Assembly (NCBI RefSeq): GCF_001194135.2
Contig: NC_068997.1
Span: 40,472,457 to 40,536,456 of the forward strand
DNA length: 64,000 bases
Source of the DNA: Octopus bimaculoides
Taxonomy: Eukaryota
Reading direction: 5' to 3'
This document shows, piece by piece, positions 1-64,000 of this stretch (its first letter is position 1; each line of letters opens with the position of its first letter). The notes beneath the pieces were generated by a model that saw nothing but the letters and a program-made list of their open reading frames with translations, did no database searches and was not told where the DNA came from. Made by a program: the position numbers and the translations under genes.

Positions 1-57
<57 letters not shown>

Positions 58-389
58 ATAAACACATAGATTCAACGAAAATATTTTCGAGTTCCCCATA
101 AAATGATCGATAAATTAGGTCTGTGCGAAACATTAAAAACCTATTTATAACAATACCAGGTTATATATAATAAAAACATTGTTTATTTTTGTTTCTTTGG
201 CTGCTGCCGAACATTCGACAACTGAAATATTTTTATACGTATATAGAAAAGTATGCAAAATTCTTTCAATTTGTCTTAACCTTTAATTTTATGACGTTTC
301 GTCGCATTATGTGTGTGTGAGTGTGTGTGTGTGTTTAATGAATATATGCATATATTATATCATATATGTGCATAAGCATGCTTGCATGC

Positions 390-445
<56 letters not shown>

Positions 446-2000
446 GCAGACATTCAACTAATCTGAACTTGAACTTAATTCTATGGTAAATTACTGACGC
501 GACTACAGTGTTCCTATTGAATACAATGATATACTACAGAATAAACTCTATATTTTTATCGATCTTTGCACGTGTAAATTAATTAATATTAAATAAAAAT
601 ACCGGAGAGTCGTAAACAGTTACCTTTGTTTGTACGATCCCCCCGTTGACAGAAAAAAATGTCTGCAGCTGCATTGTGTTCATAGCCACTATTATTAAAG
701 GTTTAAGTACATTTGATAAACCAATTTGCATAAATGGTGATTCTTGACAGATTAAATAAATTTCTGACCCGTCAATCGTGTTCGTTTTTTCATGCTGTGA
801 CACACTACACAATAAATGTATAGATTTAAACCGGTGCTGCGTTTGTAAATTAATTAAAGTATTTAAATACACTGGACAGTCATAATCAACTGCTTTCGTT
901 TTAGCGCCATTTCACAATGAAGAAGAAAAAAGGGATCAGCTTTATTAATTTAACCTCCGTTAAGATTTCTTTGGCAACTCTTTACCTTTCCTCAACTGTG
1001 CTCAATTGACAATATTGTGTTTATAACCACTATTATTAAAGGCCTTACTAAGTAATAAGTTGAATAGACTAACTGGCATAAAACGCTTAACTGGTTATTA
1101 GGTTTTCTAATATCTTCCTTTTGCCTGCTGATAAAGGCTTCTAAATGTGTATATATATTTATTTGCATATCGTTTTGCCAGACACATAGTACAATGCGCA
1201 GAGAAGTATTCAAATATGTATTTACGAATTACTAGTACGTTAGCAGGTTCTTTTTGATTGTTCCTTACTTTGTTTTAGTTTTTTTGTTTTTTTTAAGGCT
1301 ATACTATCAATAATTTTTCGTCAGCACTGTACGTAATCTATAAATTTAAACACGGTTTTATATAAAATATTTTCGTGGAAACAAAAAGAAGACTAGTTTC
1401 GAATCTCTGTTGTGATTTCAAAACCGATCATGTATCTATTTTAAAATCTTTCAAATCACACCCCACTGTTACTAAGAGCTGAACATACACCGATTTGCAT
1501 ATATAACGCATTCTTAGAAGCTAACTAGTATAAAACATTATAAATTTGTTAACTGAACNNNNNNNNNNNNNNNNNNNNNNNNNNNNNNNNNNNNNNNNNN
1601 NNNNNNNNNNNNNNNNNNNNNNNNNNNNNNNNNNNNNNNNNNNNNNNNNNNNNNNNNNNNNNNNNNNNNNNNNNNNNNNNNNNNNNNNNNNNNNNNNNNN
1701 NNNNNNNNNNNNNNNNNNNNNNNNNNNNNNNNNNNNNNNNNNNNNNNNNNNNNNNNNNNNNNNNNNNNNNNNNNNNNNNNNNNNNNNNNNNNNNNNNNNN
1801 NNNNNNNNNNNNNNNNNNNNNNNNNNNNNNNNNNNNNNNNNNNNNNNNNNNNNNNNNNNNNNNNNNNNNNNNNNNNNNNNNNNNNNNNNNNNNNNNNNNN
1901 NNNNNNNNNNNNNNNNNNNNNNNNNNNNNNNNNNNNNNNNNNNNNNNNNNNNNNNNNNNNNNNNNNNNNNNNNNNNNNNNNNNNNNNNNNNNNNNNNNNC

Positions 2001-2830
2001 AAGGCTCCATCTTTGGGATGTAGTTAACACAGACAAATTTACATTTGGAACTTTAAAAAGACTTGCATATTTTTATTGTTCCACTCACAGATTTCACTTG
2101 AAATGTACGAATTAACTGATCGATTTCCCTTTTTGGAAATCGCAGTTTATCCAGATTCTCCTTTAAACATTTACGAACAAAACCTCGCGCCCCAATTATT
2201 ATTGATATGAATATGAATTCATAGTATGGATATAGAAGCTGGGGGATTCGAAGCAGTTGTCCATAAATAACCTCTTTTTCTTTGATTTCCGAAGAGATAT
2301 TTACATTTGCAGGGCACCTGACCTCTATCATGGTACAAACATTTGCCCCCTCTGTCCCAAACAACAATATCCGGCCTGTTATATTTACATTTGACAGAAA
2401 TTTTGATGGGAACATTCCACCAGTATTCCTTGAGTTGGTGTTTATTACATAACAGAGGGATTTTCTAGGTCTATTTCAGGACAGTCCTTTTTGTGCATGG
2501 CATTGTAAATTGCTTTAGCAACAAAATCGTGCCACATAGGGAAGTAGTACCGTGACGACATTTTAGGACAGATGCTAATCACATGCGTGATGTCTTCCAC
2601 AGAAACATGACATAGCCTACACATGAGATTGCACCTTGGGATTACAAGAGCGTCACTGTCTCTCTTGTTCACCGGGTATTCTGTGACAGTCTCCTGTTTC
2701 TGGATTGCAAATGCATAACCCTCAAAATGTGATGTGCTTTGTCCAAGAAAGGCTGCGCTTTGTGTCACTTCTACTGTCTTCTTCAAGCTTCCGGACAACA
2801 TACCCATGCATGGTCATTTTTTTAATGTAC
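2001..2830 (-). mobile_element. RLE-type non-LTR retrotransposon (R2 superfamily, R4/Dong-like), 5'-truncated 3' part, decayed
   Basis: ORF 2445-2807 has a CCHC knuckle (CRLCHVSVEDITHVISICP...HDFVAKAIY). ORF 2053-2415 has a restriction-like endonuclease C-terminus (IEVRCPANVNI..EKEVIYGQL..IIIGARG..GTIKICKSF). The 3' UTR is shared with the copy at 25790. Confidence 0.85.
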
Positions 2831-3040
2831 GCATGTTTGTATATGTGTGTGTGTGTGAGTTTGTAAAAATTTTTTATCGGTGCCCAGCATATAAAAAAAG
2901 ACCAATTAAGGTAAAAGTGTATACATAATTATAATAAGGGCAAAGAAAGAAATCTTCCTAGCCTATATACTGAGAAATAGACGCTAAATCGCACTGAATT
3001 CGAAGCAACAAGCCAACGGAATTTATTAATAATATAGATA

Positions 3041-3097
3041 GCCCTATATTAGCTAATTTCTGGATTTGCCCAATGGCTTTTCCTTCTTCAACAGGAC
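3041..3097 (-). ncRNA. Decayed minimal type-I hammerhead ribozyme
   Basis: Minus strand reads GTCCTG-tTGAAGA-aGGAaaaGCCattgGGCaaaTCCa-GAAA-TTAGCTAA-TA-TAGGGC. Core C3 is mutated to T, stem III is palindromic (ATTAGCTAAT), and stem I pairs with two G-U wobbles. Confidence 0.55.
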
Positions 3098-3529
3098 ACA
3101 CACAGGAAATAAATGAGATATTTATACCCACAAGAAAGCAAAACCCAAAGCCATAAATACATATAAATACTCCAGATAGCTCCGAACAAATTTCGTAGCT
3201 TGTCTCAACAACGTGTGTATTCGGTCGCCATGGCAGTTAGATAGCTATACTGTCCCGAAATGAACAGAAATTTTTCAATTACAGTAAAAAAGGATAACAT
3301 TCTCGAGTGGTAAGACGATTTAATGTTTACTTCTCAGCATATAGGCTACGAAGATTTCATTCTAAGCCGCTATTATAATCATATGTGTGGGGGGGGGGTN
3401 NNNNNNNNNAGGGATCGTACTTGATCCAACGATCATACTCTATAAAAGTCAGTCCGGATACTGCACTTTTCGAGAATGAAACTTGATGTAGCTCACGTAA
3501 AGCTTGCGTGAGTGTGTTTGTGTGCATGC

Positions 3530-3560
<31 letters not shown>

Positions 3561-3619
3561 TGTGTAGTCGAGTGAAATGATAATAGCGAGATATGTAGAT
3601 AGATAAAGAGATAAATAGA

Positions 3620-3664
<45 letters not shown>

Positions 3665-4884
3665 CATAGATACATACATATATACATACATACATACATG
3701 CATACATACATATATTCATACACACTTAGATACATATGCATATGCATATATACAAACGCATGTAGTATATGTACTCGATGCGATCGCTACACGCACATAA
3801 AAATACACACGCATTTGTATGCATATGCATAGATAGGTAGATAAAGATAGAGAGAGAGAGAGAGAGAAACAGTGTGAGGGAGAGGTGAGGAAAGAGAGAC
3901 AGACAGACAGAAAGAGATACATACATATTTACATTATACACACACGTTTTTTTTTAAGAATCTATTAACGATTTTAACTTTTGTAAAAGCTGGACTAAAT
4001 TTCAGAAGTTGGATAGTAAGGGGTGACGGTAAACGTACATGTGCTGTATATCTACAGAGAACGTGACATTAGAAGGGAGATTGAGAGAGACAAAGAGAGA
4101 CAGACACAGAAAAGGATAGAGGGGGTGTGGGATGAGAAAACGAGCGAGACAAAGATATGAAAAAGAGACAGCGAGAGACAGATAAAGACAGGAACAGATA
4201 GGGAGAGAAGGCGACAAGAGAACGGAAAGCGAGCTGATGTAAATAAACAAATCTACACACAACTGTATTAATTTACTTTACTTATATTTTGCATGATGAT
4301 ATAAATTAGAGATGTGTTGATGTAAATGACATAGCAAGCAAGCAACAAGAGAAAGATAAACTGAAGGAGAGGAGGAGAGAAGAGGAGGAAAAGTGGTGAG
4401 AAAGAAATCTAGGTAGAGAGAATGAAACAGTTTATCTAAACAGATGGCATTAACACCAAATAAATAAATAATATAAGCGACATTTTTTTTTCCTAAAAAA
4501 GCAGATGTTTCAGCTTTTAAATCAGGGATTCAGTCAAATAAACAAAATACATAACGTTGGTTGGCATTGAAAAAAAAAAAAAAAGACCAAGAAAAAACAC
4601 GGGAGGGGGAGATAATCGATATTGGATGAATGTGAGATGTCAATGTGAGAGAGGAAGGAGGGGGGAGTAATGAAAGTGTAAGTAGTCACGTGCTTAACAT
4701 ACAGTGTTGCTGTTTGTGGTAAGAGTCAGCGGAGGGCAGTGAAATGGAAACAGCGTGTATGTATGAGACGGAGTCACGGAATATGCACATGTAAGGATGT
4801 ATGTGTGTGTGTGTGTGTGTATGTATGCATGTATGTATGTGTGTATGTATGTACGTGTGTATATGTATGTGTGTATGTATGTAT

Positions 4885-4930
<46 letters not shown>

Positions 4931-5027
4931 CAATGACTTTCGTGTTAGTGTGTGAACGCTTCAAAGACTGGGTGATAGATAAATGTTGTTGATGTTTACT
5001 CCCATGGGTGCTGTGAAGGAGCAAGCC

Positions 5028-5195
5028 TATGATCAAAGGCATTCCAACCGTGACCTTTCTGACTTCATTGCAGCCAATATACCTAACACTACGTTACCCA
5101 AAGTATCCCTTCTTCGTTGTTTGTTTTAAGACTATAGTTGTATGATCCGAGAGGATTTGGTTGCTATTTCTAGCAAGTCGAGCGAGTCCCTAGAG
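5028..5195 (+). repeat. Unclassified interspersed repeat (family D)
   Basis: Motifs TGATCAAAGGCATTCCAACCGTGAC and GATTTGG(C/T)TGCTATTTCT recur at ~5400-5480, ~5810-5845, ~33825-33850 (-), ~37865-37910 (-) and ~43670-43810. Confidence 0.6.
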
Positions 5196-5929
5196 AAGTA
5201 GGTGAGACTATGTGACTCTATGAGGATTATGCATGAATAAATAGTTGGTGAGACGAAACGTTTGCCACTGAAGGGTAATGGTTCGTGGGTGGAGATACGC
5301 AATCGTTTTTAGCTCCCCGCCAGACCGTCGTTCAAATCACCACTCCATTTATGTCTTTTTTTTTTGTCAGATTTAATATACGAGATATGTTCTCTTTTAA
5401 GGTTGTGATTTGAGGGAAATTTGGCTGCTATTTCTTGCAGACGTTCAATCTGCATAGAGACCTCTTTGTTCGCGTCTTCAAGAATATGTACATATGATTA
5501 ACGGGTGTGACATGAGTTATGTTTGGTGAGTGAGTAACGGTGAGTGATTGAAAGACATCTTGTGGGTAAGTCATGATAAGCGGTATTTTGTGCGTGATTG
5601 TCAGTGAGTGAATAAATGTTACAATCATCGTTATTTGATCCCAAACCAGACACGACGAGATTCTTTCGGCCTCTGAACATCTCACCTTATATTATCATAT
5701 AAGGCGACCGTCTCCAGATCTGTCCTTTATTAGGCTATTGTTAATTAACCTCGGATTTAGTGTATCTAGGATCAGATCGAACGATGAATCGTTTGTGCAA
5801 AATGACAGAGTGTAATTTGAGGAAGATTTAGTTGCTATTCCGGCGAAATACTGGTTCAGGCATCCCATACAAACCTTCATAACTTCTTTCATTTTTCGAA
5901 ATTTGTTCTACATACAAGATTTCATATTA

Positions 5930-6133
5930 TTTTACTTGTTTCAGTCATTTTACTGCGGCCATGCTGGAGCACCACCTTTAGTCGAACAAATCGACCCCAG
6001 GACTTATTCCTTGTAAGCCTAGTACTTATTCTATAGGTCTTTTTGCCGAACCACTAAGTTACTAGGACGTAAACACACCAACATCGGTTGTCAAGCGATG
6101 GTGGGGGAACAAACACAGACACACACAAATATA

Positions 6134-6171
<38 letters not shown>
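5930..6171 (-). mobile_element. SINE family A, 3' half (5' half lost in gap)
   Basis: Reverse complement matches the 3' half of the full copies at 42668 and 59838 (...GGTGCTCCAGCATGGCCGCAGT..TGACTGAAACAAGTAAAA). Confidence 0.9.
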
Positions 6172-6643
6172 NNNNNNNNNNNNNNNNNNNNNNNNNNNNN
6201 NNNNNNNNNNNNNNNNNNNNNNNNNNNNNNNNNNNNNNNNNNNNNNNNNNNNNNNNNNNNNNNNNNNNNNNNNNNNNNNNNNNNNNNNNNNNNNNNNNNN
6301 NNNNNNNNNNNNNNNNNNNNNNNNNNNNNNNNNNNNNNNNNNNNNNNNNNNNNNNNNNNNNNNNNNNNNNNNNNNNNNNNNNNNNNNNNNNNNNNNNNNN
6401 NNNNNNNNNNNNNNNNNNNNNNNNNNNNNNNNNNNNNNNNNNNNNNNNNNNNNNNNNNNNNNNNNNNNNNNNNNNNNNNNNNNNNNNNNNNNNNNNNNNN
6501 NNNNNNNNNNNNNNNNNNNNNNNNNNNNNNNNNNNNNNNNNNNNNNNNNNNNNNNNNNNNNNNNNNNNNNNNNNNNNNNNNNNNNNNNNNNNNNNNNNNN
6601 NNNNNNNNNNNNNNNNNNNNNNNNNNNNNNNNNNNNNNNNNNN

Positions 6644-6765
6644 CTCTGCCTCTCATCCATTCGGGGTTGATGCGTTAAGTACCAGTTGCGTACTGGTGTC
6701 GATCTAATCGACTGGCCCCTCTCCCCAAAACATTTCGGGCCTTGTACCTTAAGTAGAAAAGAATG
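6644..6765 (+). mobile_element. SINE family B, 3' half
   Basis: GCCTCTCATCCATTCGGGGTTGAT..AAGTACCAGT..CTGGTGTCGATCTAATCGACT..GGGCCTTGTACC matches the B copies at 50210 and 56345. Confidence 0.8.
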
Positions 6766-7181
6766 TTTTTCTTCCCCAAAACACAATTAATGAAACGATG
6801 ATGCACGCAAGGGTGGCCCGCTGATGGGATTTAAGAAAAAAATTCAGACTGTCCTTATTCTAAGCTCTGATTTTAAAGAAAAATTCGGAAAAGACTGGAA
6901 ATTTTAAGATGACGGGAAGGGTTTTGAAAAAAATGTTTTTTTTTATTTTTACGTAAGCGTATGAATTCCCATGTGTAGGACACAAATTCGCAAAACTTTT
7001 CTGAAAATTCCAAAACATAAAAAAAGTTATGAAGTGTTGTATGGGATGCTTAGACCAGACAGAATTCCACCACTATTTCTTGCTGGTTCAGCAACAACGT
7101 AGAGGTTTCTCCGTATTGTGCAAAGCATCTTCTCTAGTTTCAAAAATGGCTGGGAATTTTGTTGCAATTGCTTGTAAAATT

Positions 7182-7345
7182 AGGTGCAGAGGTAGCTGTA
7201 TGATGAATAGCTTGCTTCCCAACCACAAGTCTCCGGGTTCAGTTGCAGCGTGTGGCACCTTGGGCAGTTGTCTTCTACTATGGCCTCGGGCAAACTAAAG
7301 TCTTGTGAGTGGATTTAGTAGACGGAAACTGAAAGAAGCCCATCG

Positions 7346-7407
<62 letters not shown>

Positions 7408-7552
7408 TGTATGTATGTATGCGTGTATGTTGGTGTGTTTAGGTCCTCGTAACTAGCGGTTCAGTAAACGAGACCAATAGAATAAGTCCCAAGCTTGCTC
7501 CAACATGACCGCAGTCTAATTAGTGAAACAGATAAAAGATAAAAGACAAAAG
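7182..7552 (+). mobile_element. SINE family A, diverged copy with internal microsatellite
   Basis: tRNA-like head (GGTAGCTGTATGATGAATAGC..CCGGGTTCAGTTGC), GGCACCTTGGGCA box, GAAAGAAGCCC followed by (TA)n(TATG)n, tail GAAACAGATAAAAGATAAAAGA. Confidence 0.85.
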
Positions 7553-7554
7553 AT

Positions 7555-7776
7555 GTATGTGTGCGTCTGTGTTCGTCTCCCCAGGGTCTGACAACCGGCG
7601 TTGGTGTATTTATGTCCCTGTAACGTAGTGGTTCGGCAAAAATGAACGATAGGATAAGTATCAGGCTTAACAAAAAGAATAGGTACTAGGTTCGATTCAT
7701 TCAACTAAAAGTTCTTCGAGGCGGTGCCCCAGCATGGCCGCAGCCTAATGGATGAAGCAAGTAAAGGATAAAAGGA
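7555..7776 (+). mobile_element. SINE family A, second 3' half in tandem
   Basis: TGACAACCGGCGTTGGTGT..GGTTCGGCAAAA..GGCGGTGCCCCAGCATGGCCGCAG..GCAAGTAAAGGATAAAAGG. Confidence 0.8.
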
Positions 7777-8548
7777 ACCTACTGATGACGTAGAGACCCT
7801 CTCACCTCATTGGACGCGACAACCCTTGTGCTTATGGCGTCCAGCATAATGAATGTTGCGTGTCAAGGTATGTGTTGTTGAGTATGGATGTGTCTGAGGA
7901 AATGTTTGAGTGAGTGCTTGAGTTGTAATGACTAAGTGAGAGCGTTTTTTTGATAATGAATACACGAGAGTCTGGTGAAGAGACAGATGGAGAGATTGTC
8001 AAGAGGAGCAAAAAAAATGGAACAAGATGGAAGACGATAACGAAGAGAAAGACACGGAAAAATGAGGATAGAAGATGATGTTTGGAATGAGGATAGAGAG
8101 AGAGAGAGGAATGAGGGAGATTTAGAGAGGAAAACTTAGGGAAAGGAGAGGGAGAGATGGAGGGGAAAGATTGTACTATGAAAGAGGAAAAGATAGAGAA
8201 AAAGTAGTGTGAGAACCTGAACGAGGAAATGGTATGTGTGTGTGTGATAAACAAAAAGACGTTGTGTGGAAAAACATGAAGGTATGATGTGAGAATGGTG
8301 AAAATATGAGAGAGGTGAATATAGGAGGAAAGAGAGAAAAATAAGAGAGAAAAGAGAAGGGAAGCAAAGAAAACAAAGAGAGAGAGACAGAGAAGGAGAA
8401 TTTGAAGATTCATAGAGAAATATAAAAAGGGACGGAAATATAAAAAAGTATGAATGAGACATAAGGAATTAAGAAAGGGAATGGGGGAAAAGTAAAAGAA
8501 AAAGAATGAGGGGCGGACATCAACTGATAAACAAGGAGGATGTATGTG

Positions 8549-8607
<59 letters not shown>

Positions 8608-9189
8608 TAATGGATAGATGTGTCTATACATGTCAAAACACATACTGTTACATCAAACATGTGTTTATAACAGGCATATACAAACACACGCACACATACA
8701 CACATGCACGCACATACACACACACATACACGCGCAAACACAAACATACACACGCAGTTTCTCGCCTTGCGTTCTCTCTCCAGTGTTTAAACACCCCATT
8801 ATCCAACAACATCCAGCTTCCGGTCACTCTGCTGTAGAGTTGGTCTTCGGAACTGAAAATTCTGTTTTCCTTCTTCTCCTTTTATTCTTGTCATTTCCAT
8901 CCTCTTATCACTGTAGACAATGTTCCGAAGAAAGACAATGTCCGAAAAGTCATAACAATTAACACATTCCATTTCTCTGAGCGACAAACAAGTAATTTTT
9001 ATCCTAAACTTATCACCTCCTTTTTTTTTTCTTTCGGTTTTGTTCTTTTTTTCTTCGCCGCACAAACATATTCACACTCACACATATGTACGCATGCATG
9101 TATGTATGTATGTATGTATGTATGTATGTATGTATGTATGTATGTATGTATGTATGAGCGTGTGTGTGTATGTATGTGTGAGTGTGTGT

Positions 9190-9335
9190 ATGTTGCAAGA
9201 CGGGAAAATAGCTTAGCTGCATTTTTTCTTGCTTTACGTTCTGAGTTCAAATTCCGCCGACGGGATGGACTCTGCTTTTCATTTTTTGGCCGTGGTGCCC
9301 CAGCATGGCCGCAGCTCTTATACTAAAACTAGTAA
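9190..9335 (+). mobile_element. Chimeric SINE: family-B body joined to family-A type tail
   Basis: TTTACGTTCTGAGTTCAAATTCCGCCG (B body) is followed by GTGGTGCCCCAGCATGGCCGCAG..CTAGTAAAGGAAA (A tail). Confidence 0.65.
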
Positions 9336-9354
9336 AGGAAATACATATATATGT

Positions 9355-9385
<31 letters not shown>

Positions 9386-9586
9386 TACACACATATATGT
9401 ACATAACAAAGTAAAAGAGTGGCTCATTAGCAATTTGAACCTAAATTCAAAATTGATAGAGGTCACAAAAAAGACAGAGGATACTGACTAGCACCACTAT
9501 TGCTAGGAAGAAGAGTTAAAACAACTCAAAACCCACAAAGCACTATCTTAATGACTGACAAAGGGAGGTAAGTCCCCAGCGTATAT

Positions 9587-9639
9587 AGTCGAATCGACGA
9601 TTTCGGATTTGATGTAGATCACCTTAATCCTCAGTGACT
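9587..9639 (-). ncRNA. Decayed minimal type-I hammerhead ribozyme
   Basis: Minus strand reads AGTCA-CTGA[tga missing]-GGATT aagg TGAT ctac ATCA AATCC-GAAA-TCGTCGA-TT-CGACT. Stems I, II and III pair, but the core lacks 3 nt. Confidence 0.5.
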
Positions 9640-9642
9640 CTT

Positions 9643-9811
9643 AACGCCTAGGGTTAAACTCACCTAGCTCTGTCAGTCTTATAAGAAAACCGTTACTAAT
9701 AAGCCACCCATTTAATTTTTTGCTAACAATTACCGTTTTGAAAATCAGCACTTGTTTTCAACAGTTTTGTTATAAGAATGACAGAGCAAGTTGCGTTTAA
9801 CCTTAGGCATT
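9643..9811. repeat. Foldback element, 52-bp imperfect inverted repeat
   Basis: Arm 9643-9694 versus reverse complement of 9760-9811: 44/52 identical by manual alignment. Confidence 0.8.
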
Positions 9812-10216
9812 TTGCTTATATATATATATATCAATATATTATAAATTAACTACCAACAAAAATAATTGGTAAGCTATATATATATAAATTTATATTTATA
9901 TAAGGGCATTACTATACAAGAATACCTCACGCTAAACTACAATAATAATAATAATAATAATAATAATAATTATTATTATTATTATTATTATTATCATTAT
10001 TATTATGGTAGTTTAGCGTGAGGCATTCTTGTATTGTAATGCCCTTATATAAATATATTNNNNNNNNNNNNNNNNNNNNNNNNNNNNNNNNNNNNNNNNN
10101 NNNNNNNNNNNNNNNNNNNNNNNNNNNNNNNNNNNNNNNNNNNNNNNNNNNNNNNNNNNNNNNNNNNNNNNNNNNNNNNNNNNNNNNNNNNNNNNNNNNN
10201 NNNNNNNNNNNATATA

Positions 10217-10444
10217 TTGGGTTGTCCGGAAAGTTCGTGCCGATTTATAGTAGCTTACCTTTCGACTTATTTGCCATGAATCCACCTCAATTCTGGGAAG
10301 AGGGTATTTTCAAGTTAAAGGCAAGATGGAGACGCATTGTGCAACAAAATGGTTCATATTTGGTTGATTAAAAACGTAATGGCAAGTATTTATTGACCTT
10401 TTTCTTTCCTTTAAAAATCGGCACGAACTTTCCGGACAACCCAA
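10217..10444 (+). mobile_element. mariner deletion derivative (MITE-like), 228 bp
   Basis: Perfect 30-bp TIRs (TTGGGTTGTCCGGAAAGTTCGTGCCGATTT), TA on both flanks, internal mariner C-terminus LFAMNPPQFWEEGIFKLKARWRRIVQQNGSYLVD*. Confidence 0.95.
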
Positions 10445-10665
10445 TATATGTGTGTGCAGGTGATAGACAGATAGTCACGGGTAATAGATACGTGCTACAT
10501 AGAACACTTTCTAACTCACCTTTAAAAAAGAGTAAAGTACTTTGCAATGCAAGTTATCAATAAGTAATTATGAACTGATTGGAGTTATGACAACAATGTC
10601 TATGTGGAGGAACTAGAAAGGAATATGGAAATTACGAATATGTAACATAAACTTGCGAGTGTGTA

Positions 10666-10708
<43 letters not shown>

Positions 10709-10946
10709 GTGTGTGCATACGTTAATGGTGACAAGCAGAGGAAAGAGCAAACAATAGTGACAGATAAAGTATGAATATTCATTATATAAATGAAATTACG
10801 GTCAGGATCTCATGGCCCCCAAATGCACACACGCGCGCGCGCGCACACACACATACACATACGCACGCACGCACGCATGCACACATATGCAGTGCTAGTT
10901 ACAGTCTAGAAGCTACGCTCATATAACGAGTATAAGTACATATATG

Positions 10947-11834
10947 CAAGGTGCGATGGGTAAATTGTCGCCATTTTATAATTTTAGTTTTGTGCATGCA
11001 CGTTTTTGCTTTTGATTTTGTCGACTACACAGTATAGTAGGGTCACTTGGGCACCATCTGTGAGAAAAACAGCCTCATTACGCAATTCACTCTACCAGTA
11101 ATTTGGAAACGACATGCTGTACTGCTTGGCATTCGCGCCGGAAGCTCCATAACGAACAGATGGTAAACACACAGAACAACCGTTGGCGCACCGTATCTCC
11201 AAAACATGTACCGAGAGTGATAAAAATCAAACGCCCAGTCAACATCATGGTGTTTGGAGTTACCACTAGTGATGGCGACGTTATGACTCCTTTCATTTTT
11301 CCACACAGCCTCACACTCAACACGGAGGCCTACATCAAATGTCCGGAGGAGGTAGTGCTGCCCTGGATCAAGAGGATGGCTCCTAGAACACCCTATGTCA
11401 GCCAAAAGGACTCTGCACCACGCCACGCAAGCAGGAAAACGCAGTCATGTCTGTCAGACAATTTCTACAATCACATCACCTCTAACATCTGGCCACCTAA
11501 CTCCCCAGAACGCAACCTCCTTGATTATTATGTGTGGTGTGTAGTTGAGCGAGAAACCAATATGACTCCTTGTAATACCGAAGATGAAATGAAGGCAAGG
11601 AATATGGCAGCATTCACCAACTTAAACAAGGAGACCATCTAGAAAAGTTGCAGGAAATTTCGAAGTCGTCTGGAGGCCATGGTTGAAGCCAATGGCAATT
11701 TTATTGAATAAATTTACTCTTTAGTATTTCTAGATATTTTTATGTAATTTTATTAAACATATCTGTTAAAATGAGATGTCAGTGTTATTTTCATATTTGC
11801 GTAATTTAGACGACACTTTATTCACCTCCCCCTG
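10947..11834 (+). mobile_element. maT (DD37D) Tc1/mariner-superfamily transposon, internally deleted
   Basis: ORF 11103-11642 has QKDSAPRH...WPPNSPERNLLDYYVW with 37 residues between the 2nd and 3rd catalytic D. Imperfect ~28-bp TIRs (CAAGGTGCGATGGGTAAATTGTCG / CGACACTTTATTCACCTCCCCCTG). N-terminal DNA-binding region and first D are deleted. Confidence 0.9.
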
Positions 11835-12049
11835 TATATATAAAAAGAATAGATATTAATATAAAAGTATTTCATAATAGGTTTTTTTAGATTTTCCTTT
11901 ATTTCTAAATGACGTTAGAGCGTAATATTTGATCGCGAATCACGAGACATTCCAATAAATAATATGTGCAAAAGCTCGGGTACGGCCTTTGCCAGGGTCA
12001 CCTTGCACCATTCACAATATCATCAAAACTACCCGTTATTACTGAAAGG

Positions 12050-13200
12050 CTAGCAAGACTCATTATGGACAATCTGGAAGAAGAAACAGGTACTCTAGCA
12101 CTGGACACTTGATGAAGGATACTTTTTTCTGGAAAAAGAGAACTTTGTAAGACTTGACCACTTTTGAGAAAAGTTTCAGAGAAGTTCTATTGGCCTATTA
12201 TTGTCGAAAGATTAACAACATATCTACTCACTAATGGTAAACTGACTGCATTGATACAATTATCCAAAGAGTGACATAGTACTATAGAACAATTCTATAG
12301 TACTCCCAACAGTGTATTGGTTGAGACGGCAGCTTCCCCCTCCGGTCGCCAGCTAGGGATTGTACTTATTTACTTATTTATAGCATATATAACACTACCC
12401 ATTCGAGGTAAATTGCGAAATTTGAGATCACTGAAGAAGATGGCTACATGGTTACATATGGAATTCAACCCAGGAAAATCTTGAAGGTTGAGTATTCTGA
12501 AAGGGATACTAACAAATATATTCAGCATTCAAAGGTCTGAGGGTCGAACATTTCAAGAAAATGGAATCCTATGTCTTTGGATAATGGTAGCACTCAGAAG
12601 GACAGCGACAATGGAAAATACGTTATGATCCGACTGAGCAATTGGCTCAAAGTATCTTACAATAACCAACTACTTGGAAGTTTTAAAATGAGTATTCCCC
12701 AGTTCTGAGCTAGGCATTCCCCAGTTTTCAGCTCAGTCAACCTGTACATCAAAACTTCCAAACTCCGCTTACCAATTCCATCAGTAGCGAAAAAATTCAC
12801 AACCATTGAAGAAAGAAGATTCCGTAAATTACTAACTTTTGAAGATGAGACAGTTAGACACTTCACGAAGGCATGAAGGCCGATAGGAACTGGAAGCTCC
12901 AGGAAGCTGTGAAAGGAATTGAACCGTTTTAGAGGCATTAGGCATTGTTGGTAATGGTTGGAGAAGATTAGTGTATTATTTCTTGCAAAATATTGGTCTG
13001 GAACTCAATCAACTAAAGAGTGCCACTTGCAAGCTAGCCATAGCTGCTAAGAAGACCAGTTCACGGTGATTATGGTTTGGCAAGAAACCGTCTATGTGAC
13101 CCTTCCAGTAAAGGATTAGCTGTCCTAGCTGTTGCATCCAATCGAAGTCCACAGACTGATGGGTGAAACGCTTGTAACTCAAAGACATCCAGTGAAGATA
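12050..13200 (+). mobile_element. HERO-clade RLE non-LTR retrotransposon, heavily deleted
   Basis: Frame fragments MEFNPGKS*RLSILKG, VNLYIKTSKLRLPIPSVAKKF, RNWKLQEAVKGIE and LAIAAKKTSSR*LWFGKK match HERO RT and C-terminal motifs. Confidence 0.75.
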
Positions 13201-13453
13201 TAAAAAGGTTCCCAGCAATACGCTAAATTTAATCACCATCATAAAGAAAGATCTTACTACATCCTGAGGTAGCTAGAGCAGCTTCTGCTTAGAGTAAAGC
13301 ATCTCTGATGTTTATTTCACCTATGGATATATTACACGTGTGTGTGTCAGAGGTACATCGTTATATATATGATGGGTTTTTTTCCTTATGAGGTTTTTCA
13401 CGCTAACTACTTGAAAAATTCTTATAAAGTCTTTATCCTAATATTGTATATAT

Positions 13454-13511
<58 letters not shown>

Positions 13512-15584
13512 ATACACACACACACACAACACACATTAATGTGTGTGTATGCAGGTACGTGTGTTTAATTGTGCAAGTACGAGGCGGATCAGAAAACGAT
13601 TGTTTCACTAAACAGCTGATGTCCAAACTATCAGAGGCAGAGAATGGATCTTACCTGAAATGCTTTGTGCCGAACACATACAACACGCACGCATATATAT
13701 ATATTTGCTTTCACGCATCTACACATACACACACAACACACACAAATATATATGTGTCTGTGTGTATAGATATGTATATGCGTGTGTGTGTGTGGGGGGG
13801 GGTGTATTTGCATGGATGTACAAGTATGTAGAGATGTAATATATATATATATATANNNNNNNNNNACATACATACATACATGCATATACTTATGCTTGTA
13901 TGTACTTATGTAAGTATGTGTATGTTCATATAACGACGACTTTATAGAAAAAGGAGAGAGATGTTTATATATAAATAAATATACAGTGAGATGATTTCGA
14001 CAACTCAATAAATATATATGAGAGTGATGTCTACGGCTATTTATTCCTCTTTAGCAATCCAAAACTGGGTGTTGTACGAAGTAATTTCCAGTCAGATTGC
14101 TCATTGAGTATGCACTAATTATACTGGCGATGATCAACAGTGGTGTGCAGCGAACATTTACCGTTTATTTTCACTCTAAAGAGAATTTTAATTAATATTT
14201 ATTTTAGATAAAATTCCACTTCAAAAGGAAGAAAGAAAAGCAAGAACGACAGACGGGAAGAAGGCAAGCGGTGAATGAGAATGAAAAAGGTAAAAAGAAA
14301 GATGAGAGAAAGACAGAAAGAGTGGAAGAATGACAGAAAGTAGGTAACGCAGATAGAAAGAGAGAAAAAAATATATAAATAACTGAACTGAATAAAAACA
14401 ATTCAAAGGAAAAAAACGGAATATAAATGAAGAAAGAAGAGAGGAAGATTGTAAAGACAGCAGCATATCTCACTCAAGTATTTAACAAACATTAAAATAA
14501 AACATCAAACAAAGCAAAAACAGATAAATATAGAAATTTTCTGGTTTTTAAATTCTGTAATTATCCTATTAAAACTTGTTNNNNNNNNNNNNNNNNNNNN
14601 NNNNNNNNNNNNNNNNNNNNNNNNNNNNNNNNNNNNNNNNNNNNNNNNNNNNNNNNNNNNNNNNNNNNNNNNNNNNNNNNNNNNNNNNNNNNNNNNNNNN
14701 NNNNNNNNNNNNNNNNNNNNNNNNNNNNNNNNNNNNNNNNNNNNNNNNNNNNNNNNNNNNNNNNNNNNNNNNNNNNNNNNNNNNNNNNNNNNNNNNNNNN
14801 NNNNNNNNNNNNNNNNNNNNNNNNNNNNNNNNNNNNNNNNNNNNNNNNNNNNNNNNNNNNNNNNNNNNNNNNNNNNNNNNNNNNNNNNNNNNNNNNNNNN
14901 NNNNNNNNNNNNNNNNNNNNNNNNNNNNNNNNNNNNNNNNNNNNNNNNNNNNNNNNNNNNNNNNNNNNNNNNNNNNNNNNNNNNNNNNNNNNNNNNNNNN
15001 NNNNNNNNNNNNNNNNNNNNNNNNNNNNNNNNNNNNNNNNNNNNNNNNNNNNNNNNNNNNNNNNNNNNNNNNNNNNNNNNNNNNNNNNNNNNNNNNNNNN
15101 NNNNNNNNNNNNNNNNNNNNNGGGGGGGGGGTGTATGCGAGCGCGTACGTGTGTGTGAATGTGTGTGTGTATTTATGAGTTTTTGAATGTGTCTATATGA
15201 ATGTGAGGCTGTGTATTCATCAGAAACGCGAACAATTAATTGGTACAGCGTGAAATGACAATCTCTGTGATTATTGTTCTATAAGTAGAGAAAGTGATGA
15301 TGGTACCATCATAATATATCGCTATTGATCGTATCTGGACGTCTGTATGAAAGGCCTCTCTCTCTGTATGTGTGTGCGTGCATGCGTATGTGTAAGAGAA
15401 TGTGTGTATGAGTGTGCGTGTGAGCGTGTGCGTGTGCTTGTGCGCGTGTTCATGTGTAAGAGAATGTGTGTATGTATGTGTGTAGTTGTGTGTGTGTGTG
15501 TTAGTGTGCGTGTGTGCGTATGTGCGTGTATGTGTAAGGGAATGTGTATATGCGTGTATGTGCGTGTGTGTGTGATGCCATGGC

Positions 15585-15619
<35 letters not shown>

Positions 15620-15731
15620 AAACAAGTAGAAGATCGAGATGACCATCTGAACTAGATGAGAAAACAGCTTGCGGCGGCAGTCGACCTTAGCAAGAAGAGA
15701 TGAAGGCGCCTAACGCAATGACGAAGACACA

Positions 15732-15771
<40 letters not shown>

Positions 15772-16812
15772 GACAGTGAGAGAGAAACAGACAGTGAGAG
15801 AGAAACAGACAGTGAGAGACAGTGAGAGGAAATATCTTATTAATAATATTATGTGAATGTCGGAGTAGAATACAAACCCTCTGAAATGATTTGCTTCAAG
15901 GTTCAAAACCGACGTATATCGTGTGAATCTTTCAATCTGGTATTTCAAAAATTACTCCTGAATATCTTAGAGATTTGGGGTATGCTAGGATATGAACTTA
16001 CTTCTGGTGTACCTTTAGCTTGTTTTATTGCCTATGACAGATCCAATTGCTTTATTTTAGAGGGAAGCTAATCAGCTGACCACGTTGTTTAGGTGTTTAG
16101 ACAGCTATCCTGAGAATTGACGGATCGTATCCTTCTGCTGTGCTGTGTCAATAACTAAAACATAAACTCTTGGTAAGCCCTGTTCATCTAGCTTAAAGTG
16201 GGTACTGAGAGATTTCCTTGTTTAATTGTTTAATTTATTGTTTAATTAAACAATTAAACAGTATACATCTTTTGCAAAACACGCCAGCACACACATACAC
16301 ACACACATCACTCATACATAAATATTGTCTAATTAACGATGATCTCTCAATGGCACAAATATGCAAATAACACTATACTATCTACTACGGTATTAGTCTA
16401 ATTTATCGCTGCTTTGTATAATAGCTGTATATTTTTTGCTATTGATTGGGGAGGGGAAACTGAGTAGATCATCGACGAAGAATGATCAACAAACTGTTGA
16501 CGGGTTTCTGCTCATCAAAAGCATATGATCACTTACATTCCATTCATGACTATCACGTTTTCTGGGAATGATATCTAGCCTACGTTGCTCAATAAGTGTT
16601 CTTTTTTCAGACGGTGTATGGTGAATTGAGGACCGTATGGCTGGTGTTATTTCTGGTAGATTGGTCTACCACACACTGGTCTTTCCCGAAGTTACAATTC
16701 TTAATTCACCGTTCCAGTCACAACTGCGATATGTGACGTATCGTGACGGTAACCAATGGAATATTATAATAGTGGTATAAAAAGACTTGTGAGTTGACAT
16801 CCGTCCTGATAT

Positions 16813-16867
<55 letters not shown>

Positions 16868-16879
16868 ATAAAAAAGTAG

Positions 16880-17330
16880 ATAGATAGATAGATACATTTC
16901 TTTTATTAGCCACACAGGGCTCAACGAAGATGGGACAAATACAATGTAGAGCTTTTCTTTTGGGGAGGGGGAAGGNNNNNNNNNNNNNNNNNNNNNNNNN
17001 NNNNNNNNNNNNNNNNNNNNNNNNNNNNNNNNNNNNNNNNNNNNNNNNNNNNNNNNNNNNNNNNNNNNNNNNNNNNNNNNNNNNNNNNNNNNNNNNNNNN
17101 NNNNNNNNNNNNNNNNNNNNNNNNNNNNNNNNNNNNNNNNNNNNNNNNNNNNNNNNNNNNNNNNNNNNNNNNGGGCGATCAATAGGGATCGTGTATCACA
17201 CAGTAATGTTCTCGTGTAAAAGGAGGGGAGGACAGTTTAGGTTAGGCCGTGGAAAGAAAAGCCTACGGAAAAGACCACGGTAACCTTGGTCAATATTCTC
17301 ATTGAAGAAACTATAACAGTAAGTGATTCT
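16880..17330 (-). repeat. Probable retroelement 3' end with (TATC)n tail, spanning a gap
   Basis: Reverse complement ends TTTGTCCCATCTTCGTTGAGCCCTGTGTGGCTAATAAAAGAAAT followed by (TATC)n. Family not resolved. Confidence 0.35.
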
Positions 17331-17441
17331 CTTTTGCCTTTTTGTTTTCTTTTTTTTTCTTGGATTTTTTTTTTTTAGTTGATAGGGTTATACTCAAGAT
17401 GGCTCCGTCGTTCACACGTGCCATCCTTGCTACATTCACCC

Positions 17442-17494
<53 letters not shown>

Positions 17495-17939
17495 ATCATA
17501 CATACATGCATGCATGCATAAAACTTACATACATATATAGTTACATTCATATATATATACACGCATATATAGAGAGAGACAGAGAAAGAGAGAGGAGAGA
17601 GGGAGGAGAGAGAGAGAAGGTGGGAAGGAGGATAGAAAAATAGATACAAATTCTTATATGTACACATAGATGACTAATATATTTCTTATGTATATATTTA
17701 GACTTACACGCATACATACATATGCATACATTTGTGTGCGCGCATGTGTATATGTCTAAGTATGTTTGTGTGTCTGAGTGAGCGTGTGTGTGTGTGCGTA
17801 TGTGTGCGTATGTGTGCTTGTGTGTATGCAAGTAGTCGCACCGGTAAACGATCGATATATTTCACAATTGTCTTCAAATACTGTAGAATAAGATTCAAAC
17901 GGTAAGATCAAAAGTCCAATAAAAAATCCTGCTTCTGGG

Positions 17940-18030
17940 AGAGGAATCAAGTTTTCGTTTCATCCTTCTGGGATCGATAAAATAAAGTACCAATCACGTA
18001 CTGAGATCGATTTACATGCGACCTAGTTGT
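17940..18030 (+). mobile_element. SINE family B, decayed central domain
   Basis: TTTCATCCTTCTGGGATCGATAAAATAAAGTACCAATCACGTACTGAGATCGAT. Confidence 0.65.
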
Positions 18031-19997
18031 CATCTGAATTATAATGGAAGACAAGACAAAGAATATTATTACATAATAACACATCTTTGAGATGTTGCTT
18101 TGTAATATCAGAGCCGTTTTCCCTATCCATTCCACACGAAGTTGTAACTGTCACATCGATAGCCTTATGCAAATTTTGTATATGCTATGAAATAAGTTGC
18201 TCCAAATTTACTTTAACTCTGTGTTATATGAAACCTAGAAAGCAGAGAATTCAGTTGAAAGACTGCGTTGGTGAAATAATGTTGTAAATAATGTTATGAA
18301 TTAATGTTATATAAAATTATAAATAAAATCATATTGTAATCGATGTATTGAGTTTTGTGGAAAGGAAAATGTTATAAACGTTTCAGGTAGAAGACCTTTG
18401 TCAAGATTATGGAAAGGCATAAAATGGAAGAGGGAAAACGCTAGTGCCAGTGTGTTATTTCTACACACAGACACAATTGAAGATAATGGTAATGTATATG
18501 GATTTATAGCTAGGCTAAAACATGCAAATAATTTTGAATAATCTGAAATCCAGAAACTATGAAATACAGTTCAAAGTTTGCGTCTATGCCTGCGTCAGTG
18601 CAAGTGATCCAATGAAGGAAGATTATAAAATAAAATTTCAGTTCCTTTACCTTTTAGCAGACATAGTATCGGCCGTTCTCTCGTTTTGGTGAAAAACTGG
18701 AGATAGGAATTACGACCAATAATAGCAATTATTGTATCATATCTCTTAGGAGAATAAATAATTGCTTCTTGTTGAATCTCTAAGGTAGAAAGTCTTAGTT
18801 GTTAAATAATATCTGTATTGCTTTGTTTGAACGGAATGGGTCTTTTGACTTGGTTATGCAATATTCTTAAAATAACAATTTCCTTTAACTCTTCATTCAG
18901 ATCACCTCGTCGAGTAGAAACATAGCTGTTTGTTCCATCCGAAGACATTACAAATGAATGGTATCGAGTATTCCAACCAAATACATGGTGTTCAGCTCTA
19001 AATTAATGAAAACCTTATTGTGAATGTCTGCTAGTTAATATTTTAGCCTGAACACAGCAAAGTTGCCTGATTAAAAATGAAGCAGAACTAATCGTCATGT
19101 CCAGTTTTATGTTATTGTCTAATAAATTTCGTCCTACTTCAGGGAGAATATTACTTGATACGAGTAAATAATGACCTCATTCACAAATGATATTCACATT
19201 CTGGGTGGCAATTTAGCTGAAGCTTTGATTCTGGACATTACTATCTTAGTGTATTATACTAATATTTCTACTTTCCGGTCTATTTAACAATATGATCGCT
19301 AGACGTTCAATATTGATTTCTTACATTGACACAACGAGGTGCTCTAGCAATAATTTACAAAACAGCATAGTTAACAGAGACAAATCATATTATGAATGAC
19401 AATTAGCAAGCTCTGAATACGTGAACTTTTAAGGAAAGGTTCGCAATAGTTAGCGGGAGATGGGAAGGCGTCTTCTGAAAATGATGACGCAGTTGTTTTC
19501 TCTGTTGTGTAAGGTTATTGGTGTAAAGTTCGTTATACAGTTTTTATAAACATTGTCTACGTATATATCAATAATTGTATGTTTGTATGATAATGTGTTT
19601 AGACAGGGAATAGGCGAATAGGTCTTTTTATTCAAGTGTTTCACTGGTAAAAGTATAAGAACTCGACAGTCAATTTTGTTCTTATTCTTTTGTATATTTC
19701 ATATATTTATATATTTTTGCTTACTTTGATGCACACTACAATTTATTACTGAAGCTAGTTAAATAAAACGAGATCTCTATGGTCCAACAAGGGGAAGTGG
19801 CATTTACATGATCGCTAGATCTTCGGGAAACAACCAGCTAATTCTCCATCACATTATTTTGTATTGCCGTAAAAAGTGGACACCTTGGTTAATGTAGTCC
19901 TAGATACATTAAGCTTGAAAAAAAGTTACTGATATCCACTTCGATAACTTCATGCAGCATAGCATGGATTTGACAGACTAGTTTCCTTAGCGAGGAC

Positions 19998-20082
<85 letters not shown>
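19998..20082. repeat. (CT)n microsatellite (representative; simple repeats recur throughout the window)
   Basis: Direct reading. Other large tracts: (CA)n 1-56 and 61391-61510, (TAGA)n ~390-445, (ATT)n ~35930-36102, (CAT)n ~44965-45050. Confidence 0.98.
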
Positions 20083-20086
<4 letters not shown>

Positions 20087-20479
20087 CTCTCATTTTCTCT
20101 TTCTCTCTTTCTATAGCACTCACGCGCGCACACACACGCACACACACGCACACACACACGCACGCGCGCACACACGCACACACACATGCACACACACACA
20201 TGCACGCACACTGACGCGCACACATAATCTCACATGCTAGTGGGAACTAATATTAGACGAAAGCCTTGTGTTCAGAAGAAGAGTGAAGCGGAAATTATCG
20301 ATGGTGCTCCCATTGTTTGTGACTTTCCTCGGCACCGCCTCACTTCTTGCCCAACGTAGCTCAGAGTATTTCTAATCTGCTGTCATGGAATGAACGTCAG
20401 CAAAAAGTGGAGTATGCAAGTATGGTTTGTATTTCCATATTGTTCGTGAGGCATTTTATCCAATCCCTCGCTCAACCAC

Positions 20480-20815
20480 TCATCACCAATAAAATCCCTG
20501 ATACCGTGAGTTGCTTTTTGCATCACTCCACACTTTTTGCACATAGTGGTGGCAAGCCATTGAGATAGGCACCAAAATAATCATGAATAATTTTATAGAC
20601 ATTACCAAGACTAAGTGGAATATCGTTTGAGGTTAATCACGCGGCCATTTTGATTCGTGACACTTGTACAACAGTTTTGAATTAATCAATCCATTTGGTG
20701 ACAGTCCAGAGCTGCAAAACACAGTTCCAATACTATGTTTTACTGCTTTCAATGGATATTGTCCCTTCAATCATCTATAATCCATAGAAAATGAATCAGT
20801 GTATGTCGCACTTCT
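20480..20815 (-). mobile_element. Highly decayed mariner transposase N-terminal fragment
   Basis: Minus-strand fragments TVTKWID*FKT, IPLSLGNVYKIIHDYFG and RDFIGDEWL resemble the mariner HTH and first-D (GDETW) regions. Confidence 0.5.
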
Positions 20816-21460
20816 TTAGAGCAAGCAAGAAAGACGGCCATATTTAACAGAGCTTCAGATTTTATTACTCAGCGGGCAGAAAAAAGCCTTGATCTCCTTT
20901 CAAATCTTGTCAAACCCAAATCAGGAACAGAATATTCGCTTTCTTTCCAAGAGATTGAACGAAAAGAGAGTTAAACTGGTCTAATTTGCACAACACTACA
21001 TGCAATAACAATGTGAATACATAAATAAATTAGTTAATTAATTGTGCACTACATAGCATCGTTTATGCTTTACATTCTAGATTATTAAAAACTGATGTGC
21101 GTGGTAGAATTAATTAATTAATTTAGCCACATTGTTGGCGCCTTCAAGATAATAGACAGTAGACAAAATAGTTTCGCTCCGTTCGAATTTATATGTACTA
21201 TAAATAGCTGTAATCTTATAATTTCTCCGCGAATATTGAGTATCATTAATCGGATGGAGGCATCACAAAATGAGAATCTTGAGAGTTCGATCCTCATTGT
21301 TTTACCCCCCTGGAGAAATACAAACTATGGTGTAACCACTTCTTTTTTTCACAAGAGGCTAATTTTTATACTATTGCAACATAAAGCCTACAAAAAAATT
21401 ATAGATATGAGCATATATAAATACTAAAATACATACACAAGCATGTGTATATACGTATGC

Positions 21461-22408
21461 TGTTGTGGCAGACGCCCCCAGGTGAGAAGTGGGCTGGTCC
21501 ACTACTAATAAATAGTGGACCCACTCAGTAAGTCGGGTCAGTCAGCGAGGTATGTTGTTCGGGCTAGTCACGCAGACGACGAAGTTGCGTCGTTATAATG
21601 CGTGACATATCAGTGGCGACGAAGATTCGGAGCTCGCGCAGTGGAAAAATGTTAAAAATCCCGAGGTGGGATTTGAACTACACACAGTGAAAAGTATATT
21701 TAAAAAAAGATTCTGAAGAAAAAAAATTCAGATAAAACTGGAACTCTAACACAGAACTGAACTAAACACAGTGAAAAATAATATAAGTCCGTTCAAAGGA
21801 CTTTTGTGGAGCAAAAAAGAAAAATAATAATAATAATAAGTCTGTGCGAAGGATTTAACTCAGGTCGCTATATGTTAATAGCGCTACCGGTAAACATTGT
21901 AGACTGGTACTACCTGCGGCATTTTGAAAACAAAAATATGGTTCTGTGTGGAATAAAAATAAAATAATGATAATAATAATAATAATAATAATAATAAGTC
22001 CGTTCGAAGGATTTTAGTCAGGTTGCTATATGTTAATAGCGCTAGTGGTAAACAAAGTAGACTGGTACTACCTGCAGCATTTTGAATATGTATATAATTC
22101 TGTGTGGAACAAGAAAAGTCTAAATGAGAAGAGAAAAATAATTCTGGTTAGAAGAAATAGAAAAGAAAAGAAATAATAATGTGGTGTTGACAGAGTGAAA
22201 AATATATATCTAACTCTGTGTGGAACAAAAAAAATCTAAATAATTCTAACTAGAAGAAAAAGAAATGAAATATATATATAATGTGTTGAAAGAAAAAAAA
22301 CTTAAAGTGGGGAGGTGTTGTGGCGGACGCCTCCAGGTGAGAATTGGGCTGGTCCACTACAAATAAATAGTGGACAGACTCAGTAATTAGGGTAAGTCAG
22401 CGAGGTAT
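21461..22408 (+). mobile_element. Miniature non-coding LTR retroelement (TRIM-like, Gypsy-type priming signals); 3' LTR truncated
   Basis: 5' LTR TGT...ACA 21461-21607. PBS TGGCGACGAAGAT 21614-21626. PPT AAAGTGGGGAGG 22304-22315. 3' LTR 22316-22408 has 9 mismatches in 93 nt against the 5' LTR. Internal 700 bp has no coding remnant. Confidence 0.85.
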
Positions 22409-24636
22409 ATATATATATATATATATACCAAGAACGGGGACAAGGGGTTAAAACACGTGAAACCAGATAAAAACGGAACAAGCAAAAATTTAGCCTACAT
22501 CAGCTTTGTGTGAAGGAAACCTTGCAGTTCCAACAGGTTTAGATAGATTTGATACGTTAATGGCGTTAAAAAGACATTGGATATGTTTGTTGGGTAATTA
22601 ATGGAGACGCGATGGCAAAGAAGGTGAAACTAAAAGTGAGAGCTTTGCGATTGGGATGAGGGAAAAGCAAGGTGTGAGGAAAAAAAGTATGCTTGAGACT
22701 AGCGACAAGAATAAGTGGAGAAAACAAAAAACCAAAACCTGTGTCTGTTGATGGTGAACGTAAATATAAGGATGAATTAACGAGATAAAATAATAGAATA
22801 ACACAAGGTAACTTGTACAACGCAGAAGAATGCTTGGACGTTATCTTTAAACAAGTAATGTTCGTTTGGTGAGCTAAACGGTAAAACAGAATCATCGGTA
22901 CAGTGGATGCAGGGAAAGCTGAAAACGAAGGGGAGCAGAGAACACAGGGGATACATAGTAGTGGGGTGGGGGGAAGGAAAAAAGTAGAGGATAGAAAGAA
23001 AATAGAAAGAAAAGAGAAAGAGAGAGAGAGAGAGAGAGAGGGAATGGAAATATATATGTGTTTAGTTGCTTTTGCGTGTATACGTATGGGAGTGTATATA
23101 CATATACACAAATATACATACACACACACACACACACACATATATACATATATATGCATACATATATATTTATATATATATNNNNNNNNNNNNNNNNNNN
23201 NNNNNNNNNNNNNNNNNNNNNNNNNNNNNNNNNNNNNNNNNNNNNNNNNNNNNNNNNNNNNNNNNNNNNNNNNNNNNNNNNNNNNNNNNNNNNNNNNNNN
23301 NNNNNNNNNNNNNNNNNNNNNNNNNNNNNNNNNNNNNNNNNNNNNNNNNNNNNNNNNNNNNNNNNNNNNNNNNNNNNNNNNNNNNNNNNNNNNNNNNNNN
23401 NNNNNNNNNNNNNNNNNNNNNNNNNNNNNNNNNNNNNNNNNNNNNNNNNNNNNNNNNNNNNNNNNNNNNNNNNNNNNNNNNNNNNNNNNNNNNNNNNNNN
23501 NNNNNNNNNNNNNNNNNNNNNNNNNNNNNNNNNNNNNNNNNNNNNNNNNNNNNNNNNNNNNNNNNNNNNNNNNNNNNNNNNNNNNNNNNNNNNNNNNNNN
23601 NNNNNNNNNNNNNNNNNNNNNNNNNNNNNNNNNNNNNNNNNNNNNNNNNNNNNNNNNNNNNNNNNNNNNNNNNNNNNNNNNNNNNNNNNNNNNNNNNNNN
23701 NNNNNNNNNNNNNNNNNNNNNNNNNNNNNNNNNNNNNNNNNNNNNNNNNNNNNNNNNNNNNNNNNNNNNNNNNNNNNNNNNNNNNNNNNNNNNNNNNNNN
23801 NNNNNNNNNNNNNNNNNNNNNNNNNNNNNNNNNNNNNNNNNNNNNNNNNNNNNNNNNNNNNNNNNNNNNNNNNNNNNNNNNNNNNNNNNNNNNNNNNNNN
23901 NNNNNNNNNNNNNNNNNNNNNNNNNNNNNNNNNNNNNNNNNNNNNNNNNNNNNNNNNNNNNNNNNNNNNNNNNNNNNNNNNNNNNNNNNNGTGTGTGTGT
24001 GTGTGTGTGTGTGAGTGTATGCCTGCGCGGGTTTTGCTTCTGTGTGGATTGCACGCCAAATCAGTCACCGAGAAATCTTACAATTCTTCAAACGTCTACT
24101 CAACGGATTACGTTTGAAGATTAACGTCTCCCCCATCGTTCCATCTCTCTGTTATCTTTCTTTCCCCCACCTCCTCTTCCTGCTTGCTTTACTTGGAAAC
24201 CTTATCTTCTCTATGGTTACACGTATCGATCTCCTGGCCAGCTACCTAAGTCGACACTACTGCCAACACAGAGTAGCAAGCACTTAAACATTGACCCTTC
24301 TAGCTGCAATTCACCTTTTCTTTTGTCGTGTATTCGCTCTCCATGAACCTCGCTGCTGCAGCCAACGCTGAGGCCTACACATATTTCTATTTCAATCTTT
24401 CTTTGGAACAATTTCAGACTATATTAACTCCTCTGTAATCGATTTGTTTTTCTTTTGCTTCTTTAGAACTCTGTCCGTGACGGTCATGCCGTAACCGCAT
24501 CGAACTGTTACATAGATTAAAGGCTAACACATCTATTCCATCAGCACAGATTACGATAAGAAACACAACTGGTGGCCTCACTCACACACGCATACATACG
24601 CATGTATGTATGTATATATGTATGTATGCATGTATG

Positions 24637-24694
<58 letters not shown>

Positions 24695-24708
24695 TGTATG
24701 TGTGTGTA

Positions 24709-24774
<66 letters not shown>

Positions 24775-25647
24775 TACATGCATGCTTATGTACGCATATA
24801 TATATACATAAGTGTGTGTATAGATAAATTCATACACACATACATGTACATTTGGGTATTTGTATGTGCGTGTATGTATATATGTATATATATGTATGTG
24901 CCTGTGTATGTCTCTGTCTGTCTGTCACTCTATCTATATAGTATATATTATATGTATATATACACAACAAAATCTCACTCTCTCTTTCTCTCTCTCTATA
25001 NNNNNNNNNNNNNNNNNNNNNNNNNNNNNNNNNNNNNNNNNNNNNNNNNNNNNNNNNNNNNNNNNNNNNNNNNNNNNNNNNNNNNNNNNNNNNNNNNNNN
25101 NNNNNNNNNNNNNNNNNNNNNNNNNNNNNNNNNNNNNNNNNNNNNNNNNNNNNNNNNNNNNNNNNNNNNNNNNNNNNNNNNNNNNNNNNNNNNNNNNNNN
25201 NNNNNNNNNNNNNNNNNNNNNNNNNNNNNNNNNNNNNNNNNNNNNNNNNNNNNNNNNNNNNNNNNNNNNNNNNNNNNNNNNNNNNNNNNNNNNNNNNNNN
25301 NNNNNNNNNNNNNNNNNNNNNNNNNNNNNNNNNNNNNNNNNNNNNNNNNNNNNNNNNNNNNNNNNNNNNNNNNNNNNNNNNNNNNNNNNNNNNNNNNNNN
25401 NNNNNNNNNNNNNNNNNNNNNNNNNNNNNNNNNNNNNNNNATATATATATATATATATATACATACATACATACATACATACATACATACATACATACAT
25501 ACATACATACATACATACATACATGCAGGGGAAAAGTAGACTGACTTCCAATTTCGATGCTGACTAACTACGTCATATTGTACCACTATGCATCCATAAT
25601 ACACTAACACTATTGTAAGTAAATGTTGGCGGCTACAGTATATGCGT

Positions 25648-25736
<89 letters not shown>

Positions 25737-25789
25737 TGTGTGAGTGTGTGTGTTCAATTTTTCAATTATTATAAATCTTCCACTGAAGA

Positions 25790-26068
25790 GGGACCCGGTT
25801 TTCAACAAAGATACAAGGCTCTATCTTTGGGATGTAGTTAGCACAGACAAATTCACATCTGGAACTTGACAAAAGTCTTGCATATTTTTACTGTTTCACT
25901 CAAAGATTGCACCTGTAATGCACGAATAAGGCTGTCGATTTCTCTTTCTGAAAATCCCAGTTTATTCAGAATCTCCTTCAAGCATTTACTAACAAAGGCT
26001 AGTGCTCCAATTATTATTGGTGTGAATATGAATTCATATAGAAGCTGGAGGTTTCGAAGCAGTTGTCC

Positions 26069-26070
<2 letters not shown>
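25790..26070 (-). mobile_element. R4-like RLE LINE 3' end (second copy)
   Basis: YGQLLRNLQLLYEFIFTPIIIGALAFVSKCLKEILNKLGFSEREIDSLIRALQVQSLSETVKICKTFVKFQM* plus the 3' UTR shared with the 2001 copy. Confidence 0.85.
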
Positions 26071-26101
<31 letters not shown>

Positions 26102-26153
26102 TGTATGTATGTATGTATGTATGCATGTATGTATGTATGTATGCATGTATGTA

Positions 26154-26184
<31 letters not shown>

Positions 26185-26289
26185 ATGTATATATATATAT
26201 GTATCATCTTCATCGTCATTTTATATCTACATATTCTTGATGAGCTGAATGTTTCATCAGTGATCTGCTCTACATTCATCTGGGATTTG

Positions 26290-28060
26290 TGACCTTTCAA
26301 CTTTAGATATCCTCACCCAATTAACCTAGGTTGGTTTGATCAGTCTCAGACTTGCGTTCTACCAAAACAGTCATTGGATATGCTCTCTTAATCCAAAGCC
26401 ATTTGGTGGTTTTCCTTACATTTTCTTGTCTAGAGTGAATTGCTTTCTTTTCCATTTCGTTGAAACCAAATCGTTGAGACCTTAGCGGACTGAGTAACTG
26501 ACAAAATCTCTATAGGTTCATAGTATATTTTCAACCCATTGCGATGGCAATTCTCTGCCAGTTTCTTTTACTTTTCGTTGGCTCTTGTAAAAAGATCCCA
26601 GGGTATTGCAACTTCCAGCATGATCAGTGGTGCTGTTGGCTTAGAGATGATGTTCATGTCTTTCCAGAGCAATGTTGATACTCTATGCTGGGAGTCTTGA
26701 GCTGTCTACCGAGATCGATATACAGCTACCAGTCAAAAGCTGTGAAAATGGAGCTTGTCCATGATTTTGGTTATGGATAGCTTTTCTCTCTCGATTTTAC
26801 AATCCTAATCGCTTTTTCGGGAGGCGTGGTGCTATTTACCTTCCCTGACGGCAGTGGCTAACTCGCAGTAACTCACTTGATCACCTGGTCATGGTAGCAA
26901 TAATAGCGTCTTTCTCCAAGGAATTTTAAGCAGTTGCTAGGAAAATGTTCTAAAAATCCTTTTTCAGAGTAGTGTGCAGAATGATATCTCGTTTTTACCC
27001 CAAATGTGATGGTTAGTTAGGCTAACTTCCCATTGTAACACCCTATACGGAAAAAAAACTGGCATTATGGAATTCAGCCAGTATGTTGTTTAAGCAAATA
27101 ATCTAGCAATGTCTCACACTCTCTCACCCTGTCCATGTTCCCAGCAGTTTTAGCCACATAGAACTGCTCACTCTCTCGCCCAATACGATTGCTCGGGTCT
27201 TTTCCTGAATAAGACAATATTTCTCTCTTCTCTAGTTCTTACCAATCTAGTTCTCTCCATGAATTCCCTCAATCCCACTCAACCAAGTATCCTGTTGCCC
27301 ACCAGTTCGTTTTGCCTTACAGGTGACTCTACCACGTGCACTCATTTTTCAGCCTTCAATTCCCACCCTGTTTTCACTCTGAAACCAGATCATGACACTA
27401 TGTAGTACCTGGAGTCCGTCTACTGTGGAAACCACTTTTGTGTTGCCTGAAATTCTTCAAGGAAACCAAAGGATGTTGTCTATACGATGTTACTTGTCCC
27501 ATACAGTGCTGCATTTCTGAGGCTGCAAGAAAACGCCAGACACTTGTATAAAGAGCCACTGATTTTTATTTCGAGGATCTCGACTATTATCAGTGGAATC
27601 GTGTAAAAGAGCAGGAGTCATAAAAGTCTAAGGGCAGGATAAAATGTTGACTTAAGGTTTTGTAATCCTACTTGGTCGTCCTTGATAAACCAGCCATCAA
27701 GATCTTTTCTGAATTCTTGAATAGCAACAAATTCTTTTGAATTCGATTTAAAGAACTTTCCCATTCTCTTTACTGGTTTGATCTATTATTGATAGGCTGG
27801 AGTACTTGATATTGAGAAATGGAATTTGTCAGTCTCCTTCCCGTTCTACAGAACTATGGACCTTGGCTTGGCAGACTTAAAACTCATCCATGACCAGCTA
27901 ATAAGTTCCTCAAGAACTTGTTGGATATACTTACACCCTCGGTCCAGTATCATTGTGATGGTAATATCACCCATAGATTTTGATAGAGGGTTCTTGAAAA
28001 GTAGGCTCCTACATCCTGCTTCGGCTATTTGAGCACCATGATTATCAAGGGGAAAATGAA
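26290..28060 (-). mobile_element. HERO-clade RLE non-LTR retrotransposon, 5'-truncated pseudogene
   Basis: RT motifs SMGDITIT..GCKYIQQVLEELISWSWMSFKSAKPRSIVL, zinc-knuckle region LEHFPSNCLKFLGERRYYCYHDQV, and C-terminal KTTKWLWIKR. Confidence 0.85.
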
Positions 28061-28975
28061 TAACAGAAATAATACAACTTAATGTATTTTTCAGGCAAAT
28101 TGTGGCAAAAGAAAAGGAAAAAGGAAACGAAAGCAAATGAAAAATTCTATCATTCTTGTTATCGCCCGAGAGAAATATTTGAAAACGCCGGAATTCCGAA
28201 TCAATATTTTTATTTTTCATAGACCGAGAGGAGTAAAAATATTCTTCTTCATAGATTTTTACCACTGATAAGTTTGAGTCTATAACGTCATTTGCTGTTT
28301 ACCTATAAGTAGAGGCATTTTTTATCATTGCTTGTTTCTTGCGTATTTAAACGGGGGTAATTATCTGTTATTTTCTATCTAAATACATTTGTGCTAAGTG
28401 TGTCAAGAGTCCTATTTCTACTGTTCTGGATATTGAATTATAGTATAGAAATTTTCTTGGTCTTCTTTTTATTTGTCTACGATGGAGACACCATCAATAC
28501 ACACGATGTGTATTGTAAGTGTGCATCTAGGTACAACATTGAATTTTTATTATGGCCGCATAGAACGTCATGAACGAAGGGCCAAAGGAGTGCAGATAAC
28601 CAATACATATTTTCCTGGTATAATTTTCGATATATGTTATGCATATGACTATATCGGGGAAAAAAGAAGCATTGATAGAAAAGATAACGTTAGAATAGAA
28701 TCGTGTTTCAGTATATGTGGGTGTGTAATACAGAAAAGCCTTTAGCAGCTAAAGAAATAAATATATAGATATATATTTTTTTTAATAAATATATACACAT
28801 TTTTTCATTCTTAAAATTTGTTTTGTTATATTTTCAATACAGTCTTGCTTAATTTCTTTGTGAATCTTTTGGATATACCAAAAGATATTCACAACAAATT
28901 ATATATATATATACACGCACGTACACACACACACACAGATATGAACATTCATACATATAGACACATACATACACA

Positions 28976-29029
<54 letters not shown>

Positions 29030-29069
29030 NNNNNNNNNNACACACACACACATACACACACACACACAT

Positions 29070-29116
<47 letters not shown>

Positions 29117-29212
29117 AACAGACATTTGTGCACATACATATATATGCATATAGGAAAATTGAATAATGAGGCGAACTCTCAGGATGTTGTTAAACCATTT
29201 AAATCTTGAATT

Positions 29213-29296
29213 CTTCTACATATGTTTCGACGGATGCACTCCTAAATGTCCGACAGGATAAATTATGGCCAGCAATGCATCAATCTCATCAGGAAG
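29213..29296 (-). ncRNA. Minimal type-I hammerhead ribozyme, intact core
   Basis: Minus strand reads CTTC-CTGATGA-GA TT GATGCA...TGCATC CG TC-GAAA-CATATG-TA-GAAG. G10.1-C11.1 pair present, palindromic stem III (ACATATGT), GUA triplet. Predicted cleavage between 29217 and 29216. Confidence 0.8.
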
Positions 29297-29511
29297 GATA
29301 TAAATAACAAACTCATCAAACAGATATGTTAGCAGAAATAAAAAAAAAAGTCTTATAAAATGTAACGTATTTATTTTCATATGCACACACACACACACGT
29401 ACACTCACTGAAATATGTGACGTGTAAATATAAACATTATATACCTACAAAAAAAAGACAAACGTATACATACACATATACATGCACACGCATTAACATA
29501 CAGACACATAG

Positions 29512-29544
<33 letters not shown>

Positions 29545-30385
29545 AATATATATNNNNNNNNNNNNNNNNNNNNNNNNNNNNNNNNNNNNNNNNNNNNNNN
29601 NNNNNNNNNNNNNNNATATATATATACATATATATACATATATAAATATATATATACATATATATAAATATCTTTCTATATATAAACATATACATAAATA
29701 TATACATACACACAAACACACATGCATATTCAAATACTTACATACATGGGCAGAAATATACTCACAGATATATGCATGTATATATCCATGCATATACTCT
29801 TACATATTCTCGCGGCAACAAGATAGAAACATACTTATGCTAAAGTATACTTTACGATCACATATTTATACACATAAACAAACGATCCTACACATACAGA
29901 AGAGCATACACATGCCAAAACATCGATAGACCTAAACGCATAATTGTATACACATACACAAACTTACTTAAGCACATTTACGTTATTGTTCATTCACAAA
30001 ATACTTATATACGAACAGGGGACGCTAAGAATTATAAATGACGTTATTGAAACGAACTAGATATTGGAGAAAGGGGAAGATGTATAGAAAGATTAGGAGG
30101 GGGAAAGAAAGGAAGGATAAAACAAAGTAAAAAAAAGAGAGAGGGGAGAGGAACGGACAAATTTTAAATATAAAAAATGCATGAAAAGAAAGGAAAGAAG
30201 AAGAAAGGGGGAAAAATTATAGGAAGTAAGATGGGAAAAAAATGAAAGAAAATTTGCAGAAATTATTATTAGGTTATGGGTGTTCACGTACATACAGAAG
30301 GGCACACACATCCCCAAAGCATCGACCGACACAAACATTATAACAAACCCATACGCACACTTACTAAGCACATATACATTATTGT

Positions 30386-30429
<44 letters not shown>

Positions 30430-30649
30430 NNNNNNNNNNTTGGGTGAGAGAAGGAGAAAAAGAATAGGAAGATATGGAAGAAAAAAAAACAGGAGGTAGA
30501 AAGCGAGAGTGAAAAGGAACAGGCGAATTGTATACATGAAAATGCATAAAAGAAAAAAAAGAGGTGGGGTTAAAGGGTGGGGGAAGTAAGATGGAAGAAT
30601 AAAGAAAAGAACATTTGCAGAAAATATTATAAGGTTACCGGTGGATATT

Positions 30650-31060
30650 ATTTTAAAGAACTAAAAGAATGTTTTTTCCAATGAGTACATTTGTAAACTC
30701 CCTCTGTAAATTTGTTTACCAATTTATGAGAATGAAATACTGCTCTTCCGTGCATAAAGAACAGAAAGACTTCCCTTTATCATAAAGAAAAGATCTAGAA
30801 AGAACTTTCCATTCTAAAGAAAAAGATTTGTTAGAGACCTTGAGGTCAAAGATTAGTTTACTGAGTCCCGTAGAGTTCCGCTTATGATTGTATTTCAAGG
30901 TAGAGAACTGGTAGGCCAGACGGGATTTCAAAAATGTTGAGTATAATCCAATATAAAATTATTCTTTTTTTTATCAGAAGTAACCTTGCCTTGGTAAAAA
31001 GCGTTTTTAATTCTGCTACTTTGCAATTATTCCCCTGGATATTTCCTTTAAATTGTAAAC
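30650..31060 (-). mobile_element. Penelope-like element GIY-YIG endonuclease fragment
   Basis: KNAFYQGKVTSDKK / FYIGLYSTFLKSRLAYQFSTLKYNHKRNSTGLSKLIFDLKVSNKSFSLEWKVLSRSFLYDKGKSFCSLCTEEQYFI, frameshifted. Matches the PLE endonuclease pattern. Confidence 0.8.
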
Positions 31061-31198
31061 TCTCTATATGCATATATGTGTGTGTATACATACATATATA
31101 TATATAATTTATTAATGAGGGTAGAAATTGATATTAATCAATTAAAACCAGTGGTCTAGCATATTAAAAAAATCCGAAGATTAAAATTATATTACATA

Positions 31199-31575
31199 CA
31201 AAAATAAGAGGAATGACCAGCAAAAGTGGACGCCTATATGCTAGAAATAGATGCCGAATCATCTAACCACGAAAAAAACATATGTTCTCAGTAAAATTTT
31301 AGCGACACAACAGACTGTAAAAGGGCAAGACAAATGAAAAAATACTAAATATAAAAAAAACGATTAACCTACGTACCATGGTTTCACCTGTTAAAATTTA
31401 CATAAGTAAATATCTGCAGGATCGTCAGCGTAGTCTGTCGATTTGCAATATAATTTCCAGAACTAGACACAAGACGTCCACCCGAACGTGGTTAGATTTT
31501 TTCGTGGTTAGATGATTCGGCATCTATTTCTAGCATATAGGAGTCCACTTTTGCTGGTCATTCCTCTTATTTTTG
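31199..31575 (-). mobile_element. 377-bp foldback element with ~78-bp inverted arms enclosing a hammerhead ribozyme
   Basis: Arms 31199-31276 and 31497-31575 (CAAAAATAAGAGGAATGACCAGCAAAAGTGGAC..ATCTAACCACGAAAAAA) are near-identical. TA on both flanks. Confidence 0.85.
31369..31433 (-). ncRNA. Minimal type-I hammerhead ribozyme
   Basis: Minus strand reads CTACG-CTGACGA-t CCTG cagat ATTTAC ttat GTAAAT tttaa CAGG t-GAAA-CCATGG-TA-CGTAG. Perfect 5-bp stem I, palindromic stem III (ACCATGGT), GUA triplet. U-U mismatch at 10.1/11.1. Confidence 0.8.
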
Positions 31576-31578
31576 TAC

Positions 31579-31609
<31 letters not shown>

Positions 31610-31984
31610 TATGTATATATACATATATATGTTTGTATAAGTATATGTTTGGTATGTACTTATGTATGCATGCATGTATGTATTATGTATGAATGGATGG
31701 ATGGATGAAAATTTTTATTCTTTGGGTTTGTGGCTAACTAACTGCCAAGGTTCTTTTGTTTAAATCAAGTCAGTCCCGTGTAGCTCCTTGGATTTTCAAC
31801 CTCGACGAAGACGAGTAGCAACGTTCCAATGTGGCAGGGCTGATAAATGATGAGAGATTTCTTTTTACATGAAATTATTTGTAGCCTTGTTAATCTACTA
31901 ATAAAGAACGTTTATCCTCCAGTGTGGTGTTGAGCAGTCATTTTCACTGTTTTTTTATACTGTTTTTTTTATACTGTTTTTTTT

Positions 31985-32967
31985 TTGTCATGTTGGGGAA
32001 CAGACGACAATCAGATATACTAAATGAGAAGAATAGGTAGGGTGATCTACCAATGCAAAGCCACCATTACGCACAGCATCTATTGAAACCAAGGACCTGT
32101 TCACTGGAGCAATTTCCTGAAGAAACAAGAAACTTTTCATCAGCTTTCCTGGGCAGTTAGTCTTGGTAACCTTCCGTAACAGCCTTAGTAAATCGGTATA
32201 GTACTCTCCATTGATGGTGTGGTACCTTTCAAGACTATAAAAACGATTCCTCTTGCATCCCAAATAACTGAGGCTGACAACTTCCTTGCAGATGAAACGA
32301 CCTTGGCCTGCTTTGGGAAAAGAGAGCAGGGCGTTTTTACTGCATGGGTTGTCTCTTTGCCTCTGGCACAAAGTGATGAACCAAACACTCATCCAGAATT
32401 AGGAAACGTTGAAGGAAACCCTCTAGATCTGTCTCAAACAATGTCATAGTTTCCCGTGATGTGACCAGCATTCTGTGCACAGGGAGCAGAAATCTTCGTT
32501 ACCGTGAAGAACATTCTCTCCTCTCTCACGCGATACGGCTAAGATCATTGAGTATTTCATTTATAGTCAATCGCCCGTCATCCATCAACTTGTGGTGAAC
32601 ACGATCAATGTTTTCCTCGGTGGTGGCTGTTGCATGGCTCGTCCAGACGCTGGATTGTCTTCAAGACCCTTCCTTCTCCTCCTAAATTCAGCTGCCCACT
32701 TTTGCACTAAGGATACAAATAGCGCGCGATCCCCTAATTTAGCAATCATGTCTGCATGAATGTCGTTTGAAACTAAACCCTTTTTCTGTTGATACTTTAT
32801 AACAATACGATACCAGATTTTGCCCCTTCTTTGGAAAATCAGATGCCAGTTTACCCGGAAAGAAACAATTCAGTTATTAAGTAGGTTTGAAATTAATGCA
32901 TGCAAAATTTCACAGCTCTACCATGACTTTTTCATAGTCAACCTATGAATTTGTCAACCCACCTTCG
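31985..32967 (-). mobile_element. mariner transposon, 3'-truncated, frameshifted pseudogene
   Basis: IWYRIVIKYQQKKGL..VQKWAAEFRR..LEDNPASGR, KAKVVSSARKLSASVIWDARGI, TINGEYYTDLLRLLR..FLFLQEIAP and LVDHPTYSSHL. TIR end TA-CGAAGGTGGGTTGACAAATTCATAG at 32967. Confidence 0.9.
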
Positions 32968-33260
32968 TATATGCACATGTATTGATATGTGTGCGTTTGT
33001 CCGTGTGTGCATTTGCGTATGTGTGTTGGGGGGANNNNNNNNNNGGGGGGGCGTGTGTATATAGGGGCTATTGTTTGATCTCCATCGTTCGATGATGATT
33101 ATTCATTTATTCAAAACACTGAAATGCCTACTCCACAATTAACGTATAAGTAACTGAATATTTCACAGATACATGCACCCTTAACGTAATTCTACAATAG
33201 ACCTAGCGTGACACAGTGTGTAATATGTTTGGCTGTGGCAATTACAGATGCAATCCATCT

Positions 33261-33365
33261 AAGGGCTTCCGTCTATACCATTTCATTCACACATATGGAG
33301 CAAACCGAGGTTATGGAGAGAAAACATTTTTCATCAGGTGCCACGCTTTGGAAAGAAATCCGGAA
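33261..33365 (-). mobile_element. Old SINE family A-related 5' part
   Basis: GGGCTTCCGTCTA..ATTCATTCACA..CCGAGGTTATGG..AGGTGCCACGC aligns with the reverse complement of the family A head. Confidence 0.55.
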
Positions 33366-33456
33366 AAAATTAGTTGTAATGCAAGATATACGCATTTGTC
33401 CATACTGCGTATATATATATATATATATATATATATGGGTGCGTCTGATGTGTGTA

Positions 33457-33527
<71 letters not shown>

Positions 33528-33606
33528 CAGAGAGAGAGAGACAGAGAGACAGATAGACAGAGAGACAGATAGACAGAGAGACAGATAGACAGAGAGACAG
33601 ATAGAA

Positions 33607-33667
<61 letters not shown>

Positions 33668-33889
33668 CATAATTATACATAAAAGGCGGCGAACTGGCAG
33701 TCGTTAGAGTGTTGGATAGATAAAACCATCGGGGAGTTAACAAGTCGTAAAAATTCTGGAAGGACGCATTAGATAATATAGTCCAAGATAAACTAACTAT
33801 GCGTTAAAAAGAAGACAGGAGAGTCACGGCTAGAATACCTTTGATCATACATCTGTACAATCAGGCCTGACCTTAGGCTAAACAACAAT

Positions 33890-34200
33890 CCATTCGGGGT
33901 CAAGTTTGCCTTTTCTTCTTTCCAGGGTCGATAAAATAAGTGCCAATCAAGTATTAGAGCTGATTTAATCGATTGTACCCTCTCCTAAAATGGCTGACCT
34001 TGTGCTAATGTTAAAAATCGATATTTTCATTATCAGAAACAAGGTCAAAGGTGAGTGAGTAGCAGAAACGTTATCACGCCGGATTAAATGCCAAACGGTA
34101 TTTCGTTTCGATCCCTTTATGTTTTGAGTAGAAATCCCGCTGGGGCCTTTTATCCTCAAGGTCAATTAAAAACAAAAATCAGTAGTCATGATTGAACTGA
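33890..34200 (+). mobile_element. Two decayed SINE family B copies in tandem
   Basis: TTTGCCTTTTCTTCTTTCCAGGGTCGATAAAATAAGTGCC (33905) and GCAGAAACGTTATCACGCCGGATTAAATGCC (34060). Confidence 0.6.
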
Positions 34201-35599
34201 TTATATTCCTTCTCTATGAATTTGTATTCGTGTTCCAATAATCAATAAAGCCGAAGCCAATACGAGGTTAAAGTACTTGACTATTGATCACACGAATCTT
34301 GACTTCAAATCTTACTGAAATTACTGTGATACCTCTTTGGACAAGGTACATAACTCTGCTTGTCATAATTATTTAGCAATGAAATATGTAGGACTACTAA
34401 CTTATTTTATTGCTAATGAATTATTTATCATTACCGAAGACATTCAGCTATAAAATCTATTGCTCCATACACAAGGAAACACCTAAATTTCGAAACCATT
34501 TCACTTGTAGTACCCCATAATAGAGAAACGAGGAGGAAAAACAGAGGAATATGAAATGAGAGCAAAGGTGTAATATGCGTATATAAGGATGTTAGTAGCT
34601 GTAAAAGTTAGTAGATATAAATATGGCTGTCTTTAGTGAAATAAGTATAAATAACGCTAAAATTAAATTATACTGGTATTGGAGGACTGATTGAAGACAA
34701 GAATTTTGTCCAATGAATTCAGCTTATTTGAAAACAGATGCACAAAAGGAACTGGGGAAATAATTGTGGAATATATGTGAAAGCAGTTGCGGAAATCATG
34801 GAGAAATAAGAAACAGAATCATGGGAATAGAATAAAATTTCTAACATGTCCTTCTTTGTTTTTGGGAGGCATTTGTTCGATTCATTCAGTCCCAATAATT
34901 AAATGGATCCTGGTGTATTGAGAGCTTTTTGTTAAACCAATTGATGGCAGGTGGGACATAAACGTTGAGTATTATCTTTGAAGTGGTGTCAGTGTAAATA
35001 CAGGGATGCAGACGGACGCAGAAATGTACGGACGCACGTATGGACACACATACACGCAGGCAGGCACGCGCGCGCACACAGATACACGCACACACACAAG
35101 TAGAACAAGTATAGTTTTCATGTACAAATCTCACTGTCAATCATGGAGGCTATAGTCTTTAGTAGAATACTGTTGACTAAGAGGTCATGCAGTGTGGCTG
35201 AATCCGAAACTACGTAGTTAAGAAACTATGTGCTAACCACACAACCTTACCTATACCTGCATGTGTGTGTGTAGTATTGTGTTCGTGTATGTGCATGTGT
35301 GTGTATACACATAAATATACATACATACATATATACATGCATACATACATACATACATACATACATAAAATACATATGCATGCATCTAGACATAAAAACG
35401 CATCCATAAAACAAACACAAATCTGCGCATACACTAACACCAAATACTGCGCACACACACATATGCACAAATACCTAGATGATGTTGATAAAAGTTCCAA
35501 TGAAGGAGCCTTGAATCTATGTTAGAGTCCGGCTCTTTCTCTATGGACAAGAAATACAGAAATGAAACTGATTGATAACATACATACATACATACATAC

Positions 35600-35730
35600 A
35601 TATATAAGCTTCTCAAAAGCAGAAAGGAGAAACTTGAACCGAAGACTTCTGGTCCAAGCCATCAATGGAACTGTAAAAATCTGCAATACTTTCCTGAAAT
35701 TTATCATTTAGGTATATATGAGCATGTCTA
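35600..35730 (+). mobile_element. R4-like RLE LINE extreme 3' end (third copy)
   Basis: ERRNLNRRLLVQAINGTVKICNTFLKFII*, homologous to the C-termini at 2053 and 25853. Confidence 0.7.
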
Positions 35731-35761
35731 GAGATACAAGCATATGCACGAGACGGCATAC

Positions 35762-35940
35762 ATACGGCATTTCGCTCGTCGCTAAGTTCTGAGTACAAAT
35801 TCAATCCTGGTCGACTTTGCCTTTCATCCTTTTGGTTTCGATGAATTGAATACCAGTCATGTACTGAGTCGCTGTAATCGACAAATTCTCTCCCTCAAAA
35901 TCTCAGGCTTTGTGCCTATAGTAGATAGGATTATTATTAC

Positions 35941-35997
<57 letters not shown>

Positions 35998-36023
35998 CAT
36001 TATTATTATTATTATCATAATTA

Positions 36024-36099
<76 letters not shown>

Positions 36100-36370
36100 T
36101 ATTAAAAGGTGGAGAGCTGTGAGAACCGTTAGCATGCCGACAAAGTCTTTACTTTGTGAGTTCAACTTCCGCCAAGGTCAACTTTGCTTTCATCCTACGG
36201 GGTCCATAAAATAAGTACCAGTTTAGTACTGGGTATCGGTGTAGTCGATCTACCCCATCTCTCTCCAAACCTACTGGCCTTTGTGCCAAAATTTGAAACC
36301 ATTATCATTATTATTATTAATATTAATATTATTATTATTATTATTAATATCATTATTATTATTATTATTA
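35762..36370 (+). mobile_element. Two tandem SINE family B copies, each with an expanded (ATT)n tail
   Basis: Copies at 35762-35935 and 36105-36300, each followed by (ATT)n (35930-36102 and 36300-36370). Confidence 0.8.
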
Positions 36371-36501
36371 ACCAGTGTCTGTTGAAATAGACGAGTAGAA
36401 TATAATGCGATAAATCGTCTATAGTTTTGAATAGAAATAGAATGGCGTGTATACAGTATGTGCGATGGCGTAGAGTGTATATCTGCGTGACGGGGTATAT
36501 A

Positions 36502-36547
<46 letters not shown>

Positions 36548-39123
36548 NNNNNNNNNNNNNNNNNNNNNNNNNNNNNNNNNNNNNNNNNNNNNNNNNNNNN
36601 NNNNNNNNNNNNNNNNNNNNNNNNNNNNNNNNNNNNNNNNNNNNNNNNNNNNNNNNNNNNNNNNNNNNNNNNNNNNNNNNNNNNNNNNNNNNNNNNNNNN
36701 NNNNNNNNNNNNNNNNNNNNNNNNNNNNNNNNNNNNNNNNNNNNNNNNNNNNNNNNNNNNNNNNNNNNNNNNNNNNNNNNNNNNNNNNNNNNNNNNNNNN
36801 NNNNNNNNNNNNNNNNNNNNNNNNNNNNNNNNNNNNNNNNNNNNNNNNNNNNNNNNNNNNNNNNNNNNNNNNACACACACACACACAACAAAAAATAACA
36901 CTGCAATACTTGTGGAGTAATTCATTATATCTAATAAAGTACTTTAATGGAATTTTAAATATTTTTCATAAAAATATTCATCAGATTCCTTGCGAATGTT
37001 CGACCCCAGGGAACAACCCTTCCCCGACCACCACTCCTTATTATTTACATTTTTCTTTCTTCCTTTTATTATTTAACTTTATTTATGTTTTTATTCATAT
37101 TTCATTTTTACTCTTTTTTTTTATATATAATTCATTTTATTTTCCTTATTATTTTTCTTGTTTATTTGTATCTTATATACATACGTTTTTTTTTTGTTAT
37201 TTCTTTTCTTTGTTTATATGTTTTTGTTCTTTAGTTTCAAAGATAATCTATATGCATTATTTATGGGTCCATTTTACAGAAAGAGATCCTTAGAACTGCT
37301 TTTATCATTTTTGTTTGTTACTGTTACTTCTTTAAGTGCTTGTCTCGTTATTACTAGGCACTGTTTTCATATTCAGCTAGACATTTACTACTTCCTTCTC
37401 CCTCTATTCTACTTGTTTTGTTTCTAGTTTTTGTGTGTTCCTATCATCAATATTGTACACTTGATCTGCTTTACTTTCTCATCTTTTTATTTAAATAACA
37501 TTCGCCGAATTTGTCAGACCAATAGCCGCCTTCAGATTTTAAAACGATATGTGCAGTTGATGCTGTTTAGTTTGTTTTTTCTATTCATTGTTACACACCT
37601 ATTTTGAGTCATGCAATTGCTTTGTGTTTTATATAATATATAAATTGTTACATTATATACAAAACAAATTGTTGTTTTATATATTTAACAATATCAAATG
37701 GTTGAGTAAATAATTGTATTTACATCTAATAAAGGGTGATGTTTTGTGGGAATATAGAGAAAGAAACGAACGAAACAGATGTAACAGTATCGACTTGTCT
37801 GTCATCCACCGTAGAAACATATTCGTCGTTCACGCGAACCACTAAGGGAGCTTCGATGTGATCGTTAGGTCTGCCAGAAACAGCAGCCAAATTTCTCTCG
37901 AATCACACTTTAGAAAGACGAAATGTTCACGCTAGAACGCCTTTAATTATAGATGAACTAAGTCAGGTTTGACCTAAGGCTTACACTTTTATATTTCGTT
38001 CATTTTAGAATTCAATTTCACTGAGGCAGTGGTGACACTGGTGGGGGCAGTGACAGCGGCGGTAATGACGGTAGTGGTGGCAGCGGGGAATATCGGTGAT
38101 GACGGCGGCGGCGGCGGCGGCACCGGTGGTGATGGCCGCAGCACCCACGATGATGGTGACACCGGTGGTGCTGCTGGGGCTGGTTGACGGTGGTTGATAG
38201 TAGTCTTAAGCGTATTAGTTGCTTGGTCACTTGCTAGGATATTTACCATAGGACACGAACTCAATGTTGGCGATTCCAAGAAGTACTTAGCAATGCAGTG
38301 TTTCAATTCGTGGGACTTGCAAAAAAGAAAACTGTGATTTTGCGTTCCGTAATTTCGTGGTGATAACGGACGACACGAAACGATGACTTTTAAATGGTTT
38401 CCCTAAAACTTTAACGATCCAGCTCCCTGCGGTTCCGACAAAGTAAAAACCCCAAAATTTTATAAGACTAATTCTGTAAAGTTACATATCACTTCGGATT
38501 TTTTCGTTTCCTTCATTGATATTTTCCGCAGACGAAGATAGACTTATGTACGAATACTTACATGAAAAGTATTTAATAATTTTTCTTCTTGTGCCTTTTT
38601 GATTTTTCATTGATTCATAGTTCGATTAATACTTTTATGAGACATGTGTGAAGAAAGATGTCGGAGATGTCACCATAATTGTCTTCCATAAAACTGCTCC
38701 AATCAGATTCTCAAATTTTTTATTGTAATGTACTTACTTTATTCGGAGCCTGTGATTTTGCAAAAGGAACTTGTAGGAAAAAAGCAGCTGTAACACTTCT
38801 TCACATTTTTTTCGTTTTCTTTTTACTGTTTTTCCTGTTTTTATTTTTTATTTTATTTTTTATTCCATGCTCTTTGATTCGATTTACATCCATATGGAAA
38901 CACATAAAGGCCATTATCCTTTGATTTATAGAATTTGAAGTTCAAAGGGAAGACTAGGCCTTTTCGGTTCAGCCGATTAAATGCGCTGAATATTTTCCCA
39001 GTCTTGACATCAATTGAGCTGTTTACTTGGGTAAATAAAGATTTTCTGACATCAAGTTTTCCTCCATTCCGTTAATATATATAGAGAGAACTACTTGAAT
39101 GGTGATCGGATATGATATACATA

Positions 39124-39183
<60 letters not shown>

Positions 39184-39630
39184 NNNNNNNNNNNNNNNNN
39201 NNNNNNNNNNNNNNNNNNNNNNNNNNNNNNNNNNNNNNNNNNNNNNNNNNNNNNNNNNNNNNNNNNNNNNNNNNNNNNNNNNNNNNNNNNNNNNNNNNNN
39301 NNNNNNNNNNNNNNNNNNNNNNNNNNNNNNNNNNNNNNNNNNNNNNNNNNNNNCTTTCGTCTCACTAGACTTGGAAACCTTAAAAAAGGATGGTTGCTGC
39401 TTTTCACCGCCTAACTAAGCTATTAAAAACTGATATTCGTAAACTATCATTAATTTGATGGAATAAGTCAGTATAATGAACTTTACAAGATATCAGAACA
39501 TTACAACGACATCATATATGTTTGCATATATATATCTATATATATATATATAAATAATAATAAGGGAGTTAAGACGCAAAAACGTATAAATTCAAAAGAA
39601 CATATTTATCTTCTTCAATANNNNNNNNNN

Positions 39631-39661
<31 letters not shown>

Positions 39662-39663
<2 letters not shown>

Positions 39664-39957
39664 ATTCGGCTTGCGGTCATAAGGTCGTGAATTCGATTCC
39701 CGGCGACGCGTTGTTTCCTTGAGCAAGATACTTTATTTCACGTTGCTCCAGTCCACTCAGCTGGCATAAATGAGTCGTACCTGTATTTCAAAGGGCCGGC
39801 CTTTTCACGCTATGCGTCACGCTGAGTCTCCCTGAGAACTACGTTGGGGGTACCCGTGTCTGTGGATTGCTCAGTCACTTGCACGTTAATTTCATGAGCA
39901 GGCTGTTCCGTTGATCGTATCAGCTGGGACCCTCGTCGTCGTAACCGACGGAGCGCT

Positions 39958-39959
<2 letters not shown>
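39662..39959 (+). mobile_element. tRNA-derived SINE family E with CORE/V-like central box
   Basis: B-box GTGAATTCGATTCCCGG, then TTTCCTTGAGCAAGATACTTTATTTCACGTTGCTCCAGTCCACTCAGCTG..AAATGAGT. GC-rich body ends at a (TA)n tract. Confidence 0.75.
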
Positions 39960-40000
<41 letters not shown>

Positions 40001-40638
40001 GTATGTATATTGTTTTATTAATATTTAGCAGAAGTAACAGAGTGACTCAAGGCTCGAGAGTTTCGTGCCTTAGCTTTTATCATATGACTATTAATATGAC
40101 GTCACATGGTAAAAGTGTTAGAATATTTGTGTGACGTCAGATGATTATTAACGTGTAATAATATCACTAGGAGGGTGCAACATCATTAAGGTGCGAGATT
40201 ATCACTAAGAAGATACCGCTACACCATTAAGATATGGCTAACATGACGGGCTACACAGAAACAAAAGCAGAACAAAAAATAATTTCAGCCAGCAGCCAAA
40301 ACACTTTGATTAATGTTTATATGCTTGTGACTTGTGAACGTATAGTTATTGTTTTTTATTAGTATATTTTTTTCACTGAGTTTACTAATATTGAGTTTAC
40401 GGTGAAATTTGTGTTACTGTAGCTTCAAGCTGGAATGATACATTTTTCACTTCAGTGTAAATTATTTCTAAGCCCTGGCGATTCTCTTCTCTCGATTTTT
40501 CTCTCGTTAGAAGTGTTTATTTTTCAATTATTTTCCATTCCTTTATAACAAATTTGCTTAGTTTGCGCACTAACACATGCGTATGTGTCCACGTAATGTT
40601 TGCATGCATGAATACGAACACATACATTCATATATGCT

Positions 40639-40671
<33 letters not shown>

Positions 40672-41649
40672 NNNNNNNNNNNNNNNNNNNNNNNNNNNNN
40701 NNNNNNNNNNNNNNNNNNNNNNNNNNNNNNNNNNNNNNNNNNNNNNNNNNNNNNNNNNNNNNNNNNNNNNNNNNNNNNNNNNNNNNNNNNNNNNNNNNNN
40801 NNNNNNNNNNNNNNNNNNNNNNNNNNNNNNNNNNNNNNNNNNNNNNNNNNNNNNNNNNNNNNNNNNNNNNNNNNNNNNNNNNNNNNNNNNNNNNNNNNNN
40901 NNNNNNNNNNNNNNNNNNNNNNNNNNNNNNNNNATATATATCTGTGTGTGTGTGTGTATATACATATGTATGTATGTATGTTGTCGACAGGTGAAATCCA
41001 GAGACTCTCTGTATAGAAAACACTTCATTAACGCTCAAATGATTCGAACTTAATTTCCGATGTCTTAATGAGGGACGCATGCCACAGAGTAAAGAGTGGT
41101 TATAAGAGGGATCTAGATGAGCGGATATGGAGACAATTATAAAGATAAACAAGTTAAATATTACAGTTTGAGTTTGATATACAAACAAAAATTATATATT
41201 TATACATGCAAACAGAGAAAGCAAAGACTAAACAGTTTGAGACGATGAATATTTAAGTATAAATATATAAATGTTTATATTAATACATCAAACTTACACA
41301 GAGTACAAAGGACAGAGAAAATTAAGGGGTAAAAGCAGAGTGCTATAAGTCCAACAACTTTTTCTGGGGACTCGGAGATTCATGATAATGTTGGTAGATG
41401 TAGTTCACAATATACAGTCAGCAATCGAAGCAAATAAACATTGGTTAAATCGAGTCTTCGCCATCAGGGTAGAAAATGAAAAACCTTACATTTCGGTTCA
41501 TGATGTTGAGGAGTTTAAAAATTCCACCATTAAACTTCTATGCATTATGGTGAGATATCAACAAATCATTTCACACATCCAGCAAGAAGGGAAGAAAAGG
41601 GACTACTTTAAAATTATTATCCAAAATACTATTCATTGTCAAACGAAAT

Positions 41650-42430
41650 TTAGTCCACCTAGATAACATAAGCTCAGACGAGGTTTCCGATAGATAATAG
41701 CCCAAGTAATTTTTAGAGTTTTCATACAGGAGTAAAAACTGAAACACCAGTAGATGCAGATATGCAGTGAACCCTACCTAAAAGAATTTCTTGTTATCAA
41801 AGCTGAGGTTGTTCCAGTAAAAGGTGTAATTGTTCCTGTAAATACATAGTAAATGGCGTAAATAAATATTCAGATTATTCCATCATTGCTGATAAAACAT
41901 GAAACATTAGCAGAGTTGAACAATTCGCAATATGCCTCAGGTACATCGTTGAAGGAAAGATCAGGAAGTTTTTCAAAGGATTCTATGCAAGGCCAGCTAC
42001 TGAAGGAAGTGGTCTCGAAAAATTAGTTAGTAATATACTCAGGAAGCAACAGCCGAAACAAACTTTTTGGATAATGATTCGCTGGTGCAACAAATATGAA
42101 CAGTGTTCATAGAGCTTTGGCAGGAAGAATATAGAAAACTTTTCTTCTTGCCATCTATGTCTTATGTTACAAACACTTCCAAACTATTGCTAATTAAGAT
42201 ACAATCACAGACACCGAACTACCCCACAATCCCTTAGAAACTATTCGAAAACCGAATTATTTTCTGAAGACTAATCTCAAAAGACATGCACTATTTGTAA
42301 GAATTAATATCGGTGGAGAGCAAAAGTGTTGCTGCAAAATCACCTCAAAGAATGGTATTGCTTGACTCGACAGATAATCAAGATTCAAAAACATTGACAG
42401 GCAACTGAAATTTTTAAATGCCATATGTAA
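41650..42430 (+). mobile_element. hAT transposase pseudogene fragment
   Basis: YSIIADKT*NISRVEQFAICLRYIVEGKIRKFFKGFY matches the hAT motif FSIIADETTDIS..EQL.ICLRY. Also LAIYVLCYKH and FLKTNLKRHALF remnants. Confidence 0.75.
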
Positions 42431-42439
42431 TGTTGGCTT

Positions 42440-42628
42440 CAAATTTTAGTACAAAGCCGGTATTTTCGGGAAGTGGGCCCAGAGTTCAACTGCTACTTAT
42501 TTTACCGACCCCGAAGGGTGAAAAGTAGAGTCGACCTCGGTGGCGTTTGAAATCAGAACGTAAAGACGGACGAAATAACGCTAAGCATTTTGTCCGGCGT
42601 GCTAACAATTCTGCCAGCTCACCGTCTT
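42440..42628 (-). mobile_element. SINE family B
   Basis: Reverse complement starts GACGGTGAGCTGGCAGAATTGTTAGCACGCCGGACAAAATGCTTAGCG. Confidence 0.85.
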
Positions 42629-42667
42629 AATATCATATGTAATGTTGACTTTATATTTGGATCACTT

Positions 42668-43057
42668 GCACAATAAGTAGCTTGCTTTCCAACCACATGG
42701 TTCCGGGTTTAGTTCCACTACGTGGCACCTCGGGAAAGTGTCTTCTACTATAGACCCGGGCCGACCAAAGCCTTGTGAATTGATTTGGTAGACGGAAACT
42801 GAAAGAAGCCCGTCGTATATATGTATGTATGTATGTGTGTGAATATGTTGTGTATCTGTGTTTGTCCCCCAACATCGTTTGACAACCGATGCTGGTGTGT
42901 TTAGGATCCCGTAACTTAGCGGTTCGGCAAAAGAGACCGATAGAATAAGTACTAGGCTTACAAAGAATAAGTCATGAGGTCGATTTGATTCGACTAAAGG
43001 CGCTGCTCCAGGGTGGCCGCAGTCAAATGACCGAAACAAGTAAAAGAATAAAAGAAT
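42668..43057 (+). mobile_element. SINE family A, near full length
   Basis: Head AAGTAGCTTGCTTTCCAACCACATGGTTCCGGGTTTAGTTCC, internal (TA/TG)n, tail GAAACAAGTAAAAGAATAAAAGAATA. Confidence 0.92.
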
Positions 43058-43419
43058 ATGAAACACAAATAGACTTATTAATTACCTCAAGGGAAAACCT
43101 GTTGCTATTACAATAGTTTGGTCATTTAGCTGCATTAACCAAAGAAACTCTTTTTGACTGCAGAAACGCAGAATGATTTAAAAGCATTTAAGTGGGTGCT
43201 GAAACGTAGATGAGGCTACGAAAGAAACCATCAAAGGCAGACAAGTCTCATTTAAGAAAGCAAAACATTCACGGTTTTAAAAACCATTTTTTCCGATGGT
43301 TATAACTCGTGTTATATGACTCAGCAACGAAAGTATTTGTCCGATATTGATTTCAATTACTCCCAGTGACAATGCAGCAGAGGTGGACAGCCCTTCCTAG
43401 ACTAGCGACACCAGGTAAT

Positions 43420-43620
43420 AATCCTTTCTATTACAGGCACAAGGCCTGAAATTTGAGGGTAAGGAGCTAATCGACGTAATCAACCTCAGTGTTCAACTGG
43501 TACTTATCTCATCGACCCCGAAAGGAGGACGGGCAAAGTCGACCTCGGCACAATTTGAACTCAGAGTGTAAAGTTGGGTGAGATACCACTAAGCTAGCGA
43601 TTCTGCCAGTTCACCGCCTT
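43420..43620 (-). mobile_element. SINE family B
   Basis: GGCACAAGGCCTGAAATTT..CTGGTACTTAT..ATCGACCCCGAAAGG..GATTCTGCCAGTTCACCGCC. Confidence 0.85.
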
Positions 43621-44131
43621 GAAACCAAATAATATTGATGAGAATTTATCAAACATGCCAATGAGTAAAGAGTTCCAACCGTGACTGTCTCAACTTGTTT
43701 TAGTCATAGTATCTAGCTCTTACACTTTCTCAACGAGAGTGTGGTGTCGTTTGAGGGAAATGTGATTCATATTTCTCGTAGTTCGAGCGAACACATTAAG
43801 ACTGCCTCGTTGTCTTGTGTCGTGGCGGGTCGATGGAACTGTGTGTTCGGGAATACGACATAGCTTATATGGATATACATTTGGTATCTGTAATTATGGA
43901 AGGGATTTTTCTCGGGAATGAATTTTTTCTATTTCTTGGATCAGAAAGCTCATGTTGCGTGTACTTAAATGTGAACTTGTCTGTCCGTATATATACGCGT
44001 ATGTGTGCGTACAAATAGGAATATATGCATATATGTGTGTTTGTGTGTGTATAACTGTATGCATAGATGTGTGCGTTTGTGTGTGTATAAATATATATTG
44101 ATATATACATATATATCATACATATAAACAT

Positions 44132-44182
<51 letters not shown>

Positions 44183-44312
44183 CAGAAATGCATGCACAGA
44201 CACTTGCATATGCATTGAAATATGTATAAATACATCTTTATGCAATACACTCGCACTCGCACACGCACATATCTGCGTACACAAACATACAGACGCACGC
44301 GCACACAAGGGA

Positions 44313-44354
<42 letters not shown>

Positions 44355-44995
44355 AGAGGGAGAGAAGCAGCTATCTGCGTTTATCTATGTCTTTTCAAGT
44401 ATATGTAATTAGAACATTTATTTAAAAAGCACTCACACACACACACAGATATAAGCACATGTGCACTAAAACACACTCACGCAAACACACTAAAACATAG
44501 GCAAACACACCCTGAAGACCTCTAGACCTCTTATGCAAAAGAATTGGCGGTCCAGTCTCCATCAGGCGATAGATTCTCGCAATGATATTGACATAGCACG
44601 GTGTTCCGTTGTTTGTTTACTTATTTCTGCTGATTACATTAAACAGAATTCACTGTTGTCTTCAGCTAAATGATGGCAACAAAACTAAGCAACCAACCAG
44701 TGACACACACACACACACAAATACACACACACACAAACACACGCACGTACGCATGCGCGCGCGAACACACAAACACTTACGTACATAAATACATGCATGT
44801 ATATACATACACACTCACAAATAGAGAAAAAAAATAATAATAATAATAAAACAGAAACAAGAAACTAGAAAAGAGTCGAACAGAAATAATCATTGCAAAC
44901 AAAATTTCATGTAAGCCTCTACTTACAGAAACAACATTTTTCTGTGTCTATTGTATAATTTTTTATATCATCGTCATCATCATCATCAGCATCAG

Positions 44996-45041
<46 letters not shown>

Positions 45042-45069
45042 TTCATCATCAATGTTAAATATAGAAACG

Positions 45070-45117
<48 letters not shown>

Positions 45118-46899
45118 GTTGTTGTTGTTGTTATTAGTATTATTATTNNNNNNNNNNNNNNNNNNNNNNNNNNNNNNNNNNNNNNNNNNNNNNNNNNNNN
45201 NNNNNNNNNNNNNNNNNNNNNNNNNNNNNNNNNNNNNNNNNNNNNNNNNNNNNNNNNNNNNNNNNNNNNNNNNNNNNNNNNNNNNNNNNNNNNNNNNNNN
45301 NNNNNNNNNNNNNNNNNNNNNNNNNNNNNNNNNNNNNNNNNNNNNNNNNNNNNNNNNNNNNNNNNNNNNNNNNNNNNNNNNNNNNNNNNNNNNNNNNNNN
45401 NNNNNNNNNNNNNNNNNNNNNNNNNNNNNNNNNNNNNNNNNNNNNNNNNNNNNNNNNNNNNNNNNNNNNNNNNNNNNNNNNNNNNNNNNNNNNNNNNNNN
45501 NNNNNNNNNNNNNNNNNNNNNNNNNNNNNNNNNNNNNNNNNNNNNNNNNNNNNNNNNNNNNNNNNNNNNNNNNNNNNNNNNNNNNNNNNNNNNNNNNNNN
45601 NNNNNNNNNNNNNNNNNNNNNNNNNNNNNNNNNNNNNNNNNNNNNNNNNNNNNNNNNNNNNNNNNNNNNNNNNNNNNNNNNNNNNNNNNNNNNNNNNNNN
45701 NNNNNNNNNNNNNNNNNNNNNNNNNNNNNNNNNNNNNNNNNNNNNNNNNNNNNNNNNNNNNNNNNNNNNNNNNNNNNNNNNNNNNNNNNNNNNNNNNNNN
45801 NNNNNNNNNNNNNNNNNNNNNNNNNNNNNNNNNNNNNNNNNNNNNNNNNNNNNNNNNNNNNNNNNNNNNNNNNNNNNNNNNNNNNNNNNNNNNNNNNNNN
45901 NNNNNNNNNNNNNNNNNNNNNNNNNNNNNNNNNNNNNNNNNNNNNNNNNNNNNNNNNNNNNNNNNNNNNNNNNNNNNNNNNNNNNNNNNNNNNNNNNNNN
46001 TATATATATATATACTAAACAAATATGTATGCGTACATATATATATATACACATATATATATATATACTAAACAAATATGTATGCGTACATATATATATA
46101 TACACATATACATATATATACATATATATGTCTATATGTATATAAAATATATATATATATATATATATGTATATGTGTGTATGTGTATGCATGTATATTC
46201 GTGTATATGTATCTATGTAAGTATGTATGCATGCATGTATGTATGTACGTATGTATGTATGTACGTATGTATGTACGTATGGATGTATGTATGTTTGTAT
46301 TGGCGCCAATTACCGCTTACCGCCGAATGGTTCTCTATTGAAACAGCTTGCTTATTCACTTTGTTCCGTTGTTAACTTCTCATTGCCGAGTATAGTTTTC
46401 TATTTTAACTGCAATTACAGCCAATCTCACTGCAAAATAGCTGCAAGGGTCTTGCTTTTTGTTTTGCTCATTGCTTTTTTCTTTCTTTCTCTCAGTGGAA
46501 AATTTTGTGTAACGTAAGATATGTACGTTAAGAGAAAAGTTTTTTAAACAGTTGTGTCAGTCTTAGATAGTTGGTGTTATAGAAGCTTGACAATGTTTTC
46601 AAGCAGGTAAATTGAATATGCAAGCTTACTAGAGAGTGTTGATAATTGTAGAATTAAAGGATGTAAGAACTGATAAAAAGAGAAAAATATGTTAGAATAT
46701 AATGAAGTTAAACTGAGAACTTAAGTTCTTTCTATCGGTAAGAAAAGTGTGGGCAACTTGGTTTCAAGATGAAAAGCCAATGTTCTGTACATCAACACTT
46801 AGACAGAAAGAGACGTTATTGTCTTTCCATTTTGTCGCTAAATATTTACCTGGACTGGACATTTCTTTTGCATGTAACCATCCAATTAAAGCCATCTGT

Positions 46900-47900
46900 G
46901 TTATGTATCCTGAATTAGTTAAGGAATTCTATGTAAACAGCTGCTCTTCTAGCCAACCCATAATAGAGCAGAATTTTCCTTCGTAAATGTAGGCCAAATG
47001 AGGTTATGCAATATTAAATATTTTTCTCATGACGAAACATTAGCAACTCATTCGGACTCAGCGATATATGAGAAGGCTGTCAAATAATCCTTTATTAACG
47101 CTGCTATAAGCAGATTGATTATCGGAACGGTTGGATAAGCAAACACGTGTTTTGTGATTTCACTTCGATAATGGAATATCGATTTATCGTATGAATAGTT
47201 GGTTCTTTAGCTCATTCGGTGATGGTTTCGCTTAATAGAAAGTAGTTAGTCATCAATTTTCTAAGTCCACACCTGAATACATCATGGCGATAGACCTGTT
47301 AGAAGTAGCTTTCAATATTTCTACAAATTTCCCCCTCACCACTGAATTAGATGACATAATATAATCACTTATATGTACCGCAGCATACTTCAAGTGGGAG
47401 TCACAATATTCATAAGGAAAACTTCATAGACCACCAAATATGCACTTAGTTTTAACTGTATTTAATAGTCTTTTTTATTTATCCACCCTTTTAAAGCCTA
47501 GCCAGGCTCATGGGCCCGGTTTCCCGGTTTCTATGGCGTATATGTTCCCCCCAGCTGGACGGGACGCCAGTCCATCGCAGCGTTACTCAAGAAACAGTGA
47601 GAGAAAGTTGAGGCGAAAGAGTACAACAGGGGTCGCCACCTCCCCCTGCCGGAGCCTCGTGGAGCTTTAGGTGTTTTCGCTCAATAAACACACACAACGC
47701 CCGGTCTGGGAATCGAAACTGTGATCCTCCGGCCGCGAGTCCGCTGCCCTAATCATTGGGCCATTGCGCCTCCACATCTAATAGTCTACTGTGGGACTAT
47801 AACCTGACTTTGGTCCACCAAACCTTTACTATGACCACTCATGATACACCCGGATTATGTTACGCATCACTGACATATATACCTATATATATATATATAG
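46900..47900 (+). mobile_element. Decayed Penelope-like reverse transcriptase fragment, split by a SINE
   Basis: EYIMAIDL..ISTNFPLTTELDDII*SLICTAAYFKWESQYS*G resembles PLE RT (VSFDV.SLFTNIPLDET..CT..YF.F..Y.Q..G). RIMLRITDIY after the SINE lies at the expected YxDD position. Confidence 0.45.
47472..47778 (-). mobile_element. tRNA-derived SINE family F, full length with 9-bp TSD
   Basis: A-box GGCGCAATGGCCCAATGATTAGGGC, B-box GTTTCGATTCCC, V-SINE-like tail GCGATGGACTGGCGTCCCGTCCAG. TSD TAATAGTCT at 47463-47471 and 47779-47787. Confidence 0.92.
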
Positions 47901-48439
47901 CAATAATATGGTTCGCGGCTTGTACCCCTTTAATCATAGGTTAGCTCAATCTCAGGTGAACTAAAGTTAAACAAAATCAACAGCGGTATCATCAAAAGAG
48001 TGCAGCTAATCTAGAGTAATTGAGTTTGCTTGTGTCCAACGTAATGCAATGTAAAGGGAGATAGTTTTTTGAGATCAACATCGTAATTATACAGCGATCA
48101 ACTCCACATAGCATGCAAAGGCTATTCACATCCACGCGGATTTGGAACAAATGAGCAAAGAAGTAAGAGACACTAATAAATGACCCGTTCTCTGCTAGGA
48201 CTTTACTACAACCACTTGGCTAGCTGCCACCTTCTGAAGTGTATTATAAGTCAATGATTATAGCGCTCACCTGAGCGCTATAGAGCTATATGGTCTCATT
48301 GAGCCGAAGTTGTAAAAGCAACCCTTCCCTTCCTGTTGTTATCAACAGAAACCGAAAATAAAAGAAAAGAAAAACGAAAAAAAAACAAATAACTTCAACT
48401 TTTGAATTCCGAAACAATATTCTTAAATGTGACTTACGT

Positions 48440-48588
48440 CACAAATTTACATTTGGTATTTGACGTCATAAATGTATAATTTATATCTTAAGTCATAAAT
48501 TTACAATTTATATCTTATATCATAAAGTTACAATTTATGCCTTACGATATAAATTTTTAATTTATATCTTATGTCATAAATTTAGAAT
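48440..48588. repeat. 27-bp minisatellite, ~5.5 copies
   Basis: Unit consensus CATAAATTTACAATTTATATCTTAnGT at exact 27-bp spacing. Confidence 0.85.
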
Positions 48589-48920
48589 CTACCACACTTA
48601 GTATAAAACCGTGTAAATGTAAAAGACACCCAGCATGATACTAGTCTCTGTTTTATAAGCCAATACCTGGTACTTAACTGTACTATACTATCCATATCAA
48701 TTCAAATTAAATCTATAACTATCTGTGAGTGTGTATGTGTGAGTGTGCGTGTGTGTATGTGAGCGGCTTTCCTTTTAAAGTAATTAAAATACTGCTCTGT
48801 TCCGTTTGTACATGTTTTAGTATTCATATAAAAGTTTCGATACGACTAGAAGTTCCTGTATGCTGGTTGTGTCATGTCTTATCTTCATATACATCCGCCA
48901 GTGGACTGATACATCTTTAT

Positions 48921-48973
<53 letters not shown>

Positions 48974-49335
48974 NNNNNNNNNNNNNNNNNNNNNNNNNNN
49001 NNNNNNNNNNNNNNNNNNNNNNNNNNNNNNNNNNNNNNNNNNNNNNNNNNNNNNNNNNNNNNNNNNNNNNNNNNNNNNNNNNNNNNNNNNNNNNNNNNNN
49101 NNNNNNNNNNNNNNNNNNNNNNNNNNNNNNNNNNNNNNNNNNNNNNNNNNNNNNNNNNNNNNNNNNNNNNNNNNNNNNNNNNNNNNNNNNNNNNNNNNNN
49201 NNNNNNNNNNNNNNNNNNNNNNNNNNNNNNNNNNNNNNNNNNNNNNNNNNNNNNNNNNNNNNNNNNNNNNNNNNNNNNNNNNNNNNNNNNNNNNNNNNNN
49301 NNNNNNNNNNNNNNNNNNNNNNNNNNNNNNNNNNN

Positions 49336-49371
<36 letters not shown>

Positions 49372-49959
49372 CACAATGGGAGTCAAGATTGGCTACTTTT
49401 TACAGATATCGTGTCGTTTAAGTTGTAATAATATCACCGTTTGGGTTGACTTCACTATTACAACTTTGTGTGTCTGTGTCTGTTTGTACGTGTACATACA
49501 TACTTACACACACACAAATATATATGTGTATGTGTGTGTACAAATATATATAGAAATATCCCGGTTAGCTCTCAAGATTCGATATACGAAAAAACAGGTG
49601 CAACACAGGATCTTTACAGCATGCCATGAACAGGAATACAAGTTCAGCAAATAACTTTTAACTGTCATACAGACATGGAAGAAGGCGAGAAACAACGGCA
49701 AACGACTAGAAAATATCTAAAGACTTTTTATTTTACCCATCTTAATAACATTATACAACTTCATACAACGTGGTGCTACATGTTGTAATCGAAAGTTATT
49801 ACGAAATTAGAGAACAGGCATAATTATTTACAGCCAAATCTTATTACAAAATTATTAAAAAGGTCAAATTAATGAACTACAAACAAGAGTAAACATACCT
49901 AGTCACCGTTAGTTCATTTGAAAAGAATCGGCAGAAAATCGTACAGAAGATGTTGTATC

Positions 49960-51720
49960 TCCCATAAGGATCCAGGGTGTATATGTTGCTTATGTTTTAA
50001 TTACTTTTTGAAGCATGTCGTTTCAATTTTCTTGAAACTTCTTTCACAAAACAGCTTGCAATATCACTGAAATTTGAACCTTATCTTGCTGGTGCGCTCA
50101 CAGTCAGGGTCATTCTCAGTAAACCAGACCATGATTTTCATAACCTTAGTAACACAGATACCGTATTAAAAATTACGTGCTTGTGTCTGGCTCATTGGTA
50201 GGGCTGTCGAGAGCGGTGAGATGGCAGAATCGATAGTACGCAGGACAAAATGCTTAACGGAATTTCGTCCGTCTTTACATTCTGAGTTCAAAACCCACCG
50301 AAGTCAACTTTGCCTTTTATCCCTTTGGAGGTCGATAAATTAAGTACCAGAGGAACACTGGGGTCAATATAATCGACTTAATCTGCCCCCATCCCACAAA
50401 GAAATTGCTGGCCTTGTGCCAAAATTTGAAACCAATATTATGGTCATCAGGCACATTTTAAGATGTGTTGCCGTAATAATTCTTCAATAGATCAATTCTT
50501 GCTATGAGACTCTCTCAAATCCTCCATGTCTTCAGTATTCTACAGTCCCCTTTCATTGGTTATCCCAGCAATGTCATTGGCATCTACCTGTACATCCAGC
50601 ATGCTGTTACATGCTTCTGGCCATAACATCTTCCAAACTCTGTTCATGCAGATATTGGCTACTTCATCCCAGGCTTCTTTGATATTAATAGTGGATTACG
50701 TTGCATGGCAGCTTTTTCTAAATGCCACTGACAAATTGTTTGTATGCTTATATTCGCTGTCTTCTTTCAACAAGAAATTTCTTCTAAACGAAGTAGTAGA
50801 CCTTCATATTAAAAGAAGTGATGCTTGGTGGTAGGGATATTAGTTTTACGATAACGCAGATCGAAAGGATACCAAGATTTTAAGAGTGATCTTGGGCGTC
50901 AGCAAGCGCTAACAATACCTTATGTTCAAGGTTAGGTCCTTCGCAATATCGCTTCCCTGCTCGTCAAAAGTAAGACACAAACTACTGTATAAACATTTCT
51001 ATTTTTTTCAAGACATTCATGTTTGATTTCCAAATCACAGGCAGATAAATTTTTTGTTATCCTCCTCATGAGTGGAGGTGTTTGTGAATAATAAATAAGC
51101 ATTGAACTTTGCTCTAAATCTTCTGAAACATTACAGCGATCTTTTAAGGTCTTGAACAAACATTTTTGTAGTATTTTCTTTCTATTCTTTCCGTGAGGCG
51201 AAGAAGCAGGCTGGCATATTTTTCAAGAAAATACCTATTTCCTTTGCATTGAATGCATGTTGGGAAAGATAGTCGTCACACAAGAAGATACTCCTAAGTA
51301 TTAGTAGCAATTACTTAGTTTCATGGTTGTCTGTAATGACGATCTAACCAGAAATACAGATGCTGTGGAGGTTGGACGCTTCTGAATTGCAACCCTCTTT
51401 TTGTAAGTGTCTGAAGATGCTCCTTACTTTTTCCATTATCATCCCGCTTAATCTCATATTGCATTGCATTTCCTTGTCCATCCCTACCACAGTCATATCT
51501 TCAAATTTTCTCAGAAGTTTAATCCTTGAACTAATCATCTTCTTTGCTGATAATAATGACATCAGAGCAAGATTTATTTTATCCGCATTCTTCATTGCGC
51601 TTCTAGTCGTTGATGAGGCGACTTTTCAAGGTTTTCCTAAGTACACGTGACGTTCACAGTCGCTTTCACACTTGCAAATTTACATTCAGTCTGATACTTT
51701 TCCTCGACACCTTTGATGAA
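49960..51720 (-). mobile_element. pogo/Tigger transposase pseudogene, interrupted by a SINE
   Basis: CENP-B-type N-terminus (KSIRLNVNLQV, MKNADKI..GMIMEKVRSIF), DDE region NIKEAWDEVANICMNRVWKMLWP, and C-terminal FTENDPDCERTSKI. Confidence 0.85.
50210..50440 (+). mobile_element. SINE family B nested in Tigger
   Basis: GCGGTGAGATGGCAGAATCG..CTGAGTTCAAAACCCACCG..GGTCGATAAATTAAGTACCAG..GGCCTTGTGCCAAAATTTGAAACC. Confidence 0.88.
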
Positions 51721-51879
51721 CTTTCACTACATGAAAGTGCAGACAGCTTAATTATCAAGGTGGGTAGGAAATTGTACAAAGCACTTCGGTATGTATCATA
51801 CATACACCAAAATATTTCGAATGGGTGGGTGGGTATTATAGGTTCTTACGATCAGTGGTAATATCACAATCTAGTGACA

Positions 51880-51985
51880 ATTGCATCAATCTATTCTCAG
51901 CTAGAAAATTGAGTGTTCCTGCGACGGACCGGCGTCCCGGGCATTGGAGAATCCGGGAAACCAGCCTTATGATTCCTTACGATCG
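51880..51985 (+). mobile_element. Decayed 3' part of SINE family F / V-like SINE
   Basis: CTGCGACGGACCGGCGTCCCG..CCGGGAAACCAGCCTTATG matches the tail of the 47472 element. Confidence 0.55.
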
Positions 51986-52056
51986 AGAAGGAGCATCATC
52001 CTTTTTATATTCATTTTCTCGGACAATACCTGTTCCTTGAGAGTTTGGTTTACTAG

Positions 52057-52139
52057 GATGGTAAACACTTGTTTACTGCGATGGTAAACGCTTGTTTACT
52101 GCGATGGTAAACACTTGTTTACTGCGATGGTAAACACTT
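52057..52139. repeat. 23-bp tandem repeat x3.5, each unit palindromic
   Basis: Unit GATGGTAAACACTTGTTTACTGC contains GTAAACA-CT-TGTTTAC. Confidence 0.9.
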
Positions 52140-52733
52140 TCGTCTTTACTTTTGTTTCCATACGGCATAACACAATAAGACACTAAGCATAATATTCCAG
52201 GTAGGTTCTTATTATTTTTAGCATTATTGTTTTAAAAATTCTGGAAATTTTGCGCCAACGAAGACTTGACATATCAAGAGACTGGAGCGCTTAAAGAAAT
52301 AAGGACAAAGAAGGAGTTATAAGAACGTTTAAGACAAAATCAAACGAATACGATTAAGCAACAATGCGCATGACACCCAGAAAGTTAAAAGATATGAAGA
52401 GAGAATATGGACGGTAAACTACGAGCTGACAAAATGTAGCAAAATAGAAGTAGAGAGAAAGAGAAGGTGAGAGGAGGAGAAGTAGTGAGAGAGAGCGAAG
52501 TACAATGGAATAAAATTAACAGAGAGCAGCGAGAGGGTACCAGGAAAAGAACTTCGAGATTGGAATTGAGTGTGATGAGAAAATATGAAGAGCTGTTGAC
52601 TAATTCGAGGAATGCTCGAACAAAGTGCTCCTATGATATATTAACGAGGAATAAGGAGCCTGTAACCACCGAAGCTATTGTTCAAAACTTGCAACAAATA
52701 AACAAGCAACACCTAAATAAATGAATAAATAAA

Positions 52734-53638
52734 TAGGTGCGGGCGTAGCTGTGTGGTAAGAAGCTTGCTTCCTGACCACATGGTTTGGGTTCAGTCCCAC
52801 TGCATAACACCTTGGGCAAGTGTCTTCCATTATAGCCTCGGGCTGACAAAAGCCTTGTGAGTGGATTTAGTAGATGGAAACTGAAAGAGGCCCGTCGCGT
52901 ATATATATATATATATNNNNNNNNNNNNNNNNNNNNNNNNNNNNNNNNNNNNNNNNNNNNNNNNNACATACATTTATATGTATACATACATGCATATATG
53001 GGTACAGGACAGCAAAAAAAAGTTAAACACAATGAGAAACGAAAACATAAAAACGAAAACAGAAAACGAACTTTTTTTGCCCACTGCCTTCCTAAAGAAA
53101 AGACAGGTTTTTTCTGTCTCTTCTCTCATTCCACGTCTACATAGCGTTCATAATAATTTTTCTATCATCTTGACTCAACAGCCCTCACCGTTTGTTTTTA
53201 CTGTCTTGTTCTCACTGTCCTGTTCTTGTTAACACTTTCACACTCCACAAAAAATTCAAAATTTTATCTAATTTGCTTTGCGGGAAGGACTGTTCCAACG
53301 AATTTGCGCATTGTCCTTGCCTTCGAAACGCGGAGTAGATGGAACAGGGACAACTGACGAACGGGTATACTCTTTATGTTGCATGTCTCGTTTCTCTGTT
53401 TGTTTGTTTTTTGTTGTTCGAAAAGAGTTCGTTTACCTGTTTTCGTTTTTATGTATTCGTTTCTCATTGTGTTTAACTTTTTTTTTATGTCCTATACCCA
53501 TATATGCATGTATGTATACATATAGATGTAGGTTTGCACATATATGTATGGATATATGCATATATTTATATATAATTTATATTATTATATGATCGAACAC
53601 CACGCATCCTTTCCAAGTAAGTTTTATCTTTCTCTGTA

Positions 53639-53675
<37 letters not shown>

Positions 53676-53685
53676 NNNNNNNNNN

Positions 53686-53718
<33 letters not shown>

Positions 53719-53869
53719 ACGCCACCGTAACTTAGCAGTTCGGCAAAAGAACCGGAAGAATAAGTATTTGGCTTACAAAGAATGTCTTGGGGTCGATTTG
53801 TTCGACTAAAGGCGGTGTTCCAGCATGGCCGTAGTCAAATGAATGAAACAAGTAAAAAAATAAAAGAAT
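52734..53869 (+). mobile_element. SINE family A split by a foldback insertion
   Basis: Head 52734-52916 and tail 53712-53869 are separated by microsatellite, two short gaps and the 52969-53530 foldback. Confidence 0.75.
52969..53530. mobile_element. 562-bp foldback element with ~108-bp inverted arms
   Basis: Arm 52969-53075 versus reverse complement of 53424-53530: highly similar (TATGTATACATACATGCATATATGGGTAyAGGAC..AAAGTTAAACACAATGAGAAACGAAwACATAAAAACGAAAACAG). Confidence 0.88.
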
Positions 53870-55139
53870 AATATAAATGAATAAATAAATAAATACGTAT
53901 AGTGCTTTGACCTCGAACATTCGACAATGCTAATTCTCTTGGGAAAACATGGACGGCAAATACCGCAAATAACAAAGGCGTCATTAGGGACGGTGAGAAA
54001 AACAAATTAAGAGAGAGAAAAACTTCACTTAACACATTATTTAATTGAAAGAGTTAAGCTCACTACCTACACAATTTACTACGTGACGTCAGTAGCCGTT
54101 TGAAGCCATTTTATTTTACCGACATGACAAATGGCGTTTGCAAAAATGGCATGAAAGTTACAACATTCCATTTGTCGTCCTTTATGAATTGAAGTCTGTA
54201 ATGGAGTTAACCAAAGAAGCTTATACTCTTACACACTCACACATACATGCCTACATTACAAATATGCATATATACATGTACATACGTTATATATATGCAT
54301 ATATACGTAAGTAAGTACGTATATATGTGTCTTTGGGAGTGAATGTGTGTGTGTGTGTGTGTGTGTATCTGTCTGTGTATATATTCTTTTGCTTGTATCA
54401 CCCTAGAGCTGCGGTCATGCTGGGGCACCTCAACTATATATATANNNNNNNNNNNNNNNNNNNNNNNNNNNNNNNNNNNNNNNNNNNNNNNNNNNNNNNN
54501 NNNNNNNNNNNNNNNNNNNNNNNNNNNNNNNNNNNNNNNNNNNNNNNNNNNNNNNNNNNNNNNNNNNNNNNNNNNNNNNNNNNNNNNNNNNNNNNNNNNN
54601 NNNNNNNNNNNNNNNNNNNNNNNNNNNNNNNNNNNNNNNNNNNNNNNNNNNNNNNNNNNNNNNNNNNNNNNNNNNNNNNNNNNNNNNNNNNNNNNNNNNN
54701 NNNNNNNNNNNNNNNNNNNNNNNNNNNNNNNNNNNNNNNNNNNNNNNNNNNNNNNNNNNNNNNNNNNNNNNNNNNNNNNNNNNNNNNNNNNNNNNNNNNN
54801 NNNNNNNNNNNNNNNNNNNNNNNNNNNNNNNNNNNNNNNNNNNNNNNNNNNNNNNNNNNNNNNNNNNNNNNNNNNNNNNNNNNNNNNNNNNNNNNNNNNN
54901 NNNNNNNNNNNNNNNNNNNNNNNNNNNNNNNNNNNNNNNNNNNNNNNNNNNNNNNNNNNNNNNNNNNNNNNNNNNNNNNNNNNNNNNNNNNNNNNNNNNN
55001 NNNNNNNNNNNNNNNNNNNNNNNNNNNNNNNNNNNNNNNNNNNNNNNNNNNNNNNNNNNNNNNNNNNNNNNNNNNNNNNNNNNNNNNNNNNNTATATACG
55101 TTTACAAACCAAGGACGTTATATAGACCTCCTTGACTCA

Positions 55140-55255
55140 AGTTAGAGAAGGGGTGCGTATTATACACAAGGTTTAGGTTTTTCAGAGGTACAGCCCCCTA
55201 AAAATTCCCTGCGTATTATACTCAAGGGCGGACTATACTCGAAGATTTACGGTAT
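55140..55255. mobile_element. Terminus of a pogo/Tc2-like DNA transposon
   Basis: Ends GCGGACTATACTCGAAGATTTACGG-TA with repeated TGCGTATTATAC subterminal motifs. The partner end is not seen and may lie in the gap. Confidence 0.5.
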
Positions 55256-55449
55256 ATATACATATATGGAGTGAGAGAGATATAAAGTCGGAGATAGTTA
55301 TACGTATGTCGCTCATGCAATTTCACACATTAATGATGCAGACATATAGAATATAAAAAAGAAGAAATACATATACAAATATGTCTGCGTGTGTACAGAA
55401 AGACAGACAGACAGACAGATAGACAGTCATACAGATAGATTGATAGATT

Positions 55450-55499
<50 letters not shown>

Positions 55500-55504
55500 A
55501 AGAT

Positions 55505-55544
<40 letters not shown>

Positions 55545-55649
55545 GGGCTCGGAGGCGAAAGAGCCGAACAGTAAAGCCAAATCTGGAACGCTAGGGTTTC
55601 AAGGTGAATTACTTTTTGAAACATGTAGCCCTGTATACATCTACACATA

Positions 55650-55862
55650 TATTGGTTTCAAATTTTGGCACAAGGTCAGCAACTTCGGAGGCGGGGTTAG
55701 GCCGGTCACGTCGACTCCAGTGTCCAACTGGTACTTATTTTATCGACCCGTAAAGGATGAAAGAGTGAAAATCGACTTCTGCGGAATTTGAACTGTAAAG
55801 GCGGACGAAATGCCGCTAAGTATTTTGTCCAGCGTGCTAACAATTCTGCCAGCTCACCACCT
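55650..55862 (-). mobile_element. SINE family B
   Basis: GGTTTCAAATTTTGGCACAAGG..CTGGTACTTATTTTATCGACCC..AATTCTGCCAGCTCACCACC. Confidence 0.88.
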
Positions 55863-56344
55863 TGATTACACCTCCAAACACTCACACACNNNNNNNNNNN
55901 NNNNNNNNNNNNNNNNNNNNNNNNNNNNNNNNNNNNNNNNNNNNNNNNNNNNNNNNNNNNNNNNNNNNNNNNNNNNNNNNNNNNNNNNNNNNNNNNNNNN
56001 NNNNNNNNNNNNNNNNNNNNNNNNNNNNNNNNNNNNNNNNNNNNNNNNNNNNNNNNNNNNNNNNNNNNNNNNNNNNNNNNNNNNNNNNNNNNNNNNNNNN
56101 NNNNNNNNNNNNNNNNNNNNNNNNNNNNNNNNNNNNNNNNNNNNNNNNNNNNNNNNNNNNNNNNNNNNNNNNNNNNNNNNNNNNNNNNNNNNNNNNNNNN
56201 NNNNNNNNNNNNNNNNNNNNNNNNNNNNNNNNNNNNNNNNNNNNNNNNNNNNNNNNNNNNNNNNNNNNNNNNNNNNNNNNNNNNNNNNNNNNNNNNNNNN
56301 NNNNNNGATTCTGCCAGCTCACCGCCTTAAAACTAATCAGCACA

Positions 56345-56560
56345 TTGTTTTCTGCTCTAGGCACAAGGCCCGAAATTTTGGAGGCGGGGGCCAGTCAATT
56401 ATATCGACCACAGTAATCAACTGATACTTATTTTATCGACCTCGAAAGGATGAAAGTCAAAGTCGGCCTCGGTGGAATTTGAACTCAGAACGTAAAAGCA
56501 GACGAAATACCGCTAAGCATTTCGCCCGGCGTGCTAACGATTCTGCCAGCTCGCCGCCTT
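56345..56560 (-). mobile_element. SINE family B, well conserved (extra head fragment at 56307-56328)
   Basis: Reverse complement reads AAGGCGGCGAGCTGGCAGAATCGTTAGCACGCCGGGCGAAATGCTTAGCGGTATTTCGTCTGC..GTTCTGAGTTCAAATTCCACCGAGG. Confidence 0.92.
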
Positions 56561-58579
56561 ACTAATCAACATATTGACTGTAAGAATCGAAACGCTGTGA
56601 ACAGCTTTGAATATGGAAAGGAGAAAGTGGCAATATATAAAGGAGATAGATCGAAGTATTGGAGAAAATTTTGAAGAATATTTGAACAGTTCTATTGAAC
56701 TCCGAATTCCACCAACAGAGCATAGACAAAAATGATGAGTTAATCAATGATTTCAGTCTAGAAACCAAAAGCGCACTCGAAACATTCAACGTCACGGGAT
56801 TCGGCAGATTGTAGAATTGCAGTTCAAAACAGAATCGAAAACTTGAGTTTGTAACACCAATTATTCTCGATCGTGGTAGGTATTGCCCTACACCAAATAA
56901 GGCGGTTTATTATGTTTAATACATCCACAGCTATTTAGTTGCTTTGTCATCTGTAATGTTCGAACTGATTAAAGACGCTCTGATTGTGACCACCCCTGTT
57001 AGCTAAATTATCCAATGTATCATTTCTTGTTTTTAAAATAGTTGTTTTTGTAAAAAGTCTATCTCTTCTTTTTCGCAGGACGAACGACTGCATCAAGGCT
57101 TCTTTTTGTAGGTGACCACAAATAGTTATAGAAGATCTCAAGTGTTGTTTCTTCTGTAAGTTTACGAATACGTTGAGTGTATTAGGTTTATACTTGTCTA
57201 TACTTACTTGAGTAAGTATGTGAGTGTCTATACATACCGTTGACACACAGGTATACACTGTACTGTACTTTAACTTGGTGCCATTATTAAAATACCTTCA
57301 ATCTATTGGATCCTGCAAATAATTATACACACACACATGGACAAGAACACACGCACGCACGCACACATATGTATGTATATGTGTACACATATCCATATAT
57401 ATANNNNNNNNNNNNNNNNNNNNNNNNNNNNNNNNNNNNNNNNNNNNNNNNNNNNNNNNNNNNNNNNNNNNNNNNNNNNNNNNNNNNNNNNNNNNNNNNN
57501 NNNNNNNNNNNNNNNNNNNNNNNNNNNNNNNNNNNNNNNNNNNNNNNNNNNNNNNNNNNNNNNNNNNNNNNNNNNNNNNNNNNNNNNNNNNNNNNNNNNN
57601 NNNNNNNNNNNNNNNNNNNNNNNNNNNNNNNNNNNNNNNNNNNNNNNNNNNNNNNNNNNNNNNNNNNNNNNNNNNNNNNNNNNNNNNNNNNNNNAATACA
57701 AAAAAAGGTGGATTTTTTTGTATGATTGTGTATAGAGGAATATATTATTTTGCTTAAAAGAGTTCCAACACTGTCTGTTTTTTATGTTTTATTTATATTC
57801 CTGCAGAACTAATGTGGGGTATAGAATATGGAATATACAATATATAATATAATATACAATATATAATATAAAATAAAATAAAAATGGATGGCACCATGAA
57901 ATAAAGTATTGAATGTAGATGAAATATTGAGTGTTCAATATAAAGGATCAAATATATAAATATATAAATATAAATATATATATATAAAGGCCGTTGACAC
58001 ACATGTGTGTGTGTGTATCCATATGTATATGCACATACCAATATACATGTGTCAATACATATACACGTATATATGCATGTATATATATATATATATGCAT
58101 GTAATTATGTATGTACGTATGTATGTATATATGTATGTATTTGTGTGCGCGTGCGTGTGTATGTAAAACTCTAAGGATTAAATCTCCATGCTGCAGTGTA
58201 TTTACATTTGACCATAACGGATAAGATGAGCTGAAGATGGAAAGAGGTATTTCCAGCCGTTAATGAAGCGTACAGCCACCAGAAAACTAGACATTAAAAT
58301 GACCAGCAGGATTACACAAAACAACAGAGAAGAGAATGGAATGGACAGAGCACCATATCCACCATAGCAACCTCAGCTATTTCCGGAGAAAGACCATGAA
58401 CTGAGGTCACCTCTATAAATCACTGTAGTAGGAGAAGAGTATTAAGTCAGTGTGGGAGGTAGAGAGAGTGATGGTGGAAGTGGCAGATTAGGAGAGAGAG
58501 AGAAAGAGGGAGGGAGAGTAATGATAAATGTAGAAGAGTAGGAAGTAAAAGTAAAATATATACAATGCATTGTTTAATA

Positions 58580-58841
58580 CAGTTGTTCTCAACCGGGGTC
58601 AATATGGCCCTTAGGGGTCAATACAAGGTTTTGTGATGCCATAAATTGGCTATATTTCTGTGGCTGTGTGGTAAGTTAGGTGTAGGAGTGGCTGTGTGGT
58701 AAGTAGCTTGCTTACCAACCACATGGTTCTGGGTTCATTCCCACTGCATGGCACCTTCGGCAAGTGTCTTCTACTATAGCCTCGGGCCGACCAAAGCCTT
58801 GTGAGTGGAGTTGGTAGATGGAAACTGAAAGAAGCCCGTCG

Positions 58842-58892
<51 letters not shown>

Positions 58893-59114
58893 NNNNNNNN
58901 NNNNNNNNNNNNNNNNNNNNNNNNNNNNNNNNNNNNNNNNNNNNNAAGTTAGGTGTAGGAGTGGCTGTGTGGTAAGTAGCTTGCTTACCAACCACATGGT
59001 TCTGGGTTCATTCCCACTGCATGGCACCTTCGGCAAGTGTCTTCTACTATAGCCTCGGGCCGACCAAAGCCTTGTGAGTGGAGTTGGTAGATGGAAACTG
59101 AAAGAAGCCCGTCG

Positions 59115-59170
<56 letters not shown>

Positions 59171-59548
59171 TGTGTGTTTGTGTATGTGTGTGTGTGTGCG
59201 TGTGTATGTTTGTGTGTCTGTGTTTGTCCCCCCAGCATCGCTTGATAACCGATGGTGGTGTGTTTACGTCCGCGTAACTTAGCAGTTCAGCAAAAGTAAC
59301 CGATAGAATAAGTACTAGGCTTCCAAAGAATAAGTCCTGGGGTAGATTTGCTCGACTAAAAGGCGGTGCTCCAGCATGACCGCAGTCAAATGACTGAAAC
59401 ACGTAAAAGAGTAATTCCTAATAATAATTAATCATAAAAATATAATAGGAGCTTTTAGACGTCGAATGATTATGAGGGTCTTCCCCACTGAGTAAAATAG
59501 GAATCAAAGGGTTCAATAGGTAAAAGTAAAAATGGTTGAGAACCACCA
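58580..59548. mobile_element. hAT (Charlie-like) MITE interrupted by SINE family A
   Basis: 15-bp imperfect TIRs CAGTTGTTCTCAACC / GGTTGAGAACCACCA, with 8-bp TSD GTTTAATA / GCTTAATA. A related left end occurs at ~60407. Confidence 0.8.
58660..59411 (+). mobile_element. SINE family A, full length; 5' half assembled twice across a gap
   Basis: AGGTGTAGGAGTGGCTGTGTGGTAAGTAGC..GAAAGAAGCCCGTCG occurs identically at 58678 and 58951. Tail TGACTGAAACACGTAAAAGAG. Confidence 0.92.
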
Positions 59549-59559
59549 GCTTAATACAT

Positions 59560-59722
59560 CGCAAGATATAATACGTTGAAAATTCGAGTAAAAATGTCGG
59601 AAACCTCTTCTGCAGTAAATTGTAACCCTGTTTTCACTAATATCACTCCTTGCTTCTTCAAAAGAGAAAAACATACCGGATAATGTTGAATGATGTACAA
59701 AAATATGGAACATCGGGGACAT
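59560..59722 (-). mobile_element. Possible RTE-clade LINE RT fragment
   Basis: MSPMFHIF..SGMFFSFEEARSDISENRVTIYCR weakly resembles the RTE region after QG (LAPTLFSIFF..GVYLRYR). Confidence 0.3.
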
Positions 59723-59837
59723 GTTTGAATATTGCTCTGCTCAATCGAAACTGACCTGGGGCTATTACGAGTACAAAATGGAAATGATAGGAAAATTGAA
59801 ATGATAGGAAAACGAACTAAGAGAGACGGAAAGAGAT

Positions 59838-60041
59838 AGGCGTAGGAGTGGCTGTGTGGTAAGTAGCTTGCTTACCAACCACATGGTTCCGGGTTCAGTC
59901 CCACTGCGTAGCACCTTGGGAAACTGTCTTCTACTATAGCCTCGGGCCGACCAAAGCCTTGACAGTGGATTTGGTAGACGGAAACTGAAAGAAGCCCGTC
60001 GTATATATGTATGTATATATATGTGTGTGTGTGTCTGTGTG

Positions 60042-60082
<41 letters not shown>

Positions 60083-60336
60083 NNNNNNNNNNNNNNNNNN
60101 NNNNNNNNNNNNTCATCAAATGGTGATGATATGTGTGTGTGTGTGTGTCTGTGTTTGTCTCCCCAACATCGCTTGACAACCGATGCTGGTGTGTGTACGT
60201 CCCCGTAACTTAGCGGTTCGGCAAAAGAGGCCGATAGAATAAGTACTAGGCTTACAAAGAATAAGTCCTGGGGTCGATTTGCTCGACTAAAGAGCTGTTC
60301 CAGCAAATGACTGAAATGACTGAAACAAGTAAAAGA
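59838..60336 (+). mobile_element. SINE family A, full length
   Basis: AGGCGTAGGAGTGGCTGTGTGGTAAGTAGC head, B-box-like GGTTCAGTCC, internal (TG)n with gap, tail TGACTGAAACAAGTAAAAGAG. Confidence 0.92.
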
Positions 60337-60744
60337 GAGAAGGAGAATGCAAACGTAGAAGAGCAGGAGGCTAGAGAAAGTAAAATACATATAAGACATT
60401 ATTTAATAGTTCTTAACCGGGGTCCATATGGCTCTTACAGATCAATAAAGGGCTCAATGACGAGAGACAATTATTGTTTGGTAGCTAATATTTATTTAAG
60501 CACGAAGTGTAACCTAGTGGTTTGCTATCATAGGGGAGACAATTCCTTCTAGATTTAAGTAGAAGCAAGTTTGGAAGTTTGATATTTAAATCTAAGAGAA
60601 AAGAAAGTGTTCAGAATAAACAAATTTAACATTTCTTTTTCCTAAACGTTTATGAAGATACTGGTACTTAATTAGTAATTGCTAGAACGAATGCAACCGC
60701 GATAAAATGTGCATTCGCAACGAAAGGCGACGTAACGAAATATT

Positions 60745-60957
60745 GGCTTCAAATTTTGGCACACGGTCAGCAGCTTCGAGGGAGGAACTTAGTCGATTAC
60801 ATCGACTCCAGTACTCCACTGGTACTTATTTTATCGACCTCGAAAGGATGAAAGGCAAAGTCGATTTAAGCGGAATTTGAACTGAGAACAAGATGACAGA
60901 CGAAATACCACAAAGCATATTGCCCGGCGTGCCAACGATCCTGCCAACCCGCCGTCC
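60745..60957 (-). mobile_element. SINE family B
   Basis: TTCAAATTTTGGCAC..CTGGTACTTATTTTATCGACCTCGAAAGGATGAAAGGCAAAGTCG..CCCGGCGTGCCAACGATCCTGCCA. Confidence 0.88.
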
Positions 60958-61390
60958 TCATTTATGATGAACGTTGACGTATGAAACGACTGGACTTATA
61001 AGACCGTCATTGCTCATATTAAAACTTCCATTCGTCACATGAATTAAAGGGCCGCATTTTACACGTGCAGTGGGGTGGATTTCAAGCTGAAATGTTCATT
61101 TTATAAGCTGGCGTATACATTATGAGTAGAAAACAATTCTTTCTAACATCGGAATGTGGCAAACCAATTAGTGTAGAGGATACAGTTGACTAAGTCGATA
61201 GCTGTATTTCATTGGTATATAAAACTCTGTGTTTGAATAGTCCTTATGCGGAAGGATTAAAGTCAGTCTGGCATGATACGCTATTTAGTCCTAACAGAAC
61301 TAAACGTCACAAGGCATTTTATTCAACGCTCAAATGATTAGGTCAATTCACTGCAATGTAAAATGATAACCGAATGACATGGTGCATAAC

Positions 61391-61514
<124 letters not shown>

Positions 61515-61544
61515 TACACACACATATATCCATACATACATACA

Positions 61545-61900
61545 TACATTAATGGCTTGAATCTATAATAATCTAATTAGCTCTTTTCTTTCTGGTTTTG
61601 AGAATCCTAATTTCTCAGGATCGGCACTTTGGCAGTTTGTTAGATATCCCAGGACTTTAGTAATTACAGGTATAAACCTAAACTTGTAACCCTGGTAAAG
61701 TAGCTGTAAATTTCTCAGTAGTTCAGTATAGGTTATTTTTTGGGGTGGTGGTGGTGCTGATCCCTACCTTTATGTTGACGTCCGCTAAGCACTAATTTCC
61801 ACTATTGTACATTGGTTCTTTTCTCAGTCCTAAATCACTGTGTGTGATCTATTATGTTTGCATTTTATTGAAGTTTGCAGTGGGACATTCAATCAGTTTT
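61545..61900 (-). mobile_element. R4-like RLE LINE endonuclease fragment (fourth copy)
   Basis: KITYTELLRNLQLLYQGYKFRFIPVITKVLGYLTNC..EKLGFSKPEK...IQAIN, homologous to the 2053 and 25853 peptides. Confidence 0.75.
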
Positions 61901-62828
61901 CTTTCATATCATGAGTGGCTATGATCACTGCCATACTGCATATATATTTAGAAATACACACATATATATATAGTGCATGTGTATGTACATATATGTGGCT
62001 ATATGATTGGTTGTATCGAACGGACAAAATAATAATAAATGTGTCTTGGTGGAACCGTAAGAGAGAAACCAGATATAGAAGAACGTTTACTAATAAATAT
62101 ATCAATAATGCAATAGCAAATCGCATCTTCCATAGCTGCCTGGAGATAACCAGGTTGTGATGGAGAAGAAATAACGAGAAGCGAGATTAGAAGTGTCCGG
62201 TGAAGAAATGTGTTATAGGCGATAAACCTTCTTTAATTAGTTACAAGATTATATTATTAGTGGTTGTTAAAGGCTTTTGAAACAGTATAACGTAACATGA
62301 CTTTGTGAACGCTGTTCTTTCTTTTTCTGTTAGTATACACTTACTGTTACAAGTTGGCAACGTAGAATTAACCGATGCAGTAAACGATAAACTATATCTG
62401 ATCGAATGATAGCGAGTAGGGGATAACACCTAGGGACTGCATCTGCCTGAGAAACAAATAGTAGACGTGAATGCTAGTATATTTAAAGTAGTAATGCCAG
62501 ATTATTTTGATTAATTAAAATACTACTCGTAGTGATGAGAAAATCATTATCTTAGTGATTGTTTTATGTCAAATAAAATAGGGGAAGACAACTCCGTGAT
62601 TTAAATTGTTTACAGTCAATCAAATATAGAATACAGTAGAGAAAGGAATATGATATTTAACAATGCGGTGACAATCAAGATATGTTCCAGTCTTACTAGA
62701 TCTCATGAGTGAAGTTTAAGTGTTGCTGCGGATAGAGCCATCAAGCGAGTTTTTGTGTAGTCACCTGATCAGCCATAATTAACAAGCAAATTTCTATCAG
62801 TTAAGACCGTAATATTTTAAAGAAGAGG

Positions 62829-63116
62829 GAAGAACACGTTGGCAAAGTGTAGTCCAAGATACACTTTGCCGAAAAGCGAAGAATACATCTACGAAACGCA
62901 GTCCAGGAAACAATGTTTTGAAAGGGGAAGTACTGGAGAAATGTAATCCTAGTTACACTTTGCCGAAAAGGGAAGAATACATCTAACGAACACAGTCCAA
63001 GAAACTGTGTTCTGAAAAAGGAAGAACACACTGGAAAATGTAGTCCATGATACAATACACCAAAAAGAGAACACACAAAAGAAATGTCCAAGATACACTA
63101 TAATGAAAATAAAATA
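62829..63116. repeat. Degenerate ~45-49-bp minisatellite with alternating monomer types
   Basis: Six monomers start GAAGAAyAC or GAAGTAC. Types alternate: ..TGTAGTCCAAGATACACTTTGCCGAAAAG and ..ATACATCTA..CAGTCCARGAAAC..TGTT.TGAAA. Confidence 0.75.
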
Positions 63117-63459
63117 CAGAATGATTATGGCTACAGTGACGTTAAATATGAGATCAGCATTGATTTGCGGCTGAACAAGAACAACAACAATAATAATAAC
63201 AACAACTCTAATAACTGAATCGCAATGAAAGATGAGCAATTAACGGCCAAACAATAAAAACTGCAATGTTAGAGTTGTTATAATAAACATCCGAAAGAGT
63301 CTGTTGTGACTGAAAGAGATAAAATGGTTGCATGTATTTTTTCATTATCGGTTAGTTAGGGGAAAGGGCAGCGTCCATGCGTCCATGACATTTTACTGAG
63401 AAGTGAAACGGAGGGGGATAAGGAGAGAAGAAGGCTTTCTCAAAGCACAGGTCTGGCTC

Positions 63460-63632
63460 GAACGATTGGAACAAGTGCCAAGGGTCTAGGTAGGGGCATT
63501 AAATCAGTGACGGATTAATCTTACCACCAAAGTAGGTCGCGGTGGGATTTCGACTCAGGACGCCAGGAGCCGCAATAAATACGGCATAGCATTTCATCAG
63601 TTGTTCTAATGATTCGGTCAATTCGTTGCTGC
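63460..63632 (-). mobile_element. Old SINE family B-related copy
   Basis: GGTCGCGGTGGGATTTCGACTCAGGACG..GCATTTCATCAGTTGTTCTAATGATTCGGTCAATTCG aligns loosely to the B head. Confidence 0.5.
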
Positions 63633-63780
63633 TTTGTCGTCGTCGTCGTCGTCGTCACTGTTATCACTGTTGATAAGGTTGTCGAACAATAAATCAGTTC
63701 TGATTGGTATACCTATGATCGAACACCACCCAACCATTATTGTACCGTTATTTAGATGTTTCTATATTTCCTCATATTTC

Positions 63781-63817
<37 letters not shown>

Positions 63818-64000
63818 ATGGCCTCCACAAAGATCAATACAATTTTATGTCAAAAGTGTTGAAGCGGTGTCCATTAAGTTATATATCATGCATGAGAACT
63901 CATTAATCTACCTGACTGACTGAAATGAAGTTGTTCCAAATATAATTAAGAAAATGTTGGCCAAAGATTGTTGAGTACCCATATATTGTTCAAGAGCATA

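What the first reader, a model, noticed from the sequence alone, without database searches (positions are those of the whole stretch)
21461..22408. TRIM-like miniature LTR retroelement with tRNA-Ser(GCU)-type PBS
Seen: a ~147-bp LTR (TGT..ACA), PBS TGGCGACGAAGAT, a purine tract AAAGTGGGGAGG abutting the second LTR, 90% LTR identity over 93 nt, and a 700-bp non-coding interior made of internal duplications (~155 bp twice, ~100 bp twice). Established: TGGCGACGAGGAT is complementary to the 3' end of eukaryotic tRNA-Ser(GCU) and is used by Mag-type Gypsy elements. TRIMs are known from plants and a few animals including bivalves. Inference: a non-autonomous Gypsy parasite; I do not recall one described from cephalopods.
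Basis: partly seen in the sequence, partly recalled or inferred. Interest (0 to 1): 0.75.

Follow-up and report, generated by a model that had tools for sequence, protein, structure and literature searches.

The report
Decayed miniature LTR retroelement in octopus
This is an old, broken copy of a roughly 1-kb non-coding LTR retrotransposon (TRIM-type by structure, primed by tRNA-Ser) in an octopus genome; it is an ordinary kind of genomic parasite, of modest interest only because none has been described from cephalopods.

Summary
The described sequence features are all present. A 93-nt direct repeat (90% identical) starts with TG in both copies. TGGCGACGAAGAT lies just after the inferred end of the 5' repeat and matches the complement of the tRNA-Ser(GCU) 3' end at 12 of 13 positions. 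The purine tract AAAGTGGGGAGG abuts the 3' repeat. The 703-bp AT-rich interior is built from two pairs of duplicated blocks and has no coding capacity.

The 3' repeat is cut at 93 nt by a (TA)n run. The LTR length (about 152 bp), its CA end and the target-site duplication therefore cannot be read from this copy.

Shared repeats with Octopus bimaculoides DNA show that the host is an octopus.

The LTR has no tRNA-, 5S- or hammerhead-like module, so the element is not a Helenus, Ajax, Cassandra or retrozyme type.

My best reading is a dead copy, roughly 14 million years old, of a TRIM-class non-autonomous LTR retrotransposon. It was probably mobilised in trans by a Gypsy element that uses tRNA-Ser(GCU).

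Two things remain untested: multi-copy family status and the autonomous partner. None of the collections available holds cephalopod non-coding DNA, so my negative searches say nothing about copy number.

Verdict: interpretation partly supported; new member of a known kind; low to moderate interest.

The parts
21461..21612 (+). 5' LTR (152 bp inferred). 21461-21553 is supported by the repeat; 21554-21612 is assigned from the PBS position. An alternative end is ACA at 21607.
   Evidence: GC content is 52%, against 31% for the interior.
21490..21527 (+). LTR hairpin (4+9 bp) with AATAAA (21507-21512) in its loop. It is a possible TATA-like or polyadenylation signal element. It is retained in the 3' LTR at about 22345-22382.
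   Evidence: -19.2 and -18.4 kcal/mol for the two copies. The function is inferred.
21567..21606 (+). 15-bp interrupted stem-loop in the putative U5, just upstream of the PBS.
   Evidence: -22.5 kcal/mol.
21614..21626 (+). Primer-binding site TGGCGACGAAGAT, matching the complement of the tRNA-Ser(GCU) 3' end at 12/13. It lies 1 nt after the TCA end of the LTR.
   Evidence: Literature: (PMC10886601 Fig. S2C).
21613..22315 (+). Non-coding, A/T-rich internal domain (703 bp).
   Evidence: stops in all frames, no Pfam hit; no homologues.
21814..21959 (+). Interior block A, copy 1, preceded by (AAT)n.
21972..22115 (+). Interior block A, copy 2 (84% identical to copy 1), preceded by (AAT)n at 21952-21997.
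22085..22186 (+). Interior block B, copy 1.
22201..22288 (+). Interior block B, copy 2 (72% identical to copy 1).
22304..22315 (+). Polypurine tract AAAGTGGGGAGG, abutting the 3' LTR.
22316..22408 (+). 3' LTR, first 93 nt only (90% identical to the 5' LTR).
22406..22427 (.). (TA)11 microsatellite at the truncation point of the 3' LTR. Nothing downstream matches LTR positions 94-152.

Best explanation
The region is a dead, 3'-truncated copy of a short non-autonomous LTR retrotransposon of the TRIM class, inserted in an octopus genome.

Inferred life cycle of the live element:
- The 152-bp LTR drove Pol II transcription of an RNA of less than 1 kb.
- That RNA was packaged by the gag-pol products of an autonomous Ty3/Gypsy element, most likely one of the Mag lineage.
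- Host tRNA-Ser(GCU) annealed to the PBS and primed minus-strand DNA.
- The G-rich purine tract primed the plus strand.
- The partner's integrase inserted the TG...CA-ended DNA.

This copy has since accumulated about 10% LTR-LTR divergence and one PBS mismatch. It also carries internal duplications and microsatellites, and it has lost the last ~59 nt of its 3' LTR.

Shown here: the architecture, the lack of coding capacity, the PBS type and the octopus host. Inferred: mobilisation in trans, the identity of the partner, the transcription signals, and the existence of a family.
For: The 93-nt direct repeat has E 3e-31 and starts exactly at TG in both copies.

The PBS matches at 12/13, on the correct strand, within 60-65 nt of the last duplicated base. 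The whole window expects only 0.37 sites even at <=2 mismatches. By my estimate, a <=1-mismatch site in that position for any of ~45 tRNA ends has probability below 1e-3 (inference).

The same PBS core TGGCGACGAGG, with the same 1-nt spacer, occurs in the bivalve TRIMs Helenus-3/-6_PiIm and is assigned there to tRNA-Ser-GCT. The TRIM PBS matches highlighted in that figure are only about 7-12 nt long.

The PPT abuts the 3' LTR and resembles the biv-TRIM PPT GGGGAGA.

There is no coding capacity.

The LTR is GC-rich (52%) and structured, with two strong hairpins, while the interior is 31% GC.

The size is below the 1,500-bp limit of Gao et al. 2016.

The host is an octopus: several repeat families are 84-89% identical to O. 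bimaculoides CM046625.1.
Against: Only one copy has been seen, and it is incomplete. There is no TSD, the CA end is unconfirmed, and there is no solo LTR or second copy in 64 kb.

No autonomous partner was found; the window contains no Gypsy coding remnants.

The 703-bp interior is long for a TRIM and may have been inflated by copy-specific duplications.

LTR differences are 2 transitions against 7 transversions, which is unusual for neutral decay, although n = 9.

The promoter and poly(A) assignment within so short an LTR is speculative.

The A. californica tRNA-Ser-GCT 3' end as printed in the machine-read PDF lacks one C relative to the sequence I expect from other animals. The octopus tRNA itself was not available.
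Confidence: 0.62

Rival explanations
1. This is a one-off internally deleted or rearranged derivative of a larger LTR retrotransposon (autonomous Gypsy or LARD-like). It is not a member of an amplifying miniature family; the short length is private to this copy.
For: Only one copy is visible. The interior is visibly rearranged, with two duplicated block pairs and microsatellites. The copy is old and already truncated at its 3' end.
Against: No gag, pol or integrase remnant survives anywhere in the 703-bp interior, in any frame. At ~10% divergence, a coding remnant of 50 aa or more next to the PPT or leader would normally still be detectable. The PBS and PPT are both retained at the exact junctions, as in elements selected for mobilisation.
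Confidence: 0.22
2. This is a local tandem duplication (period 855 bp), or an assembly artefact in a microsatellite-rich draft, that mimics an LTR element by chance. The PBS- and PPT-like strings would be coincidental.
For: The second repeat copy ends in a (TA)n run. An N gap lies 750 bp downstream. The draft is full of gaps flanked by microsatellites. Purine runs are common in the A-rich interior.
Against: Four independent signals are in register on one strand: TG at both repeat starts, a tRNA-Ser PBS at 12/13, a G-rich PPT abutting the repeat, and a GC-rich structured repeat against an AT-rich interior. The PBS alone is expected fewer than 0.4 times per 128 kb even at 2 mismatches.
Confidence: 0.06
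3. The element is a Pol III-driven or ribozyme-bearing miniature retroelement: Helenus/Ajax/Cassandra 'TRIMp3', or a retrozyme.
For: The closest PBS and terminus matches in the literature are bivalve Helenus families. Retrozymes also have LTR-PBS-PPT layouts.
Against: ARAGORN finds no tRNA. There are no Rfam hits at gathering thresholds. Even at E<=10 there is no tRNA, 5S, snRNA or hammerhead hit in 21200-22500. There is no sequence homology to Helenus-2/3/5/6_PiIm beyond the termini and the PBS; alignment scores sit at the shuffle mean.
Confidence: 0.03

Closest known systems
Helenus-3_PiIm / Helenus-6_PiIm (bivalve TRIMs; Kojima 2024, PMC10886601)
   Same: These are molluscan hosts and miniature LTR-PBS-PPT-LTR elements. 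Their PBS is TGGCGACGAGG, assigned to tRNA-Ser-GCT, with a 1-nt spacer after the LTR. They have a G-rich PPT. The Helenus-6 LTR starts TGTTGTGGG, against TGTTGTGGC here.
   Different: Their LTRs carry a tRNA-derived Pol III promoter; this LTR has none. Their interiors are ~133 bp, against 703 bp here. There is no alignable homology outside the termini and the PBS.
biv-TRIM (Satovic et al. 2019, PMC6934838)
   Same: It is a molluscan TRIM without coding capacity. Its PPT, GGGGAGA, resembles GTGGGGAGG here. Truncated copies and tandem arrangements are common in that family.
   Different: biv-TRIM has 202-218-bp repeats, a 77-80-bp interior and no canonical PBS. The element here has a ~152-bp LTR, a 703-bp interior and a canonical 3'-end tRNA PBS.
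Plant TRIMs and SMARTs (Witte 2001; Gao et al. 2016, PMC4717578)
   Same: The defining architecture and size class are the same, and both depend on autonomous elements.
   Different: They are from a different kingdom and unrelated in sequence. Plant TRIMs mostly use tRNA-Met (my own knowledge). Family status is demonstrated there by copies and TSDs, which is not the case here.
Mag-lineage Ty3/Gypsy elements (e.g. locust Kokol, PMC3391268; Bombyx mag, from my own knowledge)
   Same: They use a tRNA-Ser PBS, TG...CA LTRs, and a PPT next to the 3' LTR.
   Different: These are autonomous elements of 5 kb or more with gag-pol. No such coding sequence is present here.
LARDs (large retrotransposon derivatives)
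   Same: They are non-coding, non-autonomous LTR elements.
   Different: LARDs are several kb long with long LTRs (my own knowledge); this element is ~1 kb.

Membership tests
TRIM (terminal-repeat retrotransposon in miniature) | Two terminal direct repeats (LTRs) in the same orientation | tested here: met
   93 nt, 90% identical, E 3e-31. The 3' copy is truncated.
TRIM | LTR termini TG...CA | tested here: inconclusive
   TG is present at both repeat starts. The CA end (TCA 21612 or ACA 21607) is seen only in the 5' copy, and its position is inferred from the PBS.
TRIM | PBS complementary to a tRNA, immediately downstream of the 5' LTR | tested here: met
   TGGCGACGAAGAT matches the tRNA-Ser(GCU) complement at 12/13. 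A bivalve TRIM precedent exists. The octopus tRNA was not available.
TRIM | Polypurine tract immediately upstream of the 3' LTR | tested here: met
   AAAGTGGGGAGG at 22304-22315 abuts TG at 22316.
TRIM | Small size (<1,000 bp per Kojima 2024; <1,500 bp per Gao 2016) | tested here: met
   948 bp observed. About 1,007 bp if the 3' LTR is restored to 152 bp, which is under the Gao limit and at the Kojima limit.
TRIM | No retrotransposon proteins encoded | tested here: met
   10-32 stops per frame and a longest open frame of 87 codons. No Pfam hit in six frames. No homologue at E<=10 among 5.8 billion proteins.
TRIM | [quoted passage not shown] | not testable with these tools
   No further copy in the window. 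The metagenome, GTDB and IMG/VR scans were empty, but those collections do not hold cephalopod genomes.
TRIM | 4-6 bp target-site duplication | tested here: inconclusive
   The 3' end of the element is missing and no remnant lies downstream. The 5' flank reads ...GTATGC.
Helenus / Ajax / Cassandra (TRIMp3) | tRNA- or 5S rRNA-derived Pol III promoter inside the LTR | tested here: not met
   no tRNA or 5S match even at E<=10.
Retrozyme | Hammerhead ribozyme in the terminal repeats | tested here: not met
   No hammerhead family among the Rfam hits at E<=10.
Gypsy (Mag-lineage)-dependent non-autonomous element | An autonomous element in the same genome that shares LTR ends, PBS and PPT | not testable with these tools
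   There is no Gypsy coding remnant in the window or in the two fetched loci. Octopus Gypsy elements could not be reached.

The most novel reading that the evidence does not exclude
This copy represents the first TRIM family of cephalopods. It would be a Pol II-type miniature LTR element that hijacks a tRNA-Ser(GCU)-primed Mag-like Gypsy. Its LTR terminus (TGTTGTGG) and PBS are shared with bivalve TRIMs, hinting at an ancient molluscan TRIM/Gypsy partnership. Its LTR presents AAUAAA in a conserved hairpin loop.
Probability: 0.4. Interest if true: 0.4.

Novelty: new member of a known kind. Interest (0 to 1): 0.3.

Why it matters
If a genome-wide search confirms it as a family, it would extend TRIMs to cephalopods. 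So far animal TRIMs are reported only from hymenopterans, taeniid cestodes, bivalves and the taxa surveyed by Kojima 2024. It would also give octopus repeat libraries a class that standard LTR pipelines tend to miss. In addition, it would point to which Gypsy lineage is or was active in octopus. It would not change any concept: the mechanism and architecture are textbook.

Tried and rejected
1. Looking for other copies by DNA. LTR core patterns gave 0 hits against JGI metagenome contigs, GTDB genomes and IMG/VR. This is uninformative, because none of these holds cephalopod DNA.

2. Looking for other copies through called ORFs. I concatenated the translations of 19 selected element ORFs from both strands and searched 5.8 billion proteins; there were 0 hits at E<=10. 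This is also uninformative for copy number. Even the window's mariner ORF found no near-identical octopus ORFs, so octopus non-coding DNA is not represented there.

3. Sensitive in-window searches (blastn with word size 7, nhmmer) for solo LTRs or for the missing 59 nt of the 3' LTR found nothing. The flanks are not repeats.

4. A Pol III or ribozyme module in the LTR was rejected.

5. Homology to the bivalve Helenus TRIMs that share the PBS was rejected, apart from the termini and the PBS.

6. Searching papers for the PBS string returned only unrelated primer sequences.

7. Motif scans and Pfam scans of window ORFs for Gypsy remnants that could serve as a query found none.

8. The bacterial promoter/terminator scan is irrelevant to a eukaryotic element.

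9. I considered randomly sampling the O. bimaculoides genome through protein look-ups. I rejected it because about 200 kb of reachable DNA gives under 10% power even for a 1,000-copy family.

Full report
OBSERVATION. The repeat finder and a self-BLAST give one significant long direct repeat in the region: 21461-21553 against 22316-22408, 93 nt, 84/93 identical, E 3e-31. No third copy exists anywhere in the 64-kb window, even with word size 7 or nhmmer.

Both copies begin at TGTTGTGG, and the homology starts exactly there; the preceding bases are C and G. TGGCGACGAAGAT lies at 21614-21626. AAAGTGGGGAGG lies at 22304-22315 and directly abuts the TG of the second repeat.

The interior contains two pairs of duplicated blocks. 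One pair is 21814-21959 / 21972-22115 (84%), and each copy is preceded by an (AAT)n run. The other pair is 22085-22186 / 22201-22288 (72%).

One part of the description is inference, not observation: the '~147-bp LTR ... ACA'. The 3' repeat is cut after 93 nt by a (TA)11 run at 22406-22427. Nothing downstream resembles the remaining ~59 nt. An N gap begins about 750 bp further on, at 23182.

IS IT MORE THAN CHANCE? The repeat itself is far beyond chance. The canonical tRNA-Ser(GCU) PBS TGGCGACGAGGAT has exactly one site within 2 mismatches in the whole window on both strands, and that is this site, with 1 mismatch. Shuffles give 0.37 sites per window at <=2 mismatches.

Restricting to <=1 mismatch, to the correct strand and to the ~70 nt after the repeat, and allowing any of ~45 tRNA ends, I estimate a probability below 1e-3 (inference).

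Several other signals sit in register with it:
- TG at both repeat starts;
- a G-rich purine tract at the exact junction;
- a sharp compositional contrast, with the LTR at 52% GC and the interior at 31%;
- two strong hairpins confined to the LTR, at 21490-21527 and 21567-21606.

Together these make a chance tandem duplication unlikely.

WHAT IT IS. The layout on the + strand is: LTR (21461-21612), 1-nt spacer, PBS, 703-bp interior ending in the PPT, then the 3' LTR (first 93 nt only). I place the LTR end at TCA 21612, not ACA 21607. My reason is that the two bivalve TRIMs with the same PBS core (Helenus-3_PiIm and Helenus-6_PiIm) have exactly one nucleotide between the LTR and TGG. This cannot be verified from the present copy.

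The element is non-coding:
- Every frame has 10-32 stop codons, and the longest open stretch is 87 codons.
- None of the six frames hits a Pfam family (the best E-value is 0.075, to an unrelated methyltransferase).
- A concatenation of 19 selected ORF translations from both strands finds nothing at E<=10 among 5.8 billion proteins.

The interior is therefore not a recognisable gag-pol remnant.

The LTR carries no small-RNA module. ARAGORN finds no tRNA in the window. Rfam gives nothing at gathering thresholds. Even at E<=10 the only hits are microsatellite noise, with no tRNA, 5S, snRNA or hammerhead match. That excludes the Helenus/Ajax/Cassandra 'TRIMp3' types and retrozymes.

HOST. The window is AT-rich, full of microsatellites and N gaps. 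A mariner-like ORF at 11103-11642 has as its best named hit an Octopus bimaculoides protein (62% identity).

The 20-kb O. bimaculoides locus around that gene (GCA_001194135.2, CM046625.1) shares several short interspersed repeat families with the window at 84-89% identity. An ENA contig carrying a related mariner does not share them. The window therefore comes from an octopus, either O. bimaculoides or a close relative.

PBS AND PARTNER. Kojima 2024 (PMC10886601, Fig. S2C) lists the PBSs of molluscan TRIMs. Helenus-3_PiIm and Helenus-6_PiIm read (T/C)TGGCGACGAGGTGAAC and are assigned to tRNA-Ser-GCT. The complementary stretches highlighted in that figure are typically only about 7-12 nt. The 9 perfect nucleotides here, plus GAT after one mismatch, are in the normal range.

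The machine-read figure prints the Aplysia tRNA end one C shorter than the sequence I know from insects and vertebrates (...CCTCGTCG-CCA, my own knowledge). The octopus tRNA could not be obtained.

In that paper, only Gypsy elements share PBS regions with animal TRIMs, and animal Helenus make 4-bp TSDs. A Mag-lineage Gypsy of locust (Kokol) uses a tRNA-Ser PBS (PMC3391268).

Helenus-6_PiIm also starts TGTTGTGGG, like the LTR here (TGTTGTGGC). Eight nucleotides is only a lead, but LTR tips are what integrase reads. Outside the tips and the PBS there is no homology to these bivalve elements; local alignment scores equal the shuffle mean. A Gypsy, possibly Mag-like, partner is therefore a reasonable inference, not a result.

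MECHANISM (inferred from established LTR-retrotransposon biology, summarised). The live element would be transcribed from its 5' LTR and packaged in trans by the partner's Gag. It would be reverse-transcribed from tRNA-Ser(GCU) annealed to the PBS, with strand transfer through R and plus-strand priming at the PPT. The partner's integrase would then insert it through the TG...CA ends.

Within the LTR, AATAAA (21507-21512) sits in the loop of a 13-bp hairpin that is kept in both LTR copies. It could act as a TATA-like box, a poly(A) signal, or both. TCAGT initiator-like motifs follow 20-35 nt downstream. A 15-bp stem-loop fills the putative U5 just before the PBS. These assignments are speculative.

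AGE AND STATE. The two LTRs differ at 9 of 93 positions (JC/K2P 0.104; 2 transitions, 7 transversions). I used the calibration implied by the O. vulgaris repeat study (JC 0.09 corresponds to about 25 My; PMC13282606), that is about 3.6e-9 per site per year. This puts the insertion at roughly 14 My ago (inference).

The copy is dead. It has a truncated 3' LTR, a mismatched PBS, microsatellite growth and internal duplications. The identity of the block-A duplication (84-89%) is similar to that of the LTRs. I cannot say whether it belongs to the family consensus or arose in this copy.

MEMBERSHIP. Gao et al. 2016 (PMC4717578) define a TRIM by three criteria:
- (1) Size below 1,500 bp: met (948 bp observed, ~1,007 bp restored).
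- (3) No retrotransposon proteins: met.

Criterion 2 was out of reach for these reasons. The DNA collections available (JGI metagenomes, GTDB genomes, IMG/VR) returned nothing and do not contain cephalopod genomes. The protein-based route also returned nothing. It does not represent octopus non-coding DNA either, since even the mariner ORF found no near-identical octopus ORFs. These negatives must not be read as 'single copy'. The TSD cannot be read because the 3' end is missing.

COMPARISON AND NOVELTY. In what it works like, this is a standard TRIM/SMART-type parasite of an LTR retrotransposon. It is closest in PBS and termini to bivalve Helenus families, but it lacks their Pol III module. 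It is closest in host phylum to biv-TRIM, but it has a canonical PBS and a much longer interior.

Full-text searches found no TRIM described from cephalopods. A 2026 curated O. vulgaris repeat annotation lists Ty3-like and 'other LTR' elements but no TRIM class. Kojima 2024 lists animal TRIMs only from hymenopterans, cestodes and bivalves, plus the Helenus and Ajax hosts he reports. Repbase and Dfam could not be queried.

If confirmed as a family, it is a new member of a known kind.

VERDICT. Interest is low to moderate.

Noticed in passing
window 5930-6072, 42909-43052, 53717-53857, 59264-59414, 60196-60335 (and a second family at 7269-7375, 52820-52916, 58764-58858, 59037-59131, 59925-60022): These are high-copy short interspersed repeats, often adjacent to (CA)n/(TA)n runs. 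They are 84-89% identical to O. bimaculoides CM046625.1 (L002:11250-11400 and 18515-18622). They identify the host as an octopus.
   Followed up: partly
window 11064-11639 (+); 31991-32398 (-) and 32588-32869 (-): These are degenerate mariner-like transposase remnants. The first is 62% identical in protein to O. bimaculoides LOC128250757 and 80% identical in DNA to its locus. None passes a Pfam cut-off.
   Followed up: partly
window 2056-2813 (-); 27849-28298 (-): These are LINE-like ORF remnants: a weak zf-RVT match (E 0.039) and an RT-like motif seen by eye. Neither gave a significant family hit.
   Followed up: partly
window 23182-23990 and many other places: N gaps of several hundred bases are almost always flanked by microsatellites, which is typical of a short-read scaffolded draft. 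The gap about 750 bp downstream of the truncated 3' LTR means a local mis-join cannot be excluded.
   Followed up: no
window 21283-21297: A T-arm-like string, GAGAGTTCGATCCTC, lies about 165 bp upstream of the element and might be a tRNA-derived SINE fragment. No tRNA match appeared even at E<=10.
   Followed up: partly
L001 (ENA ERZ21867824, contig ctg115491l): A 163-kb contig in an ENA 'metagenome' assembly carries a mariner 75% identical in DNA to the window's copy, but none of the octopus SINE-like repeats. It is presumably a different animal host; the organism was not identified.
   Followed up: no
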